This document shows, piece after piece, positions 1 through 64,000 of a stretch of 64,000 bases of DNA (position 1 is its first letter; each line of letters opens with the position of its first letter). This stretch comes from Lachnospiraceae bacterium (GTDB taxonomy: Bacteria > Bacillota > Clostridia > Lachnospirales > Lachnospiraceae): the NCBI GenBank assembly GCA_016284355.1, contig JAEEOQ010000099.1, positions 181 through 64,180 of the forward strand, given 5' to 3'. The position numbers were made by a program, and so were the translations under genes. Under the pieces are notes generated by a model. The model searched no databases. It had not been told where the DNA came from and saw only the letters and a program-made list of their open reading frames with translations.

Positions 1-195
1 GATAACTACGTCTGTTATTGATGTTTCATCAACTGTAATAGTAACGGTAACATCTCCGCCAAAACCGATCTCGGTAGCAGAATAAGTACCAGGGGTATAT
101 GAAGCTGCTTTAACTACTTTGCTTCCGGCAAAACTCTGAAGGATAACTGCAAGTGAGAGAAGCGCCATAGCGAAAAGTTTAATCTTTTTACTCAT
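1..195 (-). CDS. Secreted FMN-binding (FMN_bind-like) domain protein, N-terminal part only; the gene runs off the window start
   Basis: The minus-strand ATG at 193-195 overlaps the rnfE stop by 1 nt. My translation is MSKKIKLFAMALLSLAVILQSFAG (signal-like), then ...GFGGDVTVTITVDETSITDV, which resembles the FMN_bind domain core. It is not in the ORF track because it is truncated. Confidence 0.55.
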   Translation of the reverse strand, partial: MSKKIKLFAMALLSLAVILQSFAGSKVVKAASYTPGTYSATEIGFGGDVTVTITVDETSITDVVI

Positions 196-938
196 TACTT
201 TGTCTCCTCCTTTGCTGCCTTGGCTGCCTTAGCTGCCTCTGCCTTATTTTCAAGGATCTTTGCGTGGTTTTCAGCACAAATGGCTGCAGAACACTGATCG
301 CATCTTCCGCCGCAGCCTGCTGTGGCAACTACGCTGCCGTTTGTAGCGCTCTTAAGCTTGAACTTGTTCTGAAGAGCGGTAAGACAAGCAAGTACAAGGA
401 ATGCACCCGGTGCCTTTGTAAAGATAGCGATAGGCTCGTAATTGCCCGGCATGATCTGGAAACCAAAGATTGTTCCGGCACCGATAAGCTCTCTTACGAT
501 AGCTACGCTTGTAACACCGATGGTGAAACCGATACCCATACCGATTCCGTCAAAGATCGAAGGAAGGACAGGGTTCTTACTTGCATAAGCCTCTGCACGG
601 CCAAGAATAATACAGTTAACAACGATAAGTGGAATAAATACTCCAAGTGCGTCGTTAAGATCTTTAAAGTAAGCCTTCATAAACATCTGAACGATAGTTG
701 TAAATGAAGCAACAACTACGATGAAGGCAGGAATTCTGACACCGTCAGGAATAACCTTACGAAGTGCAGAAATAATAGCATTTGAACATATAAGAACTAC
801 TGCTGTTGAAAGACCCATACCTACAGCGTTTTTAGCGGATGTGGTAACAGCAAGTGTAGCACACATACCAAGCATAAGAACGAAGGTAGGGTTTTCTTTG
901 ATGATACCGTTATATAAACGTTCTAAACATTTTTTCAT
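195..938 (-). CDS. rnfE: Rnf electron-transport complex subunit E, with an extra Cys-rich C-terminal tail
   Basis: Polytopic membrane protein with RnfE/NqrD-type motifs (NPTFVLMLGMCATLAVT, IPLIVVNCIILGRAEAYASKN). It sits after rnfG in an rnfC-D-G-E order. Confidence 0.9.
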   Translation of the reverse strand: MKKCLERLYNGIIKENPTFVLMLGMCATLAVTTSAKNAVGMGLSTAVVLICSNAIISALRKVIPDGVRIPAFIVVVASFTTIVQMFMKAYFKDLNDALGVFIPLIVVNCIILGRAEAYASKNPVLPSIFDGIGMGIGFTIGVTSVAIVRELIGAGTIFGFQIMPGNYEPIAIFTKAPGAFLVLACLTALQNKFKLKSATNGSVVATAGCGGRCDQCSAAICAENHAKILENKAEAAKAAKAAKEETK

Positions 939-943
939 GAGCT

Positions 944-1546
944 TTACTTACCTCCAAACCCTTTGGCAAGCACAAGAGCAGAGTTAACGGCACCTGTAAC
1001 GGCTCTACTTGTAATGGTAGCTCCGCTTAAGCCTTCGATATTCTCACCAACGGTGAAAGATTCTGCGTCCTGGCCGTAAAACTGTGTTCTCCACTCAGGT
1101 TTATCTTTAGCATTCATACCCATACCTGCGGTCTCATGGATATCGATAAACTCTATGCCTGTAATTTTGCCGTCTGTTGTAACACCGATACTGATAGTAA
1201 GGTCGCCGTCGAATGCCTTTGTACTTTTTGCATTCATAACGTAACCGATAAGATTGCCGCTTGCGTCAACTGCCTCAAAAGCCTCAACAACAGATGCATC
1301 TTTAACACCTGCGCTGCTAAGTGCTTTTTTGTAATCGCCTGATTTAACGTAAGCTGTAAGTTCTTCGCTCTCATTAAACATGTCTGCATCAGCATATACA
1401 GCATAGTAAGCTGCTGTCTTTGCGCGCTGCTCTGCCTCGGCGATAGGACCTTTTGTTATCTCGTTTACAAAAGCAAGGCAAAGTCCGGCAACAACAGTGA
1501 TGATAGTTAAAGCTAAAGTGTCTTTTATGAATGTACTCTTTTTCAT
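944..1546 (-). CDS. rnfG: Rnf complex subunit G (FMN-binding)
   Basis: N-terminal membrane anchor followed by an FMN_bind-like region (DGKITGIEFIDIHETAGMG ... SGATITSRAV). It lies between rnfD and rnfE and overlaps rnfD by 4 nt. Confidence 0.85.
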   Translation of the reverse strand: MKKSTFIKDTLALTIITVVAGLCLAFVNEITKGPIAEAEQRAKTAAYYAVYADADMFNESEELTAYVKSGDYKKALSSAGVKDASVVEAFEAVDASGNLIGYVMNAKSTKAFDGDLTISIGVTTDGKITGIEFIDIHETAGMGMNAKDKPEWRTQFYGQDAESFTVGENIEGLSGATITSRAVTGAVNSALVLAKGFGGK

Positions 1547-2478
1547 GCTTTCTTAGCACCTGCCTTTCCAAATGGCGCAGGAATGGTAACTTTCTCGATA
1601 AGAGGAACAAGAAGGTTGCTGATGATGATAGCATAAGAAACACCTTCTGTAGTAGCTCCCCAAAGTCTGAAGATACCGGTAAGTACGCCTAAAAGCACAG
1701 CGTAGATAACCTGACCCCAAGCTGTGATAGGGCTTGTTGTGTAATCATTTGCCATAAAGAATGCACCGATAAGAAGACCGCCTGTAAGTACCTCGCTAAG
1801 GAGATATTTAGCGTCAAAGCCGAATCTTCCGAAGATGCCGATGAAGATCACTGTTGTAGCAACATATATTACAGGGATCTTCCATGTAATAACTTTCTTT
1901 ATAAGGAGGTAACAAGCACCGATAAGAAGACAAAGAGCACTTGTCTCGCCGATGGTACCTGCATAGTTACCTATAAAGTATGTTAAAAGCTCAGGTGTAG
2001 CACCGCTTCTAAGCTTAGCCATAGGAGTGGCTGCTGAAACACCGTCATATACCCATGCTGTCATACGACCTGCAAAGCTGATCATAAGGAAGCATCTTGC
2101 TGCAAGAGCAGGGTTCATAAAGTTCTGGCCGATACCGCCAAAAAGCATCTTAACCACAAGGATAGCGAAAACGCCGCCAAGTACGCACATCCACCAAGGA
2201 GCGGATGCAGGAAGGTTAAGTGCAAGTAAAAGTCCTGTAACTACTGCTGAAAGATCTCCGATTGTAACCGGCAGTTTCATAAGTTTCTCATAACAGAACT
2301 CGGTACAAACACAAGTAGCAACTGTGATAAGGATCACAAGAGCTGCGCTTAAACCGAAGTTGTAAATACCAAAGCCTGCGGCAGGAAGAAGCGCGATGAT
2401 AACATCGAGCATGATCTTTGTTGTGCTCGCTTTGGATCTGACATGAGGTGATGCCGATACGTTATATAAATTACTCAC
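1543..2478 (-). CDS. rnfD: Rnf complex subunit D
   Basis: Polytopic protein with an RnfD/NqrB-like N-terminus (VSASPHVRS) and a conserved TGATP-like region (SAATPMA). I place the start at the GTG at 2478, preceded by AGAGGTG. The longer track ORF (to 2526) would overlap the end of rnfC. Confidence 0.88.
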   Translation of the reverse strand: MSNLYNVSASPHVRSKASTTKIMLDVIIALLPAAGFGIYNFGLSAALVILITVATCVCTEFCYEKLMKLPVTIGDLSAVVTGLLLALNLPASAPWWMCVLGGVFAILVVKMLFGGIGQNFMNPALAARCFLMISFAGRMTAWVYDGVSAATPMAKLRSGATPELLTYFIGNYAGTIGETSALCLLIGACYLLIKKVITWKIPVIYVATTVIFIGIFGRFGFDAKYLLSEVLTGGLLIGAFFMANDYTTSPITAWGQVIYAVLLGVLTGIFRLWGATTEGVSYAIIISNLLVPLIEKVTIPAPFGKAGAKKA

Positions 2479-2494
2479 TGTATTACACCTCTTT

Positions 2495-3811
2495 CTATTT
2501 CTTCTTGCGATCTGCAAGTATCTCACTACGTGTTCTTACAAATAACTGAGTAAGCTGCTTCTTTGCAGGACATACGTAAGTACAGCTTCCGCAGCCGTAG
2601 CACTCCATACCGTGAAGCTTTTCAAATGTTGCTTTGTCTCCCTTGCGGCAAGCTGCTGCCATCTTGGTAGGAACAAGCTGCATAGGACAAGCTGCAACAC
2701 AGCGACCACATCTGATACAAGCGGTCTCTTTGCTGTCTGCCACATCATCTTTTGCAAGAGCAAGAAGTGATGAGCTTGTCTTTGTAACAGGGATATCAAG
2801 TGTACTTAATGCTTTACCCATCATAGGGCCACCGGAGATGATCTTCTTAGGATCTACTCCAAAACCGCCGGCCTGTTTAACCATCTCGGCATAATGCATA
2901 CCGATACGTACGTTAACATTGACCGGTTCACGCACTGCCTCGCCTGTAAGTGTGATAATTCTTCTGATAAGCGGTGTGCTAAGGCATACTGCGTTGTAAA
3001 TTCCGATAACTGTATCAACATTGTCTACAATACAGCCTGCATCTGCAGGAAGTTTGTCTGAACCGATCTTTCTGCCGGTTACCATGTAGATTATCTGACG
3101 CTCAGCACCCTGTGGGTACTTGGTCTTTAATACTTTTACTGTGATATTTGATTCATTTGCTGTAAGCTCCTGAAGCTTCTTGATGGCTTCAGGCTTATTG
3201 TCTTCGATAGCAATGACACCCTTTGCTCCGTCAAAAAGACTGAGCATAACCTTAAGGCCGCCGATAACCTTTTCCGGCTCCTCAAGTAACATTCTATAAT
3301 CGGATGTGAGATAAGGCTCACATTCTGCTGCGTTCACGATCACGTGATCGATCTTTTCAGGCTCCTTTGGAGCGAGCTTTACATGTGTCGGGAAACCGGC
3401 TCCGCCCATTCCGACAATACCGGCCTCTTTAACGATCTCTTTGATCTCATCTTTACTGAGCTTGGTGTAGTCTCTTTCTTTGCCAAAACCTTCAACCGTT
3501 CTGTACTCTTCGTCGTTTTCGACGATGATGGACATAACCTTTGAACCGTCTACAGTCTGTCTAGGCTCGATAGCCTTAACCTTACCGGAAACAGAGCTGA
3601 TAACAGGAGAAGATACAAAACCTGTAGCTTCTGCTATCTTCTGTCCGACAAGGACAACATCTCCGACAGCAACGATAGGACTGGCCGGAGCGCCGATGTG
3701 CTGGCTTACCGGGAATACCATATCGCCCTTAGGTTGAACGGTCAGCGTAGGCTTATTCATAGAAATAGTTTTACCCTCGTAAGGATGAATTCCACCACGA
3801 AACGTTGACAT
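2495..3811 (-). CDS. rnfC: Rnf complex subunit C (NADH-binding, 2x[4Fe-4S])
   Basis: MSTFRGGIHP N-terminus, a GMGGAGFPTHVK nucleotide-binding motif and two ferredoxin-type motifs (CIRCGRCVAACP and CYGCGSCTYVCP). Confidence 0.92.
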   Translation of the reverse strand: MSTFRGGIHPYEGKTISMNKPTLTVQPKGDMVFPVSQHIGAPASPIVAVGDVVLVGQKIAEATGFVSSPVISSVSGKVKAIEPRQTVDGSKVMSIIVENDEEYRTVEGFGKERDYTKLSKDEIKEIVKEAGIVGMGGAGFPTHVKLAPKEPEKIDHVIVNAAECEPYLTSDYRMLLEEPEKVIGGLKVMLSLFDGAKGVIAIEDNKPEAIKKLQELTANESNITVKVLKTKYPQGAERQIIYMVTGRKIGSDKLPADAGCIVDNVDTVIGIYNAVCLSTPLIRRIITLTGEAVREPVNVNVRIGMHYAEMVKQAGGFGVDPKKIISGGPMMGKALSTLDIPVTKTSSSLLALAKDDVADSKETACIRCGRCVAACPMQLVPTKMAAACRKGDKATFEKLHGMECYGCGSCTYVCPAKKQLTQLFVRTRSEILADRKKK

Positions 3812-3964
3812 ATTCGTAATACCTCTTTCCTTAATATAATAGTTAACAGTTACACAAATTTGACAATGCAGAAAATTTGTTATAAAATCACACGTAGCAA
3901 TTATATCACAATTTTGTCCATTTTCAAATGATTATTGGGCGATAGGGTTTTTAATGAGGCATAA

Positions 3965-3988
3965 AATTGTACTTTTTAAAGTACAATT
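3965..3988. promoter_or_regulatory. Perfect palindrome AATTGTACTTT-TT-AAAGTACAATT, candidate TetR-family operator
   Basis: Two 11-bp perfect inverted arms in the rnfC / tetR divergent intergenic region, about 80 nt upstream of the TetR start. Position and symmetry are the only evidence. Confidence 0.3.
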
Positions 3989-4066
3989 GTCTGATCCGTC
4001 GGATTATTTTTAATTGTTTGATTAATTGATATGATTTTAACAATTTAGGAGAAGACCATTTAAAGT

Positions 4067-4681
4067 ATGAGAAATTTTGATGAAATAGACCGTACTATCC
4101 TTGATATATCAAGACAGCTTTTCTTCGATCAGGGTATCAGGAAAACAGAGATGAAAGATATAGCTTTAAAATGCGGTATCGGCAGAAGTACGCTTTATCG
4201 AAGATTTGAGAGCAAAGATGTTATTGCTTTTTATATTGCAAACGAGATATTGGCAGATCTTTCTGTTGCTACAGATTCCGTTCTTTCAGATGCAGGCGCT
4301 CTTTCCGGTCTTGATAAATTTAAGAAATTTGCTCATTCTTACGCAAATACTCTTATGACTCATCCTTTAGAAGTCCGTTTTCTTGATGAGTTTGACCAGA
4401 TCTTTACAGATGAGTACCCGGCAGAAGTAGGCGAGATATCCTTTACTTCTTCCCACAGCCCTAAGAATCGTTTTCTTATCGACATTATGGAAGAGGGCAA
4501 AAAAGACGGCAGCATGAATTACACCGAAACAGCGGATTATATGGCCTGGCTCTTTACAAATATGATAATGGGCATAGCCCAGCGTGTTTTACCAAGAGAA
4601 AAACACTACATCGAAGAGCAGGGCTACGGCAAAGAATTTGTTTCGTCGGCAGTTGAGATATTTATTAATTCGATCAGATAA
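4067..4681 (+). CDS. TetR/AcrR family transcriptional regulator
   Basis: N-terminal HTH typical of TetR (RKTEMKDIALKCGIGRSTLYRRFESKD). About 200 aa with an all-helical C-terminal half. Confidence 0.85.
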   Translation: MRNFDEIDRTILDISRQLFFDQGIRKTEMKDIALKCGIGRSTLYRRFESKDVIAFYIANEILADLSVATDSVLSDAGALSGLDKFKKFAHSYANTLMTHPLEVRFLDEFDQIFTDEYPAEVGEISFTSSHSPKNRFLIDIMEEGKKDGSMNYTETADYMAWLFTNMIMGIAQRVLPREKHYIEEQGYGKEFVSSAVEIFINSIR

Positions 4682-4684
4682 CTC

Positions 4685-4722
4685 AAAAGCTGTGAACCGC
4701 AACCCGGTTCACAGCTTTTTTG
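4685..4722. terminator. Bidirectional rho-independent terminator
   Basis: A 12-bp GC-containing stem (AGCTGTGAACCG / CGGTTCACAGCT) with a 5-nt loop. It is flanked by AAAA on one side and TTTTTT on the other, and lies between the convergent TetR gene and the rSAM operon. Confidence 0.8.
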
Positions 4723-4875
4723 CTAGTCTTCTATTCCCTTTTGGGTCTCATCGATCAGTTCACTTACAAGTCTGTCTACTTCTTCTTTGTCCCCGTTTTT
4801 ATTAGCCTCTTTTATGGCCTTAAGCCTGAAAAGAAGTCCACGAAGATAACTTTTGAAAACTGCCATGTCTTCCAT
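4723..4875 (-). CDS. Small 50-aa helical protein, last gene of the rSAM/Cys-repeat operon (not in the ORF track)
   Basis: Hand translation gives MEDMAVFKSYLRGLLFRLKAIKEANKNGDKEEVDRLVSELIDETQKGIED. The ATG is preceded by GGAGAGGTGGTG. It lies 42 nt downstream of the rSAM stop and directly upstream of the terminator. I recognise no family. Confidence 0.4.
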   Translation of the reverse strand: MEDMAVFKSYLRGLLFRLKAIKEANKNGDKEEVDRLVSELIDETQKGIED

Positions 4876-4917
4876 AACACCACCTCTCCGTAATTATATT
4901 ATTTTTTTAGAGTTAAA

Positions 4918-6189
4918 TCAATCAAGTGAAAGTATATTTTTCACAAAATCCGCGTCAAGATTGCATTTGATCCGTTCCTTCATACCTTCCGCGCGGTAGA
5001 GGTGATTGAAGTAGTAGGCATTTGCAAGGGCTCTTGCTTTATGCATCCTGCAGATAAAGGTGGTTCGCTTGTCCGGCGTTCCGTAGCAGGTGTAATTGCC
5101 GGCGCTGCACCAGGCGCAGCCCTTTGCCACAGGGCAGTTATAGCACTCATCGGTGCTCTGAGACCGTCTTGTTATACAGTTCATGCATTTTATGCGGGAC
5201 TGCTCAAGGGGCCTTTTCCCGATACCGTTTTTAATGTCCCCTATGGTAAATGGCGGATACTTGTCTCCCACAGAGCTTTCCATGTAGCGAAGACACGGAA
5301 ACAGCTTACCGTCAGGGTCAATTGCCAGCATTTTCCCGGTGCCGCCGCACCAGTTCTCGTTGTCATCTTCTCCCATAGGCTGAAAAAAGTATTCCTCAAA
5401 CAGCGAGACATAGATTTTTTCGTAAAGCTTTTCTCTTATCATTAGATCTGCGATCTTCTTCAGTTCTCTGTAAAAGATCTTCTCGTCCCCTTCTTGCCAC
5501 ACATCTTCAAATACGCAGTTTGCATATATGTCGCGATACCCAAGCTCTATCATGTTAAGCACCGCATCGTAAAGATATGGCAGGTTCTCATGAGAAATAG
5601 TGATCTTAGAGCCAAAATTCCTGTCGGTTTTAAGCATATCAAGGGCCGGCTTTATGGCAAGGTCATAGCTTCCTCTTCCGTCAGGGAACTTTCGGCATGA
5701 GTCGTGAAGCTCTTTATTGCCGTCTATGGTAACGGTGTAACTTAGGTGATGTTCATGTTTTTTAAGAAACGCCTTTACCTTCGGGGTATAGATGGTGCCG
5801 TTTGAAGTTATAGAGACCATCCACCTGTCTTTGTATTTCATATCTCCCGTAAGGGTCTTTTCCTGAAAATAGTCAATTATCTCGTCCATAAGGTCAACAG
5901 CAAGCATAGGCTCGCCCCCGATAAACTCAAGGATAACCCCCGGCAGATGTTTTATATCAAGGTAATCATCAAACCCCTTATCTCCCGTAAAAAGAAGGTC
6001 GATAAATTTCTTTGCAGTCTCAATGTCCATGACCCTGTGGCCTTTGCATATCTGGTAGCAGTACGTACAGGCCAGGTTGCAGTCATCTGTTACCTGCAGC
6101 GTTATGGTCTTTACTATGCCCTCTTCCTTTAATACCGTATTTACAAAATCTCCGAATTCCTGTGCTCTCTTATATAGCTTCACGTGCAT
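4918..6189 (-). CDS. Radical SAM / SPASM-domain peptide (protein) maturase
   Basis: Cx3Cx2C motif in VTDDCNLACTYCYQ. The C-terminal SPASM-like cysteine cluster reads WCGGTGKMLAIDPDGKLFPC ... CMNC ... CYNCPVAKGCAWC. It is adjacent to a cysteine-repeat protein. Confidence 0.9.
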   Translation of the reverse strand: MHVKLYKRAQEFGDFVNTVLKEEGIVKTITLQVTDDCNLACTYCYQICKGHRVMDIETAKKFIDLLFTGDKGFDDYLDIKHLPGVILEFIGGEPMLAVDLMDEIIDYFQEKTLTGDMKYKDRWMVSITSNGTIYTPKVKAFLKKHEHHLSYTVTIDGNKELHDSCRKFPDGRGSYDLAIKPALDMLKTDRNFGSKITISHENLPYLYDAVLNMIELGYRDIYANCVFEDVWQEGDEKIFYRELKKIADLMIREKLYEKIYVSLFEEYFFQPMGEDDNENWCGGTGKMLAIDPDGKLFPCLRYMESSVGDKYPPFTIGDIKNGIGKRPLEQSRIKCMNCITRRSQSTDECYNCPVAKGCAWCSAGNYTCYGTPDKRTTFICRMHKARALANAYYFNHLYRAEGMKERIKCNLDADFVKNILSLD

Positions 6190-6760
6190 TCATTTCCTTT
6201 TTCTTTAATCTAAGTTTTCTGCTGCCAAAATCAAGAGTCCACTCGTAGAGGCAAAGTGGAAAGCCCTTTGGAAGTATTGTCTCTTGAAAGATAACAGCAT
6301 CCATGTAATAGTCGCCCGCCTTCTTTTCATAGTCATTTATCAGCCTGTTTAAGCTGTCTTTAAGGGAATCCCTTGAAAATGCAAACACCACATCATCAAG
6401 AGCCCGCTCCTTCTCATATCCGTCTCTTTGAAGTCTTTCAAAAGCTTCATCTCCTGCTGCCGAAAGGTCTGCATTTATCTCAGACGGCAGGTGCGCATCA
6501 TCAGGGTATATCTGCAGGGTACCTTCAGAATGGTTAACGTAATAATATGCACCCGCAAGATCCATATTTTTAGGGAAAAATCCGGTTTTAAGTCTTACTG
6601 CGATCTTTTCTCTTTCAAGCAGGTTTTTATCAAGATCCGGCTTAAAGGCAGGGATCTTTGCAGCAAGTTCCGTGTAAATGTTTACATACACATCATTTAT
6701 CATTATCTCGGTCAGAAAATCTTCAGGTATCTTAGTTTCATACAAAAGGTCAAATTTCAT
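6170..6760 (-). CDS. Hypothetical protein (196 aa), rSAM-system accessory candidate
   Basis: ATG preceded by AGGAG. It overlaps the upstream gene by 11 nt and the rSAM gene by 20 nt, consistent with translational coupling. No family recognised. Confidence 0.65.
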   Translation of the reverse strand: MKFDLLYETKIPEDFLTEIMINDVYVNIYTELAAKIPAFKPDLDKNLLEREKIAVRLKTGFFPKNMDLAGAYYYVNHSEGTLQIYPDDAHLPSEINADLSAAGDEAFERLQRDGYEKERALDDVVFAFSRDSLKDSLNRLINDYEKKAGDYYMDAVIFQETILPKGFPLCLYEWTLDFGSRKLRLKKKEMNAREAI

Positions 6761-7073
6761 CTGTTATTACTCCTGTATTTCCGTTTGCGGAAAGGAACAC
6801 ATTTAAAAACTCCGTGGTATCGCCAAAAATATATCGGATGTTAGCCACGCATGCGTATTTCCTAAGGATCTCTTTTCCGGCGCTATTTATAAACTTTACC
6901 TCGCTTACATTCTTGTCCGTAAATGAGACCGCGATCTCTTCCGGTGTCTTTTTGCCAAGTTCCTCCTCATTTATAAGAAAATCGTCAAATGCACTCTTTC
7001 CGGGCTCAGCCTTCAGGTTTGCCTGAAGCCTGTCTATTTTAAACTCTGTACCGTCTTTTAAAACTATCTTCAT
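6750..7073 (-). CDS. Hypothetical protein (107 aa), rSAM-system accessory candidate
   Basis: ATG preceded by AAAGGAAG, 51 nt downstream of the Cys-repeat gene. No family recognised. Confidence 0.6.
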   Translation of the reverse strand: MKIVLKDGTEFKIDRLQANLKAEPGKSAFDDFLINEEELGKKTPEEIAVSFTDKNVSEVKFINSAGKEILRKYACVANIRYIFGDTTEFLNVFLSANGNTGVITDEI

Positions 7074-7124
7074 GTATCTTCCTTTCGTGGTTCTTGGTTT
7101 TTGTTTATTTTCTATGGATCTCTT

Positions 7125-7811
7125 TTACTTAAAGGATGAGGACATACAGCTTGAGCCGCCGCAGCCCCCAAGGCATACTCCGGAGCAATTACCGGAGCAC
7201 TTGCTTGAACTTATTGCACACTGTCTTGTACAAACTCCTACGCAGCTTGTACATGCAGATGTACAGTTTCCTTTGCATGCAGATGTACACCCGGAGCACC
7301 CGCCGCTGCAGGTTCCGGTACAAGAGGTGCAGCCTCCGCTGCATCCACCGCTGCAGCCCGTACAGCTTCCGCTGCAGGTTCCCGCACAGCCTCCGCAATA
7401 TGCAGAGCAGGAAACGCAACTTCCCTCGCAGGAACCGGAGCATGAAGTGCAGGCAGAAACGCAGGCAGATATGCATAGTCCGCTGCATGCACCTGCGCAG
7501 GAGCTTTTGGCTCCGTATCTTTTTGTTTCTGCCGCAAGTCTGTCCACATGGGCAATAAGCTCTGTATCAAAGCCATCAGGTATAGGGTCGCCCTTTTTTA
7601 CTTCTTTAAGACCGTTTACGGGAGCTATCTTTAAAATGAGGTCGATGGTTTTTTGCCCGTGCTCTGCCATAACAGGGCTTCCTGCTTCAGGCACCAGGTT
7701 AAAATCATAGTCGCTTCCCGCAAACACGGTCAAAGACCCGTTGCCGTCTCTTCGAAGAAGTTCGCTTTTTATCTTTGCTTTTAGTGTATTGATGTCTTTT
7801 GCGCTTAGCAT
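7125..7811 (-). CDS. Cysteine-repeat protein (228 aa): about 104-aa Cys-free N-terminal domain plus a 125-aa array with 31 Cys; presumed substrate of the adjacent rSAM maturase
   Basis: The C-terminal sequence is CAGACSGLCISACVSACTSCSGSCEGSCVSCSAYCGGCAGTCSGSCTGCSGGCSGGCTSCTGTCSGGCSGCTSACKGNCTSACTSCVGVCTRQC...CSGNCSGVCLGGCGGSSC. The ATG lies 3 nt after the preceding stop. The ORFs on the opposite strand here are low-complexity mirror images. Confidence 0.85.
   Translation of the reverse strand: MLSAKDINTLKAKIKSELLRRDGNGSLTVFAGSDYDFNLVPEAGSPVMAEHGQKTIDLILKIAPVNGLKEVKKGDPIPDGFDTELIAHVDRLAAETKRYGAKSSCAGACSGLCISACVSACTSCSGSCEGSCVSCSAYCGGCAGTCSGSCTGCSGGCSGGCTSCTGTCSGGCSGCTSACKGNCTSACTSCVGVCTRQCAISSSKCSGNCSGVCLGGCGGSSCMSSSFK
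7128..7499 (-). repeat. Coding tandem repeat: C-x2-C-x3-C-x3 units (11 residues, 33 bp), about 6 clear copies inside a longer C-x2/3 array
   Basis: Units read directly: CEGSCVSCSAY, CGGCAGTCSGS, CTGCSGGCSGG, CTSCTGTCSGG, CSGCTSACKGN, CTSACTSCVGV. The region is visibly more GC-rich than its flanks. Confidence 0.85.
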
Positions 7812-7814
7812 AGA

Positions 7815-8075
7815 TTACCCCCAAACAGCCCTTGTGGTCTCCCAGGTTACTCCGTTGTAGTACTTTATAACTCCGCCGGCTCCGGTATCTACCCAAAGGC
7901 TACCCTTATCAGCAGGTACAGAAGGTGATATCACTACTTCTGTTTTTATGTTGTCTTTAAATGTCATGCCGGAGGCAAGGGCATTTACAGGGTTTGCCAT
8001 CATAATCCCCGCCGCTGTAAGCGCTGTACCTTTTACAAAATCTTTTCTTGTGATCTTCTTATCAAATATGCTCAT
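7815..8075 (-). CDS. Small secreted protein (86 aa) with a twin-arginine-like (RK variant) signal peptide
   Basis: The N-terminus MSIFDKKITRKDFVKGTALTAAGIMMANPVNALA/SG resembles the Tat consensus S/T-R-R-x-F-L-K, followed by a hydrophobic region and an AxA cleavage site. AAGGAGA RBS. It lies between the coiled-coil gene and the Cys-repeat gene. Confidence 0.7.
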   Translation of the reverse strand: MSIFDKKITRKDFVKGTALTAAGIMMANPVNALASGMTFKDNIKTEVVISPSVPADKGSLWVDTGAGGVIKYYNGVTWETTRAVWG

Positions 8076-8084
8076 TTTTTCTCC

Positions 8085-9785
8085 TTAACCGTTATATATC
8101 ATTATCCGCTCTACGTAAGTGTCTGCAGGGTCTGCGATGTAAATACGCATATAGCCCTTATCGCCCTCATACCTTACTCTGCTTTGCGGCAGCACCGTGT
8201 AGAGAACCTCCACATGGGAGTCTGCCGTAAATGCGCTGTTTCTTATCTCGTAAAAATATTCGCCCTCTGCACTCTCCCAGCTTTCCTTTGCGATCTTAAA
8301 GCCTTTTATGTAGGTGATGCCAAGTCTTTCTTCGAGCCCGTCAAGTCTTCCGGCAAGAGCATCCCTCTCTGTTTTTGCATTTTCTTTTTCAGTTTCAATG
8401 CTGCCTGTAAGCTCTGTTTTGGCGTCTTCTATAGCTTTTTCAAAGTTTTTAGCAAGGTCATCTCTTGCGCTTTCAAGCTCGTTTCTTACAGATTCAAGGC
8501 CTAAAGCAAGGTCCTCTTTGGTATTTTCAAGATCTTCCTTGGTACTTTCAAGATCTTCCTTGGTACTTTCAAGGTCTTCCTTTGTTTCTGCAAGGTCTTC
8601 CTTTGTTTCTGCAAGGTCTTCTTTGGTGGCCGCAAGATCTTCCTCGGTGCCTGTCAGTTCTTCCCTGGTCTCGGCAAGATCCTCGTTTACCTCATCGATC
8701 CGCTCGTCAAGCCTTGATGATGTGGCCTCATTTAAAAGGTCGTAAAAGCCTTCAAGGATCTTCCTGCTGTAATCATTCTCCTTTGTTTTTATCTGCATGA
8801 GGCTGCTGATATCAAGATCTGCTGCCCCCTCAAGAGCAGTGGTGATCTCTGATTCGTATAGATCAATGGCAGCAAGAAGTTCTCCCCTCTTAGCTTCTGC
8901 TACATCAGGAAGCCTAAGGCCTGCCGTCTTAGCCCTTGCAAGGCCTGCGTATGCTACAACTCTTTCTGCAAGTTCCGCAGCATTTATGCCGCGGCGAAGG
9001 GAGTCTATAAGCTCTTTTGTATTTCCGTTGCTTGTGTTAAGGTCTTCTGTCAGGACGTCAAGCCGCAAGGAAAGATTTGCCACCTGCCTGTCAAGGCCCT
9101 TAAAGCGCGCCTCTCCCTCAGCCATATACGCGTAAAGTTTTTCGGAAAGCCCTGAGATAGATGCCATAAGGCTTGCACTCTTGCTTTCCGTAAGCCCGGT
9201 AAGCTCAGTTTTTATCTGTTCAAAGCGAAGGTCCGTGTTTTCCTTGTCTTCTCCCCAGGTGTGGTTAAGGTTTTCAAGCTTTTCGCTGACCGCCCTTACC
9301 TCTTCCTTAAAGGAGCCAAGGTTATTTCTGTATTCTTGTAAATTTTCTCTGTATTCTTTTAAATCGTCTCTGTATTCTTTTATCTCTGTTTCATTTTTGC
9401 CACTTAGCTTAACTTCACTCTTCAGTTCCCCGTCAATGCGCTCGATGCTGCTAAAAATGCTGTCAATCGAAGCATTTACCGTTTCAAGACCTGTGATAAG
9501 GGCGGGCGCATCCTCTTTTTTTGCATCTTTTACCTTTTCCTTAAGGTCTTCTATATCCGCCACCAGGGCGGCGATCTTTTCGTCTATCTCTTCTTTGTAT
9601 TTGCTGCTTGCTCCGGTGTTTTCCGCTTTTCCACTTTCCGCGGATTTCCCGCTCTCATTTTCCACACGTGTGGAAACTTTTTCCGCCGCTGCTCTCTTCC
9701 CGCTGCCGCTTACTAGGCCCACACTCGCAAAAAGCGCGAGCACAAGGCTAAGGGCAAGAGCTGTGGCTGTTATCTGTTTTTTCAT
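8085..9785 (-). CDS. Signal-anchored coiled-coil protein (about 566 aa) with heptad tandem repeats and a small beta-rich C-terminal domain
   Basis: I place the start at the internal ATG at 9785 (MKKQITATALALSLVLALFASVGLVSG, with AGGAGA upstream). The track ORF extends to 9857 inside tatC. Most of the protein is long charged heptad-rich sequence. Confidence 0.8.
   Translation of the reverse strand: MKKQITATALALSLVLALFASVGLVSGSGKRAAAEKVSTRVENESGKSAESGKAENTGASSKYKEEIDEKIAALVADIEDLKEKVKDAKKEDAPALITGLETVNASIDSIFSSIERIDGELKSEVKLSGKNETEIKEYRDDLKEYRENLQEYRNNLGSFKEEVRAVSEKLENLNHTWGEDKENTDLRFEQIKTELTGLTESKSASLMASISGLSEKLYAYMAEGEARFKGLDRQVANLSLRLDVLTEDLNTSNGNTKELIDSLRRGINAAELAERVVAYAGLARAKTAGLRLPDVAEAKRGELLAAIDLYESEITTALEGAADLDISSLMQIKTKENDYSRKILEGFYDLLNEATSSRLDERIDEVNEDLAETREELTGTEEDLAATKEDLAETKEDLAETKEDLESTKEDLESTKEDLENTKEDLALGLESVRNELESARDDLAKNFEKAIEDAKTELTGSIETEKENAKTERDALAGRLDGLEERLGITYIKGFKIAKESWESAEGEYFYEIRNSAFTADSHVEVLYTVLPQSRVRYEGDKGYMRIYIADPADTYVERIMIYNG
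8499..8687 (-). repeat. 21-bp (7-aa) coding tandem repeat, TKEDLxx, about 8 copies
   Basis: Protein: EDLAETREELTGTEEDLAATKEDLAETKEDLAETKEDLESTKEDLESTKEDLENTKEDLALG. The DNA shows near-identical 21-mers (for example ggtactttcaagatcttcctt twice, and tttgtttctgcaaggtcttcc twice). Confidence 0.8.
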
Positions 9786-10494
9786 CTTTTTTGATTTCTC
9801 CTGTTGTTTTTTTGCTTTTAAGTAAGGCGCCAAGGGTACAGACTTCATAAACCGCAAGAAGCGGAAGCGCCACCGCTATCATGCTGAAAATATCCGGTGG
9901 GGTCATAAATGCCGCAAGAAGAAAAGCAAGCGGATACACCGCAGGTCTGATCTTCTTTAATATGGCAGACCCCACTATCCCCCTTCTGACAAGTAAAAGA
10001 AGCAAGGAAAAAGCAAACGCAAGGATCCCGCAGGAAATGCCGGCACTTAAGAGGAAAGATAACGCTTTTTCCAGCGTAAATTCAGCCCTAAGCCCCTGTC
10101 CTTCCGAAACTTTTATAAAGAGCCTTACTGCAGCGTATACAAGAAATCTTACTCCGCAGATTGCCCCTGTTATGAAGGCCGCAAAAGGTGCGATCAAAAG
10201 TCTTTTTTTGACGCGGATCTGCAGATAGGATGCCAGAGAAAACAGGGCAAACGGGGCTGTCAGCACAAGGGCCGATACCGCAGCCAGATTTACGCCGCTT
10301 ACAATGATCTCGACAGGTGATAACATACGTATATCAAGTCCCATCTTTTTTGACTCATTTACAATTGTTTTAAGTATTTCCGGAGATAAAATGTAAAATA
10401 AGATAAACAGAATTCCCCAGATAATAAGACAAAAAGCTGTTTGCTTTCTTGCTTCTTTAATATGTTCGCCCACGGTCATAAGGTCATCTTTCAT
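9748..10494 (-). CDS. tatC: Twin-arginine translocase subunit TatC
   Basis: Six-TM protein with the characteristic TatC motif region (AFMTPPDIFSMIAVALPLL) and a typical N-terminal amphipathic segment (GEHIKEARK). It overlaps the end of tatA. Confidence 0.85.
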   Translation of the reverse strand: MKDDLMTVGEHIKEARKQTAFCLIIWGILFILFYILSPEILKTIVNESKKMGLDIRMLSPVEIIVSGVNLAAVSALVLTAPFALFSLASYLQIRVKKRLLIAPFAAFITGAICGVRFLVYAAVRLFIKVSEGQGLRAEFTLEKALSFLLSAGISCGILAFAFSLLLLLVRRGIVGSAILKKIRPAVYPLAFLLAAFMTPPDIFSMIAVALPLLAVYEVCTLGALLKSKKTTGEIKKDEKTDNSHSSCP

Positions 10495-10627
10495 TTCCCA
10501 TGCCGCCGCTCTTTAAATAGTCCATAGACTGTTTTAATGCCTCTGTGACCTTTGGAAGCTGCTTTGGTCCAAATAACAAAACAACCACAGCAAGTATCAC
10601 CAGGGCTTCAGCCATTCCGATGCGCAA
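10484..10627 (-). CDS. tatA: Twin-arginine translocase subunit TatA/E (47 aa, not in the ORF track)
   Basis: Hand translation from the TTG at 10627 (GGGAGGTG lies 7 nt upstream) gives (M)RIGMAEALVILAVVVLLFGPKQLPKVTEALKQSMDYLKSGGMGNER. This has the TatA hallmark of a TM helix followed by FGPKKLP-like and amphipathic segments. An alternative ATG is at 10615. Confidence 0.65.
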   Translation of the reverse strand: MRIGMAEALVILAVVVLLFGPKQLPKVTEALKQSMDYLKSGGMGNER

Positions 10628-10662
10628 TGCATCTCACCTCCCTTTCGTAATTTGCAGGGCAT

Positions 10663-10691
10663 ATGATACCTAGTTTTCCCTGCAAAATCAA
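10663..10691 (-). promoter_or_regulatory. Candidate sigma-A promoter for the tatA-to-rSAM operon (TTGATT-17-TATCAT)
   Basis: Read on the minus strand about 35 nt upstream of the tatA RBS. It overlaps a 7-bp inverted repeat (TGCAGGG / CCCTGCA). Two TTTGTACA boxes lie further upstream. Match to consensus is the only evidence. Confidence 0.3.
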
Positions 10692-11035
10692 CCCGTAATA
10701 ATGTACAAAGTTTTTTGCGGGAAAGGCCTCTTAAATCTTTGTACAAATTGACGAAAAAGTATTTAGTTTTACATATTTTACTTTCAAGCAACTGACATGG
10801 GCCCCGGGCGTAAAGCGTGGATTTTGGCTGATTTAAGAGGTACGTGATTTTTATGAACAATAGTAATTTTGGACGTCGAAAACATCAGGCTTGACAATAT
10901 TTGATGTAAAAGTCGGAAACGCTTGCAGTTTGGGGCTTTTCGGCAAGAGCGATTAAAATAGATCAAGCCGCCATGGATTTTTTATCATCTCTGGCGGCCT
11001 TATTTTTCTTTTATTTTTTGTGATCTACCCCGGGG

Positions 11036-11995
11036 TTACTCCTTATCAAACTCCCACACTCTGGTGTAGGTCTGCTCTTTACCGGGTCTTAAAGATATTG
11101 TTACGAAATTTTCTGCGCACATAACGTGGTCTGTGCCCCAGATGGTGATCTTTTCAGGGAAGAAGCTTCCGCTTTCTCGCACCGATAGTCCTTCTATCGT
11201 ATCTTTAAGTTCGTAGTAAAAGTCAGGGAACTTAGCCTCGCTTTCATCTACAAGCCTACTTTTTGGAAGCTCAAGGAAAATATTAAGACCTTCCACATTT
11301 TTAGTCCAGCTTATCTCGTTTCCTTTTACGCTAATAGGCGACTCTGCCTTTCCGCATACTATTCCGTGCTCATCCGTCTTATCAAAGATAAAGCTTTCGC
11401 TTTCAAGGCTTTTTGCAAAAGGAACTGTCATTTTATAGTCAGGACCGATGGGTTTGCCGTTTGCATTAAAGAAGTTGTGCTGGTACTCATTGATATTTAT
11501 ATCTTTTTTGCCGGCATTTGCAATTACGGTCTTAATAAGGATCTTGTTTCCTGTTACGGATAGTTTTTTTGTTATCTCAATAGGGAAAGCAGGTGTTTCT
11601 TTGTCTCCTGTTTCAGGGCTTTGGGTAAATGTAAAGCCGTCTTCTTCCTGCTTTATATCTATCTTAAAGGTCTTTGCCTTATAATCTCCGAATATGTAAA
11701 AAGGCATTCCGTCTTTTAGCTGGCAAAGAAGCCCCACCCCGGGTTTTGTAAACCACTCGCCCTCTTTTAAGGACTGAAGGTCTTCAGGAACCGAAAACTC
11801 TGCAGAAAGTCCAAAACCATTTGCAGAAACTCTGCCTTCTTTTATCTGTTCGCTTGTTCCAAAAGAATATTTTCCGTCAAGTACTATCTCTTTTACTCTG
11901 CAGGCCGCGTCAAAACGGAGCGTAGAGCGCTCATTTCCTTCCGGAATCTCCAAAACCAGCCTTAACCTGTCTTTTTCAAATACAATATCTTTCAT
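11036..11995 (-). CDS. Hypothetical protein (about 319 aa), beta-rich, possibly galactose-mutarotase-like fold
   Basis: Long ORF with normal composition. I place the start at MKDIVFEKDRL (ATG at 11995), because the track ORF extension to 12148 runs through a terminator and two tRNA genes. The fold suggestion is a weak impression only. Confidence 0.6.
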   Translation of the reverse strand: MKDIVFEKDRLRLVLEIPEGNERSTLRFDAACRVKEIVLDGKYSFGTSEQIKEGRVSANGFGLSAEFSVPEDLQSLKEGEWFTKPGVGLLCQLKDGMPFYIFGDYKAKTFKIDIKQEEDGFTFTQSPETGDKETPAFPIEITKKLSVTGNKILIKTVIANAGKKDININEYQHNFFNANGKPIGPDYKMTVPFAKSLESESFIFDKTDEHGIVCGKAESPISVKGNEISWTKNVEGLNIFLELPKSRLVDESEAKFPDFYYELKDTIEGLSVRESGSFFPEKITIWGTDHVMCAENFVTISLRPGKEQTYTRVWEFDKE

Positions 11996-12022
11996 ATGTA
12001 AGCCCCCGTTTTTCATAGTACG

Positions 12023-12049
12023 AAAAAAGGAGATACCGTAGTATCTCCT
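12023..12049 (-). terminator. Rho-independent terminator after tRNA-Leu
   Basis: The minus strand reads AGGAGATAC-TACG-GTATCTCCT followed by TTTTTT. Confidence 0.65.
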
Positions 12050-12055
12050 AAGTAA

Positions 12056-12135
12056 TGCGGGTGACAGGACTTGAACCTGCACGCTCTCGCACAAGAACCT
12101 AAATCTTGCGTGTCTGCCAGTTCCACCACACCCGC
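12056..12135 (-). tRNA. tRNA-Leu (anticodon UAG)
   Basis: The minus strand reads GCGGGTG...CAAGA-TTTAGGT-TCTTG...long variable arm...GGTTCAAGTCC...CACCCGCA. Cloverleaf arms identified by eye. Confidence 0.85.
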
Positions 12136-12140
12136 AAAGC

Positions 12141-12211
12141 TGGGCCAACTGGATTCGAACCAGCGAGTGCAGGAGTCAAAGTCCTGTGCCTTACCGCTTG
12201 GCGATGGCCCA
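12141..12211 (-). tRNA. tRNA-Gln (anticodon UUG)
   Basis: The minus strand reads TGGGCCATCGCCAAGCGGTAAGGCACAGGA-CTTTGAC-TCCTG...GGTTCGAATCC...GGCCCA. Confidence 0.85.
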
Positions 12212-12227
12212 ATAATGCTACCCGAAT

Positions 12228-12236
12228 ATTATAACA
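12228..12236 (-). promoter_or_regulatory. Candidate extended -10 promoter (TGTTATAAT) for tRNA-Gln/Leu
   Basis: On the minus strand about 17 nt upstream of the tRNA-Gln 5' end and downstream of the internal terminator. The -35 is weak. Confidence 0.4.
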
Positions 12237-12260
12237 TGATTAATCTTCGGAGTGAATAAA

Positions 12261-12299
12261 AAAGTAAAAAAATAGAGCAAAGAATTAATCTTTGCTCTA
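12261..12299 (-). terminator. Rho-independent terminator immediately after tRNA-His
   Basis: A 10-bp stem (TAGAGCAAAG / CTTTGCTCTA) with a 7-nt loop, followed on the minus strand by TTTTTTTAC. Confidence 0.65.
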
Positions 12300-12375
12300 G
12301 GGTGGATACAGGGATTCGAACCCTGGGCCTCCAGAGCCACAATCTGGCGCGCTAACCAGCTGCGCTATACCCACC
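12300..12375 (-). tRNA. tRNA-His (anticodon GUG)
   Basis: The minus strand reads GGTGGGTATAGCGCAGCTGGTTAGCGCGCCAGA-TTGTGGC-TCTGG...GGTTCGAATCC...ATCCACCC, including the extra 5' G typical of tRNA-His. Confidence 0.85.
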
Positions 12376-12416
12376 ATGATATGAAATAAGCAACACTAAT
12401 ATTGTGTTGCCCGTAA

Positions 12417-12490
12417 TGTGCCAGAAGGGATTCGAACCCCCGACAACCGGCTTAGAAGGCCGATGCTCTATCCAGCTGAGCTACTAGCAC
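12417..12490 (-). tRNA. tRNA-Arg (anticodon UCU)
   Basis: The minus strand reads GTGCTAGTAGCTCAGCTGGATAGAGCATCGGC-CTTCTAA-GCCGG...GGTTCGAATCC...GGCACA. Confidence 0.85.
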
Positions 12491-12549
12491 AAACCTACCA
12501 AGCAAAGTGATCAATGCAATGGTAATTAATATGTTTAAAAACATATTAA

Positions 12550-12620
12550 AGCGGGTGATGGGAATCGAACCCACGTATCCAGCTTGGAAGGCTGGTGTTC
12601 TACCATTGAACTACACCCGC
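12550..12620 (-). tRNA. tRNA-Gly (anticodon UCC)
   Basis: The minus strand reads GCGGGTGTAGTTCAATGGTAGAACACCAGC-CTTCCAA-GCTGG...GGTTCGATTCC...CACCCGCT. Confidence 0.85.
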
Positions 12621-12630
12621 AAGTTAAAAG

Positions 12631-12705
12631 TCGGGGTGACAGGATTCGAACCTGCGACCTCTTGATCCCAAATCAAGCACTCTAGCCAAACTGAGCCACA
12701 CCCCG
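12631..12705 (-). tRNA. tRNA-Pro (anticodon UGG)
   Basis: The minus strand reads CGGGGTGTGGCTCAGTTTGGCTAGAGTGCTTGA-TTTGGGA-TCAAG...GGTTCGAATCC...CACCCCGA. Confidence 0.85.
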
Positions 12706-12745
12706 ACGGTGTTATGTCTGCGCCTATTCGCCAGACGCAAGAAAT

Positions 12746-12774
12746 ATTATATATGATGAATTGTTTATTGTCAA
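12746..12774 (-). promoter_or_regulatory. Consensus sigma-A promoter for the tRNA operon (TTGACA-17-TATAAT)
   Basis: The minus strand reads atgTTGACAataaacaattcatcataTATAATatttc, about 40 nt upstream of the tRNA-Pro 5' end. Confidence 0.75.
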
Positions 12775-12822
12775 CATAAAATTTAAAAAATTACAAATTT
12801 TTTTCTTTACATTTTTTTGTTG

Positions 12823-12846
12823 CACAGGTACCTGGTACATATGTCA
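12823..12846. repeat. Palindromic-element family, copy 1 (single arm: CACAGGTACCTGGTACATATGTCA)
   Basis: It matches one arm of the 64-bp palindrome at 18163-18226. Its terminal TCA is the stop codon (TGA) of the minus-strand gene 12844-13320. Confidence 0.7.
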
Positions 12847-13320
12847 AATGTAATTGATGTTAAAGAAGGGATTATCATGTTGGTCAAATTCAAGGAGCAT
12901 ATAGCTGTGTTTTCCGTCTTCCTGGCGAGGAGAGGTAACAGAGCCGGGATTAGCCACGCAGATATCTCCGTACTCCACATACGGCACGTGGGTATGACCG
13001 TAAAGGGCGATATCACAGCCCCGGTCTTTTGCCGCGTCTTTAAGCATCTCTGTGCCAAAGCCAACATGGTAAGCGTGACCGTGTGTGATAAATATGCGGT
13101 GTTTACCGACCTCTATAACTTCTTCTCCCGGCAGGCTTACATCAAAGTCACAATTACCCCTTACCATATGGCAGGGGCAATCAAACCAGGATCTTATAAA
13201 GTCTGCATCGCTTATTACATCGCCAAGATGGATCATCATATCCACCTTACCGACTCTTTCAACTACATCCTGAAGATACCCGAGTAGACCGTGGGTATCA
13301 CTTACTACAAGTATTTTCAT
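12844..13320 (-). CDS. YfcE/MJ0936-family metallophosphoesterase
   Basis: MKILVVSDTHG ... HLGDV ... GNCD ... THGH ... GHTH motifs of calcineurin-like phosphoesterases. 158 aa. Confidence 0.85.
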   Translation of the reverse strand: MKILVVSDTHGLLGYLQDVVERVGKVDMMIHLGDVISDADFIRSWFDCPCHMVRGNCDFDVSLPGEEVIEVGKHRIFITHGHAYHVGFGTEMLKDAAKDRGCDIALYGHTHVPYVEYGDICVANPGSVTSPRQEDGKHSYMLLEFDQHDNPFFNINYI

Positions 13321-13937
13321 ATTTCTCCCGCTTCCTTAAGTTTTTCCACCATGGCGCGAAGAGCCTTTCCTCTGTGGCCGATCTTGTTTTTTTCTGTAAG
13401 CGGAAGCTGTGCATCCGTCTTGCCATACTCAGGAAGGAAAAAGATCGGGTCGTAGCCAAAGCCGTTCTCTCCTGCAGCCTCGTAGGCCACTTTCCCTTCA
13501 AGGGTGGCAAATGTGGTATATTCATGCTCCAACGCATCTACGGCTGATGACCCTTCAGGGAACACGCAGGCAATAGAGCAGGCATACCTGCAGGTACGCT
13601 TTTCATCAGGCACGTCTTTTACCTGATCCATAATATATTGATTCTTTATTACGTAAGATGTGTCTTCTCCAAGAAAACGGGCAGAGTAAACGCCCGGCTC
13701 CTTATTCATGGCATCTACTTCAAGGCCTGAATCATCTGCCATAGCAGGAAGCCCCGAGGCTTTAGCCACTGCTCTTGCCTTTATAAGGGCATTTGCCTCA
13801 AATGTGGTTCCGTCTTCCACTATATCTGTCTTAATGCCGGCTTCTTTCATGGAAACCACTTCAATCCCGGTGTTTTCCATTATCATGCGCACTTCACGCA
13901 TCTTTCCCTCATTGCCGGTTGCAAAAATGATCTTCAA
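13317..13937 (-). CDS. rdgB: RdgB/HAM1 non-canonical purine NTP pyrophosphatase
   Basis: MKIIFATGNEGKMREV N-terminus, FGYDPIF and SHRG-like (IGHRGKAL) motifs. About 200 aa. Confidence 0.9.
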   Translation of the reverse strand: MKIIFATGNEGKMREVRMIMENTGIEVVSMKEAGIKTDIVEDGTTFEANALIKARAVAKASGLPAMADDSGLEVDAMNKEPGVYSARFLGEDTSYVIKNQYIMDQVKDVPDEKRTCRYACSIACVFPEGSSAVDALEHEYTTFATLEGKVAYEAAGENGFGYDPIFFLPEYGKTDAQLPLTEKNKIGHRGKALRAMVEKLKEAGEI

Positions 13938-15206
13938 TTATCTTCCCTCTTCCTCGTAAGCCTTTAATATCGCAGCGTAGATCCCGTCTGCAATAAGCTC
14001 GATATTTTTTTCATCCTGCAGCATAGCAAGATCGTCAGGATTTGTAAGGTAGCCAATCTCAAGTAAAGCTACCGGCACCTTGCTGTGCCCTATTATAAAT
14101 GTGGTAGAGCCCATTCTAAGGCCACGGTTTCTGTTGTTAAGCCTTCCCACAACCTCATTTAAAAGGAGGGTCGCAAGCTCTTTAGAATCCACATTACCGT
14201 CTGTTTCAAGCAGTTCATTGTATAAAACCTCAGTTCCGTAGGCCCACCTGTTGTAGTAGGCGTTGTTGTGTACGGAAACAAAGTAATCGGCCTCAGCCTC
14301 ATTTGCAAGGGTTACACGCGGTAAAAGGTATACGGACGAGTCGTCTGTGCGGGTGTAAAACGCCTTGATGTCTGTCTGGGCGTCAAATCTTTCTTTTATC
14401 TTTTTGATGATCTCAAGGTTAAAGTCTTTCTCAAGATACTTTCTGTCGTTACTCATAGTACCGGGGTGCTTTCCGCCGTGACCGGCATCAAATACCACGA
14501 TCTTGTCGTAAACTTCTTTTGGATTTTTAAGGTCGATGTAATAATTTGCCTCATCCTCATATAAAACAGGGATGTAAAGATGGTCTGTAGTAAGGCTCAT
14601 CTTAGCTATCTCTGAGGCTTCATCGTACTCTATGTTTACTGCGCGAACAAGGTCTTCAGGGCCTTCTTTTTTCTCATTTTCGATCTTAAGATCTTCTGCA
14701 TCGATCTTATCAAGGTCAGCAGGCTCTTCATCATCATAAAGGTACTCGTCTTTGTATACCTCAAGGTGCGCCGTGTCGGCTTCGCCCGTAAATTCCTTGC
14801 CCTCGCTGTATCTGCGCACACACATGTTGTCCCAAGTAAGTTTGGTTACGCCGGTTGCTTTAAGGGTTATCACTCTGTAAAGGTAATCCTCATCTATAGC
14901 AAGTTCTGCAGTCCCGTCCGAACCGTTCTTTGGGATAATAAGATAGCGTTTGCCAAGCTTTTCCACCATTTCTTCTTCGCGGCTTACAGGTTCAGGCTCA
15001 GGCACCGGTTCAAGCTCAGGTTCTTCTTCATTTTCCTCAACGCCAATTAAGGAAGTCTCTTCTACGACTTCCTCGCTGCCGGCCATAACAACACCGGGAG
15101 TATTCTCTTTTGTGACATACGCCGAAAAGATCAGCATGAAGATCATAAGCAGCACGCTGTTTCCGGCGGTGCGTTTAAGGAGTTTTGAATCCAACCCTAT
15201 CACCAC
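13938..15206 (-). CDS. N-acetylmuramoyl-L-alanine amidase (Amidase_3) with N-terminal membrane anchor and acidic linker
   Basis: The C-terminal domain carries VVFDAGHGGKHPGT ... FVSVHNNA ... LLEIGYLTN, typical of the CwlB/AmiC type. The first codon appears to be GTG, so the start is uncertain. Confidence 0.85.
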   Translation of the reverse strand: MVIGLDSKLLKRTAGNSVLLMIFMLIFSAYVTKENTPGVVMAGSEEVVEETSLIGVEENEEEPELEPVPEPEPVSREEEMVEKLGKRYLIIPKNGSDGTAELAIDEDYLYRVITLKATGVTKLTWDNMCVRRYSEGKEFTGEADTAHLEVYKDEYLYDDEEPADLDKIDAEDLKIENEKKEGPEDLVRAVNIEYDEASEIAKMSLTTDHLYIPVLYEDEANYYIDLKNPKEVYDKIVVFDAGHGGKHPGTMSNDRKYLEKDFNLEIIKKIKERFDAQTDIKAFYTRTDDSSVYLLPRVTLANEAEADYFVSVHNNAYYNRWAYGTEVLYNELLETDGNVDSKELATLLLNEVVGRLNNRNRGLRMGSTTFIIGHSKVPVALLEIGYLTNPDDLAMLQDEKNIELIADGIYAAILKAYEEEGR

Positions 15207-15288
15207 CTTTTTTAATTATATTCTAGGGCAAAAAAATGTGCAAGTTTTTATTTGGTTATGCTATACTTGATAGTAGAAATAAAAAAAC

Positions 15289-16218
15289 ATGGGGGTGTTT
15301 TTATTGGAGACAGGTAATTTAACAGTTAAACAGGCTGACGGTTTTAACACAAAGGTTTTTTCCTACCTTTCAGATACGCCTAAGGCCAGCCTTGTTATTT
15401 TTCACGGAATGGCAGAGCATCACGAAAGATACGATGACTTTTGCAGATTTCTTTGCGAGAACGGTTTTGACGTATACATTTACGACCACAGAGGCCACGG
15501 CAAAGACACCAAACTTGAAGATCTTGGCTTTATTGCCGAAAAAGACGGCGACAAGCTCCTTACCGGAGATGCCGTAAATGTGGTAAATACAGTAAGGGCG
15601 CAGTCACGTACCAAAGATTTCTTTGTTTTTGGTCACAGTATGGGTTCCTTTATTTGCAGAGTCGTTATTCAGGAAATCTGCGACATAAACGGTGCCGTTA
15701 TCTGCGGTACCAACTACCCTGACGGCGCCACAAAGGCAGGCGGGCTTTGCATCACTGCTCTTGCAAGAAAATTTAAGGGAGCTAAGAAGAAAGCTCCGGG
15801 GCTTAACAAGTTCATGTTTGAAAACAAAGACTATCTTTCGGTTTCCACAAGGACCGTTATGGACTGGCTGTCCCGCGACAACACTGTGGTTGGCCAGTAT
15901 ATAAATGACCCGTATTGCGGTTTTGTCTGCACCAACTCTTTCTACCACGACCTTATTGCGGTCATTACTCAGGCCGCAAAGAAGAAGGCTCAGCTAAAGA
16001 CGAGAAAGGACTTTCCGATGTTCTTTATTGCAGGCGCCAAAGATCCTGTGGGTGGCTTTGGAAAGCAGGTTGATGCTCTTGTTAAGTTCTATAACAAGAA
16101 CGGCTATACCGCCGTGAAGGAAAAGATCTACCCTGAATGCAGACATGAGCTACTAAATGAACTAAACAAAGAAGAAGTTTATAATGACGTACTGACATGG
16201 CTTAATGAGAATATTTAG
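15289..16218 (+). CDS. Alpha/beta hydrolase (lysophospholipase / monoacylglycerol lipase-like)
   Basis: HGMAEH oxyanion region, GHSMGS nucleophile elbow and a C-terminal histidine region (ECRHELLNE). Confidence 0.8.
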   Translation: MGVFLLETGNLTVKQADGFNTKVFSYLSDTPKASLVIFHGMAEHHERYDDFCRFLCENGFDVYIYDHRGHGKDTKLEDLGFIAEKDGDKLLTGDAVNVVNTVRAQSRTKDFFVFGHSMGSFICRVVIQEICDINGAVICGTNYPDGATKAGGLCITALARKFKGAKKKAPGLNKFMFENKDYLSVSTRTVMDWLSRDNTVVGQYINDPYCGFVCTNSFYHDLIAVITQAAKKKAQLKTRKDFPMFFIAGAKDPVGGFGKQVDALVKFYNKNGYTAVKEKIYPECRHELLNELNKEEVYNDVLTWLNENI

Positions 16219-16227
16219 TTTTGGGAA

Positions 16228-16261
16228 GGAGCGGTGCTTTTTGGTGCCGCTCCCTTTTTTC
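16228..16261 (+). terminator. Rho-independent terminator
   Basis: A 10-bp stem (GGAGCGGTGC / GGTGCCGCTCC, with wobble pairs) followed by TTTTTT, 10 nt after the stop at 16218. Confidence 0.7.
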
Positions 16262-16724
16262 TTTTTCGCAGTCAAAAAACACGCATTTTCTGACAATGTT
16301 CCGTCGCTTTTTCTTAAATGTGCATGCTGCGCTTAAAACTCGCCGCTCGGGGGATTCGGGGATTTTTGTCCTAAACGATTTAAAATGCCATTAAGCGGCC
16401 ACATCTCGCTAACGCGAGCTGATTCAGAAATATAAAAAGTCGCCTTTCAAGCAAGCTTGAGACGACTTTTTTATATCTCTTCTTGGTGCTGACGCACCAT
16501 ATGACCGCTTCTAATCTACAAACCATATATATCACTATATCCCCTCATCCCACCCTCCCGGCTCAAACAATCGCTCGCATGCACGCAAAAAGCTCCTTGG
16601 AACCTTGAGAAAATGGTATTTTTCTCCAATCGCGAAACAGAAAAAAGCGAGCTGCATAAGCACCGCATCTATAGTTATTATTTAACATGAATACATATTT
16701 ACATATTCATGAACATATTCACTA

Positions 16725-16751
16725 TGACATATGTACCTGGTACATGTGTCA
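16725..16751. repeat. Palindromic-element family, copy 2 (collapsed form: TGACATATGTACC-T-GGTACATGTGTCA)
   Basis: It shares the TGACATATGTACC terminus and its inverted partner with the other copies. Intergenic. Confidence 0.6.
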
Positions 16752-16774
16752 TGCTCTGCCTGGGTGAGTGTAAA

Positions 16775-16910
16775 AATCCTTGATCTGCTTAACTGCAATA
16801 TATCCGGCGCGGAAGGTTTGTCAATCCTGCGCTTTGCGCACCGCGAAGCGGCTACGGGATTGACAGACATTACGAGCCGGATAAGATTGTAATTAAGCAG
16901 ACCAAGGATT
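16775..16910. repeat. Nested-hairpin element of about 135 bp, copy 1
   Basis: Outer 18-bp stem (AATCCTTGATCTGCTTAA / TTAAGCAGACCAAGGATT, 1 mismatch), middle stem (TATCCGGC / GCCGGATA) and inner stem (TGTCAATCC / GGATTGACA), with a TGCGC-TTT-GCGCA tip. Same architecture and conserved blocks as 63569-63700. Confidence 0.7.
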
Positions 16911-16937
16911 AAAATGCTATCTATTTTATTTATTATG

Positions 16938-18029
16938 CTATTTTGTAAATGTACGGGTTTCTGTTTCAAAGCCTGTAGCTCTTACTTCTACTGTATGCTC
17001 TCCCGGCGCAAGGTTTTCTGTTTCGATCCAGTTTGCATATACGCCGTCTCCATTTACAAATGATTTTGCAGGTGTTACTTCCACACCGTCAATGAGAATT
17101 GTTGCCTGTCCTTCTGCATATTTGTTAAGTGAGCAAAACAGGTACTCTGTTCCTTTTACATTTCCTATGTAGGGACTTCCACTGATAAGTACATCAAATG
17201 GAACATGCATGAAAATATATTCTTTGGTTTCATATCCTTCTGCCGAAATATATACATGGGTTCCCTGATCCTGCTGTACATCCGTAATATCTATCCAAAG
17301 AATATAGTCACCATCCCCACTTATAAAAGAATCAAATGGCTCTACTTCTTCTTCAAGTCCAAATGTTATTTTTACTATGTCCTTTACTGCCGGGTTAAGT
17401 GCAATGTACAAAGTATTATCTCTGGCAAATGGCTCGAAAGAACCGATCAAACCATCAAAGGATGGTGCCTTATATGTAAAGCTCCATTCATAATCGTTAT
17501 AGCCGTCTTTAGTTATTTTTAATGTGTGCTTTCCTTCTGAAACCGGCTCATTAAAAATAACATATGACTTTCCCTCTTCATCGGTAGAGACTTCGTTATT
17601 ATTTAATGCTTGTCCGTCAATATAGTAGCTACAATCCGGTACTAATTCGCCCACATATCTAAATCCGGAAGCATCACCAAGACAGCTAAAACTGTCCTCT
17701 TTATATCCAAATTCTTTTTTAATTTCCTTCACAGTTACTATGCAGGTGTACTTCTTCTTAGTAGTCTTATTTGTAGCAACGATTTTCGCAGTACCCGCTT
17801 TAACTCCGGTTACCTTTCCTTTCTTTGTGACAGTGGCAACAGTCTTATCAGAAGACTTCCATGTAACATTTTTTGCGCCACTAAGCTTTAAACTGACGCT
17901 CTTTCCAGCATTAACAGTAACTTTCTTTTTGTTAAGTTTAACTGCAGCATTAACCTTTGTAGTAGGAACTACTGTAAGGAACATTGCAAAAAACAATACT
18001 GCCGCTACAATCATTTTTCTAAACTTCAT
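16938..18029 (-). CDS. Secreted protein with one Big_2 (bacterial Ig-like group 2) domain and a repeated C-terminal region
   Basis: Signal peptide MKFRKMIVAAVLFFAMFLTVVPTTKVNA. Big_2 signature KKKVTVNAGKSVSLKL...SSDKTVATVTKKGKVTGVKAGTAKIVA. Confidence 0.8.
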   Translation of the reverse strand: MKFRKMIVAAVLFFAMFLTVVPTTKVNAAVKLNKKKVTVNAGKSVSLKLSGAKNVTWKSSDKTVATVTKKGKVTGVKAGTAKIVATNKTTKKKYTCIVTVKEIKKEFGYKEDSFSCLGDASGFRYVGELVPDCSYYIDGQALNNNEVSTDEEGKSYVIFNEPVSEGKHTLKITKDGYNDYEWSFTYKAPSFDGLIGSFEPFARDNTLYIALNPAVKDIVKITFGLEEEVEPFDSFISGDGDYILWIDITDVQQDQGTHVYISAEGYETKEYIFMHVPFDVLISGSPYIGNVKGTEYLFCSLNKYAEGQATILIDGVEVTPAKSFVNGDGVYANWIETENLAPGEHTVEVRATGFETETRTFTK

Positions 18030-18128
18030 AAACGCCCTCCTTAAGGCAAAACAAAAAAAACAGTTGGCGTCATTATAACATGGTTACATTTTTATATCAA
18101 TATTTTATTTGGCATTATTTCTTGTAAC

Positions 18129-18158
18129 CAAAAAGCAGAACCTTATGACTCTGCTTTT
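18129..18158 (-). terminator. Rho-independent terminator downstream of the patatin-like gene
   Basis: A 9-bp stem (AAAAGCAGA / TCTGCTTTT) with a 10-nt loop and a T-run on the minus strand. Confidence 0.55.
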
Positions 18159-18162
18159 AAAA

Positions 18163-18226
18163 TGACATATGTACCAGGTACCTGTGTAAAAAACGTTTTT
18201 TACACAGGTACCTGGTACATATGTCA
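18163..18226. repeat. Palindromic-element family, copy 3: perfect 64-bp palindrome
   Basis: TGACATATGTACCAGGTACCTGTGTAAAAAAC | GTTTTTTACACAGGTACCTGGTACATATGTCA. The terminal TCA (18224-18226) is the stop codon of the patatin-like gene. Confidence 0.85.
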
Positions 18227-19078
18227 TAGTTCTGAGTTCAGAAATGCTTTCAGGGCTTCGAGTTTTTCGGTCATGACTTGTCTGCCGATATCATAGGCAG
18301 CCTGGAGTTTTTCAGGGTCATGCTCTATTCTGCCGACAGGTAGCTTGGCGGGCGGAGCAATCACAAATGCTTTGCCCTTTTTCTCCTGCTCTTTTACGTA
18401 CTCTACTTCCCTGTTGTACATCTTGTGGCGTCTTTCGAGGGCCTTTATCATGCCAGGGTATTTCCTCAACGAAACGTCTGTAAGAAGCTTAAAGGATGAA
18501 GGCTTTTTGACGTAATCCACAGGCTGGGTGCGGACCACCACATTTTTGGTATAGCCCTCATCTTCCATAAATTTTAAAGGAATAGAGTCTGATATCCCGC
18601 CGTCAAGGTATTCCTTATCGCCGATCTTTACAGGCTTTGAAACCATAGGCATAGAAGCAGATGCCTGCATCCATTTAATGGCTTTTCCCCTGCAGCTTTT
18701 TAAGTTTACATATACAGGGCTGCCGGTGGTGCAGTCAGTAGCCACAACGTAAAACGGCATAGGATTTGACTCATAAGTGGCATGGTCTATCTTGTCAAGA
18801 TCTTCAGGTATGTCCTCGTAGCAAAACTTTACTCCGAAAATATCGCCTGTTAAAAGGAGCGACGTAAAGGAACAGAATCTTGGATCTATTGCAAATCTTT
18901 TGCAATACCTAAGCGGTCTTCCTATCTGTTTTGACTTATAATTGCATCCAAATGTGGCTCCGGCGGAAACTCCGATGGCTCCGTCAAACCAGATCTCATT
19001 TTCCATTAAAACATCAATAACTCCGGCGGTAAACATGCCTCGCATTGCTCCGCCTTCAAGTACAAGTCCGGTCTTCAT
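18224..19078 (-). CDS. Patatin-like phospholipase
   Basis: GLVLEGGAMRG glycine-rich oxyanion motif, GVSAGA nucleophile motif and a DGG Asp motif (YLDGGISD). I place the start at MKTGLVLEGG (ATG at 19078), preceded by AGAGGAGAG. Confidence 0.85.
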   Translation of the reverse strand: MKTGLVLEGGAMRGMFTAGVIDVLMENEIWFDGAIGVSAGATFGCNYKSKQIGRPLRYCKRFAIDPRFCSFTSLLLTGDIFGVKFCYEDIPEDLDKIDHATYESNPMPFYVVATDCTTGSPVYVNLKSCRGKAIKWMQASASMPMVSKPVKIGDKEYLDGGISDSIPLKFMEDEGYTKNVVVRTQPVDYVKKPSSFKLLTDVSLRKYPGMIKALERRHKMYNREVEYVKEQEKKGKAFVIAPPAKLPVGRIEHDPEKLQAAYDIGRQVMTEKLEALKAFLNSEL

Positions 19079-19113
19079 GTCATACTCTCCTCTTTGTTTT
19101 TTCAAAATTAAAT

Positions 19114-20817
19114 TTATTCAAAAAAGTCTTCCATGGTAAAATTCTTGTATTTTGGCGCATCTGCAACATTTTCAAGGTACAGAGCGTAGCGCATCTCTTC
19201 AGTTGCGAGATACTTTTCTCTTACCTCTTCTGAAACCATAAGGCCCTCAGACGGCCCGATGCCGTAATCAAAAGGAACCCACATCTCTTTTCCTACGTTG
19301 TTGGTAACTCTAACTACTGTCCATGCGTGGTTTATATTACCACTGCTGCAAGAGTAGCATTCAAAGCCAAGCATCCTGAATACCAGCTTTTCATAATCCG
19401 CAAACACCTGACAAACGCCGCTTGCCTTGCCGTCCATGAGCTTTTGCAGGCCTTCCGCATAGTTGCTTGTTCCCATATCATAATGGTCGTATGAGTAGAC
19501 CATCTGCAGGCTACCATCATTTGGGAATTCCCATACACAGTCAAAAATGCCGCTGTACATTAATGCGAAAAGCTTGCCGGCGTCACTCAAGTCTGCAAAT
19601 GACGTATTTGCAAGATAAGAAAGCTGTGAATTATCCACATTCTTAAAGGTATTTGAACTCCACCAATATCCGCTGTCTGCAAGGCGTTCGTTCGCCCTTG
19701 CCTTGTACTGGGCTTCAAGCCTTCTAAAAAACTCTTCGCTTTTCTTGTATACATTTGCGTAATCTTTACTTACCCCTACATACACACAGGTATCTGACAT
19801 CGTCGTGCTTACATCGCACATAAATGTATATCCGCCGGATTTTTTGCACATCAGCCTGTGAAGGTCTTTTAAAATAACTTTTGCCTCGCTTTCCGGGGCA
19901 TCTATTTTTAACGTAAAACTCTCACCTTTAAGGAGTTTTTCATGAAGAGAATCTGCCAGCTCCTCATTTGCGGCTGTCACGGTGATCATGTTTTTGATCT
20001 GTTTTTTCGTAAATGAGCCGTTCAATACCTCTTTATCGACAGTTGCTTCTATCGAGGTATACTTTTTCTTGTAGGTTTTTGTCTTGCCGTTCTTTTCGCT
20101 TAACGACCTATATTTTACGGTACCCGGTTTTGTTATCAGATACACCGAAACCTTATGGGTACCAAAACGATTATTTACCCGAACATATCTGTTTTCTTTT
20201 AGCAGGAGCTTACAGCACCCTGCTCCCGACTCGATCTTGCCGTCTATTATCGTAAGTGTATCAAGAACCTGATCGTATTTTTCAAGATAGCAATCCTTGG
20301 GATAAACATCGTTTTTTCTCTGATAGTAATAGTAAAACGAGTGAGTAAATCCGGCAAGCATATCTTCGATGGTGTTCCATTCACCTACGTTGAGATTTTT
20401 TGCAAATTCAGTAAAAAAGGCGGGAGCCTCAGAAGGCTCGATATAATCATAAACTGTGGAACCGGTTGTTTTTCTAAGTTTGCTTAAGTATTTGTTCGTT
20501 TTCTTTTTGCTTGAAGAAAGTGTGCCCCAGTTACAATTAACCATAGTTGCCACAACTTTTGCTCGTTCCTTAACAGGCAAAGCCGCAAGAGCCTCTGTAT
20601 TCATGCTGTAAACATCAAAATATGTCTTTCCGCCATCGTAAGTGGATTTGTCTTCAATGACGTACTTTTTTACATAGCTTGCCAGCACCTTATCAGAAGG
20701 CAGCTTCATGCCGGTGTAAGAAGCAGCATGCACCGTAACTCCGCTTGTAAGGAGGCTTACCGCTATCATGGCAAAGGCACAAAGTAGGCATATTGTTCGT
20801 TTTAAAGTCTTTTTCAT
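19114..20817 (-). CDS. Secreted transglutaminase-like (papain-fold) domain protein, paralog 1 (predicted Cys nucleophile present)
   Basis: Signal peptide ending VHAASY. The C-terminal core reads ASGVCQVFADYEKLVFRMLGFE ... INHAWTVVRV ... WVPFDYG, matching the Cys-His-Asp transglutaminase-like pattern. Confidence 0.7.
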   Translation of the reverse strand: MKKTLKRTICLLCAFAMIAVSLLTSGVTVHAASYTGMKLPSDKVLASYVKKYVIEDKSTYDGGKTYFDVYSMNTEALAALPVKERAKVVATMVNCNWGTLSSSKKKTNKYLSKLRKTTGSTVYDYIEPSEAPAFFTEFAKNLNVGEWNTIEDMLAGFTHSFYYYYQRKNDVYPKDCYLEKYDQVLDTLTIIDGKIESGAGCCKLLLKENRYVRVNNRFGTHKVSVYLITKPGTVKYRSLSEKNGKTKTYKKKYTSIEATVDKEVLNGSFTKKQIKNMITVTAANEELADSLHEKLLKGESFTLKIDAPESEAKVILKDLHRLMCKKSGGYTFMCDVSTTMSDTCVYVGVSKDYANVYKKSEEFFRRLEAQYKARANERLADSGYWWSSNTFKNVDNSQLSYLANTSFADLSDAGKLFALMYSGIFDCVWEFPNDGSLQMVYSYDHYDMGTSNYAEGLQKLMDGKASGVCQVFADYEKLVFRMLGFECYSCSSGNINHAWTVVRVTNNVGKEMWVPFDYGIGPSEGLMVSEEVREKYLATEEMRYALYLENVADAPKYKNFTMEDFFE

Positions 20818-20873
20818 GTTTTGTTTCCTTCCGATTTTGGCACCCAGGGACGGAGTTAAGGGGCCATTTTAAT

Positions 20874-22610
20874 TTATTCAAAGAAATCCTCTAAAGTAAA
20901 ATTCTTATATTTCGGTGCTTCCTCTATTCCATAAAAGTATAAGTATAAGGAATATCTCATTTCTTCCGTTGCAAGATACTGCTCTCGTACTTCTTGCGAA
21001 ACATCAATGTCCTCACATGGCCCGATGCCGTAATCAAAAGGAACCCACATCTCTTTTCCTACGTTGTTGGTAACTCTAGCTACTGTCCATGCGTGGTTTA
21101 TAAGAGCATTATGGCTGTAATAACACTCAAAACCAAGCATCCTAAAAACAAGCATCTCGTATCGTGCTATAACACTGCTAATACGGCTTACATATCCGGT
21201 TTGCAGATTTTGCAGCGCTTCCTCGTATGTATTTACTCCCCAGCTATAAAAAATCTCTCCATCCTCCTTCTGCAGTCTGCCGTCAATCAGCCATCCATAA
21301 TGCCAATCAAAAATACCGCTAAACATTATGACGTATAACTTCCCGGCATCGCTAAGATCTGCAAAAGGTGTATTTGCAATATAAGACAGTTTTGAATCAT
21401 CAACGTTCTCAAATTCATTTGAAAGCCAAGAATATTCGCCGCCTGCAAGGCGATCTGCTGCTTTTGCTTTATACCGCGCTTCAAGCTGCGTAAAAAACTC
21501 TCCGCTTTTCTTGTATACATTTGCGTAGTCCTTTTTGATATTTACATAGACGCAGGTGTCTGTGATCGTGTTGCTTAGATCACGCAAAAATGTATAACCT
21601 CCTGACCTTTTACAGATCAGCTTATCAATATCTTTTAATATGACTTTTGCTTCTTTTTTTGGTGCTCTTATATTTAGGGCAAATTCATCACCGTTAAGAA
21701 GTTTTTTATGAATTAATTCTGCAAGCTCCTCATTTGCTGCATCTACGGTGATCATGTTTTTGATCTGCTTATCCGTAAAAGAGCCTTCCAAGGCCTCTTT
21801 ATCTATTGCAGCTTCTAGGGAAATATATTTTTTCTTGAATGTTTTTTTCTTGCCACTCTCATCGTCTACCGATTTATATTTGACTGTACCCGGTTTTGTT
21901 ACCAGATACACCGAAACATTATGCCTTTCATAATTATCTTTAACAAAATCGTATCTGTTCGCTTTTGTAAGAAGTTTGCAGCAACCTGCTCCGGATTCAA
22001 TCTTCCCGTCTATTATCTTAATGATATCAAGGACTTGATCATATTTATCAAGAGCAAAGTCATTAATGTCGACATCACCCTCCTCTTCATAACGCATGAT
22101 ATAATCAACAATCAGCCCCCCAATCTGCTCATCGATATACTCATAGTCTCTGATATTGAGATTTTTAGAAAGCATATAAAAAAAGGACGGTGCTTCGTAA
22201 GCACTTAAATAACTGTATGTTTGAGTGTTACCAAATGCTCTGCCGAGTTTATTAATATACTTGTTCGTTTTCTTTTTACTTGAAGAAAAAGTACCCCGAC
22301 AGCAATTACACATAGTAGCAACCACTTTTGCCTTTTCCTTTACAGGAAGAGCCTTAAGTGCCTCTATATTCATGGAGTAAAACCTGTTTTCTTCAACAAC
22401 GTACTTTTTTACATAGCTTGCAAGCACCTTATCTGAAGGCAGCTTCATACCGGTGTAAGATGCGGCCTGCGCCGTAACAGGGCTAAATGCAAGGCTTGCA
22501 ATGATTATAGCAAAAGCGCCAAGCAGGCAGGTAAGTCTTTTCAGTTTTTCTCTAAGTTTGTATTTTTCGGTCATTTTCTCATTGTCCTTTCTTTTTGATA
22601 TCATTGCCAA
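20874..22610 (-). CDS. Secreted transglutaminase-like domain protein, paralog 2 (predicted nucleophile position is Ser)
   Basis: Collinear with paralog 1, with an identical AASYTGMKLPSDKVLASYVKKYV and an identical INHAWTV..RVTNNVGKEMWVPFDYGIGP. The core region reads VSRISSVIARYEMLVFRMLGFE. The start is uncertain (TTG at 22610 or MTEKYKL at about 22574). Confidence 0.7.
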   Translation of the reverse strand: MAMISKRKDNEKMTEKYKLREKLKRLTCLLGAFAIIIASLAFSPVTAQAASYTGMKLPSDKVLASYVKKYVVEENRFYSMNIEALKALPVKEKAKVVATMCNCCRGTFSSSKKKTNKYINKLGRAFGNTQTYSYLSAYEAPSFFYMLSKNLNIRDYEYIDEQIGGLIVDYIMRYEEEGDVDINDFALDKYDQVLDIIKIIDGKIESGAGCCKLLTKANRYDFVKDNYERHNVSVYLVTKPGTVKYKSVDDESGKKKTFKKKYISLEAAIDKEALEGSFTDKQIKNMITVDAANEELAELIHKKLLNGDEFALNIRAPKKEAKVILKDIDKLICKRSGGYTFLRDLSNTITDTCVYVNIKKDYANVYKKSGEFFTQLEARYKAKAADRLAGGEYSWLSNEFENVDDSKLSYIANTPFADLSDAGKLYVIMFSGIFDWHYGWLIDGRLQKEDGEIFYSWGVNTYEEALQNLQTGYVSRISSVIARYEMLVFRMLGFECYYSHNALINHAWTVARVTNNVGKEMWVPFDYGIGPCEDIDVSQEVREQYLATEEMRYSLYLYFYGIEEAPKYKNFTLEDFFE

Positions 22611-22615
22611 AGCAT

Positions 22616-23947
22616 CTAGCGGGCATTTTTGTGGTACTTATTTGCAAAATACAGAGGAATGAATATCAGGAATGATATGCATCCTGCCGCATAAAACAGG
22701 GTTTCTGTCGGAAGATACTCTTTTAGCCCGTATTCATTTACGATCTCGCCGCTCTTTTTGATGATCGGGTTTGAAATAAGCGGAGCCACGATCATAGGGA
22801 TCAGCACAAAGAAAAGGATCCTTATGCCCTCAAACTGGCCCTTTGTTTCCTTCGGGTAAAGGCCCTTTGCCCACACAGATATGGTCTGCAGGAAAGTTAC
22901 GTAACCGACTCCGATAAAGAACACGCAAAGCAGCATAACAGGGTTCAAGATGGTTCCTGTGTTTACTGTCTCCGGGCGGACCGTAATTGCAAGGATAAAT
23001 ACTCCTAAGATATTGAAAATAACGGAAACAAACGCTATCGGAGCGTAGATTCCCTTATTTATAAGCTTTGTAGCCGGGATAACCGTAAGCATGGCAAGCA
23101 CGAGGGCAAGACCCTCGATATATCCCATCATATCAGGCGTAAAGCCAAGGTAGTAGATCATAAAGTTGCCAAGATGGGTAAAATACATGTTAAACGCTAT
23201 AAAATAGGCGGCAAGAGTGAGATTTACCCACACAAGTTCCTTAAGTTCAAAATACTTTTTGAAATTGAACACGCTTGCAAACTGCTGCCAGAATCCGCCA
23301 TTTACGTATGGTTTAAGGTCAGGCGCATCCTTCATGCAAAACAGAGCAAGGATGCCGCAAAGTATTACAAATACGCCCATTGATACAAAGAGACGCATGT
23401 AGTTATTTTCGCTTCCCACAAGCATTCCGCCTACAACGGTTCCCACGATTGTTCCAATAATTGGCTGGGTGGCGAGAGCCGCGCCGATCTGGCCTCTGTT
23501 AGAGTCGTTCATGTGGTCGTTCATCCAGGCGTTAAATCCGGAATCATTTCCCATAGATCCAAAGAAACTCATTATCGCATCCGCACAGACAACAGCCATA
23601 CCTGCCACAAGAAGAGTATTTGCCGCAGGGCTTTTAGCGCCCTTTGTGATAAATTCCGTAAGGCCAAAAACTATGGTAAAGATGCCCCAGAAAATGTAAC
23701 CTACGGCAACAGCAAACTTTCTTCTACCTTTCCTGTCTACCATAGTTCCCGTAACAAATGTAGAAATCGTGGTGGCTGTGGCAGAGATTGCTACCATCCA
23801 GGAAATGATAGTAGGGTCTTTTGCAATCTTTTCGTACACAAATGTGTTAAACCACTGATTTTCCATGTTCCAGCAAAGCTGTCCGGCAAGCCCAAGGCCC
23901 CAGACTAACAGCCAGAAATTAAATCCGTTTTTCTTTTCGTTTCCCAT
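22616..23947 (-). CDS. MFS transporter
   Basis: Twelve predicted TM segments and an MFS loop motif (MVDRKGRRKF). The substrate cannot be inferred. Confidence 0.8.
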   Translation of the reverse strand: MGNEKKNGFNFWLLVWGLGLAGQLCWNMENQWFNTFVYEKIAKDPTIISWMVAISATATTISTFVTGTMVDRKGRRKFAVAVGYIFWGIFTIVFGLTEFITKGAKSPAANTLLVAGMAVVCADAIMSFFGSMGNDSGFNAWMNDHMNDSNRGQIGAALATQPIIGTIVGTVVGGMLVGSENNYMRLFVSMGVFVILCGILALFCMKDAPDLKPYVNGGFWQQFASVFNFKKYFELKELVWVNLTLAAYFIAFNMYFTHLGNFMIYYLGFTPDMMGYIEGLALVLAMLTVIPATKLINKGIYAPIAFVSVIFNILGVFILAITVRPETVNTGTILNPVMLLCVFFIGVGYVTFLQTISVWAKGLYPKETKGQFEGIRILFFVLIPMIVAPLISNPIIKKSGEIVNEYGLKEYLPTETLFYAAGCISFLIFIPLYFANKYHKNAR

Positions 23948-24004
23948 AATGATCTCCTCTAAAAAAATATTAAAAATGAGCGCTTTAACCCCGGCATAAA
24001 GTGG

Positions 24005-24613
24005 TCATTTGATTACCAGGATATTTGAAAACAGCGGGTTGCTGGTTCGTTTCATGTATTTTTCGTACTCTGCTTTGTCTATGTCAAACTTCTTTCCCCA
24101 GGAGGACACGGCAAGCTTATCTTCCGTCATATTTGTTATGGTAACGTAGTGGGCTCTTGCCTTATCGTTAACCTTTCCTGTCATAGCAACTGACTCTTTG
24201 CCTGTCAGGATCCTGTTATTGGGGCCTATAGCAAGCACCACAGGCCAGCCCTTATCAAGCATCTTTCCTGCGGTCTCCCAGATATGAGAAGGAAGGCAAC
24301 CCCAGAACGCCCTATGGGGCAGTCCGTTTCTTATAAAATACGCATTTGCACCAAATGCAAGCTCAAGGCCGTTTATTCCAAAGCCGGGAACCACAGGCAG
24401 GTACCACTTTTGCAGCTTTTCCGCAAGATGCATAAAACGCGCCTTGCTTATAGATGCATTATCAAGTTCCTTTGTAAGGATGCAGTTTGCAAGAGCGATA
24501 ACGCCGCAAGCATAATCTTTTAGGCGCCTGCTCTCAAACCAGGCCTGATCTCCGCCGTAATACTCTTTTTTGCATGCCTCATCAATTACCGAAATAATAC
24601 GATCTTCATCCAT
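24005..24613 (-). CDS. Hypothetical protein, possible C39-like/papain-like cysteine peptidase fold
   Basis: A candidate Cys motif (DYACGVIALANCIL) and a His motif (AHYVTITN) at spacing compatible with C39-like peptidases. I place the start at MDEDRI, after the upstream stop at 24630. This is a weak call. Confidence 0.4.
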   Translation of the reverse strand: MDEDRIISVIDEACKKEYYGGDQAWFESRRLKDYACGVIALANCILTKELDNASISKARFMHLAEKLQKWYLPVVPGFGINGLELAFGANAYFIRNGLPHRAFWGCLPSHIWETAGKMLDKGWPVVLAIGPNNRILTGKESVAMTGKVNDKARAHYVTITNMTEDKLAVSSWGKKFDIDKAEYEKYMKRTSNPLFSNILVIK

Positions 24614-24629
24614 ATTTTTTACCCTTGGT

Positions 24630-25532
24630 TTATCTAAACTTATATCCATATTTCGTAGCGACCTCAAGAGGTACTTCCATGCGGCAGGTTCGTTTAGGAT
24701 CTACGCACTGGCAGATCTCAAGATTTCCAACTGCGCTAAGTAAAAACCCTGCATCATGCATATCGATTCCCACTTCATCAATCAAAAATTCGCGCATAAG
24801 TAGCGTAGCTCCGTCTGCAGCCTCATCTACAGTCTCCGCGGAATATATCGTCATCATATCATTGCCGTCAATAAGGAAAGGCGTCTTGTATTTGCAATCT
24901 TTAAGCACGGTAACCTTCGCCTCAACCTCGCCAGCAATCTCGATGCCGCATACACATACTTCTCCGTTTCCCATACGGGCATGCAGATCGCCCATGGCAA
25001 GCAGGGCTCCCGGCACATTTACAGGAAGATACAGCGTTGCCCCTTCGCGAATACGGTTACAGTCCATATTTCCGCCGTGATAGTCCGGCGTGCTTGTTGA
25101 AATGCTCTCGCCCTTCTTTGGCGCAGTCCCGATAACACCGATCATAGGGTCTATCTTAAACTTTAATAAATCATTTAATACAAATTCATCTCCTACGATA
25201 GGGATGATCTTTGCGGCCTCATCAGTAAGAGCTTTTCCGGTAACACCTTCGCCGGCGCCTTCGTAAATCACGCCATGATCAGCAATGGTGATCCTTTTGA
25301 TCTCCACCTTAAGTACATCTCCTGCTTCCGCTCCCTCAACAAAAAGAGGGCCTGTTGCAAGGTTCATCCTGCCATCATCAAGCTCTTTATTTACATCTGC
25401 CTCGCATTCAATCTGACCGCCAAAACAGTCAACAGTCTCAAAAACCACGGTATCTCCCGGCTTGCAAAAAAGCGCAGGCTCGTTATCTGCCGTCATATAT
25501 CTTACAGAAGTTTTTGCTGATATCTTTAACAT
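24630..25532 (-). CDS. Acetamidase/formamidase family protein
   Basis: Family-typical segments: DYHGGNMDCNRIREGATLYLPVNVPGALLAMGDLHARMGNGEV. Confidence 0.8.
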   Translation of the reverse strand: MLKISAKTSVRYMTADNEPALFCKPGDTVVFETVDCFGGQIECEADVNKELDDGRMNLATGPLFVEGAEAGDVLKVEIKRITIADHGVIYEGAGEGVTGKALTDEAAKIIPIVGDEFVLNDLLKFKIDPMIGVIGTAPKKGESISTSTPDYHGGNMDCNRIREGATLYLPVNVPGALLAMGDLHARMGNGEVCVCGIEIAGEVEAKVTVLKDCKYKTPFLIDGNDMMTIYSAETVDEAADGATLLMREFLIDEVGIDMHDAGFLLSAVGNLEICQCVDPKRTCRMEVPLEVATKYGYKFR

Positions 25533-25544
25533 TTTTCATTCTCC

Positions 25545-25850
25545 TTAAATGCGGATAAGAAGCATATATGCTGCTGTTCCAAACAAAATGCTAAGCACGG
25601 CATTTCTTTTTATGGCCTGCAACGCCACCACCAAAATACCCGCTATAAGCTCCGGTATGCCGTGAGAACCCGAAGATATATCCACATCCTTAAGACAGTA
25701 TACCACTAAAAGCCCTATCATGGCACTAGGAAGTACTTTCCCAAGGTATTTTATGTATTTTGGAGTTTTTTTGCTAAACACTAAAAAGGGCAAAAATCTG
25801 AGGGCGCAGGTGGTAAGCGCCATAGCTAAGATCAGTATCGGTGCTCTCAT
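25545..25850 (-). CDS. azlD: Branched-chain amino acid transport protein AzlD
   Basis: Hydrophobic protein of about 100 aa immediately downstream of azlC with an ATGA overlap. Confidence 0.8.
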   Translation of the reverse strand: MRAPILILAMALTTCALRFLPFLVFSKKTPKYIKYLGKVLPSAMIGLLVVYCLKDVDISSGSHGIPELIAGILVVALQAIKRNAVLSILFGTAAYMLLIRI

Positions 25851-26515
25851 CACGCCTTCTCCTCTCTGCTTCTTATAAGAGTAAGTACAAGGGTGATAAG
25901 AAGCATTGCAGGTATAAGAAACCTGTCAGGTCCAAAAAGCACAAGAGAAAAAACTGTGCACAAAATGCCTGTAAGCGCCGGAATGTGGTCTTTGCTCTCT
26001 ATCCACTGCTCCGTAAATGAGGCAATAAAAAGTGCCGTCATGGAAAACTCGATGCCCTTTGTAGAAAAAGGAAGTACTGCGCCCAAAGCGCTTCCGATAA
26101 CGCTTCCCAAAACCCAATAAATATGGTTAAACATCGAAACAAGAAAGCGGTAACGGTTATCACTTTCGGGGTCACTGCTAAGAAGTGAGTATGTTTCATC
26201 TGTAAGCGCAAAGATAAGGTACGGCTTATACTTGCCCGCACCTTTATATTTTCCTATCATAGATATGCTGTAAAATAAGTGCCTTGCATTTACCATAAAT
26301 GTGGTAATGACAGTCGTAAGCACCGTTGCGCCGCCCGTAATAAGGCCGATACCGACATATTGCATAGAACCCGCGTAAATAAGCAGACTCATGGCAAGCG
26401 CATAAATAACTCCGTATCCGGCATCCTTAAGCATGATCCCAAAGCCCATTCCAAGGACCATGTATCCCGCCATAACCGGAACTGACCTTAAAAAGGCCTT
26501 TTTAACGATATTCAT
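25850..26515 (-). CDS. azlC: AzlC family branched-chain amino acid exporter subunit
   Basis: A 221-aa polytopic protein with AzlC-like N-terminal sequence (VPVMAGYMVLGMGFGIML), paired with azlD. Confidence 0.8.
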   Translation of the reverse strand: MNIVKKAFLRSVPVMAGYMVLGMGFGIMLKDAGYGVIYALAMSLLIYAGSMQYVGIGLITGGATVLTTVITTFMVNARHLFYSISMIGKYKGAGKYKPYLIFALTDETYSLLSSDPESDNRYRFLVSMFNHIYWVLGSVIGSALGAVLPFSTKGIEFSMTALFIASFTEQWIESKDHIPALTGILCTVFSLVLFGPDRFLIPAMLLITLVLTLIRSREEKA

Positions 26516-26553
26516 AGTATAAATCTCTCCCCCTTATTTCCCTCGCAAGCAGT

Positions 26554-26757
26554 TTATTCTTCGTCAGTGTAATATTCAATCTTTGCAGCTGCTGCCTCGT
26601 TACACTCCGCTATTTCCTTTTTGCCGTCGATATAATCTCTATATATCTCCCATATATCCACGTCCGCATCATCCATGCTCTCATCTTCCGGCTGCCAGGA
26701 TCTTATAAGCGCGATGCGCTGCTCTTTTGTAGTATTTTTAATGCTGTATTCGTCCAT
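26554..26757 (-). CDS. Small acidic hypothetical protein (67 aa)
   Basis: ATG at 26757 preceded by AGGAAGG. No family recognised. Confidence 0.5.
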   Translation of the reverse strand: MDEYSIKNTTKEQRIALIRSWQPEDESMDDADVDIWEIYRDYIDGKKEIAECNEAAAAKIEYYTDEE

Positions 26758-26782
26758 ATATTCACGCCTTCCTAACACTCAA

Positions 26783-26810
26783 ACCGGCAAAAGACTGTCC
26801 CTTTTGTGGT
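26783..26810. repeat. Degenerate copy of the ACCAAAAGGGA-CTG-TCCCTTTTGGT hairpin
   Basis: Reads ACCGGCAAAAGACTGTCCCTTTTGTGGT. Compare 32398-32422 and 38118-38144. Confidence 0.4.
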
Positions 26811-26816
26811 TAGAGT

Positions 26817-26903
26817 AATAATTTCATCTCCGCCTCAATCTTATCTACCAGTGTAAGATCTGCAGACAGCCAGTGCACGCTTCTCAGCGTCTCTTTTGTG
26901 ATG
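26817..26903 (-). pseudogene. Remnant of a NUDIX hydrolase 3' end (about 27 codons)
   Basis: 26821-26893 is about 88 percent identical by my hand alignment to 31783-31855, the 3' end of the intact NUDIX gene. In frame it reads ITKETLRSVHWLSADLTLVDKIEAEMK, versus TKETLRSVQWLPADLTLINKIEAEMK in the intact gene. No upstream coding part remains. Confidence 0.55.
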
Positions 26904-26977
26904 GAACGTAGGATAATCTTTCTTTTCTTAATGTGCCCGGAAATCCATCACTGCAATCTGATTTATTGGCGGAAATC

Positions 26978-27955
26978 TCATGACCATCTGTTAAAGCGTA
27001 CTCTTTCAGAAAAAGGCTTTTTACTCGGAGAATGGACTTCATCTGCCGCCTTTCCTACAGGAAGGATACATACAACATCATATTCCTTCGGTACATTCAG
27101 GACAGAAGCAATCTTATCGCAGATCCTGTCGTCATCGGTGATATGCCCTTCATACCAACAGCTCTGATAGCCCAACTCAACGATGGCAAGCAGCATATTC
27201 TCTATAGCCGCAGAATAATCCTGAACGGCAAAGCATCTGTCCCTGTATGCATTGATTCTTTTTGACAGGACAATGATCATGGCGGGAGCCGTCCCTGCGA
27301 CCGGAGGATCTATCTGCGCCTTTACCCGGGCAAGGATCTCAGGATCATTGACAATGATCACATCGGTAGTCTGTTTATTGCATCCTGACGGTGCATTTAT
27401 CCCTGCTCCTGCTATCGTTATAAGATCTTCTTCAGGTACATTTTCCTGCAAGTATGTCCCGCGATAACTGTGGCGTGCCTCTATCGTATTTACCGTGCTT
27501 TTCAAAGACATCACATAGATCTGGCAAGGATTCGCTTCATCCCAATAATCCGGTAATACTTCAAGCTCTTTAAAGCCAAGGCTCTTATAAAATTCATTTG
27601 TTATGTCATAATCCTCATATACACCTGATCGGACAGTCTTAACCTGAATGAATTCGTATCCTTTCCGGGCAGCATAATCTTTGGCCGCTGCAAAAAGCCT
27701 CCTTCCTATCCCCTTCCTGTGACACTCCTTGCGGACTCCCATTACGGCAAGTTCCATTGTCTCTTTCCCGGTCTCTTTAAGGCAAAGAAAACCTTCGTTA
27801 ATACCTTCATCAACAGAAGCCCAGAAAGGCTGTCCTGCCGAATCTGCGATATACTTTTCCCGGCTCTCTTCTACTTCAAACCAATCTGTCAGGGATTCAA
27901 GAATTTCTCTTGCAATCCTTCTTTTTTCATCAGCAGTTTCTATAAATCTGATCAT
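26978..27955 (-). CDS. GNAT acetyltransferase - nitroreductase fusion protein
   Basis: The N-terminal half has a GNAT motif A (VRKECHRKGIGRRLFAAA). The C-terminal half is nitroreductase-like (ARHSYRGTY ... INAPSGCNKQ). Confidence 0.75.
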   Translation of the reverse strand: MIRFIETADEKRRIAREILESLTDWFEVEESREKYIADSAGQPFWASVDEGINEGFLCLKETGKETMELAVMGVRKECHRKGIGRRLFAAAKDYAARKGYEFIQVKTVRSGVYEDYDITNEFYKSLGFKELEVLPDYWDEANPCQIYVMSLKSTVNTIEARHSYRGTYLQENVPEEDLITIAGAGINAPSGCNKQTTDVIIVNDPEILARVKAQIDPPVAGTAPAMIIVLSKRINAYRDRCFAVQDYSAAIENMLLAIVELGYQSCWYEGHITDDDRICDKIASVLNVPKEYDVVCILPVGKAADEVHSPSKKPFSERVRFNRWS

Positions 27956-28000
27956 TTATTCTCCTTTTCTGTGGAATCCGGATAATCCAAGCGCTAACCC

Positions 28001-28861
28001 TCAATCCTTTTCGTAGTACACAATATCCATCCTCTCATTGATCTTATCGACCCGGCCTGTCTGATGATAGCCAAGCTTCTCATAGAGATGAATATTGCCT
28101 TTTTCCTGCAGAATAGTATCCAAACACCAGTGATCCGAACCATATATCTTTTCAGCCGCCAGAATTGCCTGCTGCGCATAGCCTTTATTTCGATACTCTG
28201 GCATGATCCAGATTGGTGATATACGTTTTCTGCTGCCATCCTGTTTGTCTACTACTCGAATGGCTCCAACTTTTATTCCGCCTGCAATAATAAAGTAATA
28301 CTTTGTCCATGGCTGCTCGAATCTGGCTATGACTTTATCAATGCTTTCAGCAGCGGGACTCAAATCAAAATCCTGATATTTGTCCAGAAGATCCGTGAAT
28401 GCCTCGACCTGCATTCTCCATAAAAGCTCAATATCCGCTTTCTGCACCGGATCCAATTTCACCATTTTGCCGGTAAGATTCTTCTCTTTTTCAAAAAATG
28501 CCGTTTTTAACCTCTCGTATTCATCGTCAGTACAGACCTTACGGCACATCGGCTCAAAGGATTTTGTCACCTCAAAACAATCTTTTATATTGTCGCAAGG
28601 ATACTCAGGGCACTCACCGCAGGTTTTTATCCCTCGGTCCACGCAGCATTTTATTACCCGGTATCTGCACCAGTTTTCGGGCTTACAACCATGACAAGAT
28701 ATCTCTTCATTTGACACAATATGATCCCGATAACCGATCTTCATCCATAATTCTGCGGTCTTACGCAGCTCTTCATCTGTTTTCTCATACGGATGTGCCG
28801 TATACCTCGGGCAGGCGGCGCAATCATTTCCGCATGCAGCTATGATCTTATCTTCCATCAT
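28001..28861 (-). CDS. DUF3795-like Cys-rich domain - GNAT acetyltransferase fusion protein
   Basis: The N-terminus reads CGNDCAACPRY ... CHGCK ... CGECPEYPC. The C-terminal GNAT has IMPEYRNKGYAQQAI. Confidence 0.7.
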   Translation of the reverse strand: MMEDKIIAACGNDCAACPRYTAHPYEKTDEELRKTAELWMKIGYRDHIVSNEEISCHGCKPENWCRYRVIKCCVDRGIKTCGECPEYPCDNIKDCFEVTKSFEPMCRKVCTDDEYERLKTAFFEKEKNLTGKMVKLDPVQKADIELLWRMQVEAFTDLLDKYQDFDLSPAAESIDKVIARFEQPWTKYYFIIAGGIKVGAIRVVDKQDGSRKRISPIWIMPEYRNKGYAQQAILAAEKIYGSDHWCLDTILQEKGNIHLYEKLGYHQTGRVDKINERMDIVYYEKD

Positions 28862-28916
28862 TTTTACTTCCTTTTCTTAGGAGCCGGATGTTCTGTCACC
28901 TATGAAGCCATCTGCC

Positions 28917-29363
28917 TTATTTCTCCATTCCCAGCCACTGAATAAAGGCTGTCTTGTCGCTGCTGTTGTATCCGGCTTTTTCATAAAACCGAAGAGTCTC
29001 CGGCTTCTTTGAACCTGTCAGTAGCATCATCTTATAGCAGTTCTCTTTTTCTGCAATCTCCCTGGCAAACTCAAGGCACTCACCGGCATAGCCCTTTCCC
29101 CGATACTCCTCACGTGTCACCACGTTCTCAATAAAAGCGTAGGGACGGATATTCCTTGTCAGATTTGGGATTATCACGCACACGCAAGATGAAACGATCT
29201 TACCATCCACCTCGTTCACGATCAGATGGTGATTTGGATCCTGTATTATCTGAAGCCATGTATCTCTTAAATGCTCATCTTTTTCAGGGATACTATCCTC
29301 ATGCAGAAACAGATACAGTTCAAGTATTGCATCCAGATCACTTTGTTCAGCTTCTCTAACCAT
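28917..29363 (-). CDS. GNAT family N-acetyltransferase
   Basis: 148 aa with motif A (TREEYRGKGYAGECL). Confidence 0.8.
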   Translation of the reverse strand: MVREAEQSDLDAILELYLFLHEDSIPEKDEHLRDTWLQIIQDPNHHLIVNEVDGKIVSSCVCVIIPNLTRNIRPYAFIENVVTREEYRGKGYAGECLEFAREIAEKENCYKMMLLTGSKKPETLRFYEKAGYNSSDKTAFIQWLGMEK

Positions 29364-30158
29364 TTATACCTTCTTTCGTAGCACTGCAAGAGCTGCATAG
29401 TGTAGGACTTCAAAATGCTCCGGCGCAATCCTGTCCAATAGCTCCTTGTGTTCTTTATCCCACTTGACCAACTCTTCCTCTGACAACGAAGCTCCCACAC
29501 CTCTGCAGGCTCGCATCCTCCCATGCCAGGATTCCTTGGTAAACGGTACCATCAGATCATATTCCTCATGGTCTTCCATCTCAAAAAATTCATATGCAAT
29601 ATCCGGAATCCAGATCGGATGCCTTGTTTCCCCGGCACCTGACCACATTGGGCTGTACTTAAGCACAAGTTCTTCGCTTGCACCTGCAATAATGTCTTCA
29701 TACGGAAGCCATGCCATATAAAGAATGAGCAGCTTTCCATCTGTTTTCAAAAATTCTGCCAGTTTCGGCATAACTTTTTCATGATCAAAATACCAGAAAC
29801 ACTGGCAGGCTGTGATCACATCAAAGGTCTCTGCCGCAAAATCCAGTTGTTCTGTCGAAACAGCCTGAAAATCTATCCTCATATTTGAAGCGGAAGCCAG
29901 TACCTTTGCCTTTTCAATCTGTTCCGGCGAAATATCTGTTCCTGTCCATTCTGCCCCATATTTATACATATTTCTCGGTAGCACACCGGTTCCGGTTCCA
30001 ATATCCAGAACCCTCTGTCCTTTTATGCAGAGACCTCTTTTCACGATCTTCTGATAAAATTCTTCCGGATAGATATCTCTATACCTGGCATATTCTTCAG
30101 AAGTTCTTCCCCAGTCAAAAGCTTTTCCTGCATCTATTCGAGCATCTTTTATTTCCAT
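29364..30158 (-). CDS. Class I SAM-dependent methyltransferase
   Basis: Motif I (VLDIGTGTGVLP) and a post-I acidic residue (GTDISPEQ). Confidence 0.85.
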   Translation of the reverse strand: MEIKDARIDAGKAFDWGRTSEEYARYRDIYPEEFYQKIVKRGLCIKGQRVLDIGTGTGVLPRNMYKYGAEWTGTDISPEQIEKAKVLASASNMRIDFQAVSTEQLDFAAETFDVITACQCFWYFDHEKVMPKLAEFLKTDGKLLILYMAWLPYEDIIAGASEELVLKYSPMWSGAGETRHPIWIPDIAYEFFEMEDHEEYDLMVPFTKESWHGRMRACRGVGASLSEEELVKWDKEHKELLDRIAPEHFEVLHYAALAVLRKKV

Positions 30159-30162
30159 TCAC

Positions 30163-30699
30163 CTATACCCCCTCAAATGATTTATCAGATCTGTTACCAT
30201 CTCTCGATCTTCCATCAATTTCACTCTTTCTTTTCTTAAGGTGCCGATTACGCACCAGAACCATACACTCATCCGAATCCTTAAAACCACATTTCCTGTA
30301 AAGCGGTCTCCCGGATTCTGTGGCGTCAAGGCTTATTTCTGTAGCACCTCTGTTCCATGCCTCTTCGATAAGCATGGTAGTCATTTTATACGCTATACCC
30401 TGCCGCCGGTATGCACCATTCGTATATACATTCATAAGATGTGCACGTTTTCCAGTCGGATGAGAGAATGTCGGCATAAGTTCCATAAAACAAATAGAAC
30501 CGCATCCAACAACAATATTGTCCCGAAGTGCAAGCACCGTTATCTGGTCACCTTTCAGAAAATATTCTCTGCTTGCCTGCACAAAGTCTTCTCCAAAAAC
30601 AAAATCATCTCCCAGATTATTTACAACTCGAAGCATTTCCAGTCCACTCTCTACGAGAGCATCAATATCAGGAACTGCAGCAAATCGATACTCTATCAT
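30163..30699 (-). CDS. GNAT family N-acetyltransferase
   Basis: Motif A (AYRRQGIAYKM). I place the start at MIEYRF, giving an ATGA overlap with the upstream stop. Confidence 0.75.
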   Translation of the reverse strand: MIEYRFAAVPDIDALVESGLEMLRVVNNLGDDFVFGEDFVQASREYFLKGDQITVLALRDNIVVGCGSICFMELMPTFSHPTGKRAHLMNVYTNGAYRRQGIAYKMTTMLIEEAWNRGATEISLDATESGRPLYRKCGFKDSDECMVLVRNRHLKKRKSEIDGRSRDGNRSDKSFEGV

Positions 30700-31736
30700 T
30701 TCATAGTCTCCCAATCTTCCTTCGTCATCAGGCTCACATGGCCTGTCCTCTTCTCCTTCATCAGCGGTACATCCACATTCTCAGATTTCCACTGATACTT
30801 AAAGCCACATTTCTCCTGGACACGCTTGGACTTGGCATTGCCTTCATAATATCCGATCCAGACCTTCTGCATACCTAAGTCCTCAAAAGCATGGCGAAGC
30901 ATTTCCTTCACAGCCTCAGGCATAATACCCTGACCCCAGAAGGGTTTTCCGAGCCAATATCCCATCTCGCACTCATCATCCCGGTCAGTCATATCGGTAT
31001 GACCGTTCAGCTTCAGTTCGATGGCACCGATTGCTATTCCATCCTCTTTCAGGCAGATGGCATAAGCTTCCTTACCGCTTAGAACATTCTTTATCACATC
31101 ACGGCTTTCCTCGATGTTCCGGTGAGGTGGCCATCCTGCAATCGGACCCACATCCGGATCACTGGCATATTTGTATAAATCCTCTGCATCGCTATCTTCC
31201 CAGCGGCGTAGGAACAGGCGGTCTGTTTCAAGCGTCCTTTTTATAAACAACTCCATATCCACACAATTCCAAATACCTATCGGCATTTCACATTTTCTCT
31301 GAGCATACTCTGTAAAACCTACGGCTTCATAACAATGCCTTGCGCTCTCATTATTCTCAAAAACGCCAAGATCAATGCGTGAAGCATGAAGGCGCTCCTT
31401 AACAAACTCTATGCCGGCCTTCAGCATTTTCTTGCCGTAGCCCTTTCCTCTGATATTTGGATCAACTATTACAAAGCCAAACCTTACTGAGCTGTCATCA
31501 TCCTCTTTCGGATAACGCACAATAAAATGCCCTACCACATTTCCCTCATCATCTACCGCCGTAAGCGGAAAGAAACGCCCCGACTTAACAGCCGGCTCAT
31601 AATTTGCAATAATGTCGTCCCCTTCAAGCGGAAACTTGTTAAACCTGTCCGCCGACCACCTGTATAACTCATCCTCAGACCGCAGCCACGAGGCAATGAT
31701 CGGTGCATCTTCATTTTTGAAATCTCTAAGAGTCAT
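30696..31736 (-). CDS. Tandem double-GNAT acetyltransferase
   Basis: Two GNAT units: PNIRGKGYGKKML in the first and a RimJ/RimL-like second half (WLGKPFWGQGIMPEA). Confidence 0.75.
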   Translation of the reverse strand: MTLRDFKNEDAPIIASWLRSEDELYRWSADRFNKFPLEGDDIIANYEPAVKSGRFFPLTAVDDEGNVVGHFIVRYPKEDDDSSVRFGFVIVDPNIRGKGYGKKMLKAGIEFVKERLHASRIDLGVFENNESARHCYEAVGFTEYAQRKCEMPIGIWNCVDMELFIKRTLETDRLFLRRWEDSDAEDLYKYASDPDVGPIAGWPPHRNIEESRDVIKNVLSGKEAYAICLKEDGIAIGAIELKLNGHTDMTDRDDECEMGYWLGKPFWGQGIMPEAVKEMLRHAFEDLGMQKVWIGYYEGNAKSKRVQEKCGFKYQWKSENVDVPLMKEKRTGHVSLMTKEDWETMK

Positions 31737-31780
31737 GTAACTTTCTCCTCATGTACCTGTTTGATTTTACAATCTTAGCT

Positions 31781-32383
31781 CTATTTCATCTCCGCCTCAA
31801 TCTTATTTATCAGGGTCAGATCTGCCGGCAGCCACTGCACGCTTCTCAGCGTCTCCTTCGTAAGCCACTTTGCGTCCTGAGCTTCTTTTAGTACAAGCTC
31901 TCCGCGTACAACCTCCGCCCAGAAGCAGTCCATAGAAAGATGAAATGTGGGATAGTCGTACTCGATGGTATGAATCAACTCTCCCACCTTGATCTCAGCA
32001 GTTAGCTCTTCTTTTATCTCACGAACTGTAGCTTCCTGAGGCGTCTCGCCTTCTTCAATCTTTCCGCCCGGGAACTCCCAGCCGCCTTTAAACTCGCCGT
32101 AACCTCTGGCTGTAGCAAAGATCTTTGTTTTGTTTTCGACAGAGTCACAGATAACAGCTGCCACAACGCGGACATACTTTAAAAGGCTGCCGTCCGGCAA
32201 AATACATACCTTCTTGCCCTCGGCTATGCCTCTTTCAGCTATTAACTTTTCCGTCATCTCCACATATTTTACTTCCGAAGAATCAATGGCACTGAGTTTT
32301 ACAAGAGCTGTCGGCTCCTTGCGTCCCGTTTCCTCACAGCCAAAATCCGCCTCGGTAATCTGGTTTACTAAATAAATACTCAT
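31781..32383 (-). CDS. NUDIX hydrolase (MutT-like) with an N-terminal extension
   Basis: Nudix box: GGWEFPGGKIEEGETPQEATVREIKEEL. Confidence 0.85.
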   Translation of the reverse strand: MSIYLVNQITEADFGCEETGRKEPTALVKLSAIDSSEVKYVEMTEKLIAERGIAEGKKVCILPDGSLLKYVRVVAAVICDSVENKTKIFATARGYGEFKGGWEFPGGKIEEGETPQEATVREIKEELTAEIKVGELIHTIEYDYPTFHLSMDCFWAEVVRGELVLKEAQDAKWLTKETLRSVQWLPADLTLINKIEAEMK

Positions 32384-32397
32384 AGTTTTTGTAAATG

Positions 32398-32422
32398 ACC
32401 AAAAGGGACTGTCCCTTTTGGT
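32398..32422. repeat. Perfect hairpin ACCAAAAGGGA-CTG-TCCCTTTTGGT
   Basis: An 11-bp stem with a 3-nt loop, between the helicase stop (32422) and the NUDIX start (32383). No flanking T-run. Confidence 0.6.
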
Positions 32423-35403
32423 TAAACTGTCTCCTTTAAAATGTTACTCTGCAAATATCTTAGCAAGTCTTCGCGTACCGGCTGTCTCATTTTCATCTTA
32501 ACCTTTGCAATCGGTTTGAGTTTGCCGTTGTTGTCTTCCTTAGTACTATCAACAGACTCAACAATATCAAACTGACCCATATAGTAAAAGCTCGTCTCAG
32601 CATCACTTTTCTTAACAAGAAGATGTTTTCTCGGTGCCTCTATAACCTTTTTCATATATGGACTGCTATTGTTTTTGCCAATCTGTGAATCCCATCTAAA
32701 AATCTGGTTGTCTTCAAACGCATCGGCGTAATCAGGTTTACCTTCTACGTAGTTTTTGCCTTCTTCAGCCTCTTCTTTGTGGTATGTGATGAAAATAAAT
32801 AAATCATCATTAATCCTACTCATTCCATACATTGTTGAAGAAAGGTCTTTTCCGCAGTTTGTAAGCAAGCTTACATCACGTCTTGAATACTTCTCATATA
32901 AAACAAACGGAGTCTCACTATATCTGCCTGTAGAATACTTGTCTTTATATCTAGCAAGTCCCACATTGATTATATCTTTAATCTGCTCGCTAAATTCAGC
33001 ATGTTGCAAGCATAAAAAGAAGCCATTAAGTCTTTTGATCTCGCCATCTTCTTCATTTTTTATAATATCAATATCCTTAAACTTCTGATACTCTTCATCT
33101 TTACTGGTAAAGAAACCCTGTAAAACTCTGGCAGATTCACTTATCTCAGTATCGGTTATTTTATAGCTAAATCTTTCAAGCAATTCTTTTTGAATATCCG
33201 AAGGCAAAATAAAGTCTTTATCGAGAAGTTCCTGCAATATTACAAGCTCATTTGGTCTCACGCCACTAAGGATAGTTTTGCTGAGATATTCAAGTATTAG
33301 CTTCTCGTGTGAAGTAAGCATGCAGTTATAATTATCTTTTTCAACTGACGTCATAAACTGCCAGTAAGTCTTATATTCTTTGATGATAACAAGCGGATCT
33401 ATCTCGCCTTGCTTATAAAAATCATAAAGAAGAGGTCTTCTTCCAAGCCTGTTCTTCAACGAAACATAACTTTCTTTTATTATTGCTTTGATTCCTTTAA
33501 TTTTATCTATGGAGTGAAAAATCTTATCCTTTGCCACCTCATCAAAATGAACCGTCGATGCCCCCGGAATTGTATTATTACCGGAAATGACATATTTTCT
33601 GATTGTATCAGGATTATATGTCCTGTCACCGGAAAGCGCCACGGGAATCATAAAGTTATTATTATAGTTTCCAATAAAATCAAGTATAACAACAAACTCT
33701 TTTCCTTCAGCTTTTCTGAGTCCTCTTCCGAGCTGCTGAATAAAAACTATAGGAGATTGCGTCGGCCTTAGCATAATAACCTGATTTACTTCAACTATAT
33801 CAATACCCTCGTTTAAAATATCAACTGAGAATATGTAGTCAAGCGGTTGCTTATCAGAAGTTGCATCTTCCTCATTCATAGCAAGGCGCTCAAAAGCCTC
33901 GGCTCTTTCCTTTTCAGAGTTTGCGCCGCTGAGTGCCACTGTTCTATAACCGAGCTTATTGAATTTCTCAGAAAGCTCATTACATTCCTTATTTCTGCTG
34001 CAGAAAATTAAACCCTTTACTCTGTCTCCGCTATAGCCGTAGTATTCAGCCTGTTCAATCACGTGCTTTACTCGCTCATCGCTGGTAAGCATGTTAAAGT
34101 CTTCTTCCGTAATCTTCTTTGCCATAACCTGTTCATCAGTAAGTAAAGAAATGTCACTGATTCCAAAGTAATGGAACGGACAAAGAAGATCTTCTTCCAT
34201 AGCCTGCTGGAGCCTGATTTCATAAGCAATCTGGTAGTTAAACAGCTCATAAACATTCTTGCTGATGTCCCCGTCTTCTCTTTTATCAGGAGTTGCAGTC
34301 ATGCCAAGGAAAAGTTTTGGTGTAAAGTACTCCATAACCTTCTGATAAGTATTTGCCGGACTATGATGTGCTTCATCAAGAACTATGCAGTCAAACTCAT
34401 TAGGACTAAACTTCTTCAGATTCTCCTCTTTATGCAGGGTTTCAACCATGGCAAAAATAAAATCTGCGTCGTATTCAGCCTTGCCATCACCCACAAGTCC
34501 CATAGATTTACTATTATCAAATACATTTTTAAACGATGCCATGGCCTGTCTTGCAAGAGCAGCTCTATGTACCAAAAACAGCACTTTCTTATATCCAAGT
34601 TCCCTAATCGCAAATGCAGAAGCATAGGTCTTTCCAGTGCCTGTTGCAGAAATAAGAAGTGCTCTTGATTCGTTTTTATCAACTATTTTTCTAAGGTTTG
34701 CTATAAACCCAAGCTGCATGGAGTTTGGCTTAAGGGTATACTTAATAAGCGAAGTAACATTTCCCGACTCCGCAATCTTTCTCTGTTTCTTGATAATCTC
34801 GTATTCTTCTTTATATCGATCTATGAACTCCTCATAAGGAACAGCATATTCAGAATTCCAGAACTCGGTAAATTCTCGAACGATCTCTCCTGCGATTTCA
34901 CCCTGTTCTGTTGAGATTATCTTTGTGTTCCACTCTTTATTTGTAGTAAGAGCAGTGCTTGTAATGTTAGAACTACCGATGATTATTCTGTAAAGCTCAT
35001 CACGTCTAAAGATATAGCCCTTTGTATGAAAACCCTCACGAGACTTATTTACATCGTACATTTTGAGGGTGATATTTTTGCGCTCAGCTAACCTCTTAAG
35101 AGCCTTTGGTTCTGAAAAATTAAGATAATTTGTGGTAAGGATTTCGCCCGGTATATTCTTCTCTTCAAGTTCCTTAAGAGTCTGCATAAGCGGCTCAATA
35201 CCATTATCAGTAATAAACGCCACACTGATTTGGAATTTGTCGCATTTTGCCAGTTCTTCCTCAATCTCAGCCAGAACTTTCTTACCCTCACCGGGATTGT
35301 TAGAAAGAAACATAGGCTTATAAGCCGGCATAGCAGCTGCCGCCCCGTCAATGTATGCAGTTGTAAGGCCTTCGTTAAGAAGATTAAGCTTTTCCTCGGT
35401 CAT
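32422..35403 (-). CDS. PLD-nuclease-like / SF2 helicase / DUF3427-type C-terminal domain protein (993 aa)
   Basis: HKD motif (HTKGYIF...IIIGSSNIT). Helicase motifs I (ATGTGKT), II (DEAH), III (TATP) and VI (QQLGRGLR). The C-terminal domain of about 300 aa matches my memory of DUF3427-containing helicases. Confidence 0.8.
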   Translation of the reverse strand: MTEEKLNLLNEGLTTAYIDGAAAAMPAYKPMFLSNNPGEGKKVLAEIEEELAKCDKFQISVAFITDNGIEPLMQTLKELEEKNIPGEILTTNYLNFSEPKALKRLAERKNITLKMYDVNKSREGFHTKGYIFRRDELYRIIIGSSNITSTALTTNKEWNTKIISTEQGEIAGEIVREFTEFWNSEYAVPYEEFIDRYKEEYEIIKKQRKIAESGNVTSLIKYTLKPNSMQLGFIANLRKIVDKNESRALLISATGTGKTYASAFAIRELGYKKVLFLVHRAALARQAMASFKNVFDNSKSMGLVGDGKAEYDADFIFAMVETLHKEENLKKFSPNEFDCIVLDEAHHSPANTYQKVMEYFTPKLFLGMTATPDKREDGDISKNVYELFNYQIAYEIRLQQAMEEDLLCPFHYFGISDISLLTDEQVMAKKITEEDFNMLTSDERVKHVIEQAEYYGYSGDRVKGLIFCSRNKECNELSEKFNKLGYRTVALSGANSEKERAEAFERLAMNEEDATSDKQPLDYIFSVDILNEGIDIVEVNQVIMLRPTQSPIVFIQQLGRGLRKAEGKEFVVILDFIGNYNNNFMIPVALSGDRTYNPDTIRKYVISGNNTIPGASTVHFDEVAKDKIFHSIDKIKGIKAIIKESYVSLKNRLGRRPLLYDFYKQGEIDPLVIIKEYKTYWQFMTSVEKDNYNCMLTSHEKLILEYLSKTILSGVRPNELVILQELLDKDFILPSDIQKELLERFSYKITDTEISESARVLQGFFTSKDEEYQKFKDIDIIKNEEDGEIKRLNGFFLCLQHAEFSEQIKDIINVGLARYKDKYSTGRYSETPFVLYEKYSRRDVSLLTNCGKDLSSTMYGMSRINDDLFIFITYHKEEAEEGKNYVEGKPDYADAFEDNQIFRWDSQIGKNNSSPYMKKVIEAPRKHLLVKKSDAETSFYYMGQFDIVESVDSTKEDNNGKLKPIAKVKMKMRQPVREDLLRYLQSNILKETV

Positions 35404-35441
35404 TTTCTTGCATCCTTTACCAGGTTAAAGTATTACACTTG

Positions 35442-35450
35442 ATTATATCA
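35442..35450 (-). promoter_or_regulatory. Candidate extended -10 promoter (TGATATAAT) for the helicase gene
   Basis: On the minus strand about 39 nt upstream of the ATG at 35403. A TTGACG lies upstream, but the spacer is short. Confidence 0.4.
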
Positions 35451-35622
35451 TTTATGCCAGCGTCAAACAATAAAAACACCACATATAAATCTCAAAAATC
35501 ATTACTATAAATCTTCTTGGCAGCTACTTTAGGAGTACACGATGCACCGGCCCAATCTTTGAAAAGAAGCTTAGAAATGTCCGGATGCAGAGCCACTTTC
35601 AGTTATTCACTTAAACTTTAGC

Positions 35623-35676
35623 AAAAAAGGGCCGGCATTAAGCCGGCCCATCCCGTTAGACATAAATGTCTATTGA
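35623..35676 (-). terminator. Double-hairpin terminator module, copy 1 (downstream of AbiEii)
   Basis: The minus strand has a GGGCCGGC-TTAAT-GCCGGCCC stem followed by TTTTTT. The module also contains AGACAT-AA-ATGTCT. The same module recurs at 37278-37322. Confidence 0.7.
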
Positions 35677-35727
35677 CATTTACCAGTAATAAAAAAAACA
35701 ACTATAAATCATGTATAACAATTGTAG

Positions 35728-36582
35728 CTATACATATTCTACTGTCACTTTTTTTCCAACTTCTCTTACAGCCTTCATAACATCCTCGAAAGAAGTGTCT
35801 GCCGAATAACTATTATTGTTTCTGTAGTTCTCCCAAAGAGACTTTAGAGATAAATCCTGTGACATTTCACTGCAGATTTCCATCCAATCAGCCAATTCTT
35901 CCTCCGATCCACGTTTCCGAGATGTTCTTGTTACCGCAGTTTTAAGGACTTCGTAATCTATCTCATTTTGATAAAGATTAAAGAACATATATAGATCATA
36001 AAAATCTCTTGCCCTGGTTATTCCTATATTCCTTCTGATGATTGTCTCGTATTTTTCAGCAATAATAGTTTCTCTATTATAGGCTTTAACCTCTATCTCA
36101 TCCTTATCGAGAATTGTCTTGTATGAATAATCAATCGCACTTGGAGTAATAATATCTCCGGTAGTTATATCCATTTTCATTTCGTTTGCAATCTTCCCAT
36201 AATGTGCCACAAAAAATACTCTGAAGTTATTGTAATCATCATCTTCCCGTATAGGTCCTGTTTTTGAAAGCTCGAACTCAATCCCGTCACCCACATCAAT
36301 TGAAAGAATTTCGGTTATTATCTTTTGTATCTCATCTTCTTTCATATCAATCCCGGTAACAGTAGTATCCATATCCATAGTAGTTCTCTCCTCAACACCA
36401 AACATGGATGAAATGAGAAGTCCGCCTTTTAATACAAAATTATCTTTGTATTGTGATTTTGCGAGTCTATCCAAAACTCTTTCAAACATATACATTTGAA
36501 GTACTTCTTGTGGCTGAAGGTTCCTTTGGGTAGCAAAGTTTCTAATTTGTCCTTTAAGTTGCTCCGGTGTCCTTACCTTCAT
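35728..36582 (-). CDS. AbiEii/AbiGii-family nucleotidyltransferase toxin (type IV TA / abortive infection)
   Basis: DUF1814-like N-terminal region (NFVLKGGLLISSMFG...RTTMDMDT). It has an ATGA overlap with the upstream AbiEi-like gene. Confidence 0.8.
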   Translation of the reverse strand: MKVRTPEQLKGQIRNFATQRNLQPQEVLQMYMFERVLDRLAKSQYKDNFVLKGGLLISSMFGVEERTTMDMDTTVTGIDMKEDEIQKIITEILSIDVGDGIEFELSKTGPIREDDDYNNFRVFFVAHYGKIANEMKMDITTGDIITPSAIDYSYKTILDKDEIEVKAYNRETIIAEKYETIIRRNIGITRARDFYDLYMFFNLYQNEIDYEVLKTAVTRTSRKRGSEEELADWMEICSEMSQDLSLKSLWENYRNNNSYSADTSFEDVMKAVREVGKKVTVEYV

Positions 36583-37190
36583 TGCAGTACCTCCATGTAG
36601 TTTCTGACTTTGGATTCTATATTAAACTCTTTTGCATACTTAATCATCTTTCGCGGATTACACATACTTTTAAAATATTCCTGAACAGCTTGTATATAAA
36701 TCTGCTTATCAATGTTATCTTTATCTTTTATCAGATCACAGATGCAACGTTCAGGATCATATACTCGTACGTTATATCCCATAGGAGTGGTCACGCTCAT
36801 TATGCCCAAATTCCAAAGTTCTTTCTTGCAATAATGAAACCTCGTATTCTGATATGACTTCTTGATCCTAGAAATATTATCTCCTTGTGGAACTGTAATA
36901 TCTAAAATATGTGGTACACGATCTGACATACCGTGCAAAAAAAGAGCTGTGCCATGTGAATATATCAGTTTCTCAGACCGGTTCTGTATAATCTTATATT
37001 CATCCGGCTCATTTTCGCTCAAAACATAATTACCATGAGATTCTTTCTTAAGTATTCCACTTGTCAGAAGCGCATAAATTTTGATTCGTTCAATACCGGC
37101 ACTCTGAAGGTCAGCAGCGGATATAACTCCCCCATTAGATTCTATTAATATCTTTAGATTTTCATAGCTATAATCCACATCTTTCACCAC
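36579..37190 (-). CDS. AbiEi-family antitoxin / transcriptional regulator
   Basis: N-terminal winged-helix-like segment (GGVISAADLQSAGIERIKIYALLTSGILKKESHGNYVL), paired with AbiEii. The start codon appears to be GTG and is uncertain by a few codons. Confidence 0.75.
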   Translation of the reverse strand: MVKDVDYSYENLKILIESNGGVISAADLQSAGIERIKIYALLTSGILKKESHGNYVLSENEPDEYKIIQNRSEKLIYSHGTALFLHGMSDRVPHILDITVPQGDNISRIKKSYQNTRFHYCKKELWNLGIMSVTTPMGYNVRVYDPERCICDLIKDKDNIDKQIYIQAVQEYFKSMCNPRKMIKYAKEFNIESKVRNYMEVLQ

Positions 37191-37277
37191 CTTTTCATTT
37201 CGTTCTTTAATTGTATCATTTTAAAGAACGTTTTGTAAATACCCTTTTTATTTATCAAAAAGTAAAGAACATATTTC

Positions 37278-37322
37278 AAAAAAGGGCCGGCATTAAGCCG
37301 GCCAGACATAAATGTCTATTGA
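37278..37322 (-). terminator. Double-hairpin terminator module, copy 2 (downstream of the 76-aa Cys-rich gene)
   Basis: Reads AAAAAAGGGCCGGCATTAAGCCGGCC-AGACATAAATGTCTATTGA. It is identical to copy 1 except for a 9-nt insertion in copy 1. Confidence 0.7.
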
Positions 37323-37356
37323 GTTTTATTATATTTTATGCTTTGCCCGAAAAGCC

Positions 37357-37587
37357 TTACTTTTCCTCTTTCGTAAGGCTATTGATCAGTGCTGCAAAGT
37401 CCTCAAAGTACCAGTCTTTTGTTGGCTTTACTCCGCCTGCTGCCCTAAAGAAGCAACCGGGAATCTCGTGATTTTTTAGGTTCTTTTCGATGCAAGGTGT
37501 ACAGCCCATATCGTGATTTGACGGATGATTCGGGCAAGTTGTGGCTGTGCATGTGCAAAAATCAACCGTTAACTTCTGCTCACTCAT
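37357..37587 (-). CDS. Small Cys-rich protein (76 aa), DUF6485-like by recollection
   Basis: Reads CTCTATTCPNHPSNHDMGCTPCIEKNLKNHEIPGCFF. It lies 1 nt downstream of the flavodoxin gene. Confidence 0.5.
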   Translation of the reverse strand: MSEQKLTVDFCTCTATTCPNHPSNHDMGCTPCIEKNLKNHEIPGCFFRAAGGVKPTKDWYFEDFAALINSLTKEEK

Positions 37588-37588
37588 T

Positions 37589-38026
37589 TTATATCTCCTC
37601 TGCGCTATGTATAAGTTTTGCTGTTACGCTGCTTGCACCTTCTACATATGGCGCCAGCTTTTCTGCTGTCTTTCCGATGCCGCTTCCGCCGGATGTAGCA
37701 AATGCTTTTACATTCTTTCCTGTCCAGTCGTATCCCTTGCAGAATGTATAAACCACTCTTGGGGCCTGTCCGTACCAGATTGGGAATCCAATATAAACTG
37801 TGTCATACTGCTCGAAATTATCGACCTTCCCTGCTACAGGCACGTCTTTTCCCGCTATCTGCTCTCTGTTGCATCTTGCGATCGGATTTGTCCATTTGAT
37901 ATCTGCTGCCGTATAAGGCTCAACCGGAACTATCTCAAAAAGATCCGCTCCATTTTTTTGCGCAAACTCCTTTGCCACCTTTGCTGTAGTGCCCTCGGCA
38001 CTGAAAAATGTTACTAATGTGCTCAT
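37589..38026 (-). CDS. Flavodoxin
   Basis: MSTLVTFFSAEGTTAKVA (FMN phosphate-binding loop) and the WYGQAP region. I place the start at ATG 38026, preceded by AGGGAGGAT. Confidence 0.85.
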   Translation of the reverse strand: MSTLVTFFSAEGTTAKVAKEFAQKNGADLFEIVPVEPYTAADIKWTNPIARCNREQIAGKDVPVAGKVDNFEQYDTVYIGFPIWYGQAPRVVYTFCKGYDWTGKNVKAFATSGGSGIGKTAEKLAPYVEGASSVTAKLIHSAEEI

Positions 38027-38117
38027 TTTAATCCTCCCTAGCGTAAATATCTTCCTTGCTTTTATGTATAAACAAAGCATAACATTATTCTACTAAACCG
38101 ACATCCGAATTACAATA

Positions 38118-38144
38118 ACCAAAAGGGTCACAGTCACTTTTGGT
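38118..38144. repeat. Hairpin ACCAAAAG-(GGTCACAGTCA)-CTTTTGGT, related to 32398-32422
   Basis: An 8-bp stem sharing the ACCAAAAG/CTTTTGGT arms. The loop contains GTCACAGTCAC. Confidence 0.45.
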
Positions 38145-38292
38145 CATCCGGTTTATATCTAATTTTGCAACGGTCGTTGCAAAATTTAACTATAACTTTA
38201 TGTGGTTCTCAATATCCTCTATGGATGGCAGATTTTCCATTATTGCAGGATTCATCTTATTAGATACTCTATATCAACAAAAACACCCTCGT

Positions 38293-38847
38293 TTATGGCA
38301 ATCTCTCTATAAGCCTTCCGCCTTCTGTTTTTAGCTGTCTTCTATCTTCCCTGTATGTTGGCTGATATTTTTCTACTTCGCGCCAAAATGCCGCCGAATG
38401 GTTCATGTGTCTTCTGTGGGCAAGTTCGTGCACCACCACATATCTTAAGACATTTTCAGGAAGAAGCATCAAGAGGCAGTTAAAATTCAGGTTGCCTTTT
38501 GCTGAGCAGCTCCCCCACCTGGTCTTTTGGGCACGTATTGAAACAGTCCCGTAAGTGACGCCCATCTTTGCTGCCACTTCTCTGACAAGCCCAGGTATTT
38601 CTTTCCTTGCCTCTGCCTTAAAACGCGCCACCTCGGCACCGGAAAACTTTTGCACCTCCGCAGCCGGCGCCTTCTCCGCGATCTTTTTTCTCGTCTTAAC
38701 TATCCAGTCCATCTTCGAAAAGAGGAAACGCTCCGCCTCAGCCCTGCTGCACCGCATTGGGGCACGCAAAACCACGCTTCCATCCTGCTTTATTGTAATC
38801 CCTATAGTTCTTCTTCTCGATCTAACAAAAGTATATTCAAAATCCAT
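38293..38847 (-). CDS. YgjP-like (DUF45, M48-related) zinc metallopeptidase
   Basis: HEXXH motif in VVHELAHRRHMNHSAAFW. Size and N-terminal region are typical of the YgjP family. Confidence 0.8.
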   Translation of the reverse strand: MDFEYTFVRSRRRTIGITIKQDGSVVLRAPMRCSRAEAERFLFSKMDWIVKTRKKIAEKAPAAEVQKFSGAEVARFKAEARKEIPGLVREVAAKMGVTYGTVSIRAQKTRWGSCSAKGNLNFNCLLMLLPENVLRYVVVHELAHRRHMNHSAAFWREVEKYQPTYREDRRQLKTEGGRLIERLP

Positions 38848-39023
38848 AATTTACTTAACATCTATCCTTTATCTATATCTTCACCTTTCCCTATTCTACT
38901 TTATCCTTCCATAATGTACAACTTTTAATTATATTCCTATATTTAATTTTGGTTTCAGAGGGACAGAATGTAACGCGACCGCGCCAGGTATTTGTTCGAG
39001 ACGAACTCGCTTTTTCGTCGGCT

Positions 39024-39267
39024 TTAGCGGCCTACTAAGCTCAGTTTCACTTCGCTAAGGGGCCACTATGCCTCGCACGTAAGCCTCGTGAAACACTCGG
39101 CAAGTGCTCATGGCTATGCCCCGTGGATGGGAGGGTATCACCACCCCATCCCGAGAGCCGGCGGTAACGCCCGCCGGTTAGCGGCCTACTAAGCTCAGTT
39201 TCACTTCGCCAAGGGTGCGCTATGCCTCGCACGTAAGCCTCGTGAATCACTCGGCAAGTGCTCATGG
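39024..39267. repeat. 90-bp unit present twice with a 154-bp period, in a GC-rich intergenic region
   Basis: Copy 1 (39024-39113) and copy 2 (39178-39267) both begin TTAGCGGCCTACTAAGCTCAGTTTCACTTCGC and end CACTCGGCAAGTGCTCATGG, with a handful of substitutions. Confidence 0.8.
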
Positions 39268-39458
39268 CGAGGTCGAGAGGGGTTAACTCGCCCTAAGAAA
39301 AAGCGATGAGACGAGAAAAATACCGTCCGGCAGGGAGCGTCCCCACCAAAGCCCACGAAAGTAATTTATAATTATTCATTTTCCCTTGTATTTATTACTT
39401 TATTGTGGTAATCTGTTAACGAGGTAAATAATTAAAGTAAAATAAAGGGGGTTTTTCT

Positions 39459-41009
39459 ATGACTATCGCACAGATCGGTATTGTCATCTCTATCCTTGTG
39501 TACCTTTCGGCTATGCTCCTTATGGGTTTTGTCTCCTCAAAGGACACCAACGACGTTAAGGACTTCTACCTTGGCGGAAGAAAGCTAGGTCCTCTTGTTA
39601 CGGCTATGAGCGCCGAAGCATCAGACATGAGCTCATATCTGCTTATGGGTGTTCCGGGTCTTGCCTACCTTACGGGTATTGCAGATGCGGGCTGGACAGC
39701 CGTTGGCCTTATCGCAGGTACATATCTTAACTGGCTCTTTACAGCCAAAAGACTTCGTAATTATACGGAAAAACTTGACGCCATCACTATTCCGGATTAT
39801 TTCAAGAAAAGATTCCGCGACAAGAGCAACATTATCCTTTGCATCGGCGCCGTCTTTATCCTTATTTTCTTCGTGCCATATACGGCTTCGGGTTTTTCTG
39901 CATGTGGAAAGCTTTTTTCATCGCTCTTTGGCGTTAATTATCAACTTGCCATGATCGTATCGGCGGTTATAATCGTGGGTTACACCACCACAGGCGGTTT
40001 CCTTGCCGCATCAAAAACCGACTTTATCCAGTCTATCGTTATGTCCCTTGCCCTCCTTTTTGTACTCGGGTACGGAGTGTACAGTGCAGGCGGCCTTGGG
40101 TCGGTTATGGAAAATGCCAAGGCTCTTCCGGGATTCCTTAACGTAAGCGCCACCTATGATAACGCCGCAAACATAGCAGCCCCTTACGGTCTTTTTAATA
40201 AGATCACCATGTTTTGCTGGGGTCTTGGTTACTTTGGTATGCCACATATCCTGCTTAGATTTATGGCAGTAAGAAAAGCGGGAGAACTTAAGCTTTCAAG
40301 ACGTATTGCTTCCATCTGGGTTGTGTTCTCTCTTGGCATTGCGGTATTTCTTGGTGTGGTTGGAAGAGCTCTTACACAAACAGGCGCTCTTAACAGCCTT
40401 GTAGATGCAACAAACCCGGGCAGTGCTTCAAAGGCAGAAACTCTTATAGTAGTACTTGCACAGCAGATAAGCGAGCACGGTTTTATATTTGCCCTTGTGG
40501 CAGGTCTTGTACTTGCGGGAATCCTTGCTTCCACCATGTCTACCGCAGATTCACAGCTTATTGCCGCTTCTTCTTCTGTATCAGAAAACATCATCCAGGA
40601 GACATTTGGCATAAAGCTTTCAGAAACTGCCGCCATGATAACAGCAAGAGCAACTCTTATAGCAGTTGCGGTATTTGGCGTTATCATCGCCTGGAATCCA
40701 AACAGCTCGATCTTTGGTATCGTATCCTTTGCCTGGGCAGGTTTTGGCGCCGTATTCGGCCCTATTATGATACTTTCCCTTTACTGGAAACGTACCAATA
40801 AATTCGGCGCAGTAGCAGGTATGGTATCCGGCGGACTTATGGTATTTATCTGGAAATATTTTGTAAGACCTCTTGGCGGAGTATGGGATCTTTACGAGCT
40901 TGCTCCTGCGTTTCTTGTGGCTATCATCGTTATAGTGCTTGTAAGCCTTGCCACAAAGCAGCCTGAAAAAGAAGTAACAGATACCTTCGAAGAAGTAAAG
41001 AATATGTAA
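39459..41009 (+). CDS. putP: Sodium/proline symporter (SSS family)
   Basis: About 13 TM segments. The PutP-like N-terminus reads DFYLGGRKLGPLVTAMSAEASDMSSYLLMGVPGLAY. Confidence 0.85.
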   Translation: MTIAQIGIVISILVYLSAMLLMGFVSSKDTNDVKDFYLGGRKLGPLVTAMSAEASDMSSYLLMGVPGLAYLTGIADAGWTAVGLIAGTYLNWLFTAKRLRNYTEKLDAITIPDYFKKRFRDKSNIILCIGAVFILIFFVPYTASGFSACGKLFSSLFGVNYQLAMIVSAVIIVGYTTTGGFLAASKTDFIQSIVMSLALLFVLGYGVYSAGGLGSVMENAKALPGFLNVSATYDNAANIAAPYGLFNKITMFCWGLGYFGMPHILLRFMAVRKAGELKLSRRIASIWVVFSLGIAVFLGVVGRALTQTGALNSLVDATNPGSASKAETLIVVLAQQISEHGFIFALVAGLVLAGILASTMSTADSQLIAASSSVSENIIQETFGIKLSETAAMITARATLIAVAVFGVIIAWNPNSSIFGIVSFAWAGFGAVFGPIMILSLYWKRTNKFGAVAGMVSGGLMVFIWKYFVRPLGGVWDLYELAPAFLVAIIVIVLVSLATKQPEKEVTDTFEEVKNM

Positions 41010-41074
41010 ATTTTTTCCCCGCAGACCTTTTTTGTGTTAGAATATACAAAAATGGGTTTACGGGGAATTTTTTT

Positions 41075-42598
41075 ATGAAGGTAGTTATTGTTGAAGATGA
41101 AATAAGAATTAGAGAGGGCATCGAAAAGCTGTTATCAAAGCTGGAGGAAGACTACGTTGTATGTGGAGTGGCAGAAGACGGAGAAAGCGGTCTAAAGATA
41201 ATCCGGGAGACAAAGCCGGATATCGTAATAACAGATATCAGGATGCCTGTTATGGACGGTCTTGAGATGCTTAAGGCACTCTCAGAAGGTGGCATAAAGA
41301 CAAAAGCGGTGGTACTTAGCGCATACTCCGAATTTGATTATGCGCGTACAGCCATGAAACTCGGCGTTACGGAATATATCTTAAAGCCCGTCTCTCTTAC
41401 CGACTTTGCCCAGGCTATGAGCCATGTTCGCGAGCAGGTTCTTATTGAAAAGAGCCGCAAGCCGGCAGAAGTCGGCACTATCGATCAGATAATAAGAGAT
41501 GCCATAGACGGCCGCTTTACGCTTAACGACAAAGTAGCTGAATATCTGAATGACAACTACGGCATAAAAGCAGATGGGGACTTTATCCTCATTACCGCTT
41601 ATCTTGGCAAAACCTTTGAAAAAGACAGCAAACGGGCATTTTCGGTTATAAAGCACATTCTGTCCCTTGAAAAAGATATCGCCTATGTGGCAGAAGAAAT
41701 AACCTACCGAAAGTCCATCGTTATCCTCGTATATAAGTGGGGCGACAAAAAAGACCTGCGCCACTTCTTCCAAAACAGCATCCTTGCCTCAAACGAGGTC
41801 AGTATGGCTGTGGGATGGGTTGAATGCAGCGGTCTTGACGGCATACACGAAAAATACGATCTTTTAAATTCTTATATGGACTGGAATATCGCCTTCGGGA
41901 AAAACGTGCTTATTACCTACCCGAATATAACAGGTGTTAAAACCGATTCCTGCATTTACCCGGCTGAGCTTGAGGTCGCTATGCGAAGTGCCATATGCTC
42001 TTTTGACGAAGCAAAGATAAAAAAGACTGTAAGCGCCTTCCACAGTACCTTCAGAAACGGCAAAGTCTATATTCCAAAAGAAATAAAGGAATGTTACGTA
42101 AGGTTCATGTGGATGATGATCGGCGTTGCAAAAGAGGTCGGCGCCCTTAAGGAAGATGCGGTGGATCAGCAAAAGATCCTTACGGGCATCATGGATTCCA
42201 AGCTTACGGAAGAACTTGATAATGAGGTGGAAAACCTTATCTCAAACATCCGATTTAAGGAAGATGAATATGCCGATGTGCATCTGGCGGTAAAAAAAGC
42301 CATCAGTATGGTCCAGGAATTCTACGGAACCGGCATCACCCTCGAGGAAATAAGCCGCAAGCTTTCCCTTACCCCCGAGTATCTTGGTATGCTCTTCCAC
42401 AAAGAAACAGGCCGGCAGTTTAGCACATACATAAAGAATTACAGGGTTGAAAAAGCAAAGCAGCTGATCTGCGGTACAAACATGAAGCTTTACGAAATAT
42501 CCGCAAAGGTTGGCTACGCAGACCCGAAATACTTTGGAAAAGTCTTTAAAGAGGCAACAGGAATGCTTCCAACGGACTACAGAAAAAAAATGAAATAA
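41075..42598 (+). CDS. Response regulator with AraC-type HTH output (YesN-like)
   Basis: REC domain (MKVVIVEDE ... DIVITDIRMPVMDG ... KP) and a C-terminal AraC HTH (YADPKYFGKVFKEATGMLPTDYR). Confidence 0.9.
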   Translation: MKVVIVEDEIRIREGIEKLLSKLEEDYVVCGVAEDGESGLKIIRETKPDIVITDIRMPVMDGLEMLKALSEGGIKTKAVVLSAYSEFDYARTAMKLGVTEYILKPVSLTDFAQAMSHVREQVLIEKSRKPAEVGTIDQIIRDAIDGRFTLNDKVAEYLNDNYGIKADGDFILITAYLGKTFEKDSKRAFSVIKHILSLEKDIAYVAEEITYRKSIVILVYKWGDKKDLRHFFQNSILASNEVSMAVGWVECSGLDGIHEKYDLLNSYMDWNIAFGKNVLITYPNITGVKTDSCIYPAELEVAMRSAICSFDEAKIKKTVSAFHSTFRNGKVYIPKEIKECYVRFMWMMIGVAKEVGALKEDAVDQQKILTGIMDSKLTEELDNEVENLISNIRFKEDEYADVHLAVKKAISMVQEFYGTGITLEEISRKLSLTPEYLGMLFHKETGRQFSTYIKNYRVEKAKQLICGTNMKLYEISAKVGYADPKYFGKVFKEATGMLPTDYRKKMK

Positions 42599-42697
42599 AA
42601 TGAGTTTTGATTACTCCCCCTTTTTTTGGTTTTTTCCCATATCTTACCCGGCAGATCCGTTATAAGATAAGGACGAGAAAAAAGGAGGAGTTTTTTC

Positions 42698-43606
42698 ATG
42701 AAGAAAGTCAAAAGATTTTTCAGGCACGACAATGCAGGGCTGCTTTTTGTTTTACCGGCAGTCATCTATATGCTGGTATTTGTGGGCTACCCTATACTTA
42801 GCAACATCTTTTTGAGTTTTCAAAACGTTACCGTAAACAACCTTGTAAGAGGGGAGAAAAAGTTCATAGGGCTTGGCAATTACAAGGTACTGTTTAAAGA
42901 TGCAGTCTTTATTAAATCCCTTACAAATACTGTATTTTTTACGGTCAGCTGTCTTGTGATACAGTTTATTATCGGTTTTGCGCTGGCACTTTTCTTTAAC
43001 AAGAAGTTTACCTTTTCAAAGCCTGTTCGCGGGATCCTCATGATCCCATGGATGATGCCCATGACTGTTACCGCCCTGATCTTTAAGTTTATGTTCCAGT
43101 CAAAGGTGGGTATCTTAAACTATATCCTTATGAACCTGGGGCTTATTTCAGAAAATATAGACTGGCTTACCAAGCCTCATACCGCCATGTTTGCGGTTAT
43201 CGCCACCAATATCTGGATCGGCATCCCCTTTAATATGATCCTTATTTCCACGGGACTTACCTCAATCCCGGAAGAACTTTATGAAAGCGCGGCAATTGAC
43301 GGAGCAGGAAGCTTTAAAAAATTTACAAAGATCACTCTCCCTCTTATGCGCTCCACCATCGAGTCTATACTTGTACTTGGTTTTATTTACACCTTTAAGG
43401 TTTATGACCTTGTATACGTTATGACTTCAGGAGGACCTGTTAATTCCACTCACCTGCTTTCAACCTACTCCTACAAGCTCTCCTTTGACAATTTTGAGTA
43501 CAGCTTAGGCTCATCTGTTGCAAATGTGCTCCTTGTCATACTTCTGCTTGTGGGTATCTTATATCTTAAGATCACTATGAAGGGGGAAGAGAAAAATGAA
43601 CAGTGA
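42698..43606 (+). CDS. Carbohydrate ABC transporter permease (MalF/UgpA-like)
   Basis: Six TM segments and an EAA loop (ESAAIDGAGSFKKFTKITLPLM). Confidence 0.9.
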   Translation: MKKVKRFFRHDNAGLLFVLPAVIYMLVFVGYPILSNIFLSFQNVTVNNLVRGEKKFIGLGNYKVLFKDAVFIKSLTNTVFFTVSCLVIQFIIGFALALFFNKKFTFSKPVRGILMIPWMMPMTVTALIFKFMFQSKVGILNYILMNLGLISENIDWLTKPHTAMFAVIATNIWIGIPFNMILISTGLTSIPEELYESAAIDGAGSFKKFTKITLPLMRSTIESILVLGFIYTFKVYDLVYVMTSGGPVNSTHLLSTYSYKLSFDNFEYSLGSSVANVLLVILLLVGILYLKITMKGEEKNEQ

Positions 43607-44441
43607 GAAAATGAAAATACCACAAAATATATTATTTAACATTCTTTCCATAATTGTAGCTTTTCTCCTTTTGTTTCCGGTATTCTGGATGCTCATCACT
43701 TCTTTTAAAACTGAAGTGGAGATCTTCCGGATACCGCCGACATTTTATCCGCATGTGTTAAACCTTAAGTCCTATGCGGCTCAGGTTGAGACCGGCGATT
43801 TTAATATGTTTAAATCCTTTGGAAACAGCTTTGTTATCTCAACAGGTGCAATGCTGATCGCAGTACTCCTTGCGGTACCTGCCTCCTACGCCATAGCAAA
43901 GTACAGATTTGCAGGCAGAAAAGCAGTGCTCCTTGGATTTCTTGTAAGCCAGATGCTTCCAGTGTCTGTACTGCTTACACCAATGTTTATAATGTTTAAG
44001 CATTTTCATGTTTACAACACCTGGTTTTCAGCCATTCTTGCCGATGCCACCATCGGTATCCCGTTTTCGGTTCTTATTTTGAAGAACTATTTTGCGGCCA
44101 TACCAAAGGCTCTTGAGGAAGCGGCATATATTGACGGCTGTAACAGGTTCGGGGCATTTATGCGGGTTCTTGTGCCCGTAGCCAAACCCGGCGTAGTAGT
44201 CTGCGCCATCTTCTCTTTCCTGTATGCCTGGGGAGACCTGGCCTACGGAATGACTTTTATCATCAATCAGCAGAAACGACCTATCACAGCGGGGATCTTT
44301 AATTTTATGGGGCAGTACGGAACAAAGTGGAGCTATTTGTCGGCCTTTGCCATAGTTACCATCATTCCGGTGGCGATAATCTTTATCTTTATGCAAAAAT
44401 ATATTATCGCCGGCATGACAAACGGCGCTGTAAAGGGGTGA
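43596..44441 (+). CDS. Carbohydrate ABC transporter permease (MalG/UgpE-like)
   Basis: EAA loop (EAAYIDGCNRFGAFMRVLVPV). It overlaps the preceding permease gene. Confidence 0.9.
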   Translation: MNSEKMKIPQNILFNILSIIVAFLLLFPVFWMLITSFKTEVEIFRIPPTFYPHVLNLKSYAAQVETGDFNMFKSFGNSFVISTGAMLIAVLLAVPASYAIAKYRFAGRKAVLLGFLVSQMLPVSVLLTPMFIMFKHFHVYNTWFSAILADATIGIPFSVLILKNYFAAIPKALEEAAYIDGCNRFGAFMRVLVPVAKPGVVVCAIFSFLYAWGDLAYGMTFIINQQKRPITAGIFNFMGQYGTKWSYLSAFAIVTIIPVAIIFIFMQKYIIAGMTNGAVKG

Positions 44442-44540
44442 AAATAAGGGCTTCCGGAAGGTTTTCTTCCGGAAGTTCTTATTGATTTTGGGGCTTAAAT
44501 TCATTAAGATAGAGATTAGAAATGTACCCGGGGTGAGCAA

Positions 44541-46325
44541 ATGAAAAAGTATTCTTTAAAGGAACTGCTTGTCTTTTATTTTGGCATAATCGTTGCCACT
44601 ATAATCCTGATCATCAGTTTCTATATGTCATATAAGGTTATTTCCGCCATAAATAAAAATACAAAAAGCCTTACCGCCATCAACATGAAGGAGGCAGATG
44701 ATATCCTCAGTATCAGGCTCGAGGAATACGAAGACCTTCTTTATCAGCTTTACACCAGCGAAGATATGGTGGAATGGGCAGTCAATATGAATGAGGGCCT
44801 TGATACCGCCGTTACCACAAGCAAGCTAAGGCGCTATCTTAGCAGCGTGCTTAACTCAAAGGACTACATAAGGTCTATTTCCGTTCTTTTTAAAGGCGGT
44901 ACCATCATTACATACGATCAGCTTACTCCCGCCACATACGAAAACACCTGGATAGACAACTTCAGCATGACCTTTGACGAGTTCTATGCGGATGTAAACA
45001 AAGATAACAAATATCACATCTACTCAACGGAATTTGGCAACAACTTTGCAAATAAAGACAACTATCTTTTCCATATAGCCCACAGGATCACCAATTACAA
45101 AAGAGTGGGCGAAGAATATGGCATCATTATCGTAAGTATCGATGAGGCTCTTCTTGAGGCCGTACTTGATTCTGTTAAAAATGAGAGCGAAAGCGTTGTT
45201 TTCCTTGTAGGAAAGGAAGGCCGGGTTATCAGCGATAATGACAAAAGCCACATTAACGTAAGCGTTTTTGACACCACTCCTACCCAGGAGGAAAAGCTTG
45301 GCATTTACCAGCGCTATATTGAAAAGACCTATGACAAGCGCATCTCTAACCGTAAGTTCTACCTGTTTTCAAATATGGAGTACGGCTGGGATATCGTCTA
45401 CATTTATGATGATAGCGAATACATGTCCTCCGTAAGTGAAAATGTGGTTCATCTTTTCCTTATCAGCGTTGTGCTGCTTATCTTATCTATCTACGGTGTA
45501 TTTAAGATATCCGGCATGCTTACAAAGGACATAGGTCTTGTTGTTGACGGAATGCAAAAAACCAACGAGGCGGGTATTCCCCTTAAGATCGAGGATGCTC
45601 CCACTGCCCTTGAAGATGTTAAGCTTATAAGTACCCAGTACAACGATACCCTTGACAGGCTTTACGAGGCTATGGAAAAGGAGCGACGGGAAGAAGAGAA
45701 CACGCGAAACGCCGAGCTTAAGATGCTTGAGGCTCAGATCAACCCCCACTTTATCTACAATACCCTTGATACCATAAACTGGATGGCTATAGATAAAGAT
45801 GAATACGACATAAGCAACGCTATAAATACCCTTGCCATCATCTTAAGGTACGCCATAAGCAACAGAAATCAGATAGTTACCATTAAAGACGAGATCGACT
45901 GGTTAAAAAAATACGTATATCTTCAGCAGTTCAGACTTAAGAACAAGTTTGTCTGCAACATAAATGCCGACAACGACCTTTACGATATTAAGATACATAA
46001 GATGATGATCCAGCCTTTTGTTGAAAATGCCGTTATTCACGGTTTTAACGCCAAAAGAGATGAATACAGACTAAGAGTGGGCATTTATTCTGCGGATGAC
46101 AGGATCTTTATTGAGGTTGAGGATAATGGCAAAGGCCTTTCAAAGGATATGACCGATGTCATAAACGCCGGCGACCCGGAAACCATAAAAGAAAAAGTTG
46201 GCGTTGGCATGTATAATGCCATTACAAGACTTAATATGTACTCCGGCGGCAGCGCAAATATCAGTATTGAAAGCAGGGAAGATGCCGGAACCACCGTAAA
46301 AATAAGCATTCCGAGAATAGATTAG
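44541..46325 (+). CDS. Sensor histidine kinase (YesM-like, His_kinase/HATPase_c)
   Basis: Two TM segments flank an extracellular domain. Phospho-acceptor region (QINPHFIYNTL) and ATPase motifs (VEDNGKGL, GVGMYN). Confidence 0.9.
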   Translation: MKKYSLKELLVFYFGIIVATIILIISFYMSYKVISAINKNTKSLTAINMKEADDILSIRLEEYEDLLYQLYTSEDMVEWAVNMNEGLDTAVTTSKLRRYLSSVLNSKDYIRSISVLFKGGTIITYDQLTPATYENTWIDNFSMTFDEFYADVNKDNKYHIYSTEFGNNFANKDNYLFHIAHRITNYKRVGEEYGIIIVSIDEALLEAVLDSVKNESESVVFLVGKEGRVISDNDKSHINVSVFDTTPTQEEKLGIYQRYIEKTYDKRISNRKFYLFSNMEYGWDIVYIYDDSEYMSSVSENVVHLFLISVVLLILSIYGVFKISGMLTKDIGLVVDGMQKTNEAGIPLKIEDAPTALEDVKLISTQYNDTLDRLYEAMEKERREEENTRNAELKMLEAQINPHFIYNTLDTINWMAIDKDEYDISNAINTLAIILRYAISNRNQIVTIKDEIDWLKKYVYLQQFRLKNKFVCNINADNDLYDIKIHKMMIQPFVENAVIHGFNAKRDEYRLRVGIYSADDRIFIEVEDNGKGLSKDMTDVINAGDPETIKEKVGVGMYNAITRLNMYSGGSANISIESREDAGTTVKISIPRID

Positions 46326-46432
46326 TTTTCTCCCCCTTTTTTTAGAATTGTAGAGTATGTCATTTTAAGTTCCGCTTATATAATTAAGCTACAGTTCAGA
46401 AAAGAAAGGAACTGAAAAAGGAGGATAAAATA

Positions 46433-47704
46433 ATGAAAAAATTACTTGCAGTTGTACTTGCCATCTGTATGCTTGGCACAGTACTGGCAGGCTGCGGAGA
46501 AAAAGGCAGCGATCTTACGGAAGATGTAACACCTTCTTCATCTGCACAGGTTTCCTCAAGCGGGGATCAGGCAAATGCCACCGGCGCAAAGGGTGACGTA
46601 ACAATCTGGTATTACTGGGAGACAGAAGGCCATCAGAAGGCACTTGACCACATTATCGAGGAGTTCAACAACTCACAGAGCGATATCAAAGTTGGAGCCA
46701 AGTACGTACCTTTCGCAGATTTTAAGAAACAGCTCTCTATCGGCGCTGCAGCAGACGAGCTTCCGGATCTTGTTATCCTTGACAATCCGGATCACGCTTC
46801 TTACGCAGCCATGGGAATTTTTGCAGACATTACGGGTAAATTTGATGTAAGTACTTATTATCCGGGTCCTGTTAACTCATGTACTCTTAACGGAAAGCTC
46901 TACGGTGTTCCTTTTGGAAGCAACGACCTTGTACTTTTCTATAATGAGGACATGTTAAAGGCTGCAGGCCAGACCGTTCCTACAACCTGGGATGAACTTC
47001 TTACCGTTGCAAAAGCCTGTACAACCGATACTGTTTCAGGTTTTGCTCATTGCTCACTTCAAAATGAAGAGGGAACCTTCAACTTCCTTCCTTGGGTATG
47101 GTCTACAGGCGCTACTGCTTACGAGATCAATTCAGAAGGCGGTATAAAGGCTCTTACTCAGGTAAAGAAAATGGTAGATGAAGGCGCCATGACACTTGAG
47201 GCTATCAACTGGACACAGGGAGACACCATGAATCAGTTTGCTTCAGGCAACCTTGCAATGATGATCAACGGAACATGGCAGATACCAACCATGCGCGAGA
47301 TGAACCTTCCATTTGGCTGGAACGTGGCTTCTATACCACAGGATAAATATCAGGCTTCAGGTCTTGGCGGCGAGAACTATGCAGTTATCGCAGGAGGCAA
47401 TGAGAACGCTGCCGTTAAGTTCCTTGAGTTTGCAACAAGCCGCGACACATGCCTTTATATGATGAACGCCATGGGCTACATCTCCTCTGACTCAACCATC
47501 GCAGAGGGACAGTTTGACGGCGATCCTATCTACCAGGTATTCGTAGATGAAATGCAGTATGCAAATGCAAGAGGTCCGCTTCCTGAGTGGCCACAGATCT
47601 CAGATGCCATCTCACTTGCATTTAACGAAGTAATGACAGGCGGTGATCCTGCAGAGGCTGCAGCCAAAGCACAGGCAACCATCGATTCCATAATTAAAAA
47701 ATAA
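46433..47704 (+). CDS. Sugar ABC transporter substrate-binding lipoprotein
   Basis: Lipobox (LAGCGE) followed by a family-1 solute-binding-protein-like sequence. Confidence 0.9.
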   Translation: MKKLLAVVLAICMLGTVLAGCGEKGSDLTEDVTPSSSAQVSSSGDQANATGAKGDVTIWYYWETEGHQKALDHIIEEFNNSQSDIKVGAKYVPFADFKKQLSIGAAADELPDLVILDNPDHASYAAMGIFADITGKFDVSTYYPGPVNSCTLNGKLYGVPFGSNDLVLFYNEDMLKAAGQTVPTTWDELLTVAKACTTDTVSGFAHCSLQNEEGTFNFLPWVWSTGATAYEINSEGGIKALTQVKKMVDEGAMTLEAINWTQGDTMNQFASGNLAMMINGTWQIPTMREMNLPFGWNVASIPQDKYQASGLGGENYAVIAGGNENAAVKFLEFATSRDTCLYMMNAMGYISSDSTIAEGQFDGDPIYQVFVDEMQYANARGPLPEWPQISDAISLAFNEVMTGGDPAEAAAKAQATIDSIIKK

Positions 47705-47721
47705 CATAATTTGGACCATTT

Positions 47722-47745
47722 GGGGGGCTTTGTCCCCCCTTTGGC
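47722..47745 (+). terminator. Weak hairpin (GGGGGG-CTTTGT-CCCCCC + TTT) after the SBP gene; possible partial terminator
   Basis: A 6-bp G/C stem with a short T-run, lying between the SBP gene and the GH127 gene. Confidence 0.35.
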
Positions 47746-47771
47746 CATCTTTTCTACCGGGGGAATGTGAA

Positions 47772-49715
47772 ATGGAAAAAAATATTACTCTTACAGACAG
47801 ATTCTGGGGCAGGTACAGGGAACTTGTCCGCACTGAGATGATCCCTTATCAGTGGAAAGTCTTAAGTGATTCCATTGACATCAATATCGAAAAAGAGAGG
47901 GATGATGACTACATCCCAAACGAAAAAAGCCATGCCATCGAAAATTTCAAGATTGCAGCAGGAAGGTCTAAAGGCCATCACTACGGCTGGATGTTCCAGG
48001 ACAGCGATGTTTATAAATGGCTTGAAGCTGTGGCTTATTCATTGGCAGATAAATACGATGAGGAACTTAAAAACCTTGCTGACTCTGTAGTCACGCTTAT
48101 AGGAGAGGCTCAGGAGCCTGACGGCTATCTTTCCACTTTCTTTACCATCGAGGCTCCAAAAAGAAAATTCCTGCAGCTTGGTGAAAGCCATGAACTCTAC
48201 TGTATGGGACATTTTCTTGAGGCGGGAGCAGCTTATTACAATGTAACGAAAAGTCAGGCGGTTTTTGAGATTTCTGAAAAGCTTGTAAACTGCCTTTTTG
48301 AATATTTTGGCTTTGAAGAGGGAAAACATGCCATAGCAGATGGTCATGAAGAAATAGAGATCGGTCTGGCAAAGTGGTATGAGGCCACAGGCAATATGAA
48401 AGCTCTTACTCTTGCCAAGTTTTTCCTTGATGTAAGAGGTCTTGACCCGCTTGTATACGATAAACAGCGAAAGGACCCTGCTTATCACGGTGATCCAAGC
48501 GGTATGGCAAGGCTTCCTAAAAAGTATTACCAGATACATAAACCGGTAAATGAGCAGGATACGGCAGAAGGTCATGCAGTGCGAATGCTGTATCTTGCTA
48601 CGGCTATGGCTGATGTGGCGGCAAAAACCGGCGACAATGCACGTTTTGAGGCCTGCAAAAAGATCTGGCGCAATATTGTTGATACAAAGATGTTTATAAC
48701 CGGCGGTGTCGGCTCTACGGTACACGGCGAGTCATTCACCTTTGAATACGACCTTCCAAATGATACCATGTACTGTGAGACCTGTGCATCTGTAGCCCTT
48801 ACCTTCTTTGCAAGGAAGATGCTTGAAAATGAGATAGACTCCGAGTACGCAGACATCATGGAAACAGCCCTTTATAATACAGCTATAGCAGGTATGGCCC
48901 TTGACGGAAAGCATTTCTTTTACGTTAATCCTCTTGAGGTAAACCCTGTGGCAAGCAGACTTGACCCCGGTAAGAGTCACGTAAAAGCTGTAAGACCTTC
49001 ATGGCTTGGATGCGCCTGCTGCCCTCCAAACCTTGCAAGGCTTGTTACTTCTGTTGAAAACTATATATATACCAAAAAAGAAGACAGACTATATGTAAAC
49101 CTCTTTATTGGCAACACCGCAGAATTTAATATATGCGGAAACCCGGTAAGCCTTGAGATAAAAACAGGTTACCCCTGGAGCGGCGACGTAACCATCACCG
49201 TAAACAATGCAGGTAACAGCAATGCTTCTCTTGGAGTAAGAGTACCGGGCTGGCACGAGGAAGTTACTTATACAATGGATAACAGCGAGATAACTCCTGA
49301 TACAGAAAAGGGCTATGCTGTTTTTGAAGCAAAGCCCGGGAAAACCACTATTGTCATGCGACTAGATATGATCCCTTGCAAATATACCGCAAATCCTAAG
49401 GTTTCTGCGGATGCGGGAAAGGTTGCCATAAAGCGCGGACCTCTTGTTTACTGCCTTGAAGGCGTAGATAACGGAGAGAACCTTGCAGGCATATATCTTG
49501 ATGACAGTACTTCTTTTGTTTGTTCTTACGAAAAAGAGGTGCTTGGGGGAGTATGTACCATAGAGTGCGACGGACTTCGGATAAAAGAAGAGACAGGACT
49601 ATATAAAAAATACACTCCTGCCTCATTTACAAAGCAACATCTTAAGTTTATCCCTTATTTTGCCTGGGCAAACAGGGGCGAAAACGAAATGAGAGTCTGG
49701 GTAAATCAAAAATAA
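47772..49715 (+). CDS. Glycoside hydrolase family 127 (beta-L-arabinofuranosidase-like, DUF1680)
   Basis: Family-typical cysteine motifs (YCETCASV and GCACCPPNLARL). I place the start at MEKNITL (ATG 47772). The track ORF begins earlier, inside the hairpin. Confidence 0.85.
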   Translation: MEKNITLTDRFWGRYRELVRTEMIPYQWKVLSDSIDINIEKERDDDYIPNEKSHAIENFKIAAGRSKGHHYGWMFQDSDVYKWLEAVAYSLADKYDEELKNLADSVVTLIGEAQEPDGYLSTFFTIEAPKRKFLQLGESHELYCMGHFLEAGAAYYNVTKSQAVFEISEKLVNCLFEYFGFEEGKHAIADGHEEIEIGLAKWYEATGNMKALTLAKFFLDVRGLDPLVYDKQRKDPAYHGDPSGMARLPKKYYQIHKPVNEQDTAEGHAVRMLYLATAMADVAAKTGDNARFEACKKIWRNIVDTKMFITGGVGSTVHGESFTFEYDLPNDTMYCETCASVALTFFARKMLENEIDSEYADIMETALYNTAIAGMALDGKHFFYVNPLEVNPVASRLDPGKSHVKAVRPSWLGCACCPPNLARLVTSVENYIYTKKEDRLYVNLFIGNTAEFNICGNPVSLEIKTGYPWSGDVTITVNNAGNSNASLGVRVPGWHEEVTYTMDNSEITPDTEKGYAVFEAKPGKTTIVMRLDMIPCKYTANPKVSADAGKVAIKRGPLVYCLEGVDNGENLAGIYLDDSTSFVCSYEKEVLGGVCTIECDGLRIKEETGLYKKYTPASFTKQHLKFIPYFAWANRGENEMRVWVNQK

Positions 49716-49719
49716 ATAA

Positions 49720-50526
49720 TTATTTGATCGCGTTATAAATATCTCTTATGTTTTCGCAATAATATGTAGGTGGAAACTCCGTAGTGGCAAGGTCTTCGTA
49801 CTTTGCTTCGCCTGTAAAGACCACTACGGTGTCTACCCCCGCATTTATACCGCAGGCAATATCCGTATAAAGCCTGTCTCCTATTACTACGGTTTCATCT
49901 TTGCTGTAACCAAATGTTGCCATAGCCACATCAGCCATAACGCTGTTTGGTTTGCCGATATATACCGGTTCTCTTTTTACGGCATTTACTATCATGCCGC
50001 ATATAGAGCCGCAATCAGGTACGTACCCAAAGCCCACAGGGCATACAAGGTCGGGATTTGTCGCAAGGAAAGGAAGGTTTCGCTCTAAGAGAAGCTTACA
50101 GGTAAGCACAAGCTTGCTGTAGGTAAGCTCGCTGTCATATGCCACAAGTACAGCATCTATGCCTTCCTCTTCTTTTTCCGTTACCCTGATCCCATTTGCC
50201 ACAAGCTCAGCTATAAAGCTCTTTGTTCCGCATACATAGATAAGCTTTCCTGCATACTTCTCTTTTAAGTAAAGGATAGTTGCACTTGTCGCGGTAAGAA
50301 AACTTGTGTTATCAACAGGGATCCCCATTTTCAGGAACTTATCCACATAATCCTTGTTGCTCTTTGTGGAATTGTTGGTTATAAATATGTATTTGCCACC
50401 GTTTTTACGTACTGCCTCGCAAAAATCGAGGGTTCCGTCAAAAGGGGTGGCATCAAAGGAAACTGTTCCGTCTATATCAAGAAGGAACAGTTTTTTGCTA
50501 CGTATATCGGATTTTAATCTTTCCAT
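49720..50526 (-). CDS. HAD-IIA family hydrolase (NagD-like sugar phosphatase)
   Basis: FLLDIDGTV motif I, FITNNS motif II, and GKP plus VVIGDRLYTDI motifs III/IV. Confidence 0.85.
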   Translation of the reverse strand: MERLKSDIRSKKLFLLDIDGTVSFDATPFDGTLDFCEAVRKNGGKYIFITNNSTKSNKDYVDKFLKMGIPVDNTSFLTATSATILYLKEKYAGKLIYVCGTKSFIAELVANGIRVTEKEEEGIDAVLVAYDSELTYSKLVLTCKLLLERNLPFLATNPDLVCPVGFGYVPDCGSICGMIVNAVKREPVYIGKPNSVMADVAMATFGYSKDETVVIGDRLYTDIACGINAGVDTVVVFTGEAKYEDLATTEFPPTYYCENIRDIYNAIK

Positions 50527-50528
50527 AA

Positions 50529-50921
50529 TTATTTTGCTAAATGTAGATCATTTTTGATCTTTGTAGTGGAAATGCCTTCGGTACGAGGAAGATATACAAC
50601 TTCGCAGTAATCTTTAAGGAAATCAAATTTGCCTTCCCAGTCGTTACCCATAACAAATACATCTACATTGTTGTCCTGTACATCTTTGATCTTCTGGTCC
50701 CAGGTAGTCTCAGGGATAACCTCATCAACATACTTGATGGCCTCAAGGATAGCCTTTCTGTCTTCAAAAGAATGATAAGCTTCTTTGTGCTTTCCAGCAT
50801 TAAACTCATCTGTGGAAACAGCTACGATAAGGTAATCGCCAAGAGCCTTTGCTCTTCTTAAAAGATTGATATGACCTATGTGAAGAAGGTCAAATGTTCC
50901 GTAAGTAATAACTTTTTTCAT
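50529..50921 (-). CDS. tagD: Glycerol-3-phosphate cytidylyltransferase
   Basis: Reads MKKVITYGTFDLLHIGHINLLRRAK, with HxGH and RTEGISTT motifs. Confidence 0.9.
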   Translation of the reverse strand: MKKVITYGTFDLLHIGHINLLRRAKALGDYLIVAVSTDEFNAGKHKEAYHSFEDRKAILEAIKYVDEVIPETTWDQKIKDVQDNNVDVFVMGNDWEGKFDFLKDYCEVVYLPRTEGISTTKIKNDLHLAK

Positions 50922-50948
50922 GATCTGATACCTCTTTATTTTGATTGA

Positions 50949-51692
50949 TTAATTTTCACTGATCTTGCTCTCATAGATGGCGATAACATCTTCCACATCG
51001 CCGCTTGCCACAAGGTGTCCCTGTTCAAGTAAAATAGCCTTGTTGCAGATATCTCTTACCTGATCTATGGAGTGAGATACGAAAAGAACAGTAACGTTCT
51101 TATCTATCATTGATTTGATCTTTTTTTCGCTCTTTTTTCGAAACTTCGCATCGCCTACCGAAAGTACCTCATCGAGAATGAGGATATCAGGCTCTACTAT
51201 GGTTGCGATAGAAAAACCAAGTCTTGATTTCATACCTGAAGAATAATTCTTTACAGGTACATTTATAAAGTCTCCAAGTTCAGAAAACTTAACTATCTCT
51301 TTGTATTTTTCTTCGATAAAGCTCTTTGAATAACCAAGCATAGCGCCGTACAGGTAGATATTTTCAGCGCCGGTGTACTGCTTGTCAAAACCTGCTCCAA
51401 GCTCGAGGAGAGGAACAATAACGCCTTTAGTGGTGATCTTGCCTTCTGTAGGCTTAAGAACACCTGCCACGCATTTTAATAGGGTACTTTTTCCTGCTCC
51501 GTTAAGACCAAGTATACCTACTCTGTCGCCCTTTTTTACCTCAAAGGTAACGTCTTTGAGCGCCCAGAATTCCTTATACATAAGCTGTCTTTTAAGGAAC
51601 TTTATCACATAATCTTTCAGGTCGTCGACCTTTTCGGAAGCAAGATTGAACTTCATTCCGACATGGTCAACGCTAAGTACTGTCTTACTCAT
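50949..51692 (-). CDS. tagH: Teichoic acid/polysaccharide export ABC transporter ATP-binding protein
   Basis: Walker A (GLNGAGKST), signature (YSSGMKSRL) and Walker B (ILILDE). Paired with an ABC-2 permease. Confidence 0.85.
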   Translation of the reverse strand: MSKTVLSVDHVGMKFNLASEKVDDLKDYVIKFLKRQLMYKEFWALKDVTFEVKKGDRVGILGLNGAGKSTLLKCVAGVLKPTEGKITTKGVIVPLLELGAGFDKQYTGAENIYLYGAMLGYSKSFIEEKYKEIVKFSELGDFINVPVKNYSSGMKSRLGFSIATIVEPDILILDEVLSVGDAKFRKKSEKKIKSMIDKNVTVLFVSHSIDQVRDICNKAILLEQGHLVASGDVEDVIAIYESKISEN

Positions 51693-51706
51693 TTTGCCTC
51701 CGAAAC

Positions 51707-52483
51707 TTAGATATTCAGGATAAATTTATCCTGTTGCTTGTAGAATACAAATATTCCAAGTACAAGCGTAACACATGCAAATGTGGTTGAAAATGCAAAC
51801 GCACGCATGTCAAGCGGTCTTCCGAATACCGCATCTCTGAAATTCTCTATAACCCAGTAAAGAGGGTTGATCTCAAGTATCCATCCAAATCCGGTCTTTA
51901 TAACTCTCTTTGGCTCGTAGAATATAGCGCAGCAATACATAATAAGGGTAAGCACTATTCCCCAAAGGTATTCCATATCTCTGAAAAATACCGAAAATGT
52001 GGCAAGCATCAGGCCTACTCCAAGAGTCATAACAAGGAGATTAAGTATCGGCACTACGGCAAGGAATACGTATTTTGTAGGATATACCCCGAGTACCAGA
52101 GCCACTGCCACAAGAACTATAAGTGAGATCATGAAAAATATAAAGTTCGAGCAGATGGTGGAAATAGGGTAAATGTATTTTGGTACATATACCTTTTTTA
52201 TCATACCTGCATTTGACCTTATGGATTTTGTGGCTGCCTTTGTGGAGTTACTAAAGAATGTAAACAAAAGGCGGCCGGTAAGGATATATACCGGGAAGGT
52301 CTTGTCAGACTTTCCGTAAAACCCTGAAAACACAAGGGTAAGGACCATCATGGTAAAAAGAGGCTCAAGCAGCGTCCAGAGAATACCAAGATATGACCTT
52401 CTGTATTTAAGTTTTATGTCTTTTTTTATAAGCTCCCTAAGAAGATATCTGTACTTAAGGAAATTCTTAAACAAACGCTTCAT
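51707..52483 (-). CDS. tagG: ABC-2 type transporter permease (TagG-like)
   Basis: Six TM segments and an ABC-2 N-terminal motif (ELIKKDIKLKYRRSYLGILWTLLEP). Confidence 0.85.
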   Translation of the reverse strand: MKRLFKNFLKYRYLLRELIKKDIKLKYRRSYLGILWTLLEPLFTMMVLTLVFSGFYGKSDKTFPVYILTGRLLFTFFSNSTKAATKSIRSNAGMIKKVYVPKYIYPISTICSNFIFFMISLIVLVAVALVLGVYPTKYVFLAVVPILNLLVMTLGVGLMLATFSVFFRDMEYLWGIVLTLIMYCCAIFYEPKRVIKTGFGWILEINPLYWVIENFRDAVFGRPLDMRAFAFSTTFACVTLVLGIFVFYKQQDKFILNI

Positions 52484-54750
52484 CAGTCAACTCCAAAAAC
52501 TCGCTTGCAGACATTCTTTGCTGCGTTGCCGTCTTCCCAGCCGCAGAATTTCTCGTAAAATACATCGTATCTGTCTGCATACTTAGCTGTAACTCCGTCG
52601 ATATCTTTTATTGAATCGATAACTTCCTGAGTTGTAAAAAGAAGTGGTCCCGGAAGTTCCTCTTCGATGTCGATATAAAATCCTCTAAGAACATCTCTGT
52701 ACTTTTCAAGATCGTAAGTATAGAAAAGCATAGGTCTCTTAAGGTTTGCATAATCAAAGAATACTGAGGAGTAATCTGTGATTATTATATCTGATGCAAG
52801 GTAAAGCTCTGTGATATCGTTGTATTTACATACGTTAAATGCAAATCCCTTGTAAGGTGTAAGGTCAAGAGCATCTGCTATAAAGTAATGGGTACGGAGA
52901 AGTACCACGTATTCATCGCCGAGCTGGTCACGCATCATATCAAGATCGAGCTTAAGGGTAAATTTGTATTTTCCTTTGTCGTAAAACTCGTCATCACGCC
53001 AGGTTGGTGCGTAAAGTATAGTCTTCTTGCCCTCAGGGATCCCAAGCTTCTTTCTGATATCAAGACCTATCTGATCGCGGTCAGGTGCATGCATAAGGTC
53101 GTTTCTTGGATAACCGTATTCAAGCATCTCATTGTCATACATAAAGCAGCTTCTGAAAACCTTGCTTGAAAAACCGTTTGCTGCTATAAGATAATCCCAT
53201 GCTCTAGACTGGTTATATACCTCTTTCTTGTAGAGAGGAGAAGCCGAATGAACCTCATCCATATCAAATACAAGCTTTTTAAGAGGTGTTCCGTGCCAGG
53301 TCTCAAGGAAGACCATACCGTCTCTTTTTACAAACCATACAGGCTGTCTCATGTTAAATACGAAGTATTTGCTTACAGCAAGGTAATAGTAATATCTAAA
53401 GCCCCTTCTGCTGATCTTTGTGCCTTCGTATGGGAGCTTGGTTTTATTGTCAAGGATCCAGACAAATTTGTATTTGCCCGGGTAATTCTTAGCGAGGTAC
53501 TCGTAAATATACTTAGGGCTGTCGGAATAATTCTTTCCAAGGAAACTCTCAAAGAGGATAACATTTTCTTTGATTGGTTTCTTAAGGAAAACATGTGTAT
53601 AAAGCACTCTTCTTATGGTCTTTGGATGGCGGAGAAGCTTAAAGAATCTCTTTACCATAAGGTGCGCTGTTATAGCCTTATACGCCTTAACCGCATCGCC
53701 CTGATGAAGAGCCTTAAGAAGTCTTCTCTGGTGAAACTTAAGGTGCTTTTTGTTTTCTTTTGGTATAGTGTCGATAACCTTGCGGATCGCCTCAAACTTG
53801 GTGGTACGCCACTCATCGTTTTCACTTCTTCTGATCTTAAGTGCAAGGTAACCTGTATAGTATCCGATAAGCTTGCGGTCAAGATGAAGTCTTGCCTTTG
53901 AATCTTCAGGAAGCCCTTCCACCGCCTTCTCATAGGAAGACAGCATGTCCATAAATCTGTTTTCATCCTGGATCTGGGCTAATGATGGCGTATTTATAGG
54001 ATCGCTGTGTTTTCTCTTTACATAATATACATCCTGGATACGTCTTACTTTTACTGCATTTTCAAGGGCATGAGCCACAAAAGGAACATCTACGTAGTAG
54101 GTGCCTGCCTCGTCAAACTGAAGCCCCGCATTTTCAATAAAGCTTTTTCTGAAAAGGATATGAAGTACGGATATGTTCTTGAAACCTTTTCTCTTGGTAA
54201 TGAGGTACTTTACGGCACGTGATCTTTCTCTTTCTTCGAAGGCCTCAGGTTCAAGCTCTTCATCGCCTTCGGTGTCGTTGTCGTCATTGACAAGCTCGTT
54301 GCCGCCCTCTTCGCCTTCTTCGTTTTTACTCTCGTCTACAAGTCCTGCCTCAACAGGATCAAATGTGCTCTGAAAACCGCTTCTTGTAAACCAGGTGCTG
54401 ATCTTCTTACCGTAAATGAGGTCGGTGCCTTCTGCATCTGCAAGGGCTACGAGCTTTTCAAACTCGCTGCCGTCGTACATAAAGTCATCTGCATCGATAA
54501 AGTAGATATATTCGCCTGTTGCGTTCTTTATACCTGTGTTACGTGCAGCCGCAACGCCTTTACCTTCACTGTCTACCGTATTTATACGAAGTGCAGGATA
54601 CTCTGCCACAAGCGCGGATACATCTTCTGTGTCGTGGTCTCTTACAAGTACCACTTCAAAATCTTTGTATGTCTGCTCTGAAAGCGAGTCAAGACAATCC
54701 TTTAACATCTTTATTCCGCCTGAAAACGGAACTATAACACTAAGTTTCAA
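52483..54750 (-). CDS. Bifunctional GT2 glycosyltransferase / CDP-glycerol glycerophosphotransferase (TagF/TagB-like)
   Basis: N-terminal GT2 (LSVIVPFSG ... YIYFIDADD), then an acidic linker. The C-terminal TagF-like domain reads ETWHGTPLKK ... ILYAPTWRD ... DYSSVFFDY. The start is TTG with a TAGGAGGA RBS. Confidence 0.85.
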   Translation of the reverse strand: MKLSVIVPFSGGIKMLKDCLDSLSEQTYKDFEVVLVRDHDTEDVSALVAEYPALRINTVDSEGKGVAAARNTGIKNATGEYIYFIDADDFMYDGSEFEKLVALADAEGTDLIYGKKISTWFTRSGFQSTFDPVEAGLVDESKNEEGEEGGNELVNDDNDTEGDEELEPEAFEERERSRAVKYLITKRKGFKNISVLHILFRKSFIENAGLQFDEAGTYYVDVPFVAHALENAVKVRRIQDVYYVKRKHSDPINTPSLAQIQDENRFMDMLSSYEKAVEGLPEDSKARLHLDRKLIGYYTGYLALKIRRSENDEWRTTKFEAIRKVIDTIPKENKKHLKFHQRRLLKALHQGDAVKAYKAITAHLMVKRFFKLLRHPKTIRRVLYTHVFLKKPIKENVILFESFLGKNYSDSPKYIYEYLAKNYPGKYKFVWILDNKTKLPYEGTKISRRGFRYYYYLAVSKYFVFNMRQPVWFVKRDGMVFLETWHGTPLKKLVFDMDEVHSASPLYKKEVYNQSRAWDYLIAANGFSSKVFRSCFMYDNEMLEYGYPRNDLMHAPDRDQIGLDIRKKLGIPEGKKTILYAPTWRDDEFYDKGKYKFTLKLDLDMMRDQLGDEYVVLLRTHYFIADALDLTPYKGFAFNVCKYNDITELYLASDIIITDYSSVFFDYANLKRPMLFYTYDLEKYRDVLRGFYIDIEEELPGPLLFTTQEVIDSIKDIDGVTAKYADRYDVFYEKFCGWEDGNAAKNVCKRVFGVD

Positions 54751-54768
54751 AATTATCCTCCTAAAGCC

Positions 54769-56127
54769 TTACGTTTCGCTGTGAATTTCCCCGTTAGCTT
54801 CTTCACCCGTACCGTTTTCCGGCAGACCTTCTTCGCTGCCTTCACTACCTTCTTGCCCCTCTCCGCCTTCTTCAGGTGGAAGTTCGCCTTCTTCAGGCTC
54901 TTTATCTTTAAGTCCGACTTCTACTATCATAATGTATTTTTCTGACATCTGGTAGTCGGCTTCAAGCTCAAATTTGATCTCTGCGTTGTACTGTCCTTCT
55001 TCCGTATACTGAGAAAGATCGATATACGGGCGAAGACCCGTAAGCTCAAGTTTGTCGATCTTGTCTGAAGGACCGAGTACTTTTACGGCAAAGGTTCCTT
55101 CCTGCGGAAGTCCGTATACATACTCTTCAAGGTTTGCGTTTCGAAGCTGAACATTGTCAAAAGGTACGTCAAATACCTTTGTGGCAAGACGCTCGATACC
55201 TACCATAATGCTGACTGCTTCTGCAGCATTTGGAAGGTAAGCTCCCTCAGGTAAAAACTCTGAAACTTCTATAGTCTCTTCAACGTCTGTGATCTTGTTG
55301 CTTACATCCACAGGGATGCTGATACTCTCAAGAGTACTTAACATACGGGAATCGCCGGCCACAACTATGGTCTTTGGCTCGTACTCAAGGGTCGATACGC
55401 GGTAGCCCGCATAAGGCTCGCCCATAAGCTCAACCTGTACAGGTACTTCCTTTGTACCGTATACGGTGGTCTGGACGCTTACCGTTTCTTTTGAGAATGT
55501 AAGCTTTCCGGTCTTGATCTCTGCACCGTCAGCATCGTATGCCTTTGGCTCAACATCTGCCGTAAAGTCTTCAGATACGAAGTCTACATTAACAGGTACA
55601 ACAACCTGCGCGATACGGTTGATAGCCGACTTGGCGCCTGTAACCTGGATAAGGTTCGGTTTTGTGGTAAAACCGCCGATGTAGTAGCCGTCTGCCGGTG
55701 TTCCTTCCGGAAGCACAGAAAGCTTAAACTGCTTTTCCGCCACATCTTCAAGGCGTATCTCAAGCATACGCACCTTGCCCACAAAGCTTATCTCTACGTT
55801 GTTTGACTTTGTACATACAACATCGATGTCTGCGTGGTATGTAGGAGAAAGCTTTGAGATATCTGCCGTAGCCTTAAAATCCGTAGTCTTGAGGGAATTT
55901 ATAAGGCTGGTGTTTCCTTTGGCAGAAATAGTGACCTGATCGCCTTCTATCACTTCATACACTTTGTTAAGAGAAGTAATGGCATCTTCATTTAAGATAT
56001 TTACATCAAGAACGAAGGTGGCTGTGGAGGCCGGGTCATATGTGTATACGATTATAAGCCAGATAACTACTGCAAATAACAGGGAAAGAAGTTTCAGTCC
56101 GAGATTATTTGTTAGCTTTTTTCTCAT
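54769..56127 (-). CDS. cdaR: YbbR-domain protein, CdaA regulator
   Basis: N-terminal TM segment, repeated YbbR-like beta domains and an acidic tail. It is immediately downstream of cdaA and overlaps it. Confidence 0.8.
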   Translation of the reverse strand: MRKKLTNNLGLKLLSLLFAVVIWLIIVYTYDPASTATFVLDVNILNEDAITSLNKVYEVIEGDQVTISAKGNTSLINSLKTTDFKATADISKLSPTYHADIDVVCTKSNNVEISFVGKVRMLEIRLEDVAEKQFKLSVLPEGTPADGYYIGGFTTKPNLIQVTGAKSAINRIAQVVVPVNVDFVSEDFTADVEPKAYDADGAEIKTGKLTFSKETVSVQTTVYGTKEVPVQVELMGEPYAGYRVSTLEYEPKTIVVAGDSRMLSTLESISIPVDVSNKITDVEETIEVSEFLPEGAYLPNAAEAVSIMVGIERLATKVFDVPFDNVQLRNANLEEYVYGLPQEGTFAVKVLGPSDKIDKLELTGLRPYIDLSQYTEEGQYNAEIKFELEADYQMSEKYIMIVEVGLKDKEPEEGELPPEEGGEGQEGSEGSEEGLPENGTGEEANGEIHSET

Positions 56128-56992
56128 GATTTATCCTTCCCTTCAATGACTTAAATGCGTTCTTTGAAACGGAAGCTCCGGTGCGGTCCTGTGCAAGAGC
56201 AAGTCTTTCGCGAAGGTGCTCTCCGTCGATATTGCGCTTAAGAATACCGTTTTCGGTAACTGATACTTTTCCGGTTTCTTCCGATACGACTATGGTTAGA
56301 CAGTCTGCATTTTCACTGATACCGACTGCCGCACGGTGTCTTGTTCCAAGCTCTTTGCTAAGTTCCATATTGTCTGATAAAGGAAGATAGCAGGTGGCGG
56401 CAGACACTTTGTTGTCGCGGATTATAACTGCTCCGTCGTGAAGCGGAGTATTGTGTTCAAAAATATTAACAAGAAGCTGACTTGTAATGACTGCATCGAT
56501 AGGGATACCGGTACGTTCATACTCTGTAAGCTTGATGTTTTGCTCAATAACTATAAGGGCTCCGGTCTTGCTTCTTGCAAGCTCGTACGTAGCCTTTACT
56601 ATCTCGTCGATAGCCTTGTCTGAAAAGCGCTTGTTTTCATTTCTTTCATCAAGCCCCCAGATGGTAGGAACAATGTTCCTTTTTCCAAGCTCTTCAAGAG
56701 CTTTTCTGAGTTCAGGCTGGAAAAGGATAACTACCGCAATGATTCCGACGCTGATGGCATTTTTGATTATCCAGAGGATAACGTCAAGCTCAAGAAGCGC
56801 CGCCAGCACACAAAATGCCACAAGCACAAGAAGGCCTTTGACAAGCGCCCAGGCCCTGGTGTTTTTGATCCATTTAATTACCTGATAGATAACGAAAGCG
56901 ATAATAAATATCTCAAGGATATCCGATGCCGTAATGGAAGGAAGGGATATCCATGTGAAGTAATCGCTAAAAAACGTCTTTATCTGCTCCAT
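56105..56992 (-). CDS. cdaA: Diadenylate cyclase CdaA
   Basis: Three N-terminal TM segments and a DAC domain with TGALIVIE, HDGAVII and LGTRHRAA motifs. Confidence 0.9.
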   Translation of the reverse strand: MEQIKTFFSDYFTWISLPSITASDILEIFIIAFVIYQVIKWIKNTRAWALVKGLLVLVAFCVLAALLELDVILWIIKNAISVGIIAVVILFQPELRKALEELGKRNIVPTIWGLDERNENKRFSDKAIDEIVKATYELARSKTGALIVIEQNIKLTEYERTGIPIDAVITSQLLVNIFEHNTPLHDGAVIIRDNKVSAATCYLPLSDNMELSKELGTRHRAAVGISENADCLTIVVSEETGKVSVTENGILKRNIDGEHLRERLALAQDRTGASVSKNAFKSLKGRINHEKKANK

Positions 56993-57983
56993 CTATAGGT
57001 TCCTCCAAACCGTCTTCGTAACTGTCGGTTTCTTCTTCATCTTCGCCCGCATCTGCCTTGCTTATGGTCTTAACATTAACCTCAGGGCTTGATACTCGAA
57101 GCTTTGGAACCGCTTTTACGTAGTAATAGAAGTCATCATCTTCAAACTGTACTTTCTTTGTGGCACTGTAATCAAGTACAAACCTGAAGAACTGTACCAC
57201 ATAGGCGATGATACCTGAAGCTACCGAGCCAAGGATCATAGCCCCTGTAGAATCAAAACGTCCGAAGGTTATACCTGTTACGAGGCTAAGAATGATGGTA
57301 AGTAAGGTACTGCCGATAATAGCGATCTCGAAAGCATGCTCAATGCGAAGCTTTCTGATAATATATGTGATAAATAAAACTATTATAAAGACGGCCGCCA
57401 TGGCGATCATCTTTTTGTTGCCGGTAAAACTCTTTATAACGTAAGTATAAAGGGCAAGGATGTCATCTGCCGCAAATGCTGTTCCTGCCGCTATTGTGGC
57501 TGCCTCTTTTATAAGGCTTATAAGAAATGTCACCACAACACCTACTATCACAGCAAAGGATGCCACCGGAGTACCGATAAGACCGAGTATCATAGGTACC
57601 ATGTACGCAAGGTGGAATTTGTGAAGCACCGGTATCGCTACGATAACCCAGGCATAACGAGGTGAAAACCTTGCAAATAAAAAGTAAAGTATAGCAATAA
57701 TGACAAGAAAAAGAGCTGCAAGGATCTTTGATGCCGCAAAAATATGGGCAAGGGAAAGAATCGATGCCAAAAACACCATAAATGCTCCCGGTGTAAATGC
57801 GGAAACTGCCGAAAGAATAAGTGTAATGCTCTTTTTTGCCAGTCTTTCGTCATAGCCTATCTCTTTTGTAAGTGTAGAAAAAACTATAAGCGCTAGAACA
57901 AACTTAAGAACTATTATAAATATCTTGTCGTACTTGCGAAAAATATCCCTTATCTTATCTTTTATTACAAGTAATTGTGTCAT
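56967..57983 (-). CDS. Polytopic membrane protein, unknown function, with an acidic C-terminal tail
   Basis: About 8 hydrophobic segments. It overlaps neighbouring genes at both ends. No family recognised. Confidence 0.65.
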   Translation of the reverse strand: MTQLLVIKDKIRDIFRKYDKIFIIVLKFVLALIVFSTLTKEIGYDERLAKKSITLILSAVSAFTPGAFMVFLASILSLAHIFAASKILAALFLVIIAILYFLFARFSPRYAWVIVAIPVLHKFHLAYMVPMILGLIGTPVASFAVIVGVVVTFLISLIKEAATIAAGTAFAADDILALYTYVIKSFTGNKKMIAMAAVFIIVLFITYIIRKLRIEHAFEIAIIGSTLLTIILSLVTGITFGRFDSTGAMILGSVASGIIAYVVQFFRFVLDYSATKKVQFEDDDFYYYVKAVPKLRVSSPEVNVKTISKADAGEDEEETDSYEDGLEEPIDGADKDVF

Positions 57984-58381
57984 TTTGTCTCCTCTTTCTT
58001 GTAGATACCCGAAAGTCTCTTAAGGCTCTTTTCGTACCTGCCAAGATTTCTTCTTTCTCTGTTATACTTGTAGCTGTAACCTATAACTGCACCCGATACG
58101 TATATTACGATAAGTACAAGATAAATACCAAGTACTTTCATAAGTATTCCCCTGTAATCAAGCACAAGTGCGTTTGCTATCAAATATTCGAGTTTATAAA
58201 GCACCACCATGCCAAGGATGAGGACGTAAGCGATGGTTACGCTTATGATCGTCTTTATAAGCTCCCAGCGGATATAGTCATGTTTAAAATAATGGCCTAT
58301 CCGGATCGCTTCTTTTCCCTCTTCGGACTCCTCAAATATGGTCATCCTGGTCATGAGACGAAGCTTCTCGTTTGTGATCAT
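57980..58381 (-). CDS. Small membrane protein (133 aa), unknown function
   Basis: Two or three TM segments. It has an ATGA overlap with the downstream gene. Confidence 0.6.
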   Translation of the reverse strand: MITNEKLRLMTRMTIFEESEEGKEAIRIGHYFKHDYIRWELIKTIISVTIAYVLILGMVVLYKLEYLIANALVLDYRGILMKVLGIYLVLIVIYVSGAVIGYSYKYNRERRNLGRYEKSLKRLSGIYKKEETK

Positions 58382-58493
58382 GGGCCCACTTCTCCTTATA
58401 ATTAAAAGTATCCATCCTGAGTATTATAACAAAGAGACGTCAAGAAGTAAAGAAAAGACAGAATTGTTAAAAAAGCTGTAACATATAAATATA

Positions 58494-58547
58494 ACATATG
58501 TACCAGGTACCTGTGTAAAAAATTTGCACGGGTACCTGGTACATATG
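58494..58547. repeat. Palindromic-element family, copy 4 (imperfect)
   Basis: Reads ACATATGTACCAGGTACCTGTGTAAAAAATTTGCACGGGTACCTGGTACATATGT. It lies 9 nt downstream of the stop of the minus-strand response regulator gene. Confidence 0.8.
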
Positions 58548-58555
58548 TAAAAAAA

Positions 58556-59332
58556 TTATTTAAGCATTTCTTTTATCCTTTTTTTCTCAAAGAATTCGTC
58601 TACATAAGCGATTATCTCTGCAGGCTTCATGGTTTTTAAAAGGTAGCCCTCGGGCTTTAGCGATACAACCTTTGCCACGCTTTCCTTATCGTTCTTGCTT
58701 GTAAGGAACACAACGGGCACGTCTGCAAATTCACTTTCCGAGCGTATCATTTCAAGAACCTGCTTGCCGTCTATTACAGGCATCTCATAATCAAGGAGCA
58801 CCAGATCCGGCCTGTTTATGGCAAGGTATTTTATGGCCATTGTGCCGGAATTTGCAAGGATAACCTGATATTTCCCTTCAAGCCAGCCCTTTACGTTTCT
58901 AAGCATTGCACCCGAATCGTCTACCACAAGGATCTTCTTTTTCCCGCTCTTGCCGTTATCTTCAAGGTATTCTGTGATCTCAGATACCATGTCCGTAACG
59001 TTTATCGGCCTGTTGTATTTTTTGATGATGCTCTGATCCGATATGATCTTGCCTATGCTTGATAGTTCGTCGGAATCTCCCACTACAAAAAGCGGCGCAT
59101 CTTTTTCAAGAATCTTATCTCTTATAAATACAAGGGCCTGCTGGTCTGAAACAAGCTTTTCATCAGAGTATATGATCGCTGCTTCAAGCTCGTCTTTTAC
59201 CGCATCGATCTCTTTTATCTTCCCTGAGGTGACGATCGCCTTACAGCCCTTTTCCTCGAACTTGCTTTTTATCGACGCCGTTATGTACCCTGCCTGGTCC
59301 GCTATTATCAGTATATTCTTTACTTCGTTCAA
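58556..59332 (-). CDS. Response regulator: degenerate N-terminal receiver-like domain plus a canonical REC domain, no output domain
   Basis: The second half reads KKILVVDDSGAML ... DLVLLDYEMPVIDG ... GYLLKT. The start is TTG at 59332 with an AAGGAGG RBS. Confidence 0.8.
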   Translation of the reverse strand: MNEVKNILIIADQAGYITASIKSKFEEKGCKAIVTSGKIKEIDAVKDELEAAIIYSDEKLVSDQQALVFIRDKILEKDAPLFVVGDSDELSSIGKIISDQSIIKKYNRPINVTDMVSEITEYLEDNGKSGKKKILVVDDSGAMLRNVKGWLEGKYQVILANSGTMAIKYLAINRPDLVLLDYEMPVIDGKQVLEMIRSESEFADVPVVFLTSKNDKESVAKVVSLKPEGYLLKTMKPAEIIAYVDEFFEKKRIKEMLK

Positions 59333-62300
59333 CGTTCTTTTCCTCCTTAAGTATTGATATCATATTGTCACAAAGACTTATAACATCTTCCATAGCAACG
59401 TCGGCTACAAGTGCCGAAAGTTTCTCCGCATGCTCACTTATGGCTTCCGGCATACGGATCTCTTCAAGTCTTTTAAGCGCTGCATCCGCGCTGTCAAGAT
59501 CAAAGCTTTCCATAGCTTCTTTAATGGCCAAAAGCACTTCTTCTATCTCTTCATCACCGGCATTTTCCTTGTTTTTGTTCTCACTTTCAGCATATGGCTT
59601 TAATACCTGCTTGTAGCTGTTATAAAGCTTTAGAGTTTTCCCTGTGTCCCTTTCTATGGTTTCCATATCTTCTGCGTTTCCAGCATCTTCAAGAGAATGG
59701 AACATATCAGAAAGCTCTAAGGCTCCTATCATCCTTGCCGTATTTTTAAGGGCATGAACCTCTATGGTGTAATCTCTGATATCACCGTCAGCAAGGCATT
59801 TTTCAATCTTCGTGGTCTTTATGTCTATAAGTTTGTAAAAATCGGCAAGAAGTGAAGTAAAGAGCTTTAAACCGCCGGAGTTTTCTACTCCTGCCTTTAC
59901 ATCAAGCCCCTCAATAACAGGAAGATCCTTTTCCAAAACCTCTTCTTCCCTTATTTCTTCCGCTGCTTCAATAAGCCCCTCGGGAAGAAGCTTTTTTATG
60001 GTCTTGCAAAGTTCTTTTGTATTGATAGGTTTTGCAAGGAAACCGTTCATGCCTGCTTCATTAAAGCTTTCCCTTGCGGATGAGACCGCATTTGCGGTAA
60101 GTGCAACTATCGGAAGCTTCTTGTATTTTTCTTCCTCAAGCCCTCTTATCGCCTTTGTTGCCTCGATTCCGTCCATAACAGGCATCATGTGGTCCATAAA
60201 GACTATATCGTAGTCATTTTTCATGATCTTTTCCACTGCCTGCTTGCCGTCATTTGCGGTATCTATCTGCATCTGAAGAGGAGCCATAAGGCCAAGGGCA
60301 ACTTTCCTGTTCATTTCATTATCATCTACCACCAGCACTTTTGCCTTTGGTGCTTTAAAGTTTAATATAAACTCCTGCTTGCTCTCAAAGGAAAGGACCT
60401 CGTGGTTTATGGCCTGGGCAAAGTTAAGGGAATAGAGCGGCTTATTTAGCAGGGTATACTCAGAAGAAGCAACGGTCTCAACCATAGGATCGTAAAGTAT
60501 TATGACTTCACAGTCAGTCTTGTTCAGATTACCCACAAGTACGCCAAGTTCTTCTGCTTCTTTTCCCTCGCCGTTAAGCAGTTTGTTTTCCACAAACAAA
60601 AACTGCGGTATCTTTCTTCCTTCAAGTATGTCATTTCTGCTTACATATTCAAGGTCAAAATCTTTGCACAATTTCTTAAGCACATGTGTGTTTTCTTTAG
60701 AGCTCATAAGTCCGCCTGCGCTTACCTTTTTATTTCCGTGTATCTCGGCGGCAGGTTCCTTATTTACGACTCCCTGTACAAAATTAAAGGTAAAAGTACT
60801 GCCTTTTCCGTATTCGCTTTCTACGCTGATGGTGCCGCCCATAGCTTCAACAAGCTGTTTTGCTATGGAAAGACCAAGTCCGGTACCCTCCTTGTTTTTG
60901 TTTTTCTTAAGGTCAACCTGTGAAAATGCGTCAAAGAGTTTGTCTATGTCTTCTTCCCTGATGCCGGTTCCGGTGTCAGATACGCGGCATATTATGTTAA
61001 GTTTTCCGTCCGGTCTCATCTCACACCTTACCGAAAGCATAACTATGCCCTCATCGGTGTATTTGATGGCGTTATTTACTATATTTACAAGAACCTGTCT
61101 TATTCTGCCTGCGTCGCCGTACAGTTTTCGCGGCAAAGCCGGGTCGATGTCAAATAAAAGCTCAAGCGGTTTTTCGCCGATCCTGTTTAAAAAGATCATG
61201 CTAAGATCGTTAAACATGGACATAGGCTCGTACTCATCGTCCACTATCTCAAACTTTCCCGATTCGATCTTAGAAAAATCAAGGATGTCGTTTATAAGTG
61301 AAAGCAGTGCATTCCCCGAGTTTTTAATGTTGTTTAGATACTCTGTGTTATACTCGTCCTGCTTTCTTCTAAGAAGTATCTCTGTCATGCCCACTATGGC
61401 GTTCATAGGCGTTCTGATCTCATGGGAAATACTCGACATAAAGTTTGTCTTGGCCTCATTTGCGTCGATGGCTTTCTGCTTTTCTTCCCGGAGCCTTTCG
61501 CGAAGCTTTACTTCATCTGTCATATCCATAAGAAGCAGTGAGTGCCCCACCATTTTTTCATTTATATCAATAGGAGAACTTCTGCACACAAACTTTTTAT
61601 CGTTCCATTCGTATTCGCCGGCGCCCTCTTCTATGATCCTTTTTATCTCGCCGCCAATAGCTTTGCCGGGAATCGCATCTCTAAGCTCTGCAAACGCTTC
61701 CTTGGCGTAGTTGTTGCATTCTATCAGCCTGTATTTGTTGTCTACGATAACAAATATATCCTCATACTGCTTTAAGATCCAGAGTTTGCCAAGAGCGGAA
61801 ACATCAAGGATATTGCCCTTAACAACGCCAAGTATCAGCACAAGTACGGTAACAGAACTAAAAAGCGGCACAAGGTCGTAGGTAAGATTGGCAAAAAGAG
61901 TGGTAAGTGTGGATCCAAGGACAAGGATAAGCGTAACAAAAACATAGGCCATTCGTTTTCTTTCCTGTCTGTCTTTTATCCTTATAAATCCGATAATATC
62001 ACCAAGTAGAAACAGGAACAAAACCCCCGACAGCACCATATATCTGATGTTGTAGAGTGCGCCGCCTTTAACGTGCATATATACATATCCGTTTGCTCTG
62101 CTTGAAACAAATTCTCTGCTTTCCGGCGGCTCTTGCGTAGCATTACCGTCAGTGCCGGCCTGCTCCTCTGTAATACTTTGATCCTGCGTCTCATCTTCAG
62201 ACTGTTCTTCGCTGATAACAGTGTTGCCACTGCCGTTTCTTAATCTGTATTCAATATCTCTGTATCCGTTTTCGTTGTTTGACCAGACTGCCCCCACTGT

Positions 62301-62636
62301 GGCAAGGTCGAGGATGGTAATAAAGATAAATCCGATATTTAAAATCTTGGATATTTTTAATGACTTGTAAAAAGAACCGATAAATCTGATGAAAAAAACA
62401 TAAAACAGCGGGTTGCCCACAAACATTATCTTGTAAAGGGCCATGGCTTCGAAATAGGTTCTTGACTGGAGCAGGAGCATATAGCCCGCATTCATGACAA
62501 GTGCCCCCACATTGGTCACCATAAGGCACATGGTTGTCTTGTCCTGCTCTCTGAAATAAAGCAGAACTATAGCCACAAGCGGAATGATCATGCCTATCGC
62601 AGTTAAAATAAACACCAGCCAATAACCTATATTCAT
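59241..62636 (-). CDS. Hybrid sensor histidine kinase (multi-TM sensor, PAS-like, HisKA, HATPase_c, REC, Hpt)
   Basis: H-box (SHEIRTPMNAI), N/G boxes (DTGTGI, GTGLGLSI), REC (VLVVDDNEMN ... DHMMPVMDG ... KP) and Hpt (HALKNTARMIGA). I place the start at MNIGYW (ATG 62636) with an AGGAGG RBS. Confidence 0.9.
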   Translation of the reverse strand: MNIGYWLVFILTAIGMIIPLVAIVLLYFREQDKTTMCLMVTNVGALVMNAGYMLLLQSRTYFEAMALYKIMFVGNPLFYVFFIRFIGSFYKSLKISKILNIGFIFITILDLATVGAVWSNNENGYRDIEYRLRNGSGNTVISEEQSEDETQDQSITEEQAGTDGNATQEPPESREFVSSRANGYVYMHVKGGALYNIRYMVLSGVLFLFLLGDIIGFIRIKDRQERKRMAYVFVTLILVLGSTLTTLFANLTYDLVPLFSSVTVLVLILGVVKGNILDVSALGKLWILKQYEDIFVIVDNKYRLIECNNYAKEAFAELRDAIPGKAIGGEIKRIIEEGAGEYEWNDKKFVCRSSPIDINEKMVGHSLLLMDMTDEVKLRERLREEKQKAIDANEAKTNFMSSISHEIRTPMNAIVGMTEILLRRKQDEYNTEYLNNIKNSGNALLSLINDILDFSKIESGKFEIVDDEYEPMSMFNDLSMIFLNRIGEKPLELLFDIDPALPRKLYGDAGRIRQVLVNIVNNAIKYTDEGIVMLSVRCEMRPDGKLNIICRVSDTGTGIREEDIDKLFDAFSQVDLKKNKNKEGTGLGLSIAKQLVEAMGGTISVESEYGKGSTFTFNFVQGVVNKEPAAEIHGNKKVSAGGLMSSKENTHVLKKLCKDFDLEYVSRNDILEGRKIPQFLFVENKLLNGEGKEAEELGVLVGNLNKTDCEVIILYDPMVETVASSEYTLLNKPLYSLNFAQAINHEVLSFESKQEFILNFKAPKAKVLVVDDNEMNRKVALGLMAPLQMQIDTANDGKQAVEKIMKNDYDIVFMDHMMPVMDGIEATKAIRGLEEEKYKKLPIVALTANAVSSARESFNEAGMNGFLAKPINTKELCKTIKKLLPEGLIEAAEEIREEEVLEKDLPVIEGLDVKAGVENSGGLKLFTSLLADFYKLIDIKTTKIEKCLADGDIRDYTIEVHALKNTARMIGALELSDMFHSLEDAGNAEDMETIERDTGKTLKLYNSYKQVLKPYAESENKNKENAGDEEIEEVLLAIKEAMESFDLDSADAALKRLEEIRMPEAISEHAEKLSALVADVAMEDVISLCDNMISILKEEKNVERSKEYTDNSGPGRVHNGVDKKQVRGKGL

Positions 62637-62677
62637 AAGCGCCTCCTTTGGCAATGCCAAAAACACACCTAAAGCAG

Positions 62678-63484
62678 CTAGATCTGATGAATGTCGATCT
62701 GTTTGAACGGAATGGAGAATCCGTTTTTGTCAAATTCTGTCTTAACCTGCTCTAACAGGTCAAAATATACGTCCCAGTAATCATCTGCATTAACCCAGAC
62801 AAAGAAATTATAATCAAGGGAACTGTCGTTATGTTTGTTAAGTCTTACAAGAGGGGCAGGGTCTGCAAGAACCTTCGGATGCTCTGCCGCTATGGTTGTA
62901 AGAAGCTTCTTTACTTCTTCTATATTGTCATTATACGAAGCTGAAACCGTAAGGTCTACTCGCCTTGTAGAGTTTGCACTGTAGTTGATTATCTTTGAAT
63001 TGGTAATGGTACCGTTTGGAATGGTTATCACCTTATTGTCCTTTGTAGTAAGGATGGTGTAGATAACCGTTATGTCCTTAACTGTTCCGCTTACGCCGTC
63101 ATTTTCAATAAAGTCCCCAACCTTAAATGGCTTAAACAAAAGTATAAGCAGGCCTCCGGCAAAGTTTGAGAGGGCTCCCTGAAGTGCAAGGCCTATCGCC
63201 ACGCCTGCCGAGGTAAATACCGTAATAAATGATGCTGTCGGCACGCCCCAAAGGATGGCTACGCTTGAGATAACCAGGGCATAGAGCACAACCTTAAGGA
63301 AACTCCTTATAAAGCTTTGTATACTTTTATCAAGCTTTGCAAAGCCCTTGCCTTTTCCTATTTTGCCAATAATGAACTTTGAAAGCTTGATCCCAACTAT
63401 AAGGATCACTACTCCAAGAACAATATTAACTCCTGCATGTGTAACATAATCTACAAGATTTGACCACATTTTTTCCATGTTCAT
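62678..63484 (-). CDS. Mechanosensitive ion channel (MscS family)
   Basis: Three TM segments followed by an MscS beta-domain signature (FKVGDFIENDGVSGTVKDITVIYTIL). The start is uncertain: MNMEKMW at 63484 has an AAGGGGA RBS, while the track ORF extends to 63505. Confidence 0.85.
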   Translation of the reverse strand: MNMEKMWSNLVDYVTHAGVNIVLGVVILIVGIKLSKFIIGKIGKGKGFAKLDKSIQSFIRSFLKVVLYALVISSVAILWGVPTASFITVFTSAGVAIGLALQGALSNFAGGLLILLFKPFKVGDFIENDGVSGTVKDITVIYTILTTKDNKVITIPNGTITNSKIINYSANSTRRVDLTVSASYNDNIEEVKKLLTTIAAEHPKVLADPAPLVRLNKHNDSSLDYNFFVWVNADDYWDVYFDLLEQVKTEFDKNGFSIPFKQIDIHQI

Positions 63485-63568
63485 GAGAAACATCCCCTTT
63501 TTCATTTATAGATTAAGTATAATTATTTTTAATGAAAAACGCAAAATATTTTTGAGTGACAGTCTTAT

Positions 63569-63700
63569 ATCTTGATCTGCTTAACCAACCAAAATCTGCC
63601 GCAGGCTGCATGTCAACCCCTTAGCCGCGGTGCGGTGCGCTATGCGCAGGGTTGACACTCGGCCTACGGCAGATAAATTAGCACTTAAGCAGATCAAGAT
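63569..63700. repeat. Nested-hairpin element of about 135 bp, copy 2
   Basis: Outer 16-bp stem (ATCTTGATCTGCTTAA / TTAAGCAGATCAAGAT), middle 12-bp stem (ATCTGCCGCAGG / CCTACGGCAGAT, 1 mismatch) and inner stem (TGTCAACCC / GGGTTGACA), with a TGCGC-TAT-GCGCA tip. Confidence 0.75.
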
Positions 63701-63760
63701 TATAATTGCGCAATCTGCGCCCACTTCAACAAGATTGAGTTTGGAAACGATTTTAGGTCG

Positions 63761-63949
63761 TTTGTGACTGAATTAGACGATTCGAGGCATTACAGTCACA
63801 AAAACCAGACGAAATAGAAAGAAAACTGCGCTGTTTGTGACTCAATCACTCATTTTTTGCAGTTTCAGTCACAAAACTTTCTTATAACGAAGCTAAACAG
63901 ACATATTTTTGTGCCTTATAGGCCTGATTTTATCATTTTCAGTCACAAA
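63761..63949. repeat. Array of five exact GTCACAAA / TTTGTGAC octamers in alternating orientation
   Basis: The copies are at about 63761 (rev), 63795 (fwd), 63834 (rev), 63868 (fwd) and 63942 (fwd). The first two pairs can form 9-10 bp stems with a 34-nt arm-to-arm offset. A near-copy TTTGTGCC is at about 63908. Confidence 0.6.
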
Positions 63950-64000
63950 TGAGCTTCTGATGTATACCAAATGAAGCTTTATTATGTGCCTATAGTTGCT

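Follow-up and report, generated by a model that had tools for sequence, protein, structure and literature searches.

Radical SAM (rSAM)/SPASM maturases of the CXXX-repeat-target family, TIGR04115, lie next to a target protein with CxxxC/CxxC repeats and to a small companion, putatively TIGR04114. In the literature, we came across neither biochemical work on this family nor an account of its biology. The characterised systems that come closest to the maturase studied here, by HMM and by structure, are PapB/PapA (freyrasin) and CteB/CteA (SCIFF, thermocellin), both of the thioether-forming rSAM/SPASM type, and PapB works on repeated Cys motifs along its substrate. In quinohemoprotein amine dehydrogenase, the rSAM/SPASM enzyme QhpD cross-links the Cys-containing subunit QhpC in the cytoplasm before its export, for which, to our knowledge, no dedicated Tat system is used. 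Tat is the classical exporter of cofactor-loaded proteins, and it also carries hitchhikers, signal-less partners that cross the membrane bound to a signal-bearing subunit, as in E. coli hydrogenase-2 (HybO/HybC) and DmsA/DmsB; signals with R-K are poorly handled by canonical Tat systems. In T2/S16-type phages, the gene of the small tip adhesin gp38 directly follows the fibre gene, and gp38 combines an attachment domain with Gly-rich hypervariable distal repeats. Assembly chaperones are also frequent products of genes 3' of tail-fibre genes.

We analysed an operon in a 64-kb stretch of DNA from a gut Lachnospiraceae bacterium, hereafter the window. It resembles the TIGR04115 family in the score of its maturase, in an adjacent CxxxC/CxxC target and in a companion-like neighbour, but has three additions: a TatAC of its own, a tip protein that bears a signal, and a coiled coil with a membrane anchor. 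In our reading, to which we give a probability of about 0.6, the operon derives from an accessory cassette of prophage tail fibres that now belongs to the cell and has been joined to its own TatA-TatC translocase of very divergent sequence.

Gene content and boundaries of the operon

Nine co-directional ORFs on the minus strand, each confirmed at the coordinates in Table 1, run from 10627 down to 4723. As the first-pass annotation of this DNA had stated for a nine-gene operon, every junction is an overlap or a gap of at most 51 nt: -11 nt for TatA/TatC, -110 nt for TatC/coiled coil (with the TTG start; the ATG start also overlaps TatC), +9 for coiled coil/p86, +3 for p86/Cys228, +51 for Cys228/p107, -11 for p107/p196, -20 for p196/rSAM, where the end of the p196 gene overlaps the rSAM start, and +42 for rSAM/p50. 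We treat the nine genes as a predicted operon.

Both boundary elements named earlier, a candidate promoter and a strong bidirectional terminator, were recovered. A GGAGG ribosome-binding site lies between the promoter-like site and the TTG start of tatA; a scan of the region gave 15 promoter-like sites where 11.8 ± 4.3 were expected, so the promoter match by itself is weak evidence. The terminator hairpin has a folding energy of -30.3 kcal/mol (z = -6.2; none of 200 shuffles was equally stable), and with an A-run and a U-run on its flanks it could act in both directions. An Rfam scan returned only tRNAs, with no riboswitch and no leader, and no hairpin was found in the 51-nt gap 3' of the Cys gene. 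Around the operon, the window holds housekeeping genes (rnf, Ham1 and tRNA genes).

Table 1. Features of the operon and its boundaries (positions in the window)
Feature	Coordinates	Strand	Description or evidence
Promoter-like site TTGATT-17-TATCAT upstream of tatA	10663..10691	-	consensus match only
Minimal TatA, 47 aa, TTG start	10484..10627	-	PF02416 37.9 bits (gathering score 21)
Divergent TatC, 248 aa	9748..10494	-	PF00902 87.6 bits (gathering score 25.1)
Signal-anchored coiled-coil protein	8085..9857	-	590 aa from TTG at 9857; 566 aa from ATG at 9785
p86, Tat-type signal peptide and phage tail-fibre C-terminal tip motif	7815..8075	-	sequence alignment
CXXX-repeat protein Cys228, 228 aa	7125..7811	-	N-domain of ~100 aa and 31-Cys array, residues 105-222
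p107, accessory cassette member	6750..7073	-	homologues in prophage loci
p196	6170..6760	-	residues 105-190, the C-terminal half, match the small companion family adjoining these maturases
Radical SAM/SPASM maturase, 423 aa	4918..6189	-	TIGR04115 449.9 bits (cutoff 350)
p50, small helical ORF, membership doubtful	4723..4875	-	conserved in L173, absent from L081
Bidirectional intrinsic terminator, common to the operon and a convergent TetR gene	~4685..4722	.	15-bp perfect stem

The maturase, its Cys-repeat target and the companion

The maturase matches TIGR04115 over residues 27-393 (E 8e-135), and its earlier placement in the CXXX-repeat-target family held: the cutoff of this model was passed, and those for anSME, SCIFF and PapB maturases were not. 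The next-best matches were PapB (NF047865, 194 bits against a cutoff of 340), CcpM, QhpD (TIGR03906, 117 bits) and the SCIFF maturase. An anSME assignment was rejected on its score (TIGR03942, 74.8 bits against a cutoff of 349), and no sulfatase was noticed near the operon. In an alignment of 31 homologues, the C37-x3-C41-x2-C44 motif and the SPASM set of cysteines (C281, C299, C349, C352, C358, C361 and C380) are invariant. An AF2 model of the maturase (pLDDT 88) had its best fold match in CteB (Foldseek E 2e-20), followed by anSME, and CteB is the closest solved structure by both sequence and fold. The sequence alignment with CteB begins at residue 84 of CteB, and the window maturase differs from PapB and CteB in being without the N-terminal RiPP recognition element (RRE) as well as in scoring under their cutoffs. 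The maturase family is very large, with more than 3,300 clusters at 90% identity.

Cys228, the adjacent CXXX-repeat target, has homologous targets at 60 of 80 genome loci, and in precomputed Pfam hits the CXXX-repeat target of the TIGR04115 family is labelled PF27846. The count of 31 cysteines in its array, reported in the first-pass annotation, is exact, but the array spans 118 residues (105-222) and not 125. The distance from one Cys to the next is 4 (21 times) or 3 (7 times), and the residues between are mostly Gly, Ser, Thr and Ala; the array contains a single Glu and lacks Asp. The CX3[D/E] substrate repeats that mark a PapB-type ranthipeptide maturase are therefore absent. Since the array offers few acceptors of the Asp/Glu kind on which PapB and QhpD act, its modification may be other than theirs. 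In contrast to the PapB and CteB systems, the substrate is a protein of 228 aa with 31 Cys and almost no such acceptors, and its product would probably not be a small diffusible peptide. The substrate, the cross-link acceptors and the export route also differ from those of QhpD/QhpC, and QhpC is without phage ancestry.

Across the family, the array is hypervariable and contains from 11 to 145 Cys. Of 80 genome loci, 49 encode the N-domain of Cys228, as do 70 of 80 viral ones. Cys228 is 43% identical to a prophage version (locus L001). Searches with Cys228 of Pfam, NCBIfam and PHROG, down to E = 10, and of the PDB gave no match, and nothing was found in the PDB and PHROGs with an N-domain profile. 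A single-sequence AF2 model of Cys228 was unusable (pLDDT 38.8).

The 50-aa ORF at the end of the operon was considered as the small companion of these maturases. This assignment was rejected: a profile of 48 companions matches the C-terminal half of p196 (17 bits, E 2e-6, profile positions 14-102, taking in the W-x-LDF motif) and does not match p50, which is deleted in a 97%-identical relative (L081). Companion candidates had no match among NCBIfam models, and the companion profile found no RRE/PqqD and no other consistent match in Pfam and the PDB; the companion thus appears to carry no recognisable RRE.

Phage setting of the core cassette

Neighbouring genes were clustered at 80 species-level genome loci. 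The conserved core consists of the rSAM (77 loci), the Cys protein (60), the tip-motif family (51) and the companion (48), and the same neighbourhoods also hold Baseplate_J, Mu Gp48, sheath initiator, Tail_P2_I, YQBQ, LysM and amidase genes. At least 46 of the 80 loci carry a phage mark, and PHROG matches add 5 more to give at least 51. In IMG/VR, at least 478 contigs encode a relative, and the Cys protein was also present in 76 of 80 that were sampled. Among cultured phages (INPHARED), there were just 8 matches, all distant and unannotated. The next-nearest relatives of the window rSAM are in prophages (L001, L003, P0012, P0025 and P0003).

In at least 51 of 80 genomes and in hundreds of IMG/VR contigs, the cassette sits at the distal end of tail modules, between fibre and endolysin. 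Its phage order is a fibre with a C-terminal tip of ~40 aa, a protein with the N-domain and CxxxC/CxxC repeats, the companion and the TIGR04115 rSAM; an ORF ending in the tip motif is directly upstream of the Cys gene at 28 of the 32 genome loci having this motif. The order of tip motif and Cys-repeat/rSAM cassette in the window is that of loci L001 and L172, and seven tail-gene HMMs found no match anywhere in the 64 kb. The core cassette of the operon is thus of phage origin, and the free-standing RiPP-like system of the first-pass annotation gives way to what is chiefly a prophage tail-fibre module. This setting of most family members was not described in any paper that we found. The arrangement recalls gp38 in gene order and in the pairing of an attachment domain with a repetitive hypervariable part, with no sequence or fold relationship shown; it differs in that gp38 needs no rSAM, and the Cys-array protein is known here from genes and not from virions.

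The signal-tip protein and the coiled coil

In alignments, residues ~47-86 of p86 fall on the very C-terminal end of tail-fibre proteins, and the p86 N-terminus carries TRKDFVKG, a hydrophobic region and an ALA/S (AxA) cleavage site, the slash marking the cut. The Tat-like signal noted earlier is therefore there in outline, as a signal-like N-terminus with R-K and no R-R (T-R-K-D-F-V-K in place of S/T-R-R-x-F-L-K), and the tip motif had been overlooked. No other ORF of the window has such a signal. Proteins that join signal and tip form at least 25 clusters at 50% identity with a conserved S/T-R-x-[DE]-F-[LI]-K motif; among 25 homologues, K predominates at the second position of the R-R pair, with R in just 2. 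A scan of viral contigs for p86-like proteins with both signal and tip found none, and the signal peptides are restricted to Tat-linked or diderm loci. p86 had no NCBIfam, Pfam or PHROG match down to E = 10.

The coiled-coil protein starts with KK and a hydrophobic stretch, ends in a beta-rich domain of ~80 aa and matches only coiled-coil families in NCBIfam and Pfam. A 21-bp heptad repeat (8.2 copies, 8506-8678) differs in copy number between strains. The C-terminal domain matches the coiled-coil protein at another Tat-linked locus, L167 (E 5e-5). A visual likeness of this domain to a phage-fibre domain failed (nothing by phmmer; hhalign probability 1.6%), and because there is no sequence tie to phage fibres, we do not claim a fibre origin for the coiled coil.

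A divergent TatA-TatC and its recurrence

TatA consists of a single transmembrane helix, an FGPKQLP hinge and a short amphipathic helix. It scores 37.8 bits with TIGR01411, under the cutoff of 53.9, and TatC scores 75.8 bits with TIGR00945, under the cutoff of 132.7. Judged by these and the Pfam matches, TatA and TatC are genuine but highly divergent. TatC can be aligned from end to end with structures of E. coli TatC and keeps the E15, F94-like and TPPD positions, and E103 is replaced by Q and R104 by I. Since the signal of p86 has R-K and this TatC is without equivalents of E103 and R104, a Tat-type function is one that we infer. A word search of 5.8 billion proteins returned only 4 relatives of the TatC, 3 of which adjoin a GHL10 glycosidase in unrelated contexts.

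The linkage of Tat genes to the maturase, proposed from this one operon, proved to recur, but as an exception. Three very divergent lineages (L016, L167 and L168) share the layout tatA(x2)-tatC-(coiled coil)-signal+tip-Cys repeat-companion-rSAM; tatC was upstream of the cassette at 1 of the 80 species-level genome loci, and no TatC was found at 80 viral loci. The TatC proteins of these lineages are only 22-33% identical to each other, with E at E103 in two and K in one and with R104 lost in all three, and phage-borne rSAMs are as close to the rSAMs of Tat-linked loci as these are to each other, or closer. With the same linkage in four divergent lineages, chance adjacency of tatAC was rejected, and on this comparison the Tat linkage is no accident. 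In diderm relatives, canonical RR signals lie directly on the Cys-repeat precursor. Together with the recurrent linkage, this lends comparative support to the earlier idea of a product that undergoes modification in the cytoplasm and leaves the cell through Tat in folded form.

Proposed mechanism and alternative explanations

If the operon is indeed a captured tail-fibre accessory cassette, the tip motif would have split off into an 86-aa protein of its own that bears a Tat-type signal peptide, the fibre shaft would have given way to a membrane-anchored coiled coil of variable length, and the head of the operon would have been occupied by tatA-tatC. In the cytoplasm, the rSAM, aided by the p196 companion, would modify the 31-Cys array progressively; the chemistry is most likely the formation of multiple thioether cross-links, by analogy with the nearest characterised relatives PapB, CteB and QhpD. 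The N-domain of Cys228 would then bind the tip domain of p86, a complex suggested by the near-obligate adjacency of their genes. The folded, cross-linked complex would leave through the private TatAC on the p86 signal, after which signal peptidase would cut p86 at its ALA/S site. As in the Tat hitchhikers, one partner (p86) has a signal and the other (Cys228) has none, the complex here being one proposed from gene adjacency; the differences are an R-K or R-x signal in place of R-R, and a private, very divergent TatAC in a Lachnospiraceae genome. The Cys protein of L016 is without the N-domain and has a hydrophobic N-terminus of its own, so hitchhiking cannot hold everywhere. Speculatively, the product might come to lie at or close to the coiled-coil stalk, itself inserted by Sec, and form a surface fibre or adhesin that is insensitive to redox conditions.

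Three other functions of the cassette were weighed. The rSAM falls within the SPASM clade of RiPP maturases, and arrays of 11-145 Cys resemble diversifying toxins; Cys228 could thus be the precursor of a conventional secreted RiPP or bacteriocin, its N-terminal 100 residues serving as a leader and its cross-linked core being freed as a small Cys-rich peptide, with the phage association that of phage-carried 'moron' toxin genes. We think this quite improbable: neither the operon nor the conserved neighbourhood has a leader protease, an ABC exporter or an immunity gene, the N-domain is long, conserved and position-coupled to the fibre tip motif, and the cassette lies inside structural tail modules. 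That the array instead binds metal or Fe-S clusters and travels by Tat for this reason, the rSAM being employed otherwise (in limited modification or cluster handling), would suit the dense CxxC/CxxxC spacing, which is like that of metal-binding motifs, and the classical cargo of Tat. It is nevertheless unlikely, as the nearest characterised relatives of the enzyme all make thioethers on Cys-containing peptides, and a redox cofactor role is not evident for the same proteins in phage tail modules. We are similarly doubtful that only p86 is exported while Cys228 and the rSAM remain cytoplasmic, where they might, for instance, assist the assembly of the tip domain or act as its chaperone. The signal peptide is on p86 alone, and a chaperone would be in place after a tail-fibre gene, but the RR signals of the diderm precursors make the Cys array the cargo there, a mature tip peptide of 52 aa alone would hardly require Tat, and a chaperone is not expected to need a hypervariable Cys array and a dedicated rSAM.

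A decayed prophage remnant beside housekeeping tatAC by chance would account for a phage-derived cassette that adjoins a tRNA cluster, a common integration area. It is very improbable, given that the linked tip protein has a Tat-type signal and an AxA site in each of the four lineages, that the ORFs are all intact and tightly packed and kept at 84-99% identity in other samples, and that the TatC proteins are atypical and unlike housekeeping ones.

Beyond the captured cassette of the window, a more general proposal can be made, which we hold tentatively and at rather less than even odds. The 'peptide maturase' rSAM family may cross-link a structural tail-fibre tip protein of anaerobe phages, as a redox-proof substitute for disulfides, and bacteria may have captured this module repeatedly for surface display via a private Tat, a single-Arg signal and hitchhiking. 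If true, this would show what a very large rSAM family, with hundreds of viral contigs besides its clusters at 90% identity, does in biology, and would be a rare instance of radical-SAM modification on a virion or surface structural protein. It would also account for Tat in an operon of an anaerobic Firmicute, because cargo cross-linked in the cytoplasm cannot thread through Sec. Genome miners probably tally these loci as RiPP gene clusters, and most look like phage tail-fibre accessories. Of two papers that discuss 'ranthipeptide' clusters of Clostridia, the one that names a type deals with SCIFF-type clusters, and the other names none. The natural Tat signals with a single conserved Arg, each paired with its own divergent TatC, could serve in studies of how signals are recognised, and the operon is a candidate example, from the gut, of bacteria turning a receptor-binding module of phages into a surface fibre.

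Accessory ORFs

No match to p107, p196 or p50 was found in NCBIfam, Pfam or PHROG down to E = 10. Homologues of p107 occupy the same position in six prophage loci (L001, L003, L007, L010, L027 and L031). p50 has promoter-like sites of its own (4921-4893) and is 80% identical in L173, a relative at 84% identity; by its conservation there and its deletion in L081, it is a real ORF and a dispensable one.

Family membership of the maturase

The first-pass annotation had placed the radical SAM/SPASM enzyme of the operon (rSAM) among the CXXX-repeat-target maturases, and profile searches bore this out. The protein scored 449.9 bits against TIGR04115 (cutoff 350), its above-cutoff match, while PapB (194 bits), anSME (74.8 bits), CcpM, QhpD, Nif11 and SCIFF were all far under their own cutoffs. 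The CX3CX2C motif and seven SPASM cysteines were invariant across 31 rSAM homologues. The best fold match of the AF2 model (pLDDT 88) was CteB, followed by anSME and ChlB, and CteB was also the sole sequence match in the PDB; because this alignment starts only at CteB residue 84, the enzyme lacks an N-terminal RRE. The rSAM belongs to a very large family, with 3,317 clusters at E <= 1e-30. Some CXXX-family homologues (P0050, P0053 and P0087, about 590-600 aa) contain Hint/intein domains (PF07591, PF14890, PF13403) and are intein-interrupted rSAM genes.

Phage ancestry of the core cassette

We took 80 species-level genome loci and clustered the neighbouring ORFs. The conserved core consisted of the rSAM (77 loci), a homologue of the 228-aa CXXX-repeat protein Cys228 (60), a family that has the C-terminal 40 residues of the 86-aa operon protein p86 in common with it (51) and a protein of about 112 aa immediately upstream of the rSAM (48). 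The next commonest neighbours were Baseplate_J, Mu Gp48, sheath initiator, Tail_P2_I, YQBQ, a LysM protein and an Amidase_2 endolysin. A phage mark was present in at least 46 of the 80 loci, and five of nine further loci gave tail-fibre or minor-tail PHROG matches. At least 478 viral contigs in IMG/VR encode a relative, and 76 of 80 sampled contigs encode a Cys228 homologue as well. The nearest non-trivial relatives of the window system lie in complete tail modules, such as L001, whose Cys protein is 43% identical to Cys228; P0003 lies in the tail cluster of a P2-like myovirus, and further phage contigs carry P0012 and P0025.

Residues 47-86 of p86 align with the extreme C-terminus of phage fibre proteins, a tip motif of the form APxxTxxLWIDTxxGGxxKYYNGxxWxxxxxVWG. 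Of the 32 genome loci where a tip motif was detectable, 28 had the ORF that ends in it directly upstream of the Cys gene, mostly at a distance of 1-55 nt. The tip/Cys/companion/rSAM core is thus of phage ancestry, and the tail-module neighbourhoods and the position of the tip motif indicate that in most genomes this "peptide maturase system" is a distal phage tail-fibre accessory. We found no paper describing the CXXX-repeat rSAM system in this role. The 64-kb window itself gave no match to seven tail-gene HMMs, and its system departs from the phage cassette in having a free tip protein with a signal, an anchored coiled coil and tatA-tatC opening the operon. Giant proteins as long as 3,277 aa (P0128, P0140, P0141, P0149, P0158 and others) contain up to 13 copies of the tip motif, which therefore serves as a repeat unit too, in very large proteins that may belong to the cell surface or to phages.

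Proteins of the window operon

All nine annotated ORFs were found on the minus strand, and every junction was an overlap or a gap of at most 51 nt, as first described. The proposed strong bidirectional terminator was recovered as a hairpin with a 15-bp perfect stem between an A-run and a U-run (-30.3 kcal/mol, z = -6.2; none of 200 shuffles was equally stable), common to the operon and a convergent TetR gene. The candidate promoter was also located (see table); since the scan as a whole barely exceeded background, the evidence for a tatA promoter is weak. tatA starts with TTG, preceded by a GGAGG ribosome-binding site.

The count of 31 cysteines in Cys228 proved exact; all lie within residues 105-222, spaced by 4 (21 times) or 3 (7 times). 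No other ORF in the window has a Tat-type signal like that of p86, which consists of TRKDFVKG, a hydrophobic stretch and an ALA|S cleavage site; p86 carries the tip motif as a free-standing protein. Neither these two proteins nor the 107-aa, 196-aa and 50-aa products (p107, p196, p50) had a match in the Pfam release scanned or in NCBIfam, or a meaningful one in PHROGs. Curated models of Cys-repeat targets do exist, as illustrated by the label PF27846 on such a protein in locus L172.

The C-terminal half of p196 matched a profile built from 48 companions at 17 bits (E 2e-6), the W-x-LDF motif being part of the match, and p196 is predicted to be the family companion with an N-terminal extension; the companion was not recognisable as an RRE. 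Six prophage loci have a p107 homologue at the equivalent position. p50 has an 80% identical counterpart in an 84% relative (L173) and is absent by deletion in a 97% relative (L081), where an indel of about 170 bp removes it; p50 is thus real but dispensable. Similar ORFs occur in L023 and L028, about 4 kb downstream of the rSAM.

The signal-anchored coiled coil precedes p86, and its heptad number differs among strains: that of a 99% relative (L166) has two more heptads, has gained 39 aa in the membrane-proximal linker and has lost 7 aa by deletion. These differences indicate that stalk length varies between strains. A C-terminal domain is common to this protein and the L167 coiled coil (E 5e-5); no tie to phage fibre domains could be made for it.

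Coordinates and gene orders of the features discussed
Locus	Position	Strand	Feature
Window	10627-4723	minus	Nine-ORF operon
Window	10691-10663	minus	Promoter-like site TTGATT-17-TATCAT, sigma-70-like, 5' of tatA
Window	8506-8678 (and 9327-9382)		21-bp x 8.2 tandem repeat, TKEDLxx heptads of coiled-coil gene
Window	7072-7710; 7136-7558	plus	ORFs overlapping Cys-array gene
Window	7189-7576	minus	ORF overlapping Cys-array gene
Window	4723-4917		p50 indel region
L081	2178-2249		p50 indel region, p50 removed
L173	1991-2143		p50 retained
Window	12055-12705		Six tRNA genes
Window	11036-12148		Longest-ORF call
L001			Tape measure, Dit, Tal, coiled-coil fibre ending in tip motif, companion-like protein, Cys protein, p107 homologue, p196-like protein, rSAM, endolysin
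L016			Two TatA-like genes, TatC, anchored 830-aa coiled coil, 82-aa signal + tip, Cys-repeat protein, rSAM, companion
L167			tatA x2, tatC, 751-aa coiled coil, Cys protein, companion, rSAM, signal + tip (SRKEFLKR)
L167	7091-7612, 8248-8811		Second Cys-repeat protein, without N-domain, after rSAM; signal-bearing tip protein with extra C-terminal domain
L168 (245-kb contig)			tatA x2, tatC, signal + tip (SRGEFLKR), Cys protein, companion, rSAM
L172	11605-12327		Cys-repeat target in P2-like prophage, precomputed Pfam label PF27846 (tSAM_targ_Cxxx_rpt)
L072	8508-8792, 12150-12491		Diderm CXXX-repeat precursors
L074	5221-5574, 9596-9916		Diderm CXXX-repeat precursors
L075	4162-4689		Diderm CXXX-repeat precursor
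L076	8260-8784		Diderm CXXX-repeat precursor

Recurrence of the Tat linkage

The linkage of the maturase to tatA/tatC recurs in three divergent loci (L016, L167 and L168). Only one of the 80 genome loci, L016 from another Lachnospiraceae, had these genes upstream of the cassette. The layout of L016 is that of the window, and its signal + tip protein has the motif TRADFLKG. When metagenomes were scanned with the p86 alignment, the window system came back at about 99% identity (L165, L166), together with L167 and L168. The signal-bearing tip protein of L167 has an extra C-terminal domain matching those of phage fibres (L042, L056, L131, L134).

The four Tat-linked TatC proteins are mutually only 22-33% identical, and none of the Tat-linked rSAMs is closer to another Tat-linked one than to phage-borne rSAMs, suggesting that these loci arose by repeated capture or recombination; this conclusion is tentative because the tree is only neighbour-joining. 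TatA and TatC of the window exceed Pfam gathering scores and fall short of NCBIfam equivalog cutoffs. The TatC aligns full-length to that of E. coli and retains E15, an aromatic residue at F94 and TPPD, with Q and I at the E103 and R104 positions. Its divergence is such that only four matches came from a word-indexed search of 5.8 billion proteins.

An exhaustive HMMER search with p86 yielded 178 representatives, at least 25 of which are signal + tip proteins of 85-190 aa with the motif S/T-R-[K > R, A, E, T]-[D/E]-F-[L/I]-K and AxA sites. No such protein turned up in viral contigs scanned with a narrow pattern, and TatC was present in none of 80 sampled viral loci. Independently, diderm relatives (Muribaculaceae L072, L074 and L076; Chitinivibrionales L075) have canonical [S/N]-R-R-x-F-[F/I]-K signals on the small Cys-repeat precursors, with the twin-arginine motifs SRRQFFK, NRRDFFR and NRRAFIK, and tatA-tatC lies 3-4 kb downstream in L074 and L076. 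Signal peptides, all of the Tat type, therefore occur exactly where the cassette is cellular, not viral. All four diderm loci have two tandem rSAMs, and L076 also encodes a 320-aa protein that is SPASM-only in appearance.

Proposed mechanism

What the first-pass annotation had observed holds, and its interpretation is supported in part, as regards the family and the recurrent Tat linkage. The system adds a new form, Tat-coupled and cell-owned, to the known in-silico CXXX-repeat rSAM family, whose members prove to be chiefly accessories of phage tail fibres. We propose that the Cys array receives many cross-links from the rSAM, most likely thioethers by homology with PapB, CteB and QhpD. Whereas PapB and QhpD use Asp/Glu acceptors, the inter-Cys residues of Cys228 are mostly Gly, Ser, Thr and Ala, so acceptors of that type would not apply. 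The N-domain of the Cys protein may dock onto the tip domain. Modification would require the cytoplasm, and Sec could not pass the cross-linked protein, which would explain folded export via a dedicated TatAC. In the window, L167 and L168, the Cys protein would hitchhike on the signal of p86 or its tip-protein counterpart; in diderms, export would be directed by the precursor's own signal. The single conserved signal Arg and the lost E103/R104 equivalents in TatC might, speculatively, reflect co-evolved relaxed recognition. At the cell surface the product might serve as an adhesin or a fibre, or it might mimic or block a phage receptor as a decoy or blocker.

Flanks of the operon

Rfam detected nothing in the window except a cluster of six neighbouring tRNA genes (Leu, Gln, His, Arg, Gly, Pro), which precedes the operon by about 1.4 kb on its upstream side. 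Because a longest-ORF call there overruns tRNA-Leu, its true start is probably the ATG near 11995; the resulting 319-aa protein had no Pfam match. Three long ORFs overlapping the Cys-array gene, read from the opposite strand or in other frames, were rejected as genes and are shadow ORFs from repetitive GC-rich Cys/Gly/Ser codons. The flanks are housekeeping genes (rnfC/D/G/E, a TetR regulator, Ham1, a metallophosphoesterase, Amidase_3), and a Lachnospiraceae MAG with a 97% identical rSAM has the same TetR-rnf flank.

Follow-up and report, generated by a model that had tools for sequence, protein, structure and literature searches.

Results

Gene content of the locus

The window, by which we mean the whole 64,000-nt stretch of Lachnospiraceae DNA analysed here, carries a tight minus-strand operon in the order tatA, tatC, p590, p86, array gene, p107, p196 and maturase gene, with gaps of −110 to +51 nt. 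The maturase gene lies ~1 kb downstream of the array gene. The features are listed below in the direction of transcription, each with the basis of its assignment.

10484..10627, minus strand: TatA/E-like protein (47 aa, ...LLFGPKQLPKV...); TIGR01411, E 1e-9
9748..10494, minus strand: divergent TatC; Pfam TatC, 87.6 bits
8085..9857, minus strand: p590, in which a hydrophobic N-terminal stretch (anchor or signal) is followed by a long coiled coil and a ~95-aa C-terminal domain; domain conservation
7815..8075, minus strand: p86, with a Tat-like signal followed by a ~40-aa tail-fibre C-terminal motif (SLWVDTGAGGVIKYYNGVTWE); fibre-protein HMM
7125..7811, minus strand: array protein (228 aa); ORF, AF2 model and strand test
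7500-7811, minus strand: N-domain of the array protein (residues 1-104); N-domain family
7125-7499, minus strand, including the C-terminal tail and stop codon: Cys array (residues 105-222); 31 Cys in CxxxC/CxxC spacing
6750..7073, minus strand: p107, a small protein encoded between the array gene and p196; positional homologues
6170..6760, minus strand: p196, a tandem double copy of a ~109-aa maturase partner domain; partner HMM, alignment and AF2 model
4918..6189, minus strand: radical SAM (rSAM)/SPASM maturase (423 aa) of the CXXX-repeat target family; TIGR04115
4723..4875, minus strand: p50, a small ORF 3′ of the maturase gene whose membership of the system is uncertain; conservation, being kept in loci L003 (80%) and L030 (50%)

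Public records label every array and partner protein "hypothetical protein". Scans of Pfam, NCBIfam and PHROG gave no match for the array protein, its N-domain, p107, p196 or p86, apart from a weak match of PHROG 6085 to the first part of the array, and no contig was retrieved when the exact array-protein sequence was looked up.

The Cys array and its coding strand

The preliminary description had counted 31 Cys behind a Cys-free N-terminal domain of 104 aa, and both points are borne out: residues 1-104 contain no Cys, and all 31 fall in the last 124 residues, the first at position 105 and the last at 222. The 30 gaps between successive Cys are 3,3,3,3,2,3,3,2,3,2,3,3,2,3,3 in the first half of the array and 2,3,3,2,3,3,3,2,3,3,6,3,3,3,4 in the second, with x3 spacing in 21 and x2 in seven of them. 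Cys makes up 25% of the array, which otherwise consists mostly of Ser (29 residues), Gly (25), Thr (10) and Ala (9), with few aromatics, no Pro and a single acidic residue. No signal peptide is visible in the sequence of the array protein, as had been stated.

An 11-residue (3,3,2) period had also been proposed. It is real in the window array, where Cys autocorrelation peaks at lags 4, 11, 15 and 22, but it is partial there and is not a feature of the family: at least five consecutive CxxxC motifs open 204 of 206 arrays, and the 11-residue period occurs three or more times in only 12 of the 206. Tandem Repeats Finder detected a 33-bp unit with only 2.7 copies and 66% matches (7303-7391) and a 12-bp unit with 2.6 copies, and the direct repeats detected are 62-82% identical. 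Because these DNA repeats are weak, we regard the period as a spacing pattern at the protein level rather than a tandem repeat that arose recently in the DNA. Recombination had been suggested as a way for the repeat to expand or contract; no such change was seen among three strains, all of which encode 228 aa and 31 Cys. Between species the array varies in length, and related loci differ in the copy number of the array gene. The contigs of the closest maturase relatives stop just short of the array gene and therefore give no information on repeat variation.

The coding strand was judged by comparison with strain L166. Read in the minus frame, 17 of the 21 nucleotide differences fall on third codon positions, and the resulting amino acid changes number four in that frame and nine in the rival plus-strand frame; within the array segment, 12 nucleotide changes lead to one amino acid change. 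On this substitution pattern the minus strand is the coding one, as assumed in the preliminary description. A plus-strand P/Q/H-rich ORF of 212 aa is indeed present (7072-7710), but the idea that it is the coding frame, or that the region is a non-coding repeat, has a practically negligible probability given the third-position bias, the position of the array gene inside a tight minus-strand operon, and the existence of an N-domain family of 306 clusters with a confidently predicted fold.

The N-domain and the array family

The 306 clusters were exposed by an exhaustive HMMER scan; a word-indexed homologue search with the N-domain had returned one relative only. The AF2 model of the N-domain (pLDDT 85, pTM 0.78) predicts a folded three-helix domain. 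The size of the family and this model agree with the earlier view that the N-terminal part is a folded, conserved domain and not a short leader. Neither a sequence-profile search nor a fold search with the model found a significant match to the N-domain in the PDB, and its sole credible fold neighbours were two gut-virome proteins.

Within its family the N-domain is almost always fused to a Cys array, and the array is kept: 93 of the 102 homologues of at least 130 aa have six or more Cys. Family arrays contain 8-144 Cys with a median of 25, and the array of L063 reaches 145 Cys in 650 aa. The window array had been called unusually long. This is true in comparison with SCIFF-type peptides; by the standard of its own family, however, 31 Cys are ordinary, and the 11-residue period is lineage-specific. 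The N-domain stands ahead of the array in 139 of 144 ORFs and is C-terminal in L059-L072. Three members (P0205, P0238 and P0268) continue after the N-domain and a short array into large globular C-terminal domains. In some loci Cys-only array proteins without an N-domain adjoin the same maturases, and the N-domain is therefore probably more than a mere leader.

This organization bears on whether the locus could be a classical RiPP cluster, in which the N-domain would be an oversized leader that is cleaved off and the cross-linked core would be secreted as a bioactive peptide, for instance a bacteriocin. The predominant N-domain-first order would fit, as would the combination of an rSAM/SPASM maturase with a small partner that is seen in RiPP clusters. 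Nevertheless, we consider this distinctly unlikely: the operon contains no protease or ABC exporter, the N-domain is predicted to be a folded domain of ~100 aa, and it can be absent beside the same maturases or placed at the C-terminus. The large globular domains of some members, the size of arrays such as that of L063 and the phage tail-fibre module that is the dominant context (see below) also argue against it.

The maturase and its characterised relatives

The maturase passes TIGR04115, "radical SAM peptide maturase, CXXX-repeat target family", with 449.9 bits against a cutoff of 350 over residues 27-393. The CxxxCxxC Cys (C37, C41 and C44) are invariant in its homologues, and in 31 homologues so are C281, C299, C349, C352, C358, C361 and C380 of the SPASM region, for which the Pfam SPASM domain gave a sub-threshold 17.1 bits vs 21.5. 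Across 138 loci, the array was found in 135, the N-domain in 126 and the partner in 130. The TIGR04115 match and this coupling support the earlier proposal that the array protein is presumably what the adjacent rSAM/SPASM enzyme acts on.

The locus resembles the TIGR04115/TIGR04117 system in having a maturase above cutoff and a neighbouring target with Cys at about every fourth residue, but differs from it in that the target bears a 104-aa N-domain that is predicted to be folded. The target model TIGR04117, "Cys-Xaa-Xaa-Xaa repeat radical SAM target protein", did not match the window target even at E = 10 and reached a faint 19 bits (cutoff 50) with the N-domain protein of L176. The names of these families refer neither to the partner protein nor to a phage tail-fibre context or a Tat operon, and in the accessible literature we found nothing on the CXXX-repeat/TIGR04115 system, its partner, or a phage-tail or Tat context. 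Relative to the preliminary description, the curated CXXX-repeat family, the likely phage origin and the Tat linkage are additions.

The next-best characterised families for the maturase were PapB (194 bits), QhpD-type (TIGR03906, 117 bits) and SCIFF (TIGR03974, 116 bits), of which PapB was second-best overall; the respective cutoffs of 340, 453 and 425 were not reached, that of TIGR03906 by far. The best PDB sequence match was CteB (5WGG, E 1.4e-24). These relatives (PapB, QhpD and SCIFF/CteB) are all Cys-thioether synthases. In the PapB/freyrasin ranthipeptide, thioethers link Cys to Asp/Glu in CX3D/E motifs (PMC9413430). PapB and the window maturase share an rSAM/SPASM core that is not preceded by a long N-terminal RRE, and short Cys motifs recur in the substrates of both. 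However, the PapB substrate is a short peptide, whereas the window substrate is a 228-aa protein whose array lacks repeated Cys-X3-Asp/Glu motifs. With one acidic residue in the array, Cys-Asp/Glu links of the PapB or QhpD type are therefore impossible.

SCIFF/CteB provides the closest solved structure and, like the window locus, combines a Cys-rich substrate gene nearby with occurrence in Clostridia. SCIFF has six Cys in forty-five residues, whereas the window substrate is ~5 times longer, has five times more Cys and includes the predicted folded domain. CteB bears an N-terminal RRE-type domain, the place of which is taken here by a discrete partner of unrelated fold. QhpD is an rSAM/SPASM enzyme that cross-links the Cys of a protein subunit, QhpC, in the cytoplasm before export, and QhpD/QhpC thus sets the example of an enzyme of this kind acting on a structural protein instead of a peptide. 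QhpC is the gamma subunit of quinohemoprotein amine dehydrogenase, and its four cross-links lead to Asp/Glu. Its export relies on an ABC transporter of its own rather than on Tat, and, unlike the window protein, it has no repeat array.

Many thioether crosslinks, a metal-thiolate polymer and a disulfide-stitched fibre had been offered as explanations of the array. The first fits best, and we favour it because the best-scoring characterised relatives of the maturase all form Cys thioethers.

The partner protein p196 and p107

The partner HMM matches residues 105-187 of p196, and the predicted architecture of the protein is a strand, a helical hairpin and a β-hairpin, twice. A PDB fold search with the AF2 model of p196 (pLDDT 88.8, pTM 0.82) gave no match at E ≤ 0.001 and a best TM-score of ~0.3. 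A PqqD Pfam signal was absent in 43 partner proteins, and the possibility that the partner is an RRE (a PqqD-like winged helix) was rejected on its fold and the lack of a PDB match. Since the rSAM core begins at residue ~27, there is no room for an RRE in the maturase itself. In L176-type loci the partner domain is fused to the maturase N-terminus, as residues 1-99 of maturases of 578-580 aa, and in P0133 it is fused to an array; these fusions identify the partner as a maturase accessory. Homologues of p107 occupy the same position in prophage loci L004 and L006 and in L013, L035 and L042.

Phage tail-fibre context

In most loci the cassette comes after a phage tail-fibre gene, and a phage tail/baseplate cluster is the setting in 46 of 59 genome loci and 57 of 67 viral loci. 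Upstream of the cassettes are genes for tail fibres, with hits to BppU_N, Phage_tail_fib, collagen and tail-fibre PHROGs, and further upstream are Baseplate_J, Mu Gp48, the sheath initiator and P2 tail protein I. The TIGR04115-type maturase family comprises >3,300 sequences at E ≤ 1e-30, and at least 478 viral contigs in IMG/VR encode relatives. The GenBank phage collection gave no N-domain match and only eight maturase matches, all metagenomic.

Two prophage loci, L004 and L006, are the nearest outgroups; both end in an amidase-like gene, as judged from sequence. There are no phage genes and no prophage in the 64,000-nt window, where the fibre C-terminal motif of p86 is the only fibre remnant. 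The synteny suggests that the cassette is of phage origin and was captured into a chromosomal operon. Its position in phages, directly after a tail-fibre gene with a conserved C-terminal tip motif, resembles that of P2 gpG/Mu Tfa. Neither in sequence nor in fold does the N-domain resemble a protein of solved structure. We know of no counterpart of the Cys array or the rSAM maturase in known Tfa systems.

The N-domain is found without the fibre C-motif in 58 loci, and a dependence of the one on the other is thus unsupported by co-occurrence. Docking of the N-domain on p86 is a proposal to which co-occurrence (these 58 loci, and L022) lends no backing.

Of the earlier idea of a disulfide-stitched extracellular fibre, the fibre agrees with the tail-fibre context and with the Tat operon, but nothing in the data is specific to disulfides. 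Here, the Cys would form disulfides within or between molecules after export and the rSAM enzyme would act elsewhere. The high Cys density and the surface- or fibre-like context are compatible with such a fibre, yet it would leave the obligate linkage to a maturase without explanation. Moreover, the hosts are strict gut anaerobes (Lachnospiraceae and other Clostridia), in which disulfides would be disfavoured, and the phage versions are assembled in the reducing cytoplasm. We therefore judge it very improbable.

A Tat operon with a single-arginine, Tat-like signal

The TatA-like protein scores 37.8 bits with TIGR01411, below the cutoff of 53.9, and TatC exceeds the Pfam cutoff (87.6 vs 25.1 bits) and falls below that of TIGR00945 (75.8 vs 132.7 bits); a word-indexed search with TatC found a single close relative. 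The C-terminal domain of p590 is kept at the same position in Tat-linked loci. The Tat-like signal of p86 contains ITRKDFVKG, then a hydrophobic stretch, then ALA followed by SG. The C-motif of p86, matched by the fibre-protein HMM at E 1e-18, corresponds to the C-terminus of the fibre proteins upstream of array genes. In 33 metagenomic homologues the signal motif is kept as [ST]-R-x-[DE]-F-[LV]-K. The twin-arginine motif S/T-R-R-x-F-L-K is found neither in p86 (T-R-K-D-F-V-K) nor in any homologue, the second Arg being replaced, while p86 has the rest of the Tat motif, the hydrophobic region and an A-x-A-like site.

The Tat-linked layout recurs in ~30 metagenomic loci and one genome. Among the 33 loci from the metagenome scan, we found tatC in every one that reaches far enough upstream and tatA in most. 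L022 has the same operon order as the window with an array that lacks the N-domain, and several stand-alone arrays have signal-like N-termini (RRxKLKK or KLKK). The maturases of the window and of L022 do not group as sisters, and we therefore rejected a single origin of the Tat-linked variant; the linkage was either assembled more than once or shuffled.

The window TatA-TatC pair is encoded beside its presumed cargo, similar to the minimal TatAdCd pair of B. subtilis, whose genes lie next to that of its cargo PhoD (PMC6708511). A Tat "hitchhiker" is a signal-less partner that is co-exported with a signal-bearing protein (PMC4273604), and the signal-less array could travel with p86 as in E. coli PaoABC and HybOC. 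The window differs from known Tat systems in its single-Arg signal, in its divergent TatA and TatC, which score below curated cutoffs, and in its presumed cargo, an rSAM-modified Cys array being undescribed as a Tat substrate.

Tat export would also follow if the array carried cofactors, that is, if it were a metallothionein-like metal-thiolate or Fe-S rod with Zn, Cu, Fe or Fe-S along its length and the rSAM enzyme had an accessory or other role. The composition of the array (rich in Cys, mostly G/S/T/A otherwise, no Pro) is metallothionein-like, although the protein has no Pfam or NCBIfam match to a metallothionein family, and metal ions are coordinated along trimeric fibres and spikes of phage T4. 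Furthermore, Tat is the usual route for folded, cofactor-loaded proteins (PMC6708511). On the other hand, spacing of 2-3 residues throughout would suit cubane clusters poorly. A maturase is not required by metallothioneins, whereas the array and TIGR04115 occur together in 135 of 138 loci; the closest characterised relatives of the enzyme make covalent thioethers, and fusion of the partner domain to the maturase implies substrate handling. We consider a metal-carrying rod unlikely.

Discussion

New here are the confidently predicted folds of p196 and the N-domain without a PDB match, the tail-fibre context and the Tat operon layout. Gene content, homology, synteny and predicted folds are the observations from which we infer the chemistry of the cross-links, the export route, an interaction of p86 with the array and the final location of the protein. 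On balance, we think it somewhat probable that the array protein is a structural protein that is cross-linked by the rSAM enzyme in the cytoplasm and exported in a folded state by its dedicated Tat system.

In this model, the product of the array ORF would be a structural protein and not a small diffusible peptide. The array would be the substrate of the co-operonic TIGR04115 maturase, probably acting with p196, and the enzyme would most likely make many intramolecular thioethers, each joining a Cys sulfur to a carbon atom of a residue close by. Cross-linked in this way, the Gly/Ser/Thr/Cys-rich array would become a rigid rod that is impossible to unfold. The cassette would descend from a phage module sited directly after the tail-fibre gene and captured in this genome, where the fibre gene would have shrunk to the 86-aa protein, keeping the fibre C-terminal motif and gaining a single-arginine Tat-type signal. 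The captured operon would supply its own TatA and TatC together with a membrane-anchored coiled-coil protein. This dedicated Tat system would probably export the modified, folded array protein, which lacks a signal and might be carried along by p86, and the exported protein may be shown on, or shed from, the cell surface.

We put forward more tentatively, as a possibility that we hold to be somewhat doubtful, that rSAM enzymes make a whole, hitherto unrecognised class of structural proteins with tens to more than 100 thioether staples in each chain. In gut Firmicutes, such proteins would form the distal parts of phage tail fibres, and on at least one occasion they would have been domesticated into a cell-surface appendage built by a dedicated TatAC that recognises a single arginine, a coiled-coil stalk anchored in the membrane and p86 as the fibre-tip adaptor.

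If the model is correct, RiPP-type radical SAM chemistry would make a material, namely rigid rods, rather than small molecules, and such rods would be present on phage tails and bacterial surfaces of the anaerobic gut. The substrates of thioether synthases would then include, beyond peptides of ~45 aa, proteins with as many as 145 Cys, and the functionally orphan status of a large curated maturase family would be explained. The operon would represent a natural case in which Tat export is required because the cargo is covalently cross-linked, and its single-arginine signal variant and divergent TatC would be a ready system for studying Tat signal recognition. Finally, the locus would be a clear case of the domestication of a phage tail-fibre module.

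A CXXX-repeat radical SAM cassette

The array protein is encoded in a minus-strand cassette whose genes overlap or lie at most 51 nt apart. No minus-strand terminator-like sites were found between the operon genes; the only two detected are both inside tatC.

Genes of the window cassette, in operon order
10484-10627, minus strand: TatA-like protein, first gene of the operon
9748-10494, minus strand: TatC, second gene
8085-9857, minus strand: p590, hydrophobic N-terminus and long coiled coil
7815-8075, minus strand: p86, directly preceding the array gene
7125-7811, minus strand: array protein, ORF of 228 aa
6750-7073, minus strand: p107, between the array gene and p196
6170-6760, minus strand: p196, between p107 and the maturase
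4918-6189, minus strand: radical SAM/SPASM enzyme (423 aa), TIGR04115
4723-4875, minus strand: p50, last gene, after the maturase

The maturase scored 449.9 bits against TIGR04115 ("radical SAM peptide maturase, CXXX-repeat target family"; cutoff 350), which places the window system in this curated, already known family. The next characterised families all fell under their own cutoffs (PapB, 194 bits; QhpD-type, 117 bits; SCIFF maturase, 116 bits). Its CxxxCxxC motif and SPASM cysteines are invariant among homologues, and among solved structures CteB (5WGG) is nearest to it in sequence. The array protein gave no match to the curated target model TIGR04117, all array and partner proteins are named "hypothetical protein" in public records, and we found no experimental work on the CXXX-repeat (TIGR04115) system in the literature searched. 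p107, a small conserved protein assigned to no family or fold, is weakly similar to a viral cluster; in prophage loci L004, L006 and L013 its homologues likewise sit at this place in the gene order.

Three CXXX-family maturases (P0051, P0054 and P0088) carry Hint/intein Pfam domains, and a 907-aa maturase ORF from a gut metagenome (L189:7846-10569) has a ~315-aa insertion that splits the maturase HMM match. Both the Hint/intein domains and this insertion probably represent inteins lodged in a radical SAM enzyme.

The array protein and its coding strand

Residue counts on the 228-aa ORF bear out the preliminary description of a Cys-free N-terminal part followed by a 31-Cys array: residues 1-104 (the N-domain) contain no Cys, and the 31 Cys of residues 105-222 are separated by spacers of three (21 gaps), two (7), six (1) or four (1) residues. 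Cys makes up 25% of the array and the remainder is nearly all Ser, Gly, Thr and Ala, with one acidic residue, two aromatics and no Pro. This composition is compatible with a metal-thiolate rod, a possible reading that leaves the maturase unexplained.

The coding strand was settled by comparison with two other strains of the species (L165 and L166; p86 99-100% identical), in both of which the array protein has 228 aa and 31 Cys. Of 21 nucleotide differences between the L166 and window array genes, 17 hit the third base of a minus-strand codon; the differences alter four residues in that frame vs nine in that of the rival plus-strand ORF. Within the array portion, 12 nucleotide changes produce one amino-acid change. 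This substitution pattern excludes the possibility that the array is a wrong-strand reading.

Array size, proposed earlier to vary by recombination, is unchanged among these three strains; it differs in the nearest orthologues, from prophage loci L004 and L006 (55% identity), which hold 44 Cys. Both array ends are conserved, and the window protein lacks a ~41-residue and an 8-residue block in the middle.

A conserved N-domain joined to Cys arrays

An exhaustive HMMER scan with the N-domain alone (E ≤ 0.001) recovered 306 representative clusters, establishing it as a conserved domain. The Cys array is conserved with it: of the 102 homologues that reach 130 aa, 93 have six or more Cys. Among 206 unique N-domain proteins, 204 have arrays that open with five or more CxxxC units in a row, 138 have in common the proximal motif C-x3-C-x-G-[LMIV]-C-x3-C-x3-C-x2-C, and Cys gaps are mostly x3 (68%) or x2 (28%). 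Since arrays range from 8 to 144 Cys (median 25), the window array is typical of its family and within it not, as first described, unusually long. The 11-residue period was seen, with Cys autocorrelation peaks at lags 4, 11, 15 and 22. The (3,3,2) rhythm lies in the middle of the array, and its DNA-level signal is weak (33-bp unit, 2.7 copies, 66% matches at 7303-7391 by Tandem Repeats Finder; direct repeats of 62-82% identity). It is lineage-specific, because only 12 of the 206 arrays contain at least three consecutive (3,3,2) units.

Assemblies often break or frameshift within arrays, so these genes are under-represented in public protein sets. Contigs of two close relatives (L002 and L003) end just before the array gene, and database "proteins" P0128 and P0246 are an N-domain plus an out-of-frame reading of the array.

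The N-domain is predicted to form a three-helix domain (mean pLDDT 85, pTM 0.78). It had no PDB relatives by sequence or by fold search; the one credible structural resemblance is to a pair of gut-virome proteins, themselves uncharacterised. The architecture variants and the genomic context make a classical leader-core RiPP a poor fit. The N-domain itself is unlikely to be just a leader, because it is predicted to fold, because Cys-only arrays without it adjoin the same kind of maturases, and because it is sometimes C-terminal: in seven permuted loci (L059, L060, L066, L067, L070, L071 and L072) the Cys array comes first, a conserved ~100-aa domain last, and the gene lies downstream, not upstream, of the maturase. 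Proteins P0205, P0238 and P0268 point the same way: their N-domain leads into a short array and then a large globular part, an anchor-stalk-head layout.

Some Cys-only arrays (L007:2492-3145, L008:9365-9922, L071:7014-8003 and L168:7091-7612) start with M..NLQ(F/L)F(A/G) or LQYFA. This is similar to the N-terminal motif that Prp protease cuts in ribosomal protein L27 and Firmicutes phage structural proteins, and suggests that phage-type arrays may be proteolytically processed. Array protein P0147 has its own hydrophobic signal-like N-terminus ahead of the N-domain, and an array protein of the Tat-type locus L022 (7065-7655) has one in place of it; array proteins may have more than one export route.

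An obligate partner of the maturase

We surveyed 80 genome and 80 viral loci fetched with the maturase alignment. Where enough upstream sequence was available (138 loci), an array was present in 135, the N-domain in 126 and a ~109-aa partner in 130. The array-partner-maturase linkage is obligate. p196 is a tandem double copy of this partner, since the partner HMM matches at residues 105-187, signature elements align convincingly, and a confident model (pLDDT 88.8, pTM 0.82) shows a strand, a helical hairpin and a beta-hairpin, twice over. We rejected a PqqD-type RRE for p196, because nothing in the PDB matched its predicted fold. One group of loci has the partner domain fused to the maturase (residues 1-99, ahead of the rSAM core), and in P0133 it is fused to an array protein, which points to a substrate-handling accessory of the maturase.

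Phage tail-fibre origin

The last ~40 residues of p86 form a motif that also ends the protein encoded directly upstream of the array gene: among 99 matches it is C-terminal in 76, and an array gene follows within 700 nt in 79. The proteins in this position are phage tail fibres (BppU_N, Phage_tail_fib, collagen repeats and many tail-fibre PHROGs), and genes farther upstream encode Baseplate_J, Mu Gp48, a sheath initiator, YqbQ-like proteins and P2 tail protein I. At least one fibre or baseplate marker occurs in 46 of 59 genome loci and 57 of 67 viral loci, and maturase relatives are encoded on at least 478 IMG/VR contigs. L004 and L006, the nearest outgroups of the window, are prophage loci with the order fibre, small cluster-1 partner-like ORF (126-187 aa), array, p107-like, p196-like, maturase and a last gene whose product resembles, by its sequence, an amidase endolysin. 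The cassette is of phage ancestry.

There are no phage genes in the 64-kb window. An Rnf complex operon (RnfC, D, G, E/A-like; 195-3811) flanks the cassette on one side, and beyond tatA, at about 12,000-12,700, lies sequence that is tRNA-like by appearance; this housekeeping context confirms a chromosomal, non-prophage location.

A chromosomal Tat-linked form

In the window, the cassette is preceded by the TatA-like protein, TatC and p590. p86 is a fibre protein cut down to its C-terminal motif and given a new N-terminus (ITRKDFVKG, a hydrophobic stretch, ALA|SG). L022, from a different Lachnospiraceae species, has the same gene order. A metagenome scan with the p86 alignment added 33 loci, many of them from human-gut contigs of 100-270 kb. 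Almost every one with enough flank has, in this order, tatA and tatC, a membrane-anchored protein sharing the C-terminal domain of p590, a p86-like protein, one to six array genes, an N-domain protein, and the maturase and partner. All of their maturases are above the TIGR04115 cutoff. Every p86-type signal has [ST]-R-x-[DE]-F-[LV]-K, which follows the Tat consensus except that another residue stands in for the second arginine, and several stand-alone arrays have signal-like N-termini (RRxKLKK or KLKK). This synteny is conserved, and since the window and L022 TatCs are 25% identical and their maturases are not sister lineages, the association either is old or came together repeatedly. Both cases argue for a functional link.

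Near-identical human-gut Tat loci (L167-L190) carry 2-6 tandem array genes with 76-194 Cys in total; they vary in gene copy number, not within genes.

Proposed mechanism

All of the best characterised maturase relatives make Cys thioethers, and we infer that the window enzyme does so in the array. In PapB and QhpD the acceptor is Asp/Glu, whereas here it would be another residue. Heavy cross-linking would keep the array from being unfolded for the Sec route and so account for the dedicated Tat system; phage versions would not have to be exported, since virion assembly is cytoplasmic. A disulfide fibre is unlikely given the cytoplasmic setting and the strictly anaerobic hosts. The window tatA-tatC pair can be likened to the substrate-dedicated TatAdCd-PhoD system of B. 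subtilis (PMC6708511). The signal-less array protein may leave the cell together with p86, by the hitchhiker principle of Tat export (PMC4273604). The proposal is weakest on the putative N-domain-p86 interaction and on whether a signal with one arginine would be competent.

What appears to be undescribed is chiefly the chromosomal, Tat-linked form that the window carries, together with the architecture of the domains, the fold of the partner and the origin in phage tail-fibre modules. The window system is relevant to radical SAM/RiPP, phage and Tat biology.

What the first reader, a model, noticed from the sequence alone, without database searches (positions are those of the whole stretch)
7815..8075. 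86-aa protein with an RK-variant twin-arginine signal next to a signal-less Cys-repeat protein: possible Tat hitchhiking carrier
KKITRKDFVKGTALTAAGIMMANPVNALA/SG closely mimics the S/T-R-R-x-F-L-K Tat motif with an h-region and an AxA site, except that it has RK instead of RR. It is the only Tat-type signal I can find in the operon that carries tatAC.

Its stop is 3 nt from the start of the Cys-repeat gene, which has no export signal. In known Tat systems, signal-less partners can be co-exported bound to a signal-bearing subunit. The predicted mature peptide (about 51 aa, ending ...GSLWVDTGAGGVIKYYNGVTWETTRAVWG) could be such a carrier, or a separate secreted product.
Basis: inference. Interest (0 to 1): 0.6.

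Follow-up and report, generated by a model that had tools for sequence, protein, structure and literature searches.

The report
Single-arginine Tat signal escort protein
This 86-residue protein carries a Tat-type export signal that keeps only the first of the two hallmark arginines, matched by a private TatC that has lost the pocket for the second arginine, and it is always encoded beside a signal-less, radical-SAM-matured cysteine-array protein that it may carry out of the cell.

Summary
ORF 7815-8075(-) encodes 86 aa with T-R-K-D-F-V-K, a 24-residue uncharged stretch and ALA|SG. Its stop lies 3 nt before the Cys-array gene.

RK is not a quirk. About 66 relatives share [ST]-R-x-[DE]-F-[LI]-K-K. 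R and F are invariant in the 39-sequence alignment. The second position is K in 56% of relatives, otherwise L/A/G/S/M/E/T; RR occurs in only 2.

In all 10 loci where the upstream DNA is visible, the gene lies just downstream of tatA/tatC. In all 11 loci it sits beside a homologue of the Cys-array protein's N-domain, and the TIGR04115-type radical SAM gene follows in 7 of them.

All 10 system TatCs keep H12, E15 and F94, which bind the first Arg and the Phe. All lack E103, the salt-bridge partner of the second Arg. All 11 ordinary TatCs from the same order keep E103. This TatC is the genome's only one.

I therefore read the protein as the cognate substrate of a "single-arginine" Tat variant (about 0.75-0.8).

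The hitchhiking role is plausible but untested (about 0.45):
- For: strict synteny, in-cis RR signals on Bacteroidota Cys-arrays, and an analogous Tat-signal PqqD-like protein in another genome.
- Not for: an AlphaFold fusion model was uninformative, and no natural fusion was found.

The parts
10484..10627 (-). tatA (47 aa, TTG start), first gene of the operon
   Evidence: PF02416 at 37.9 bits (cut-off 21) and TIGR01411 at 37.8 bits. Sister loci usually carry two tatA paralogues.
9748..10494 (-). Divergent tatC (248 aa). It keeps H11/E14/Y (equivalent to E. coli H12/E15/F94) and lacks the E103/Y100 pocket; its loop reads ASYLQIRVKKRLL.
   Evidence: PF00902 at 87.6 bits, against about 200 bits for ordinary TatCs of the order. 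It is the only TatC in the assembly. See the alignment to E. coli TatC 9dzz_A and the multiple alignments. It sits on a long branch of the tree.
8085..9857 (-). Signal-anchored coiled-coil protein (590-aa ORF) ending in a small beta-rich domain. This component is optional in the module.
   Evidence: Only coiled-coil-type Pfam/NCBIfam matches, all below their cut-offs. A 625-852-aa coiled-coil protein occupies the same position in L021, L023, L027, L029, L048 and L049, and is absent in L025, L028, L030 and L047.
8081..8086 (-). Shine-Dalgarno sequence AAGGAG of the 86-aa gene, 5 nt before the ATG and overlapping the stop of the upstream gene
   Evidence: Read directly from the sequence.
7815..8075 (-). 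The 86-aa gene: signal peptide, 51-aa mature peptide and stop codon
   Evidence: family alignments; HMMER search with 296 hits.
8031..8051 (-). Residues 9-15, T-R-K-D-F-V-K: the Tat-consensus motif with Lys in place of the second Arg
   Evidence: R10 and F13 are invariant in 39 sequences. In 68 regex-matched sequences (about 66 true members) the second position is K 37, L 8, A 6, G 5, S 3, M 2, E 2, R 2, T 2, P 1.
7971..8030 (-). Residues 16-35: weakly hydrophobic h-region and c-region ending in the A-L-A|S-G signal-peptidase site
   Evidence: There are 24 uncharged residues from G16 to F39 (sequence). An AxA-type site aligns across the family, and most members have a basic residue just after the h-region. 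AF2 predicts a helix at 10-25 and disorder at 28-38.
7818..7970 (-). Predicted mature peptide, residues 36-86. It starts with the conserved (M)TFxDN and contains a four-stranded beta domain (residues 47-80) with the LWxDT..GG..KY.NG..W...VWG motif.
   Evidence: AF2 pLDDT is 88-90 over residues 50-80, with strands at 47-50, 60-63, 69-73 and 78-80. The motif recurs 1-13 times in larger proteins. Foldseek found no significant match.
7125..7811 (-). Signal-less 228-aa protein: a ~104-aa N-domain followed by a 31-Cys CxxxC/CxxC array. It is the presumed radical SAM substrate and the proposed passenger.
   Evidence: N-domain homologues (29-48% identical; HMM E-values 2e-13 to 5e-42) lie next to the p86 homologue in all 11 loci. 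The Tat-linked N-domains share a GQKTIDLLLKI..YKDL..V.KGDPIP..F segment that is absent or divergent in the phage-borne ones.
6750..7073 (-). 107-aa protein of unknown family
   Evidence: No family match.
6170..6760 (-). 196-aa protein of unknown family
   Evidence: No family match.
4918..6189 (-). Radical SAM/SPASM peptide maturase of the CXXX-repeat target family
   Evidence: TIGR04115 at 449.9 bits (cut-off 350); the next best is PapB at 194 bits. Homologues 47-51% identical follow the module in L021, L023, L029, L030, L047 and L049.

Best explanation
The 86-aa protein is the dedicated, signal-bearing client of the operon's private TatA/TatC translocase.

**How the signal works.** Its N-terminus is a Tat-type signal reduced to one arginine: [ST]-R-x-[DE]-F-[LI]-K-K, then a short weakly hydrophobic h-region, usually a basic residue after it, and an AxA site. 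The co-encoded TatC keeps the elements that bind the first Arg and the Phe in E. coli TatC (H12, E15, F94, L9/L13). It has lost the Y100/E103 pocket that salt-bridges the second Arg. Receptor and signal have therefore relaxed at the same position.

**What happens next (inferred).** After transport, signal peptidase cuts at ALA|SG and leaves a ~51-aa four-stranded beta domain outside the cell.

**Why the cell does this (inferred).** In the cytoplasm the radical SAM enzyme cross-links the Cys array of the neighbouring 228-aa protein, which has no signal. The mature domain of the 86-aa protein binds that protein's conserved N-domain. The folded, cross-linked complex then crosses the membrane through Tat on the single signal peptide, as a hitchhiker.

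**Status of each step.**
- Shown: gene, motif, family, synteny, and the TatC residue pattern.
- Inferred: Tat dependence, cleavage, binding and co-export.

**Odds.** About 0.75-0.8 that it is the Tat client. About 0.45 that it is the carrier; that is the figure given for the whole statement.
For: **Motif**
- T-R-K-D-F-V-K matches the Tat consensus S/T-R-R-x-F-L-K at every position except the second R.
- R and F are invariant in 39 sequences. The second position is variable: K 56%, RR in only 2 of about 66 members.

**Synteny**
- In 10/10 loci with visible upstream DNA the order is tatA(-tatA)-tatC-(coiled coil)-p86 homologue. These are the window plus L021, L023, L025, L027, L028, L029, L030, L047 and L048.
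- In 11/11 loci, a CXXX N-domain protein lies within two genes downstream.

**TatC residues**
- All 10 system TatCs keep H12/E15/F94(F or Y), and none has E103.
- 9 of the 10 have no acidic residue within 15 residues after F94.
- All 11 ordinary TatCs of the same order, plus E. coli, have E103.
- PMC13323110: the first Arg binds E15 and F94; the second Arg forms a salt bridge with E103 and packs on Y100; the Phe sits in the pocket formed by F94/L9/H12/L13.
- bioRxiv 10.1101/135103: TatC E103K and signals lacking the Arg pair (twin-lysine variants) work when the h-region is more hydrophobic, and the authors state that a single arginine is likewise compatible.

**Genome context**
- This is the genome's only TatC.
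- No other protein in the genome carries the motif.
- TatC is rare in the order, found in 14 of 301 genomes.

**For the carrier role**
- CXXX+rSAM modules without Tat also lack p86, and they sit in phage tail modules where lysis makes export unnecessary.
- Bacteroidota CXXX arrays carry in-cis DRRRFI / DRRKFII signals, so arrays look like Tat cargo elsewhere.
- G225 has tatA-tatC-tatC', then a TRREFLKL signal fused to a PqqD-like peptide-binding domain (PF05402, 23.6 bits against a cut-off of 23.4), then a PapB-like rSAM, then a 150-aa Cys-rich protein.
Against: - There is no experimental or structural evidence of binding. The AF2 model of the in-frame read-through fusion (p86-QS-N-domain) gave pTM 0.28 and no gain in confidence for either domain. 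The MSA was shallow and the linker unnaturally short, so this is uninformative rather than negative.
- No natural fusion of the p86 module with the CXXX N-domain exists among the 188 retrieved proteins.
- Six sister loci (L021, L023, L027, L029, L048, L049) also encode Cys-array proteins with their own N-terminal signals. Arrays can therefore be exported in cis there, and p86 may have another role.
- Curated Tat-signal profiles do not recognise the protein.
- The system TatCs are compatible with a single clade (78% bootstrap). The loss of E103 may then be one event, which makes the covariation weaker than 10 against 12 suggests.
- L023's TatC has EE two to three residues before the E103 column.
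- The assembly is only 80% complete.
Confidence: 0.45

Rival explanations
1. p86 is a genuine client of the private single-arginine Tat system but does not carry the Cys-array protein. It is exported alone. Outside the cell it acts as a small structural or adaptor unit, for example a foldon-like oligomerisation or capping module that works with the membrane-anchored coiled-coil protein or with separately exported Cys-arrays. The 228-aa protein either stays inside or leaves by another route.
For: - The mature domain is an autonomous, confidently predicted beta module.
- The same module occurs 1-13 times in large proteins and at the extreme C-terminus of fibre-like proteins with GTLPVAQGGTGA repeats (P0009, P0012, P0168), some carrying the same signal.
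- The best Foldseek hits, though not significant, are collagen XV/XVIII trimerisation domains.
- Sister loci encode Cys-arrays with their own signals.
- The AF2 fusion model showed no interface.
Against: - It does not explain why a signal-less N-domain protein is an invariant neighbour in 11/11 loci.
- It does not explain why, in this window, the only Cys array sits on that signal-less protein.
- The coiled-coil partner is missing in 4 of 11 loci.
Confidence: 0.3
2. The N-terminus is an ordinary Sec-type signal, or an uncleaved membrane anchor, whose resemblance to the Tat motif is inherited but no longer used. The operon's TatAC then exports something else or is decaying.
For: - RK and other R-x pairs are typical of Sec n-regions.
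- Tat profiles TIGR01409 and PF10518 give no hit.
- The window's TatC lies on a very long branch.
- The window's own c-region has no basic "Sec-avoidance" residue.
Against: - Sec n-regions carry no conserved sequence motif. Here S/T, R, D/E, F, L/I and K are conserved across about 66 proteins down to about 27% identity.
- The invariant Phe and Arg correspond to the two contacts whose TatC partners are retained (PMC13323110).
- The gene is tied to tatAC in 10/10 loci.
- No other candidate client exists in this operon or genome.
- The TatC matches the full length of PF00902 (positions 1-208) and keeps the PPD motif.
Confidence: 0.12
3. p86 is not exported cargo. It is a cytoplasmic or membrane-associated accessory of the maturation pathway, such as a recognition or chaperone element for the radical SAM enzyme, and its hydrophobic N-terminus merely tethers it to the membrane near TatC.
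For: - In G225 the corresponding position is held by a PqqD-like RiPP recognition element.
- The window's radical SAM enzyme lacks the ~120-140-aa N-terminal extension seen in sister loci.
Against: - A conserved AxA cleavage site and a short, weakly hydrophobic h-region argue for a cleaved signal rather than an anchor.
- p86 shows no similarity to PqqD or other RRE families.
- Phage-borne CXXX/rSAM modules work without it.
Confidence: 0.08

Closest known systems
Tat "hitchhiker" co-translocation, e.g. E. coli hydrogenase-2 HybO/HybC (Rodrigue et al. 1999, J Biol Chem 274:13223, as cited in PMC13323110) and DmsA/DmsB (from my own knowledge)
   Same: One subunit carries the signal and the other has none. 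Both are encoded side by side. The cargo is folded or modified in the cytoplasm before transport.
   Different: - Known carriers are large cofactor-containing enzyme subunits with canonical RR signals that use the housekeeping Tat system.
- Here the carrier would be a 51-aa beta module with a single-Arg signal and a private, divergent TatAC.
- The passenger would be a radical-SAM-cross-linked Cys-array protein.
- Complex formation is not shown.
Natural and engineered non-RR Tat signals: Salmonella TtrB (KR), plant Rieske (KR) and penicillin amidase (RNR), all from my own knowledge; SufI signal variants and TatC E103K/F94D suppression (Huang & Palmer, bioRxiv 10.1101/135103)
   Same: The rest of the consensus (S/T, F, L, K) is kept while one Arg is replaced. 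The experimental work shows that the twin Arg and the E103 site are not mechanistically essential.
   Different: - The known natural exceptions are isolated substrates of an otherwise RR-specific TatC.
- Here a whole family of about 66 proteins has freed the second position (K, L, A, G, S, M, E, T).
- Its dedicated TatC clade lacks E103, so the change is on the receptor side as well.
CXXX-repeat radical SAM peptide modification system (NCBIfam TIGR04115 maturase; PapB/freyrasin ranthipeptide maturases as the nearest characterised enzymes)
   Same: The radical SAM enzyme scores 449.9 bits against a cut-off of 350, and a CxxxC array protein lies adjacent.
   Different: - The 86-aa protein, the coiled-coil protein and the two small proteins match none of the curated families.
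- In Bacteroidota the array protein carries its own RR signal and lipobox.
- In phages the module has no export genes.
- Here the signal sits on a separate gene.
G225 locus of the same order (L046): tatA-tatC-tatC', then a Tat-signal PqqD-like protein, then a PapB-like rSAM, then a 150-aa Cys-rich protein
   Same: The architecture is the same: a private Tat system, a small signal-bearing protein, a radical SAM/SPASM enzyme, and a signal-less Cys-rich protein.
   Different: - The families are unrelated.
- The signal is a canonical TRREFLKL.
- The mature part is a recognisable peptide-binding RRE.
- One of the two TatCs keeps E103.

Membership tests
Canonical twin-arginine (Tat) signal peptide | Two consecutive arginines in the n-region | tested here: not met
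   The window protein has R10-K11. Across the family the second position is K 56%, then L/A/G/S/M/E/T; RR occurs in 2 of about 66 members.
Canonical twin-arginine (Tat) signal peptide | The rest of the consensus: S/T before the Arg pair, then x-F-L-K | tested here: met
   T9, D12, F13, V14 and K15 in the window protein. Family consensus is [ST]-R-x-[DE]-F-[LI]-K-K, with F invariant.
Canonical twin-arginine (Tat) signal peptide | An uncharged, weakly hydrophobic h-region of at least ~13 residues, followed by an AxA cleavage site (TatFIND-type rules, recalled from memory) | tested here: met
   G16-F39 is uncharged (24 residues), and the site is A-L-A|S-G. In the family the median h-region is 12 residues with mean Kyte-Doolittle hydropathy 1.73. 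A basic residue follows the h-region in most members, though not in the window protein.
Canonical twin-arginine (Tat) signal peptide | Recognition by the curated profiles TIGR01409 / PF10518 | tested here: not met
   No hit even at E<=10. The RR-bearing member P0017 reaches 16.0 bits against a cut-off of 16.7.
Canonical twin-arginine (Tat) signal peptide | Export depends on TatC and is independent of Sec | not testable with these tools
   Only indirect evidence: linkage to tatAC in 10/10 loci, and a matching change in the TatC binding site.
Tat hitchhiker pair | The partner lacks any signal peptide and is encoded next to the signal-bearing subunit | tested here: met
   The 228-aa protein has no N-terminal hydrophobic segment and starts 3 nt after the p86 stop. 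The adjacency holds in 11/11 loci.
Tat hitchhiker pair | A stable cytoplasmic complex between carrier and passenger | tested here: inconclusive
   The AF2 model of the read-through fusion gave pTM 0.28 with no gain in pLDDT. No Rosetta-stone fusion was found. No multimer tool was available.
Tat hitchhiker pair | Export of the passenger requires the carrier's signal | not testable with these tools
   Needs genetics and fractionation.
TatC (PF00902) with a canonical signal-binding site | Conserved H12, E15, F94, Y100 and E103 (E. coli numbering; PMC13323110, PMC3827258) | tested here: not met
   The window TatC has H, E and Y at positions 12, 15 and 94, but K at 100 and a gap at 103. All 10 system TatCs lack E103, while 11/11 ordinary TatCs of the order have it. 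Family membership itself is met (87.6 bits against a cut-off of 25.1).
CXXX-repeat radical SAM system (TIGR04115 and companion families) | The p86 protein belongs to one of the curated companion families | tested here: not met
   p86 has no NCBIfam or Pfam hit at E<=10. The maturase itself is a member at 449.9 bits.
DUF2510 / Reg_prop-type beta-hairpin motifs | A score above the Pfam gathering threshold | tested here: not met
   Only sub-threshold hits in relatives: P0162 at 13 bits, P0011 at 23.8 and P0185 at 16.7, against a cut-off of 24. The window protein has none.

The most novel reading that the evidence does not exclude
A naturally evolved "single-arginine" Tat pathway. A TatC clade has discarded the Y100/E103 pocket for the second arginine. 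It has co-evolved with a family of ~90-aa escort proteins whose signal needs only S/T-R-x-D/E-F-L-K. The escort supplies the signal in trans, so that a radical-SAM-cross-linked Cys-array protein with no signal of its own crosses the membrane already folded. This would be a dedicated piggy-back export route for RiPP-like proteins, carried on mobile modules in gut and rumen Firmicutes.
Probability: 0.4. Interest if true: 0.85.

Novelty: new variant of a known kind. Interest (0 to 1): 0.72.

Why it matters
The arginine pair is the defining and "almost invariant" feature of Tat targeting. TatC E103 is a conserved residue that is inactivating when mutated in E. coli.

A natural lineage in which both the signal and the receptor have dropped the second-arginine contact would have three consequences:
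- It would give a natural counterpart to the laboratory suppressor results.
- It would show that predictors such as TatFIND, TatP and TIGR01409 systematically miss a class of Tat clients.
- It would provide a compact orthogonal signal/translocase pair for engineering.

If the escort role is real, it would also be the first case I know of in which a post-translationally cross-linked RiPP-type protein is secreted by hitchhiking on Tat rather than by an ABC exporter. That would explain how rigid thioether-bridged proteins leave the cell.

Tried and rejected
- **Pfam, NCBIfam and PHROGs scans of p86:** no family found. The only PHROG hits were of unknown function at E>=0.014.
- **Searches for relatives in reference collections:**
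  - 40 related genomes gave only chance-level hits.
  - GTDB genome contigs gave one spurious Tat-signal match in a Bacteroidota genome. The first attempt failed because the alignment had no conserved stretch.
  - INPHARED phages gave nothing for p86 or for the CXXX N-domain.
  - IMG/VR gave nothing.
  - The family is therefore essentially metagenomic.
- **Fold comparison:** a Foldseek search of the AF2 model against the PDB gave nothing significant. The best hit had E=2.5, to collagen XV/XVIII trimerisation domains. I keep this only as a lead for a foldon-like role.
- **Fusion model:**
  - I read the TAA stop as Gln to obtain an in-frame p86-QS-N-domain fusion for AF2.
  - MAFFT twice mis-aligned the N-domain rows onto the signal, and I fixed this by trimming.
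  - The model was uninformative (pTM 0.28).
  - The shared reading frame of the two genes is not conserved in sister loci, so I reject programmed read-through.
- **Idea that the p86 module derives from the tail-fibre gene next to phage-borne CXXX genes:** rejected. The module HMM finds nothing there.
- **Rosetta-stone fusion of the p86 module with the CXXX N-domain:** none among 188 retrieved proteins.
- **Literature:** searches for "CXXX repeat", TIGR04115 and Tat/hitchhiker/RiPP returned nothing relevant.
- **Promoter/terminator scan:** not above shuffled expectation for promoters.
Full report
**1.
- ORF 7815-8075 on the minus strand encodes the quoted 86 residues.
- A strong Shine-Dalgarno sequence (AAGGAG, 8081-8086) lies 5 nt before the ATG and overlaps the stop of the upstream gene.
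- The stop TAA is followed by TCT and then the ATG of the 228-aa Cys-array gene at 7811.
- Residues 9-15 are T-R-K-D-F-V-K. They are followed by 24 uncharged residues (G16-F39) and A-L-A|S-G.
- The 228-aa neighbour starts MLSAKDINTLKAKIKSELLRRDG and has no hydrophobic N-terminus.

**2. The operon.** On the minus strand the genes run in this order:
- tatA (10484-10627; PF02416, 37.9 bits)
- tatC (9748-10494; PF00902, 87.6 bits)
- a signal-anchored coiled-coil protein (8085-9857)
- the 86-aa gene
- the Cys-array gene (7125-7811)
- two genes of unknown family (6750-7073 and 6170-6760)
- a radical SAM/SPASM maturase that scores 449.9 bits against TIGR04115, "CXXX-repeat target family" (cut-off 350)

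This tatC is the only one in the 2.71-Mb assembly, which is 80% complete. TatC is rare in the order: 14 of 301 sampled genomes have one, and ordinary copies score about 200 bits against 88 here. A scan of 43,488 ORF starts in the genome for [ST]R[^R][DEQST]F[LIVM][KRQ] plus a hydrophobic stretch returns only this protein. I saw no convincing S/T-R-R-x-F-L-K signal among the RR hits.

**3. RK is a family trait.**
- Word-indexed searches found four close homologues at 67-94% identity, all with S-R-K-D-F-V-K.
- An exhaustive HMMER search found 296 hits. Several dozen are full-length proteins of roughly 82-130 aa.
- In an alignment of 39 sequences, R10 and F13 are invariant in the signal. P54, W61, D63, G68, G75, W78 and W85 are invariant in the mature part.
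- A regex for the motif matched 68 sequences, of which about 66 are true members. The position after the Arg is K 37, L 8, A 6, G 5, S 3, M 2, E 2, R 2, T 2, P 1. The position before it is S or T in 65.
- The h-region is short (median 12 residues, mean Kyte-Doolittle hydropathy 1.73). Most members have a basic residue right after it, and an AxA-type site aligns throughout.
- These are Tat-like features. Sec n-regions carry no conserved sequence motif.
- Curated Tat profiles depend on RR and do not call the window protein. The RR-bearing member P0017 just misses TIGR01409, at 16.0 bits against 16.7.

**4. Conserved synteny.** I fetched the DNA around ten homologues that are only 27-36% identical, and around one close homologue.
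- In every locus whose upstream DNA is present (9 of these plus the window), the order is tatA(-tatA)-tatC-(625-852-aa coiled-coil protein, absent in four loci)-p86 homologue.
- In all 11 loci a homologue of the 228-aa protein's N-domain follows within two genes (29-48% identity).
- A TIGR04115-type maturase (47-51% identical) follows wherever the contig reaches far enough, except in L025.
- By contrast, CXXX+rSAM modules in other genomes of the order have neither Tat genes nor p86. Those with enough flank lie in phage tail and baseplate modules.

**5. The receptor has changed at the matching position.**
- The cryo-EM structure of E. coli TatBC with a bound signal (PMC13323110) shows three contacts. 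The first Arg contacts E15 through a water molecule and stacks under F94. The second Arg forms a salt bridge with E103 and packs on Y100. The consensus Phe sits in a pocket made of F94, L9, H12 and L13.
- I aligned the window TatC to E. coli TatC. I then aligned 10 system TatCs, 11 ordinary TatCs from the same order, and E. coli TatC.
- All 10 system TatCs keep H12, E15 and F94 (F or Y), and have a hydrophobic residue at positions 9 and 13.
- None has Glu at position 103. The residues there are K, R, H, Q, F, C or a gap. The window loop reads ASYLQIRVKKRLL.
- Nine of the ten have no acidic residue at all in the 15 residues after F94.
- All 11 ordinary TatCs and E. coli have E103.
- So the contacts for the invariant Arg and Phe are kept, and the contact for the now-variable position is gone.
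- This has a laboratory precedent. TatC E103K inactivates E. coli Tat, but more hydrophobic h-regions rescue it, and they likewise rescue twin-lysine signals; the authors conclude that a single arginine is compatible too (bioRxiv 10.1101/135103).
- Caveat: the system TatCs are compatible with a single clade (78% bootstrap), and the window's copy is on a very long branch. The loss of E103 may therefore be one historical event rather than ten.

**6. The mature part.**
- AlphaFold2 with the 39-sequence alignment gives a signal helix at 10-25, a disordered linker at 28-38, and a confident four-stranded beta domain (strands 47-50, 60-63, 69-73, 78-80; pLDDT 88-90).
- Foldseek finds nothing significant in the PDB. 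The top hits, at E 2.5-5, are collagen XV/XVIII trimerisation domains.
- The LWxDT..GG..KY.NG..W motif recurs 1-13 times in large proteins, and at the extreme C-terminus of fibre-like proteins, some of which carry the same signal.
- It resembles DUF2510 and Reg_prop hairpins only below their thresholds.
- A foldon-like oligomerisation role is possible but unproven.

**7. Is it a carrier?**

Evidence for:
- The signal-less N-domain protein is an invariant neighbour.
- p86 and tatAC appear and disappear together relative to the CXXX/rSAM core.
- In Bacteroidota the Cys-array proteins themselves carry twin-arginine signals (DRRRFI, DRRKFII) followed by a lipobox. Arrays therefore look like Tat cargo elsewhere, which fits cytoplasmic radical SAM cross-linking before export.
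- An unrelated locus in the same order (G225) has a similar layout. It carries tatA-tatC-tatC', then a 132-aa protein with a TRREFLKL signal fused to a PqqD-like peptide-binding domain (PF05402, 23.6 bits against a cut-off of 23.4). A PapB-like rSAM and a 150-aa protein with 22 Cys follow. That is the same logic, with the signal placed on the protein that binds the peptide.
- Tat-linked N-domains share a segment (GQKTIDLLLKI..YKDL..V.KGDPIP..F) that phage-borne ones lack or have in divergent form.

Evidence against or missing:
- An AF2 model of the in-frame read-through fusion gave pTM 0.28 and no gain in confidence.
- No natural fusion was found.
- Six sister loci also encode Cys-arrays with their own N-terminal signals immediately after the p86 homologue. 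Gene callers often mis-called these in a Val-rich wrong frame.
- In this window no such gene exists. The only array sits on the signal-less protein, which makes a signal in trans more necessary here than elsewhere.

**8. Verdict.**
- The protein is very probably the cognate client of a private, divergent Tat system that recognises a single-arginine signal (about 0.75-0.8).
- That it escorts the Cys-array protein through Tat is the most economical reading of the comparative data, but it is untested (about 0.45).
- The main rival is independent export as a small extracellular module (about 0.3).
- This is a new variant of known kinds (Tat targeting, Tat hitchhiking, the CXXX radical SAM system) rather than a new category.

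Noticed in passing
L046 (G225:C36:6000-24000), minus strand about 3750-11128: A second, unrelated "private Tat + radical SAM + Cys-rich protein" locus in the same order. Its genes are: tatA; two tatC paralogues (one lacks H12/E15/F94/E103, the other keeps H12/F94/E103 but has M at position 15); a 132-aa protein with a TRREFLKL signal fused to a PqqD-like domain; a PapB-like rSAM/SPASM; a 150-aa protein with 22 Cys; a TPR protein; a B12-rSAM; and a U32 peptidase.
   Followed up: partly
L021:10329-10922, L023 about 10330-10950, L029 about 10300-11345 (two genes), L027 about 10860-11395, L048:10315-10875, L049:2211-2996: Extra Cys-array genes with their own K/R-rich, Ala/Thr/Val-rich N-terminal signals lie directly after the p86 homologues. 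In several records the gene caller instead called a Val/His-rich ORF in the wrong frame (for example L021:10495-10986).
   Followed up: partly
L060:8238-8966(-), L061:8319-9134(-): Bacteroidota CXXX-array proteins carry in-cis twin-arginine signals (DRRRFI, DRRKFII) followed by a lipobox-like Cys (LVDSC, LTGC). This suggests Tat-exported lipoproteins. No private tatAC was found by BLAST within the fetched flanks (about 7-8 kb on each side of the maturase gene).
   Followed up: partly
window 7811-8075: The 86-aa gene and the Cys-array gene are in the same reading frame, separated only by TAA-TCT. The frame relation is not conserved in sister loci, so it is probably a coincidence.
   Followed up: yes
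L021:11858-14581, L022:11846-14569: The CXXX-type radical SAM gene is interrupted by an intein (Hint_2, Intein_splicing and LAGLIDADG_3 hits), giving a 907-aa product.
   Followed up: no
L047 (21-kb contig), L028/L030, L029: The contigs carrying Tat-linked modules hold mostly proteins without Pfam hits. The exceptions are DNA polymerase A, dCMP deaminase and DUF2201 (L047), FtsH plus DnaJ (L028, L030), ParA and NADAR-DarT1 (L029), and integrases (L025, L030). The module may ride on large phages, plasmids or islands. Searches of IMG/VR and INPHARED found nothing.
   Followed up: partly
L016:6179-17958(-), L017:1-13480(+): CXXX protein plus rSAM modules without Tat or p86 lie at the end of complete myovirus-like tail and baseplate gene sets, directly after a tail-fibre gene.
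   Followed up: partly
P0009, P0027, P0038, P0012, P0168 (no loci fetched): Long proteins of up to 837 aa start with the same single-Arg signal and p86 module, then continue into GTLPVAQGGTGA-type fibre repeats. Some end with a second copy of the module. They could be Tat-exported fibres.
   Followed up: no
window 9748-10494: The window's TatC lies on a very long branch (3.17 substitutions per site) even among the system TatCs, and it is only 21-24% identical to them.
   Followed up: partly
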